Source of the DNA: an uncultured archaeon
GTDB lineage: Archaea > Asgardarchaeota > Lokiarchaeia > Sigyniarchaeales > Promethearchaeaceae
Reading direction: 5' to 3'
Assembly (NCBI GenBank): GCA_964426185.1
Contig: CAYRPF010000110.1
Coordinates: 1 to 7,326 of the forward strand
DNA length: 7,326 bases
Shown here: one piece after another, positions 1 through 7,326 of the stretch
Layout of the letters: each line of letters begins with the position of its first letter
Numbering within the stretch: position 1 is the first letter of the stretch
Translations under genes and position numbers: made by a program
The notes under the pieces: generated by a model
What the model was told of the DNA's origin: nothing
The model's input: the letters and a program-made list of their open reading frames with translations, nothing else
The model's database searches: none

Positions 1-75
1 CACACCTGATAGGTTAGATCCATAATTTCTTCTCTTCTATAATTTCTTTTTTTCCTACAAGGTGATGACTTTCTT

Positions 76-366
76 ATGCTTAAAGCAGTAGTTTTAACGA
101 AAATTGCACAGTTTAAAGCATTAACTTATCCAGATCGAGATCTTACCCGTGAGATCTTACAAATACTTGGAATTTATGATATTGTCGATTTAGAGTTTAG
201 TTTGAATAAGGTCCCACCTCAAGAGAGGCTCGCAGCAATAAAAATGGTAGAAAAACATCTTGACGACCTTCTCAGTGGTGATGAAAAAAAATGGGCAGAA
301 GCAAAGGATAATCTGAAGCAATTCTACTTCCAAATTGATGAAATGGATGAAGAAGGCTATCTTTAA
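76..366 (+). CDS. Hypothetical protein, 96 aa, helical-looking with an acidic C-terminus
   Basis: ATG at 76 preceded by GGTGA (61-65), an archaeal-type SD motif; natural-looking composition; converges on the nifU-like gene. No family motif recognised. Confidence 0.75.
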   Translation: MLKAVVLTKIAQFKALTYPDRDLTREILQILGIYDIVDLEFSLNKVPPQERLAAIKMVEKHLDDLLSGDEKKWAEAKDNLKQFYFQIDEMDEEGYL

Positions 367-391
367 GTTCATCCTTCATTTCATCCTTCAA
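337..391. repeat. Inverted repeat plus 12-bp tandem duplication at the convergent gene junction; possible terminator structure
   Basis: GATGAAATG-GATGAA (337-351) pairs with TTCATC-(CTT)-CATTTCATC (368-385); TTCATCCTTCAT/TTCATCCTTCAA is a tandem repeat at 368-379 and 380-391. Confidence 0.5.
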
Positions 392-876
392 TTTCTTCTT
401 TGATATTTATCCAAGGTCAACTGCAAGGCTGTAACTGCTAATGTTGCACAATGCCAATCTTCTTGTGGAAATTTACCCAAAGCTTCCAGCACCTTCTTAT
501 CAGTTATCTGTCGAACTTTTTCAAGCGGTAGATTTTCTACCAACATTGCTGTTTGAGAAGATGCAATTGATGCAGTAGTGCACCCATCTGTGGTATAAAA
601 TGCATTCTTGAGGATACCATCATGAATATCTAAATACCACCTAACAGAGTCCCCACAAGGGCCCCGCCATTCTTTTTGAACCATTTTATCTGCATTTTCT
701 GGAATTTGATAATGATAGGGATGATCAGCCAAGAAGAGTGCATGCGGGGAGAAATCCGCTTGATTTTTGGCCTCTATCTCCGCTTCTAAGCAAGAGATAA
801 AATCCTCAAATTCATTTAACTTTTTATTTACCGATGAGCTTGATTGAGGTGATTCATTAGACTTTTTCTCATTCAT
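388..876 (-). CDS. NifU/IscU-like Fe-S cluster scaffold protein (NifU_N domain) with N-terminal extension
   Basis: Three canonical U-type Cys motifs: GPCGD, TDGCTTASIASS, HCATLA. The LPPVK HscA-binding motif is replaced by FPQED. Confidence 0.9.
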   Translation of the reverse strand: MNEKKSNESPQSSSSVNKKLNEFEDFISCLEAEIEAKNQADFSPHALFLADHPYHYQIPENADKMVQKEWRGPCGDSVRWYLDIHDGILKNAFYTTDGCTTASIASSQTAMLVENLPLEKVRQITDKKVLEALGKFPQEDWHCATLAVTALQLTLDKYQRRN

Positions 877-963
877 ACATGATTCACATTTTCGATTAAT
901 CGCGCACAGTTAATAAGGAATTACTTCCATTATTCACTAAACGGGAATTTATAAGTGTTCAAT

Positions 964-2130
964 ATGCCCATCATTCAATCTTTGTTAGATAACGATTTAT
1001 ATAAATTTACCATGCAGCAAGTAGTATTGCATCATTTTCCTGAAGTAGATGTAAAATACAAATTCAAGTGTCGCACACCAAATGTTGATCTTCTACCGTA
1101 TCAAGAAATTATACGTGATGAAATTGATAATTTATGCAATTTGCGCTTTACTAATGAGGAATTAGATTATTTGAAACAATTACCATTTATTAAAAAGGAT
1201 TTTATCGATTTTCTCCGTTTACTGGAATTAAATCGCGATCATGTTAGAGTATTCGAAGAAAATGGAGAATTGCAAATTTCTATCTCAGGACCCTGGTTTT
1301 TAACCATACTTTTCGAAGTTCCTATTTTAGCAATTGTAAACGAAACCTATTTTAAACATCAAGTTCCAAATCCGAATTATGATGGTGCTTTAGAGCGTCT
1401 AAAGAACAAGATTGAATTTGCATATTCTTTGGGAAAAAAATATAAATTTGCAGATTTCGGAACACGTCGGAGATTCTCGTTTGATTGGCAACAAAAATTA
1501 ATTGAGCATTTGGTTAAATCGAAAATTAACAGCCGAAATTTCGTAGGCACTAGCAATGTTTTCTGTGCAAAAGAATTCGGCATTAAACCCATTGGTACCA
1601 TGGCTCATGAATTTATTCAAGCAGGTCAAGCTCTTAACGTGAGACTCATCGATAGTCAAAAATTCATGCTCCAGCGCTGGGTTGATGAATATCGAGGTGA
1701 TTTAGGAATTGCTCTCTCGGATACTCTGGGAATTGATGCCTTTTTGAAGGATTTTGATAAATATTTTGCCAAATTATATGATGGTGTAAGGCAAGATTCG
1801 GGTGATCCCTTCGAAGCTTGCGAGAAAATAATTGCACATTATCGAAAATTAAACATTGATCCTAAATCCAAAGTCATTATCTTTTCAGATGGCTTGGATT
1901 TTAAGCAAGCAGAATCACTACTACGGGAATTTGGAGATCGCATTAAAGTATCATTTGGAATCGGCACAAACTTAACTAATGATTTTCCCAACGCTGAACC
2001 AATTCAAGTTGTAATAAAGATGGTTCGCTGCAATCATCAACCCGTAGCGAAGATTTCAGATACTCCCGAAAAAGGAATGTGTGATGATTTGCAGTATTTG
2101 GATTATCTTAAACGAGTATTTACCTATTAA
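964..2130 (+). CDS. pncB: Nicotinate phosphoribosyltransferase (E. coli/yeast-like type); alternative start GTG at 955
   Basis: Motifs SLLDNDLYKFTMQQ, LFEVPILAIVNE, DFGTRRRFS, GTSNV, GTMAHE (phosphorylatable His), RQDSGDP, IFSDGL, FGIGTNLTND, AKISD. Confidence 0.96.
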   Translation: MPIIQSLLDNDLYKFTMQQVVLHHFPEVDVKYKFKCRTPNVDLLPYQEIIRDEIDNLCNLRFTNEELDYLKQLPFIKKDFIDFLRLLELNRDHVRVFEENGELQISISGPWFLTILFEVPILAIVNETYFKHQVPNPNYDGALERLKNKIEFAYSLGKKYKFADFGTRRRFSFDWQQKLIEHLVKSKINSRNFVGTSNVFCAKEFGIKPIGTMAHEFIQAGQALNVRLIDSQKFMLQRWVDEYRGDLGIALSDTLGIDAFLKDFDKYFAKLYDGVRQDSGDPFEACEKIIAHYRKLNIDPKSKVIIFSDGLDFKQAESLLREFGDRIKVSFGIGTNLTNDFPNAEPIQVVIKMVRCNHQPVAKISDTPEKGMCDDLQYLDYLKRVFTY

Positions 2131-2141
2131 CCTATTTGCAC

Positions 2142-2165
2142 TTTTCTTTCAAATTTGGAAGAAAA
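2142..2165 (+). terminator. Near-perfect palindrome with a pyrimidine tract just after the pncB stop; candidate terminator
   Basis: TTTTCTTTCAAA|TTTGGAAGAAAA, 24 nt with one G-U mismatch, 11 nt after the TAA. Confidence 0.45.
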
Positions 2166-2201
2166 AACATTTTTATACGTGTGTATAAATTGATAATCAC
2201 A

Positions 2202-2275
2202 GTACATTTTTTGATTTTTTATGTTGAAATCAAAACAAATGTACGTGTTAATGCAAAATTTATTAACATTTGAAA
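2202..2275. promoter_or_regulatory. Triple-box operator candidate (31-bp period) upstream of tusA-dsrEFH, overlapping a BRE/TATA-like element
   Basis: GTACATTTTTTG (2202-2213), AAACAAATGTAC (2233-2244), TAACATTTGAAA (2264-2275); same register at 6330-6403. GCAAAA-TTTATTAA (2253-2266) fits BRE-TATA. Confidence 0.7.
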
Positions 2276-2295
2276 TAACAAAAATAGTGAGAATT

Positions 2296-2520
2296 ATGGC
2301 AGATTTTACTGAAGATTTTAAAGGGCTCAAATGCCCCATGCCTGTTTTGAAAGCGAAAAAGGTGATTAAGAAAATGGCTCCTGGTCAGACTTTTGAGTTT
2401 GTGGCTGATGATAGTGGTGCGAAAGTGGATATTCCTCCCTTACTGAATAAAACTGGATGCACTTTAGTAGAAATGAAAGAAGAAAACGGGATATATACCT
2501 TTTTAATCAAAAAAGATTAG
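2296..2520 (+). CDS. tusA: TusA/SirA family sulfur carrier protein, 74 aa
   Basis: DFKGLKCPMPVL contains the CPxP motif (Cys13), followed by MAPGQTFEFVADDSGAKVDIP. The start is more likely ATG 2296 (GTGA upstream) than 2221, because the longer N-terminus overlaps the regulatory region and exceeds the usual family length. Confidence 0.93.
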   Translation: MADFTEDFKGLKCPMPVLKAKKVIKKMAPGQTFEFVADDSGAKVDIPPLLNKTGCTLVEMKEENGIYTFLIKKD

Positions 2521-2574
2521 AGTTGTGATTATTTCTGTCTTTTTTATTGATGAAATTTGGAGAGAATTTATAAA

Positions 2575-2928
2575 ATGAAACTAGCATTTTGCGTTATGAC
2601 AGAATTCCTCAAATTCCAACCAGTTTATACTATGATTAATCTTATTAAAGCCGCGCAAGAAAAGAATCATGAAATTTTAGGGATATTCTTCTTTGGAAGC
2701 GGAGTATTAAATATTCAAAAAGGTGCTCATTTAGGCAAAAATACTCGGAATATTTCGGCTGAGTTGGAGAATTTAGGAGTTTCCATTGTTGCATGTCAAA
2801 CTTGGGCAGATAACATGGCCATATTTAAGGAAAACGCCATTGAAGGCGCAGATATCACCGGATTAGGTGAATTATCAAATATGACAGCAGAAGCGGATAA
2901 AGTAATTGTATTCGGTTCTCATGCATAG
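2575..2928 (+). CDS. dsrE: DsrE/TusD-like sulfur relay subunit, 117 aa
   Basis: GIFFFGSGV, IVACQTWA (Cys74, equivalent to the active Cys78 of TusD/DsrE), GADITGLGELS..ADKVIVF. ATG 2575 preceded by GGAGA; first of three DsrEFH-like genes. Confidence 0.85.
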   Translation: MKLAFCVMTEFLKFQPVYTMINLIKAAQEKNHEILGIFFFGSGVLNIQKGAHLGKNTRNISAELENLGVSIVACQTWADNMAIFKENAIEGADITGLGELSNMTAEADKVIVFGSHA

Positions 2929-2950
2929 GAAATGATTAGGAGGTAGAAAA

Positions 2951-3316
2951 ATGGAATCAGTATTAATTTTATGCGAAAAAGGACCCTTTGGGACTAATTC
3001 TGGTATGGAATCGATCCGATTGGGAGCAGGTTATATTGCGTTAGGTGAGGACCTTGATTGTAAGCTGGTATTTTACGGCGCCGGGGTACTTAACCTATTG
3101 AAAAACCTCGACCCAAGTCAAATCGGCATGGATCTGATGGATGAAGGAATTGAAATGGCGGATTTATCCGAGTTACCTATTGTTTTGGTAAATGAAGATT
3201 TAGAGCAATTTGGATACACTCAAGCTGATCTGATTGAATATGAATCCCTAGAATTGGTAAGTAGGGCAGAACTTCCAAGTATTTTGAAGGAGTTTGACAT
3301 GGTATTCCGGATGTGA
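2951..3316 (+). CDS. dsrF: DsrF/TusC-like subunit
   Basis: KGPFGTNSGMESIRL, LVFYGAGVLNLLKNLDP, VNEDLEQFG, FDMVF; strong SD AGGAGGT at 2938-2944; lies between dsrE and dsrH. Confidence 0.85.
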   Translation: MESVLILCEKGPFGTNSGMESIRLGAGYIALGEDLDCKLVFYGAGVLNLLKNLDPSQIGMDLMDEGIEMADLSELPIVLVNEDLEQFGYTQADLIEYESLELVSRAELPSILKEFDMVFRM

Positions 3317-3342
3317 TATTGGAACAAAAGGAGGAAAAAATC

Positions 3343-3663
3343 ATGGAACACTTAATTTTATATGGTTATGCAGGAATGGAGAAACAAAAATTGCAAGATC
3401 TACAAATGTTTACCGAAAGCTGGGAAGATTGCCACTTGGTATTAATGCAAGATGCTGTTGTCGGAACCACAACTGGTGAAAATGAATCCACGGCTGTATT
3501 AGAAAAATTCAAGAACAACGGATGGAAAATTTATGCTCTCCAGGAAGATGTTATCGCACGAGGGTTACCTTTAGAAAAGATCAAATATTTTATTGAACCC
3601 ATCACCTATTATGGCGTTATTGATCTTATCACAGATTCAAAGCAATTAATCTCATGGTTATAA
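3343..3663 (+). CDS. dsrH: DsrH/TusB-like subunit, 106 aa
   Basis: LVLMQDAV, IYALQEDVIARG, ITYYGVIDLI..ISW are the DsrH/TusB signatures; AAGGAGG upstream of ATG 3343 favours this start over GTG 3313. Confidence 0.88.
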   Translation: MEHLILYGYAGMEKQKLQDLQMFTESWEDCHLVLMQDAVVGTTTGENESTAVLEKFKNNGWKIYALQEDVIARGLPLEKIKYFIEPITYYGVIDLITDSKQLISWL

Positions 3664-3689
3664 GAGCAAATTTGGTGAATTTAGTTAAT

Positions 3690-4877
3690 TCAAGATGTTC
3701 TTTTTTTTGATTTTGATCTCAAATCTGCTACACATTTTTTCAAAGTGTTTTTTACATATTCTAATTGTTCACGAGTGTTATCCCTTCCCAAAGTCAATCG
3801 GATAGAACCCGCAGCCATTTCTTCTGATAACCCCATCGCAGTAAGAACATAAGATACATCATGAGATTTTGAATGACAAGCTGATCCCACAGATACGGCA
3901 ATATTATGATTATTCAAAGCTTGGAGCAATTCGCTGCCATCAATTCCTTCAAATCCCACATTTATATTAATTGAAACACGGTGTTTAACTCCACCGTTTA
4001 AATAACTCCCAGTAATTTCAGAAAGAATCCATCTAATCAAATCGTCTCTAAGAGATAATAAGCGAGAATTCTCTTCTGACATATTATTATAACATATTTC
4101 AACCGATTTAGCAAATCCAACAATATTTGCAACATTTTCGGTAGCTGAGCGAAATCCAAACTCTTGTCCACCTCCATAAGTAATAGGAATAATATATACC
4201 CCTCGAGCAGGATGTTTACCTCGATTGCGGATGAATAGCATTCCAATACCCTTTGGACCGTAGATTTTGTGTCCTGATGCTGAAAGTAAGTCGATTTTTT
4301 CTTGCTGTAAGTTGATGGGTAATTTTCCGAAAGCTTGGACCGCATCAGTATGCAAGATTATATTTCGTGTTGAAGTAATTCCTGCAATTTCTCGAATGGG
4401 TTGAATACTACCAATTTCATTGTTTGCATAAATAATTGAAACCAAAATTGTATCATCGCGGAGAAGCCGCTTAAATTCTTCCACAGAAACCAAACCTTCC
4501 GAATCGATAGATAGATAAGAAACCTCAAAACCCTCAAGTTGGAGTTTTCGGAAACAATTTCTTACGGCAGGATGCTCAATTGGGGTGGTTATCATATGTT
4601 TTCCAAATTTTTTCATTTTATGCGCCGTTCCCAAGATTGCAATATTATCCGCTTCGGTTCCACTTCCTGTAAAGATAATTTCCTCTGGTTTCGCTCCAAT
4701 ACATTCAGCTATTCGTGCACGAGAAGTTTCAATTGCTTTCCGAGTATATTTCCCCAAATTATGCATGGAAGAAGCGTTCCCAAAATGATTTTTAAGATAA
4801 GGCATCATTTCTGCCAAAACTTCGGGATCCAAAGGAGTGGTGGCAGCATGATCTAAGTAGATAAATTCACGCTCCAT
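3690..4877 (-). CDS. iscS: Cysteine desulfurase, group I (IscS/NifS-type), PLP-dependent
   Basis: IYLDHAATTP, FGNASSMH, IIFTGSGTEADN, IEHPAV, ANNEIG, HTDAVQAFGK, SGHKIYGPKGIG (PLP Lys), GGGQE, GSACHS (catalytic Cys), SIRLTLGR. Confidence 0.96.
   Translation of the reverse strand: MEREFIYLDHAATTPLDPEVLAEMMPYLKNHFGNASSMHNLGKYTRKAIETSRARIAECIGAKPEEIIFTGSGTEADNIAILGTAHKMKKFGKHMITTPIEHPAVRNCFRKLQLEGFEVSYLSIDSEGLVSVEEFKRLLRDDTILVSIIYANNEIGSIQPIREIAGITSTRNIILHTDAVQAFGKLPINLQQEKIDLLSASGHKIYGPKGIGMLFIRNRGKHPARGVYIIPITYGGGQEFGFRSATENVANIVGFAKSVEICYNNMSEENSRLLSLRDDLIRWILSEITGSYLNGGVKHRVSININVGFEGIDGSELLQALNNHNIAVSVGSACHSKSHDVSYVLTAMGLSEEMAAGSIRLTLGRDNTREQLEYVKNTLKKCVADLRSKSKKRTS
3698..3716 (+). terminator. 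Oligo-T tract, candidate archaeal-type terminator of the tusA-dsrEFH transcript
   Basis: T8 run at 3701-3708, about 38 nt after the dsrH stop. It also encodes Lys codons at the 3' end of the opposite-strand desulfurase gene, so it may be coincidental. Confidence 0.35.
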
Positions 4878-4899
4878 ATAAGGAAGAAAATTAATGGTG

Positions 4900-4907
4900 T
4901 ATATAAA
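4900..4907 (-). promoter_or_regulatory. TATA-box candidate for iscS (probably leaderless transcript)
   Basis: Minus-strand TTTATATA begins 30 nt before the ATG at 4877; no SD motif upstream of the start. Confidence 0.5.
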
Positions 4908-4986
4908 GCAATGGGTAATATTACAAAAGATTGATTTTTAAAATAAAAATGCACATATATGCGGATATACGTATATATTCGATAAC

Positions 4987-5000
4987 CCGAAATTTTAAAG
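4987..5000 (+). promoter_or_regulatory. BRE/TATA candidate for the second tusA (probably leaderless transcript)
   Basis: CCGAAA-TTTTAAAG; the first T (4993) is 30 nt before the ATG at 5023. Confidence 0.5.
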
Positions 5001-5022
5001 TAAATAGAAAAGAATTTTACCC

Positions 5023-5322
5023 ATGGCAAAAGATCTGGAGATCTCGTCCCACTCGAAAAAAAATGATCGAGATGAGCGCGATTTAGATTGGGATAAACAA
5101 GGAAAGGAATTAGATTTACGCGGAGTACAATGTCCGATGACCTTCGTTTATACAAAAGTAACATTGGAAGAAATGTCACCAGGTGACTTACTTCGGTTGA
5201 TTCTCGATTTTCGCTCCGCTTTTACCAATGTGCCAAAAAATGTAGTAAAACAAAAATTGGGAAAAATTATTCATGAAATCGAACAAGATAATGTTAAAAC
5301 TATATGGATAGAACGAATTTAA
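5023..5322 (+). CDS. Second TusA/SirA family sulfur carrier with a charged N-terminal extension
   Basis: ELDLRGVQCPMTFVYTKVTLEEMSPGDLLRLILD..NVPK; CPxT variant motif (Cys37). Confidence 0.9.
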   Translation: MAKDLEISSHSKKNDRDERDLDWDKQGKELDLRGVQCPMTFVYTKVTLEEMSPGDLLRLILDFRSAFTNVPKNVVKQKLGKIIHEIEQDNVKTIWIERI

Positions 5323-5334
5323 CCTCTTATTTAG

Positions 5335-6156
5335 CTAATTACATTCATCATTCACGATATAATATTTTTCGGTCAGATAAAATGGCTCTTTGGGATTGCT
5401 ACATGCCGCACACGAAGGATTGCGCTTGATCGAAATAAAATCGAAAATATTTTCCGCCAAATCGAAAGTAAACAATCCATTTGTGAATTTTTGAGATTTT
5501 CCTATCAGTGTTTTTATCGCTTCATTTGCTTGGAGAATACCAGCAAAACTAGGGACAGTATTAATAACACCGGCGGCTGAACACGACATCGATTCATCAC
5601 CGGCAGATATAGTATGGAAAATGCAACGATAACAAGTGGTTTCTCCTGGATTCACCGAAATCAACTGCCCCATCCATTGAACAACGCCGGCTATGGTAAA
5701 GGGTATATTTAGATGAACGCATACATCATTTACCAAAAATTTAGTGGCAAAATTATCGCTAGCATCAATGACATAATCAGAACCTTTCAGAATTTCGGCA
5801 GAATTTTCTCGCGTAAGTAATTCTGGGAAGATTTCCAACTTAACATCTGGATTAATGGCTTTTACCTTATCGGCGATGCTGTCAACTTTCTTTCGACCCA
5901 CATCTGGTGTTAAGTGTAATGTTTGTCTTGGGAGATTAGATAAATCTACCAAATCCCCATCAATAACCTTAATGTGTCCGACTCCAGCCGATGCCAGCAT
6001 TTGAATCACGGGGCAGCCTAAACCACCAGCACCTACTACAGTTACGGTTGCATTCAGAAGTTTATTTACCCCTTCACTTCCAAAATCGGTTAAGATAATA
6101 TGACGGGAATATCGATGAACTTGGTCATCAGTTAATTTGTGGAAATTTTTCTTCAT
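5335..6156 (-). CDS. HesA/MoeB/ThiF family adenylyltransferase (E1-like), no rhodanese domain
   Basis: RYSRHIIL, VVGAGGLGCP, DGDLVDLSNLPRQ, DASDNF, Zn motifs CYRC and CAAC, conserved loop Cys in SCSAAGV, QANEAIK. Confidence 0.95.
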   Translation of the reverse strand: MKKNFHKLTDDQVHRYSRHIILTDFGSEGVNKLLNATVTVVGAGGLGCPVIQMLASAGVGHIKVIDGDLVDLSNLPRQTLHLTPDVGRKKVDSIADKVKAINPDVKLEIFPELLTRENSAEILKGSDYVIDASDNFATKFLVNDVCVHLNIPFTIAGVVQWMGQLISVNPGETTCYRCIFHTISAGDESMSCSAAGVINTVPSFAGILQANEAIKTLIGKSQKFTNGLFTFDLAENIFDFISIKRNPSCAACSNPKEPFYLTEKYYIVNDECN

Positions 6157-6329
6157 AAGTACAACTTATTCGGGAAAAATAAAAAAAATTAGTGTATTTT
6201 TAGTTATTATGCGAATTTTTTCATAAATACAACCGAATAAAAGGAATTCTGCCAATTTTCTTATTTTTTTAATTTTCTAAATTTTTAGGAACAAATATTT
6301 ATATATCCATTGTCAATAATAATAAGCAA

Positions 6330-6403
6330 GTACATTTGGCAATTTTATCTTATAGAACTGGATCAAATGTAATGTTAGAAATAGATTTATAGTACATTTG
6401 TTT
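6330..6403. promoter_or_regulatory. Triple-box operator candidate (31-bp period) upstream of dsrE2
   Basis: GTACATTTGGCA (6330-6341), GATCAAATGTAA (6361-6372), GTACATTTGTTT (6392-6403); TTTATA at 6386-6391 abuts box 3, and another TTTATATA lies at 6298-6305. Confidence 0.7.
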
Positions 6404-6443
6404 TTTATAGTAAAAAAATAGAACAGGAAAAAAGTGATGAATA

Positions 6444-6863
6444 ATGCCCAAAGTAATGAATTTTATTGTTTCCGAACAATCCTTTGAAAAATTCGGAATG
6501 ATGGTTATCCTTGGCACTACTGGTGCTGCCATGGAAACAAAGATGAATTTCTTTTTCACCTTTTGGGGTATCAATCTATTGAAAAAAAATTTCAAACCGA
6601 AAGTGGCGGGAATGCCGTTTCCTATGAAAGGAATGGCAGCGATGATGTTTAAAAAGAAATTAAAATCTTTCGGATACGAAGATATGTGGGAAATGGTTAA
6701 AGATGGAATTGAAGAAGGAAATATTAAACTCTATCCTTGCTCAATGACCATGGATTTAATGGGTGTGAAAAAGGAACAAATCCACAAATTCTGCGAAGAG
6801 CCTATCGGCGCTGCCAAGTTCATTGAAATGGCAGATGAAGCGGATAAGGTAATTTCCTTATAA
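6444..6863 (+). CDS. DsrE2-like (DsrE/DsrF/DrsH-like family) sulfur carrier protein
   Basis: TTGAAM, FFFTFWG, LYPCSMTMDLMG (conserved Cys99), GAAKFIEMA; GTGA upstream of the start. Confidence 0.9.
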   Translation: MPKVMNFIVSEQSFEKFGMMVILGTTGAAMETKMNFFFTFWGINLLKKNFKPKVAGMPFPMKGMAAMMFKKKLKSFGYEDMWEMVKDGIEEGNIKLYPCSMTMDLMGVKKEQIHKFCEEPIGAAKFIEMADEADKVISL

Positions 6864-6970
6864 TACAAACGCATATATCAATTTGCGTGAAAAACACCAG
6901 ATAAAAACTTTTAACTCTGATTAAACTTTTTTGATTTTGAACATTTCCTTTTAAATCATGTGAAAACTTT

Positions 6971-7326
6971 ATGACAAATACAGCTAATTATCCAAAAAAA
7001 CATCAAGAAGTGGAATTAACTCAATTAGACAAACAAATTCTGCAGATTTTACAAGAAAATGGAAAAGCTTCTCTTCGGTCTATTGCCCAAAAATTAAATT
7101 CTTCCGTTTCCGCAGTGAAAAATCATGTAGATAAACTAACAGAAACAGGTGTAATCCAATCTTACACTGCATTGATTGATTGCTGCAAAATTGGATATAA
7201 AGAAATGCTCCTTTTATTTATTCGGGTGAGTAATTCCGTCCCAATAAGTGAAATTTTCGATAAATTGGCAAAAATCGATAAAATTAATGCAATATATCAA
7301 ATTTCGGGTACATACGCTATTTTCTG
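6971..7326 (+). CDS. Lrp/AsnC family transcriptional regulator, 3'-truncated by the window edge; not in the ORF track
   Basis: Manual translation: MTNTANYPKKHQEVELTQLDKQILQILQENGKASLRSIAQKLNSSVSAVKNHVDKLTETGVIQSYTALIDCCKIGYKEMLLLFIRVSNSVPISEIFDKLAKIDKINAIYQISGTYAIF... Classic Lrp HTH (LDKQILQILQENGK..LRSIAQKL..V..L...GVI..Y) plus the start of a RAM domain (YQISG). Confidence 0.92.
   Translation, partial: MTNTANYPKKHQEVELTQLDKQILQILQENGKASLRSIAQKLNSSVSAVKNHVDKLTETGVIQSYTALIDCCKIGYKEMLLLFIRVSNSVPISEIFDKLAKIDKINAIYQISGTYAIF

Follow-up and report, generated by a model that had tools for sequence, protein, structure and literature searches.

On the observed gene content, conserved cysteines, synteny and phyletic spread, we read the sulfur-relay island at positions 2296 to 6863 of the window (the whole 7,326-nt stretch analyzed, an entire contig that ends within an Lrp gene) as two conserved Asgard sulfur-trafficking modules brought together, in which DsrEFH is likely to trade sulfur with the TusA2/E1 branch as well, and we give this reading a probability of roughly 0.55. 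In relatives, TusA-DsrEFH-DsrE2 forms the front of an Hdr operon and the E1-TusA pair is mostly separate; two modules therefore describe the island better than the single biosynthetic relay initially proposed, of which the DsrEFH-E1 link does recur in relatives but the one linear path does not fit as well. Since both modules are recognizable in relatives, both missing acceptors can be named, namely, an Hdr complex and a ubiquitin-like carrier. Both module ideas have precedents: the Hdr linkage was sketched in a 2025 preprint, and the pairing of E1 with SirA is found in bacterial operons.

Gene content and genomic context

The host belongs to the Asgard archaeal genus Candidatus Harpocratesius, which bears out the “probable archaeon” of the initial annotation. 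Genes were called with Pfam and NCBIfam, with all Pfam scores well over their cut-offs, and these searches identify every component that had been listed within 4.6 kb (a desulfurase, two TusA proteins, DsrE/F/H, DsrE2 and a ThiF/MoeB E1); orthologue alignments and motif inspection likewise locate the expected cysteines in TusA, DsrE, DsrE2, IscS and E1. The genes of the window are as follows:

388..876, minus strand: IscU-like NifU_N protein, 162 aa, with three scaffold Cys (Pfam PF01592, 61 bits)
2296..2520, plus strand: TusA1, with a CPMP motif (Pfam PF01206, 84 bits)
2575..2928, plus strand: DsrE/TusD-like protein, 117 aa from the ATG at 2575 (Pfam PF02635)
2951..3316, plus strand: DsrF/TusC-like protein (Pfam PF02635; NCBIfam TusC/DsrF below cut-off)
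3343..3663, plus strand: DsrH/TusB-like protein (Pfam PF04077)
3690..4877, minus strand: IscS/NifS-type class-V aminotransferase, cysteine desulfurase (Pfam PF00266, 256 bits)
5023..5322, plus strand: TusA2, a variant TusA with a CPMTFVYTK motif (Pfam PF01206, 53 bits)
5335..6156, minus strand: ThiF/MoeB/UbaA-type E1, 273 aa (Pfam PF00899, 251 bits)
6444..6863, plus strand: DsrE2-type carrier (DrsE_2, Pfam PF13686, 73 bits)
6971..7324, plus strand: Lrp/AsnC-type regulator, 118 of ~181 aa, cut by the contig end (Pfam HTH_24, HTH_AsnC)

Misassembly does not explain the arrangement, as the closed genome of a congener (G210) has the identical gene order and independent Logan contigs span the DsrH/IscS and TusA2/E1 junctions; the stretch is contained in no RNA run. 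The window lacks genes for DsrC/TusE, MnmA, DsrAB and rhodanese, as claimed at the outset, and the search for canonical acceptors was extended to the genome. DsrC/TusE was found neither in the host genome nor in any of 301 Asgard genomes, canonical MnmA is likewise missing from the host genome, and no NIR_SIR-type sulfite reductase, and thus no DsrAB, was found there. Neither a tusE-mnmA nor a dsrABC set in the genome thus accounts for DsrEFH, and the linkage of DsrEFH to E1 recurs in relatives.

A carrier set joined to an Hdr operon in relatives

TusA1-DsrE-DsrF-DsrH-DsrE2 and the Lrp regulator (module A) are, in relatives, the carrier half of an HdrCBA-MvhD operon, as revealed by a survey that took in ~90 related loci. 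In the closed congener genome, TusA1-DsrEFH-IscS-TusA2-E1-DsrE2-Lrp, with an Lrp orthologue of 181 aa, runs directly into HdrC-HdrB-HdrA-MvhD, followed by a hydrogenase-small-subunit-like gene (q6), a ferredoxin, a third TusA (TusA3) and a DsrE-like gene. The carrier set of this type (type A) occurs at nineteen genome loci in two families, all of which run into Hdr where there is sequence beyond DsrE2; among 10 metagenome contigs, eight run into Hdr, one stops at DsrE2 and one is unclear. The Lrp gene borders the carrier genes at almost all type-A loci, and DsrE2 in relatives directly precedes HdrC or Lrp-HdrC. A third family has a rearranged Hdr...TusA-DsrEFH version (L044, L045, L096), and outside the host’s order TusA-DsrEFH-DsrE2 is found with no Hdr nearby in six families (f5, f15, f18, f21, f23, f29). 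That no terminal acceptor is in view, as the initial annotation had it, thus holds for the contig, which stops inside the Lrp gene and so leaves the acceptor out of sight, but not for relatives, in which the Hdr half of the operon lies past this point. The host genome (92% complete) has no close orthologue of the congener’s Hdr set assembled, its best matches being 42–45% identical (on C68, C38 and C88). With these genes absent from both contig and assembly, the Hdr linkage in the host rests on the congener.

The carrier proteins retain their key residues. TusA1, which opens the conserved carrier operon, lies upstream of DsrE at all type-A loci with sequence reaching that far and keeps Cys13 of its CPMP motif in 17/17 orthologues. 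The best match of each of DsrE, DsrF and DsrH is the corresponding subunit of Allochromatium vinosum DsrEFH (PDB 2HY5 chains A, B and C), with 2hy5_B the best PDB match of DsrF, and 2d1p_C and 2hy5_C the PDB matches of DsrH, whose ATG start was chosen to match the 102-aa orthologue in the congener. The Cys of the DsrE SIVAC motif aligns with DsrE Cys78 of 2HY5 chain A and is kept in all 24 sequences aligned; relatives of DsrE occur in 126 of 301 Asgard genomes. DsrH, for which the initial annotation had claimed no catalytic cysteine, lacks a conserved Cys, with Leu at the position of A. vinosum Cys20 and the window’s own Cys in just 3 of 17 orthologues. All three fall below the NCBIfam equivalog cut-offs (41.5 versus 89, 34.9 versus 94 and 49.0 versus 49.2 bits), as does DsrE2 (58 bits; cut-off 210), which matches PDB 2qs7 and keeps Cys99 in 11/11.

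Sulfane sulfur may be carried by these proteins as cysteine persulfides (or thiosulfonates) and handed to HdrB, the CCG-domain subunit, which would reduce it to sulfide with electrons entering via HdrA; persulfide would be the putative high-potential acceptor of a bifurcating Hdr, and DsrC/TusE would have no part in the reaction. Past the contig end, the operon would continue with HdrCBA-MvhD, a protein resembling a hydrogenase small subunit, either a ferredoxin or an FrhB/GltD flavoprotein, and the third TusA. [quoted passage not shown] Unlike that operon, Harpocratesius has a co-directional Lrp gene separating DsrE2 from HdrC and a three-gene IscS-TusA2-E1 insert between DsrH and DsrE2, the electron-input arm of the congener is a 142-aa ferredoxin rather than an 822-aa FrhB/GltD fusion, and the window contig itself has no Hdr genes. 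As in the relays of E. coli (TusA-TusBCD-TusE-MnmA) and A. vinosum (DsrEFH-DsrC; PDB 2D1P and 2HY5), three paralogous genes are consecutive here, and the island keeps the DsrE/TusD active-site cysteine, an upstream TusA and a cysteine desulfurase nearby; in contrast to those systems, its host lacks DsrC/TusE, canonical MnmA and DsrAB, its DsrH lacks the Cys20 of A. vinosum, and its conserved neighbors are HdrCBA-MvhD or E1.

A rhodanese-less E1 beside a variant TusA

Module B is an E1 lacking a rhodanese domain beside the variant TusA2, here accompanied by IscS. The E1 carries a GxGxxG motif, two CxxC pairs (175–178 and 249–252) and Cys192 in MSCSAAGV, which we take to be the position of E. 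coli MoeB Cys187; it matches the NCBIfam MoeB, UbaA and ThiF models, every one below the equivalog cut-off, and its orthologues are present throughout the host’s order. The sole rhodanese domain of the host genome is in an 830-aa fusion protein elsewhere. In TusA2, Cys37 is kept in 12/12 sequences and the CPMTFVYTK motif is invariant in the alignment; its best NCBIfam match is YedF-like (36.7 bits; cut-off 79). E1 adjoins TusA2 in 29 of 30 loci and, in a second count, in 57 of 59 species loci, which include Promethearchaeum syntrophicum MK-D1 and Ca. Lokiarchaeum ossiferum. A SAMP1/MoaD_arch-like protein with an AGG end is found at 42 of these 59 species loci and a PP-loop protein joining ThiI and NFACT-R_2 at 19; most genomes have a SAMP1/MoaD-like carrier next to the E1-TusA pair and DsrEFH at a distance from it. 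The desulfurase motifs of IscS are in place, with the SGHK lysine at K204 and the SACHS cysteine at C334. IscS is one of three paralogues in the genome (the others on C37 and C111) and scores 465 bits with NCBIfam NifS and 409 bits with NCBIfam IscS, neither reaching its equivalog cut-off. In each of the three Harpocratesius genomes it adjoins TusA2-E1, and IscS-E1-TusA2 is also found on a contig labelled Deltaproteobacteria (L200).

The IscS-type desulfurase is predicted to take sulfur off cysteine, and TusA2 to carry it, replacing the function of the rhodanese domain of MoeZ/Uba4/MOCS3; E1 would then adenylate a ThiS/MoaD/SAMP-type protein on the way to a thiocarboxylate, which might serve a ThiI-like PP-loop enzyme in tRNA thiolation, or else the synthesis of thiol amino acids or of a pterin cofactor. 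ThiS-family candidates number five or six in the host genome, and four adjoin aldehyde:ferredoxin oxidoreductase genes; no SAMP1-like orthologue was found beside E1 in the host’s family and no MoaE in the host genome. Functional analogues of module B are TtuA-TtuB-TtuC-TtuD of Thermus and the eukaryotic Nfs1-Tum1-Uba4-Urm1-Ncs6 system, and in the island, as in these analogues and in bacterial E1-SirA operons, a desulfurase would be the sulfur source. In 2006, Iyer, Burroughs and Aravind described bacterial sulfur operons that pair a rhodanese-less E1 with SirA, a synonym of TusA (PMC1779556, row 4e), and Asgard relatives likewise add a Gly-Gly carrier, together with either a PP-loop thiolase or an enzyme resembling cysteine synthase. 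In contrast to those operons, the island lacks JAMM peptidase, sulfite reductase and sulfate-activation genes, its TusA2 belongs to a distinct clade (CPMT versus CPxP, fused to NifU_N elsewhere), the PP-loop partner in relatives bears an NFACT-R_2 domain and fits none of the equivalog models, and the carrier gene is not adjacent in Harpocratesius.

Linkage of the modules and alternative readings

Module B with IscS is nested inside module A only in Harpocratesius, the exact insertion of IscS-TusA2-E1 between DsrH and DsrE2 being found in two genomes, both of this genus; in the third Harpocratesius genome, IscS-TusA2-E1 is followed by other genes (L072, L192). In a sister family, a duplicated DsrEFH lies ≤8 kb from the E1-TusA pair in ~7/15 loci, and one genome (L187) has E1-TusA2-Ubl-p310-DsrE-DsrF-DsrH contiguous in a 3.6-kb block; genomes with DsrEFH within ~8 kb of the E1 pair are G104, G065, G213, G228, G249 and G201. 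A DsrE tree places the Hdr-linked copies as sister to their E1-linked paralogues, with the window’s single copy outside both. The DsrEFH-E1 link is thus plausible, and it is the nesting of module B in module A, together with the DsrEFH paralogue beside module B, that leads us to suggest that DsrEFH probably trades sulfur with the TusA2/E1 branch. The juxtaposition might instead be incidental, with independent modules clustered through shared regulation, DsrEFH serving Hdr only and TusA2 alone feeding E1. Just 6 of the 59 species loci have DsrEFH near the E1 pair, the pair having no DsrEFH within 6 kb in the other 53 and being located elsewhere in MK-D1, L. ossiferum and G285; DsrE2 does not follow IscS-TusA2-E1 in the third Harpocratesius genome, and the mixed strands of the insert (IscS minus, TusA2 plus, E1 minus) imply that it is not one transcript with DsrEFH. 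We nevertheless regard this as unlikely, as DsrEFH came to lie near E1 in at least three genera, drawn from two families, and in differing arrangements, one of them a tight co-directional p310-DsrE-DsrF-DsrH block with a 45-bp gap. By our estimate, two given genes would fall within 10 kb by chance in ~0.6% of 3.5-Mb genomes. A literal line that leads from IscS via TusA, DsrEFH and DsrE2 to a carrier activated by E1 and leaves Hdr out is more doubtful still: all of its parts lie inside 4.6 kb with the needed cysteines, the genome lacks TusE/MnmA and DsrABC, and DsrEFH adjoins the E1 pair in some relatives, but Hdr follows TusA1-DsrEFH-DsrE2 at every sufficiently long type-A locus, the congener included, IscS is a member of the cluster in this genus only, and DsrE2 accompanies the E1 pair in 1 of 59 loci and never outside the genus.

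Two further proposals change the chemistry. It is very improbable that the island handles selenium, with the NifS-like protein as a selenocysteine lyase and TusA/DsrE carrying Se to selenophosphate synthetase or Sec-containing Hdr/Mvh subunits; the YedF-like selenium-metabolism protein that best matches TusA2 does so well below cut-off, and Methanococcus maripaludis TusA/TusD transcripts do rise 4.5 log2-fold under selenium depletion (PMC11097638), but no SelD, SelA/B or YedE was recognized on inspection of ~150 loci, and the recurring partners (Hdr, E1, Gly-Gly carrier and PP-loop thiolase) point to sulfur chemistry. Least credible is an oxidative sHdr-like system in which the carriers deliver sulfane sulfur to an Hdr-like complex for conversion to sulfite, as in sulfur oxidizers. 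Carriers of the TusA and DsrE families are reported to be constant companions of sHdr systems (PMC11094781), and the placement of such carriers beside an Hdr-type complex is shared with sHdr-LbpA of Hyphomicrobium and Metallosphaera (PMC11094781, PMC4175335). The Hdr linked here is instead of the methanogen type, with an HdrA of 650–680 aa followed by MvhD rather than sHdrC1B1AHC2B2, and the island has a full DsrEFH trio rather than the DsrE3 that acts with TusA in sHdr-LbpA. No LbpA or other lipoate-binding protein gene was seen at the loci; of the two GcvH-family matches in the genome, one (on C63) belongs to an ordinary glycine-cleavage operon and the other is on C15. The organism’s lineage is anaerobic and fermentative, and a reductive direction of the Hdr system is more likely than an oxidative one. 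Returning to the two-module reading, the NifU_N gene is a possible accessory to the island because TusA2-type domains are fused to NifU_N elsewhere (P0023–P0025), and this gene adjoins the island in the closed congener genome as well.

Gene content of the window and its host

The window makes up a complete contig (C110, 7326 bases) of a 3.26-Mb genome of 155 contigs, rated 92% complete. Its DsrE-like protein shares 85% identity with an NCBI protein named Candidatus Harpocratesius sp., and the nearest genome is the closed one of Ca. Harpocratesius repetitus FW102, of the same genus; these closest matches identify the host as a Loki-type Asgard archaeon and bear out the initial annotation, which had proposed a probable archaeon. 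Gene calling with Pfam and NCBIfam confirmed the sulfur-relay island described there (a desulfurase, two TusA proteins, DsrE/F/H, DsrE2 and an E1 enzyme), and the cysteines it cited are present in the window and conserved among Asgard orthologues.

Features of the window (coordinates, strand, assignment)
76-366, +, unassigned 96-aa ORF without a Pfam or NCBIfam match
388-876, -, IscU-like NifU_N protein (Pfam/NCBIfam)
955-2130, nicotinate phosphoribosyltransferase (Pfam/NCBIfam)
2296-2520, +, TusA1 (Pfam/NCBIfam; CPMP)
2575-2928, +, DsrE-like protein (PF02635)
2951-3316, +, DsrF-like protein (PF02635)
3343-3663, +, DsrH-like protein (PF04077)
3690-4877, -, predicted IscS/NifS-type desulfurase (SGHK, SACHS)
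5023-5322, +, TusA2 (Pfam/NCBIfam; CPMT)
5335-6156, -, ThiF/MoeB/UbaA-type E1 (PF00899)
6444-6863, +, DsrE2 (Pfam/NCBIfam)
6971-7324, +, Lrp/AsnC regulator (Pfam/NCBIfam), broken off at the contig end

An assembly chimera is ruled out by the closed FW102 genome, which has exactly the gene order of the window. The 96-aa ORF at 76-366 is kept there in the same position with 76% identity. The window sequence is also found at low depth in DNA sequencing runs as Logan contigs, one of which extends 535 bases beyond its 3' end; no RNA run is listed for it. A Logan contig of run X4, a sediment metagenome, has six extra bases (CTGTGC, in frame) at position 3472 inside the DsrH-like gene, a low-depth strain variant.

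The three consecutive Dsr paralogues correspond to the E/D, F/C and H/B subunits (PF02635, PF02635 and PF04077), and each finds its best match in its own chain (A, B and C, respectively) of A. vinosum DsrEFH (PDB 2HY5); their NCBIfam scores all lie under the equivalog cut-offs (41.5/89.25, 34.9/94.15 and 49.0/49.2 bits). The active-site Cys of DsrE (DsrE/TusD Cys78) aligns with the Cys in the VVC of 2hy5_A and is invariant in 24 of 24 Asgard orthologues. Cys20 of DsrH, typical of the DsrEFH of sulfur oxidisers, is replaced by Leu at the aligned position of the window protein, and no Cys column is conserved across 17 DsrH orthologues. TusA1 carries the CPxP motif as CPMP. TusA2 retains the Cys-Pro in a CPMT motif that is invariant in 10 orthologues, and falls into a separate clade in which an invariant CPMTFVYTK replaces CPxP. 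The desulfurase, predicted from sequence to be of the IscS/NifS type, has the SGHK motif with the PLP-binding lysine and the SACHS catalytic cysteine loop, and scores under the equivalog cut-offs of NifS (464.7 versus 530.75 bits) and IscS (408.5 versus 643.2 bits). The E1 (PF00899, 251 bits) has GxGxxG at residues 42-47, zinc CxxC pairs at 175-178 and 249-252 and a crossover-loop cysteine, Cys192; it too stays under all equivalog cut-offs (MoeB, 258 versus 449; UbaA, 243 versus 450; ThiF, 236 versus 275 bits).

Carrier genes and the Hdr operons of relatives

We compared 20-kb stretches around 60 DsrE-like genes of Asgard genomes and ten metagenome contigs. ORF calling in these loci was mechanical, and names come from BLASTP against the window proteins and Pfam-checked references; as related genomes are non-independent samples, all counts are descriptive. 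The type-A carrier set (TusA1-DsrEFH-DsrE2) was found at 19 genome loci, and a metagenome scan with DsrE2 returned ten further type-A contigs, none of the window's species. All copies in window order, with TusA1 upstream and DsrE2 downstream, that extend past DsrE2 run into a fixed Hdr string, consisting of HdrC (4Fe-4S dicluster), HdrB (two CCG domains), an HdrA of 646-676 aa and MvhD (FlpD), followed by a 411-430-aa protein with an Oxidored_q6 (hydrogenase-small-subunit) domain, a FrhB/GltD-type flavoprotein and a third TusA. Of the metagenome contigs, eight out of ten likewise go from DsrE2 into Hdr, one stops at DsrE2 and the tenth is ambiguous. The Lrp gene adjoins this string, divergent at its start in the sister family (f2) and between DsrE2 and HdrC in the window's family, and a third family has the rearranged order Hdr...FrhB-TusA-DsrE-DsrF-DsrH. 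The DsrEFH set whose synteny the initial annotation proposed to survey is conserved among relatives, and its candidate acceptor, an Hdr operon, lay outside the view of that annotation.

In the closed Harpocratesius genome, the gene order of the window continues as Lrp-HdrC-HdrB-HdrA-MvhD-q6-ferredoxin-TusA3-DsrE-like. The window contig stops inside the Lrp gene, before any Hdr gene, and a search of its own genome with the FW102 Lrp C terminus and Hdr proteins returned only paralogues of 42-48% identity, which indicates that whatever follows the contig is missing from the assembly; we therefore infer the Hdr linkage of this genome from its congener rather than see it directly. In a Promethearchaeum sp. 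(locus L043, genome G285), the carrier operon has Hdr sets on both sides, HdrB-HdrC on one and HdrC-HdrB-HdrA-MvhD on the other.

The company of HdrABC here, five or six carriers of cysteine persulfide but not DsrC, points to protein-bound sulfane sulfur as its substrate and makes concrete the question of what HdrABC reduces in non-methanogenic archaea. The sHdr-LbpA system differs in combining sHdr subunits with the lipoate-binding protein LbpA, and we reject an sHdr/LbpA identity on the length of the linked HdrA (666-676 aa), on the MvhD that follows it, and on the context of GcvH on contig C63: of the two GcvH hits in the own genome (C63 and C15), the one on C63 lies in an ordinary gcvPB-PA-H-T glycine-cleavage operon.

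Candidate acceptors and the E1-TusA2 module

DsrC/TusE (PF04358) gave no match in the own genome or in any of 301 Asgard genomes, with a positive E. coli control; a DsrE-like gene is present in 126 of the 301 (42% of those sampled). The own genome also has no match to NIR_SIR-type sulfite reductase (PF01077), and hence none to DsrAB, and no canonical MnmA: PF03054 found only weak PP-loop matches (≤37 bits over part of the model), the best of which falls on contig C2, in a ThiI-like protein of 358 aa that has an NFACT-R_2 domain. The canonical TusE-MnmA or DsrABC explanations that could have displaced the relay of the initial annotation are therefore not there and are ruled out by these searches. 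For further partners on its list, the genome gave four above-cut-off matches to TtuA/Ncs6-type ATP_bind_3 and five ThiS/MoaD-family carriers by Pfam plus a sixth by custom HMM; every carrier that was read terminates in Gly-Gly, with or without one more residue. Four of the carriers adjoin aldehyde:ferredoxin oxidoreductase (AOR) genes (C7:45125-45322, C75:6165-6509, C22:17935-18306 and C20:22539-22823). No MoaE was found in this 92% complete genome, and a MoaD-MoaE molybdopterin synthase as the sole sink is accordingly not supported. The single rhodanese domain of the genome lies within an 830-aa protein (C21:28833-31325, -), together with a pyridine-nucleotide disulfide reductase N terminus and a DsrE2-like C-terminal part that is 32% identical to the window DsrE2; this protein looks like a CoA-disulfide/persulfide reductase fusion.

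Orthologues of the E1, which is rhodanese-less, occur throughout the order with 42-75% identity, and TusA2 is nearly always the next gene. TusA2 was found in 37 of the 301 genomes; E1 adjoins it in 29 of the 30 loci retrieved (the other begins at a contig end) and in 57 of the 59 loci of a species-representative scan. In the sister family the two genes are co-directional and overlapping.

Neighbours of E1-TusA2 (loci of 59)
42/59, 95-103-aa ThiS-family protein ending AGG, just below the SAMP1 and archaeal MoaD cut-offs
41/59, cytoplasmic SsuA/NMT1-like protein
20/59, cysteine-synthase-like enzyme
19/59, ThiI+NFACT-R_2 PP-loop protein
8/59, IscS
8/59, NifU_N
8-12 of 59, HdrA and/or MvhD

The window itself has no Gly-Gly carrier gene, and an HMM of seven SAMP1-like carriers of relatives found in the own genome only a 37-bit match, on C20, to the MoaD-like gene that adjoins an AOR gene. 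The 310-aa SsuA/NMT1_2-like protein (L069:12279-13211), whose gene nearly always stands in a divergent pair with that of the SAMP1-like carrier, may be an undescribed thiocarboxylate-using enzyme; no close orthologue was found in the window's Asgard family. A search for E1-TusA2 fusions found none and instead returned NifU_N-TusA2 fusions, which link the TusA2 clade to Fe-S scaffolds. Among proteins P0023-P0026, those of 217 aa join an IscU-like NifU_N to a domain of TusA2 type that shares 62-64% identity with window TusA2 and keeps CPMTFVYTK, and a 465-aa form has two further domains. A TusA2-type gene also lies beside E1 on two contigs labelled bacterial, L198 (Balneolales) and L200 (Deltaproteobacteria), the latter with the same IscS-E1-TusA2 triple as the insert of the window.

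In 2006, bacterial sulfur operons were described in which an E1 without rhodanese always comes with SirA (PMC1779556), and a 2017 review gives the donor to archaeal SAMP/UbaA as 'S-donor?' (PMC5372739). The nearly constant pairing of an E1 that lacks rhodanese with a special TusA, to which a cysteine desulfurase is also adjacent in this genus and on one contig labelled bacterial, provides a specific candidate sulfur donor and makes concrete a second question, the sulfur source for archaeal SAMP/Urm1-type thiocarboxylates. The logic is that of Thermus TtuABCD and eukaryotic Uba4-Urm1, with TusA here in the role of the rhodanese. Promethearchaeum syntrophicum MK-D1 and Ca. Lokiarchaeum ossiferum, both in culture, carry E1-TusA2 loci, so that the transfers can be tested with recombinant proteins.

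Composite model, alternatives and further carrier clusters

We favor, with a probability of roughly 0.55, a composite model in which the carriers of module A (TusA1-DsrEFH-DsrE2 with Lrp) would serve Hdr, and module B (IscS-TusA2-E1) would serve a Gly-Gly carrier; we infer all of its sulfur transfers from homology and gene order. In module A, carrier-bound sulfane sulfur would move among TusA1, the DsrE Cys within DsrEFH, DsrE2 and TusA3, and be reduced at HdrB to sulfide with electrons arriving via HdrA, while the presence of Lrp suggests that amino-acid or sulfur status exerts control. In module B, IscS would form a persulfide from cysteine, TusA2 would carry that sulfur, and E1 would adenylate the Gly-Gly carrier, afterwards thiocarboxylated, with the ThiI-like PP-loop enzyme (orthologue on C2), cysteine-synthase-like enzymes or pterin cofactor synthesis as the likely sinks.

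The main alternative, which we consider rather unlikely, is that modules A and B are merely neighbours. IscS, TusA2 and E1 are neighbours in each of the three genomes of the genus, and only the window and FW102 have this block between DsrH and DsrE2; the third genome has other genes after E1. Promethearchaeum sp. (L043), from the nearest other genus, has a carrier operon without the insert and its E1 pair elsewhere (L065). DsrEFH was found near the E1 pair in only six of the 59 species loci. Against this stands the sister family, which has two DsrEFH copies that form sister clades in the DsrE tree: one is always within an Hdr operon, and the other, without TusA1 and DsrE2, lies ~8 kb or less from E1-TusA2 in six genomes (G104, G065, G213, G228, G249 and G201). 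G201 has E1-TusA2-(carrier)-SsuA-like-DsrE-DsrF-DsrH in a single block of 3.6 kb, in which 45 bp separate DsrE from the gene before it. The absence of the insert from relatives would by itself count against the E1 linkage of the initial annotation, but proximity recurs in the sister family. The single DsrEFH of the window branches outside both copies and adjoins both partners; the simplest reading, suggestive rather than strong, is that DsrEFH serves both branches and that its roles were split after the f2 duplication.

Carried further, DsrEFH without DsrC/TusE would be a two-way persulfide hub in Lokiarchaeia, delivering sulfane sulfur directly to the HdrB site and, via the CPMT-type TusA, to an E1-bound ubiquitin-like protein. 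We regard this as unlikely; if true, Asgard Hdr would have a carrier-protein persulfide as its long-unknown 'heterodisulfide', the sulfur donor of the archaeal SAMP/UbaA pathway would be identified, and energy metabolism would be linked with Urm1-like thiolation in the archaea most closely related to eukaryotes. The strictly linear relay of the initial annotation, from IscS through TusA/DsrEFH/DsrE2 to an E1-activated carrier and without Hdr, appears improbable: its parts and cysteines are all present, but TusA1-DsrEFH-DsrE2 of relatives continues into Hdr. A role in selenium metabolism is worth keeping in mind, since Methanococcus TusA/TusD transcripts respond to selenium (PMC11097638), although no selenium-specific gene was recognised by BLASTP naming in the loci examined.

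Each of the modules of the composite model has precedent. Particular here are the merged arrangement in Harpocratesius, a natural place to ask whether carriers are shared; a module E1-TusA2(CPMT)-carrier that is notably large and regular in Lokiarchaeia; a DsrEFH paralogue that repeatedly lies close to this module, in independent arrangements; and the lack of DsrC/TusE in a phylum so rich in DsrE-like genes.

Finally, the genome holds further sulfur-carrier genes, including a second carrier cluster. In this cluster, on C111 (197-2907, -), a TusA (CPEP), a 125-aa DsrE-like protein, IscS and a 267-aa NifU form a four-gene set that in Ca. Lokiarchaeum ossiferum (L066, L193) directly adjoins E1-TusA2 and a PP-loop gene. 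On C48 (18958-23352), a LysR-type regulator precedes two YeeE/YedE (Sulf_transp) genes of half size, a 75-aa TusA-like protein with CPFC and two more small proteins, a set that resembles the TsuA/TsuB thiosulfate-uptake pair.

Follow-up and report, generated by a model that had tools for sequence, protein, structure and literature searches.

An Lrp/AsnC regulator with invariant cysteines beside sulfur-carrier and heterodisulfide reductase genes in one order of Lokiarchaeia: a possible thiol-based sulfur sensor

The archaeal DNA analyzed here, a stretch of 7,326 nucleotides that we call the window, ends inside a gene for an Lrp/AsnC-type regulator with two adjacent cysteines, a short distance from genes for persulfide carriers. 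An earlier note on this DNA, made from the letters alone, had proposed that such a protein may respond to cysteine or persulfide. This raises two questions: is the regulator dedicated to the sulfur genes around it, and are its own cysteines the part that senses the signal?

The window comprises all of contig C110 from assembly G000 (155 contigs, 92% complete), and the regulator gene is therefore truncated by the assembly. Its reading frame (6971-7324, forward strand) has no stop codon before the contig ends and translates into 118 residues. A protein of 163 residues, P0001, is identical to the window protein across all 118 of them and supplies the missing end. The full-length protein has four cysteines, at positions 71, 72, 119, and 123. 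We confirmed on the sequence that codons 71 and 72 are both TGC, within I-D-C-C-K-I-G-Y. The dangling TG at the end of the contig, which had been left open as a Cys, a Trp, or a stop codon, belongs to Cys119. Recovery of the full gene thus succeeded through the identical protein but not within the assembly, since the 3' end was searched for elsewhere in G000 (92% complete) and not found; Cys123 and the remainder of the RAM domain lie past the contig end and are absent from G000. Near-identical orthologs are present in the public records of Promethearchaeum syntrophicum and Candidatus Lokiarchaeum ossiferum, both of which are cultured.

The assignment of the partial frame to the Lrp/AsnC family was borne out by the Pfam matches to the DNA-binding and RAM domains and by the predicted fold. 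Residues 16-63 match HTH_24 (PF13412, 1e-13) and HTH_AsnC-type (PF13404, 1.1e-9), and full-length P0001 has a precomputed match to the RAM domain (PF01037), half of which lies within the window. The AF2 model, a monomer built from a 32-sequence alignment (mean pLDDT 82, secondary structure by DSSP), has N-terminal helices at 18-29, 35-42, and 46-58, then a short hairpin and a one-turn helix at 71-74. The RAM domain follows with the order beta-alpha-beta-beta-alpha-beta (strands 78-86, 105-110, 117-123, and 142-149; helices 92-100 and 126-137). The best matches by Foldseek and phmmer are FL11 (PH1519), PH0140, ST1022, AsnC, and Lrp. None of the named NCBIfam Lrp equivalogs (Lrp, AsnC, LysM, LrpA, LrpA1, ChrS) reaches its cut-off: the best NCBIfam match, NF041396, scores 86.9 bits against a cut-off of 190, and the others are also far under theirs. 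Judged by these sequence models, the regulator is an Lrp/AsnC protein that stands outside the described named ones. The features of the locus are collected in Table 1.

Table 1. Features of the regulator gene, its neighbors, and the partial gene copies seen in related loci. Positions refer to the window unless a locus is named.
Feature	Position	Strand	Basis
tusA-dsrE-dsrF-dsrH, conserved partners of the regulator	2221..3663	+	Pfam; synteny in 19/21 loci
Second set of GTACATTT(G)-type boxes upstream of tusA (presumed operator)	2202-2244		Pattern search
Three GTACATTT(G)-type boxes upstream of dsrE2 (presumed operator)	6330..6400	.	Pattern search
dsrE2, directly upstream of lrp and co-directional	6444..6863	+	Pfam DrsE_2, 3e-20
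Lrp/AsnC regulator gene, 5' part (118 codons + TG of 163)	6971..7326	+	ORF list; 100% identity to P0001
Winged helix-turn-helix DNA-binding domain (aa 16-63)	7016..7159	+	Pfam HTH_24, HTH_AsnC-type; AF2 helices
Cys71-Cys72 (TGC TGC), junction of DNA-binding and RAM domains, N-terminus of predicted helix 71-74	7181..7186	+	Sequence, alignments, DSSP of AF2
RAM-domain strand beta-1 (aa 78-86)	7202..7228	+	AF2 secondary structure; Foldseek matches
Effector loop (aa 111-117, I-S-G-T-Y-A-I)	7301..7321	+	Column counts; mapping to MtbLrp 100-106
First two bases (TG) of the Cys119 codon	7325..7326	+	P0001: F-C-M-A-K-C after A-I-F
Partial lrp 3' copies, locus L047	7515-7730, 9257-9547, 11146-11448, 14608-14733
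Partial lrp 3' copy, locus L050	10209-10565
Partial lrp 3' copies, locus L053	4494-4640, 6414-6578
Partial lrp 3' copy, locus L056	15256-15453
Partial lrp 3' copies, locus L057	11290-11676, 16631-16810

How unusual are the cysteines? We aligned 277 Lrp domains to the family profile, taken from a first search and from the best 150 matches of a profile search in 1.8 billion proteins. Position 71 is most often Pro (135 of the 277), then Tyr (37) and Cys (29, of which 22 belong to the subfamily of the window protein), and position 72 is variable and normally polar (E, S, R, A, or K). This agrees with the earlier note, which had pointed out that ordinary Lrps differ at the Cys-Cys site. Position 119 is Ala, Val, Leu, or Ile, with Cys in 28 domains, and position 123 is Cys in 100 and otherwise Ala, Phe, Val, or Leu. 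As far as these columns tell, Cys71 together with Cys72 is unusual for an Lrp, and Cys123 on its own is not. Among the 13 Lrp-like frames in the genome of the window, two have Cys71, and both are linked to hdr genes: the window gene and a paralog on contig C38.

The cysteine feature is conserved beyond chance, the Cys-Cys at 71-72 being kept in 15/15 closest database homologs (54-77% identity) and in the genomes of family f1. Across a wider set the two residues part ways. The 32 aligned members (34-77% identity) share 16 invariant columns, which include Cys71, Lys122, and Cys123, and a scan of 400 genomes added 33 further members, all of which retain Cys71 and Cys123. Read at 71/72/119/123, these 33 have the patterns CRIC (23), CCCC (5), CRVC (2), CQIC (1), CRLC (1), and CSIC (1). 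Hence, Cys71 and Cys123 are unchanged in all of the approximately 60 members examined, down to 34% identity. Cys72 is limited to family f1 and its closest metagenomic relatives; Cys119 occurs in the same set and also in the paralogs, which read C-S at 71-72. In families f3 and f4 the regulator has C-R, C-S, or C-Q at 71-72, beside the same tusA-dsrEFH-dsrE2 genes. The expectation that the doublet would be conserved in homologs next to tusA and dsrE genes therefore stands for Cys71, found in all of them, and falls for Cys72: since f3 and f4 differ at that position, the vicinal pair is not conserved among syntenic orthologs. The core feature is an Lrp subfamily linked to Hdr and sulfur carriers with invariant Cys71 and Cys123, and one family has elaborated it into the Cys-Cys doublet. 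Outside the subfamily, Cys71 and Cys123 occur together in 4/7 cases against a background of about 30%, too few cases to mean anything. One close homolog, P0024, has Tyr at 71, and a genome scan for it gave only a relative of 28% identity.

A second departure from ordinary Lrps concerns the effector loop, which corresponds by offset-11 match ranges to residues 100-106 of MtbLrp, the type I effector-binding loop of that protein (PMC2175373). Gly113 is kept. Position 116, which is Asp in 152 and Asn in 40 of the 277 domains, is Ala in the window protein, mostly Pro in the subfamily, and Pro, Ala, or Ser overall. The subfamily thus lacks the Asp/Asn of the amino-acid-binding type of loop, which leaves its family membership unaffected. 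Free cysteine as an amino-acid effector, one of the two signals suggested in the earlier note, becomes less likely because of this replacement.

We then compared 21 loci of 20 kb, from 20 strong homologs and the in-genome paralog, using as queries the proteins of the window and the downstream genes of a complete genome of the same genus. The regulator adjoins hdrC-hdrB(-hdrA-mvhD) in 20/21 loci and tusA-dsrEFH-dsrE2 in 19/21, and the single locus without hdr stops at a contig edge inside dsrE2. The proximity to persulfide-carrier genes is thus tighter than the earlier reading saw, and extends to hdrCBA-mvhD. No hdr gene is seen in the window because the contig stops inside lrp; at ortholog-level identity, none was found across the rest of G000 (92% complete). 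The order dsrE2-lrp-hdrC is seen in L041-L044. In family f1, lrp is embedded between the carrier genes and hdr (e.g., L041, and L044 at 7747-18153), in the order tusA-dsrE-dsrF-dsrH-dsrE2-lrp-hdrC-hdrB-hdrA-mvhD. Behind mvhD come an Oxidored_q6-like gene, a ferredoxin gene, and a second tusA, and the whole series runs in one direction. In families f3 and f4, lrp is divergent from tusA-dsrEFH-dsrE2-hdrCBA-mvhD and the genes after it. In the locus of G014, lrp-hdrCBA alone was seen.

Some details are particular to single lineages. Positions 3690-6156 of the window hold an iscS-like gene, a second tusA, and a thiF/E1 gene inserted between dsrH and dsrE2, an arrangement limited to the genus of the window and L041; every other locus has dsrE2 directly after dsrH. 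Downstream of hdrA-mvhD, the stretch 2868-5322 of L041 encodes a 429-residue protein whose sole match is hydrogenase-small-subunit-like (Oxidored_q6). It also holds a gene for a small ferredoxin, one more dsrE, and a third tusA, and within its bounds we saw no large subunit of a hydrogenase. The paralog on C38 (about 14.2 kb; L061 9684-10220) has 179 residues, C-S at 71-72, Cys119, Cys123, and an insertion in the HTH region. It directly follows a second, paralogous hdrC-hdrB-hdrA-mvhD-ferredoxin set (L061 4974-10220, the paralog included). After the paralog, on the opposite strand, come genes for an ornithine cyclodeaminase-like protein and an aminotransferase. In genera g9 and g15, several partial 3' copies of lrp, covering the RAM domain and some with stop codons, lie 0.1-8 kb past the intact gene (Table 1), and those of L047 are interspersed with hypothetical, LRR/TPR, and beta-propeller genes. 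Their appearance suggests that insertions recurred at the 3' end of lrp, or that a tandem duplication is decaying. We rejected them as the mark of an integrated element, there being no integrase between the copies.

The distribution of the regulator is narrow. In the profile search, scores drop sharply past about ten clusters (50% identity) at E < 1e-40, after which come generic or tandem Lrps. Among 400 Asgard genomes, matches better than 1e-55 come only from the order of the window (families f1-f4, about 80 genomes), and the best match outside it is 1e-33. Within these 400 genomes the subfamily is found only in this one Lokiarchaeial order. Across 61 relatives, we compared the presence of strong Lrp matches with that of dsrE2 matches. 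Both are present in 22 and both absent in about 32, some of these 97-100% complete and including the whole genera g11 and g13, whose genomes are mostly 94-100% complete. The seven discordant cases are all at contig edges or in genomes that are 66-76% complete. This pattern requires several joint losses or gains, though related genomes are not independent. Taken from gene content and order, the regulator is very probably the dedicated transcription regulator of the tusA-dsrEFH-dsrE2-hdrCBA-mvhD cluster.

If so, its binding sites may be visible in the window. The repeated GTACATTT boxes before tusA and dsrE2 are likely the targets of the regulator. Exact copies of GTACATTTK cluster at these two places, and the motif is not enriched in the window as a whole (9 observed, 5.4 expected from shuffles); a pattern search for it directly upstream of lrp found none. 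In the f3 loci (L046-L060), the 100 nt before tusA hold a TTTAAATA box and then an inverted repeat whose arms differ between genera (e.g., GATATCA/TGATATC, ATACCAAAT/ATTTGGTAT, and TTATCAC/GTGATAA). Individually these repeats are not significant against shuffles, and they could be an operator or an RNA hairpin.

What the regulator responds to is the harder question. The reading we favor, as a plausible and tentative one, is that the hinge between its domains holds a switch based on a thiol, disulfide, or persulfide. The input, which may reach it through the very TusA and DsrE carriers under its putative control, would be sulfane sulfur or disulfide stress. This input would persulfidate Cys71 (with Cys72 in f1) or cross-link it to Cys123 or to a partner subunit, and the ensuing shift in hinge geometry or oligomer state would alter how the regulator binds the box repeats that precede tusA and dsrE2. 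Here we infer the DNA targets, the thiol chemistry, and the direction of regulation, next to an observed fold, conservation, synteny, and co-occurrence. Several findings favor such a switch: Cys71 and Cys123 are invariant, Cys71 replaces the Lrp proline exactly at the interdomain hinge, both cysteines are near helix N-termini and beside conserved basic residues, the Asp/Asn of the effector loop is gone, and the neighboring genes all handle persulfides or disulfides. The topology also favors it, as it should put the end of beta-3 beside the start of beta-1. Cys71 starts the predicted helix 71-74, and Cys123 ends strand 117-123 (beta-3 of the RAM domain), after the invariant Lys122. The strands beta-1 and beta-3 of a ferredoxin-like sheet are antiparallel to each other. 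As beta-1 starts a few residues past Cys71, the two cysteines should lie on the same sheet edge in the modeled fold.

Other findings speak against the switch. Cys123 is common in Lrps at large, in a column otherwise hydrophobic, so that it may be a buried core residue, and the same holds for Cys119. Cys72 and Cys119 are missing in most syntenic orthologs. The whole D-C-x-x-[LI]-G-Y-x-E-M stretch is conserved, and Cys71 could thus be kept for packing. Moreover, the classical effector pocket, as known from MtbLrp (PMC2175373), does not include Cys71 or Cys72. A bolder form of the proposal is doubtful at this stage: that this is the first thiol-switch Lrp/AsnC, whose hinge Cys71 (a Cys-Cys in Promethearchaeum-type genomes) would take sulfane sulfur directly from TusA or DsrE and bridge to Cys123 or to the partner chain, so that the relay would report its own loading to the promoter of the Asgard Hdr operon.

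The same dedicated regulator may instead carry its cysteines as packing residues, typical of anaerobe proteins, and bind a ligand non-covalently in a remodelled RAM pocket between dimers, or bind none. The ligand could be a thiol cofactor, a thiosulfate-derived metabolite, or some other compound that is not an amino acid. Structural cysteines combined with a ligand held non-covalently come close in likelihood to the thiol switch, and the synteny and co-occurrence fit both equally well. In other Lrps, positions 71, 119, and 123 are hydrophobic, with Cys common at 123. The retention of Gly113 together with the change at residue 116 suggests a different ligand rather than none, and a review of archaeal Lrps, in which all known effectors are amino acids, considers that some members probably bind something else or nothing (PMC2995911). 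However, a hydrophobic role would normally tolerate Ala, Val, Ser, or Pro, and neither Cys71 nor Cys123 is ever substituted in about 60 sequences. Their placement beside conserved basic residues and near helix N-termini, and the turn of the exposed position 72 to Cys in one whole family, also argue for something other than packing.

It is improbable that the cysteines form a metal or Fe-S site, either with four cysteines per chain (f1) or, elsewhere, with Cys71 and Cys123 from two chains, through which the protein would sense redox, metal, or Fe-S status as IscR or SufR do. The four cysteines of the window protein do fall into two pairs (C-C and C-x3-C), the Pfam matches of the window include IscS-like and NifU_N genes, and the putatively regulated Hdr proteins are rich in Fe-S clusters. 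Yet most syntenic orthologs keep just two cysteines per chain, iscS and nifU adjoin the regulator only in genus g1, and the protein is without a known cluster-binding motif. By geometry, residues 119 and 123 should also point to the same side of their beta-strand with about 13 A between them, a poor fit to a single cluster site. Three or four conserved metal-ligand residues are not kept across the subfamily, with four cysteines only in f1 and two elsewhere. As f3 and f4 keep two, we rejected a per-chain four-Cys cluster as a family-wide mechanism; a site between subunits may still form.

That the protein is a general, chromatin-like or global Lrp whose adjacency to the cluster is historical, with no specific control role, is very hard to credit: Lrp proteins can act globally, and the targets in the cluster are predicted only, but the adjacency outlasts the changes of gene order and strand between families, the regulator is present and absent together with dsrE2, its paralog sits beside a paralogous hdr set, and 11 other Lrp-like genes in the genome could serve general roles.

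We return to the regulator as the dedicated partner of the cluster, with the thiol switch as its plausible mode of sensing. What the heterodisulfide reductase of Asgard archaea acts on is so far a matter of guesswork, with sulfur bound to carriers as the current candidate; persulfides bound to TusA and DsrE have already been proposed as substrates of Asgard Hdr, without mention of a regulator (bioRxiv 10.1101/2025.07.22.663070). A dedicated regulator of the cluster is a practical handle on this substrate, as the signal that switches it is likely the signal or substrate class of the pathway. If it is true that the cysteines sense sulfur, Lrp/AsnC joins the families with thiol-based sulfur sensing. 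If they do not, this is still a well-defined, lineage-specific pair of regulator and target, in an archaeal group with almost no described gene regulation. With orthologs in cultured organisms, and a small protein that should be easy to make, the idea is testable. A full-text literature search turned up no paper that connects the Lrp/AsnC family to persulfide sensing, and none that connects FFRP to disulfide and redox; the words cysteine and redox are absent from the text of the review of archaeal Lrps (PMC2995911).

Among known systems, the closest solved structure is that of FL11 (PH1519; PDB 2cyy, 1ri7, 2e1c), with the same HTH and RAM fold (33% identity and E 4e-13 by Foldseek, E 1.6e-22 by phmmer). 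FL11 and the regulator have in common the Gly of the effector loop and the L-G-Y motif. FL11 differs in having Pro-Glu at the site of the Cys-Cys, Asp at 116, and Val and Thr at 119 and 123. It senses Lys and Arg and controls amino-acid metabolism, whereas the subfamily described here is tied to sulfur carriers and Hdr. Ss-LrpB of Sulfolobus solfataricus is an Lrp without a known amino-acid effector (PMC2995911). It has three regularly spaced operator boxes, which recall the three presumed ones upstream of dsrE2. Its target genes differ, and, unlike the regulator, no conserved cysteines are reported for it.

Two further systems respond to cysteine or sulfur. CyuR belongs to the Lrp/AsnC family and responds to free L-cysteine, presumably as a bound effector. 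In E. coli, this protein (also DecR or YbaO) is the Cys-dependent regulator of cyuPA (bioRxiv 10.1101/2023.05.16.541025). While CyuR responds to free cysteine, the regulator is without the usual Asp/Asn of the effector loop and its distinctive feature is the protein's own cysteines. SurR of Pyrococcus furiosus has a sulfur-responsive CxxC redox switch, in which oxidation of the cysteines switches DNA binding. It is from a different family and its CxxC is inside the DNA-binding domain, whereas the cysteines of the regulator are separated by 52 residues, one in the hinge and the other in the RAM domain.

A likeness in function would be to the dithiol persulfide sensors CstR (CsoR family) and SqrR/BigR, sHdrR, and SoxR (ArsR family), small repressor-type proteins which, like the regulator, have a conserved cysteine pair and are encoded beside genes for sulfur transferases or sulfide handling. 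One preprint reports that the cysteine pairs of such sensors become linked as di-, tri-, and tetrasulfides, upon which the DNA is released (bioRxiv 10.1101/2021.07.25.453692). Two conserved cysteines per protomer, by which dithiol sensors are recognized, are found here as Cys71 and Cys123 in the 32 aligned and the 33 further sequences. The regulator has the Lrp/AsnC fold, unrelated to CsoR or ArsR/SmtB, and by analogy could at most work like the CstR and SqrR sensors.
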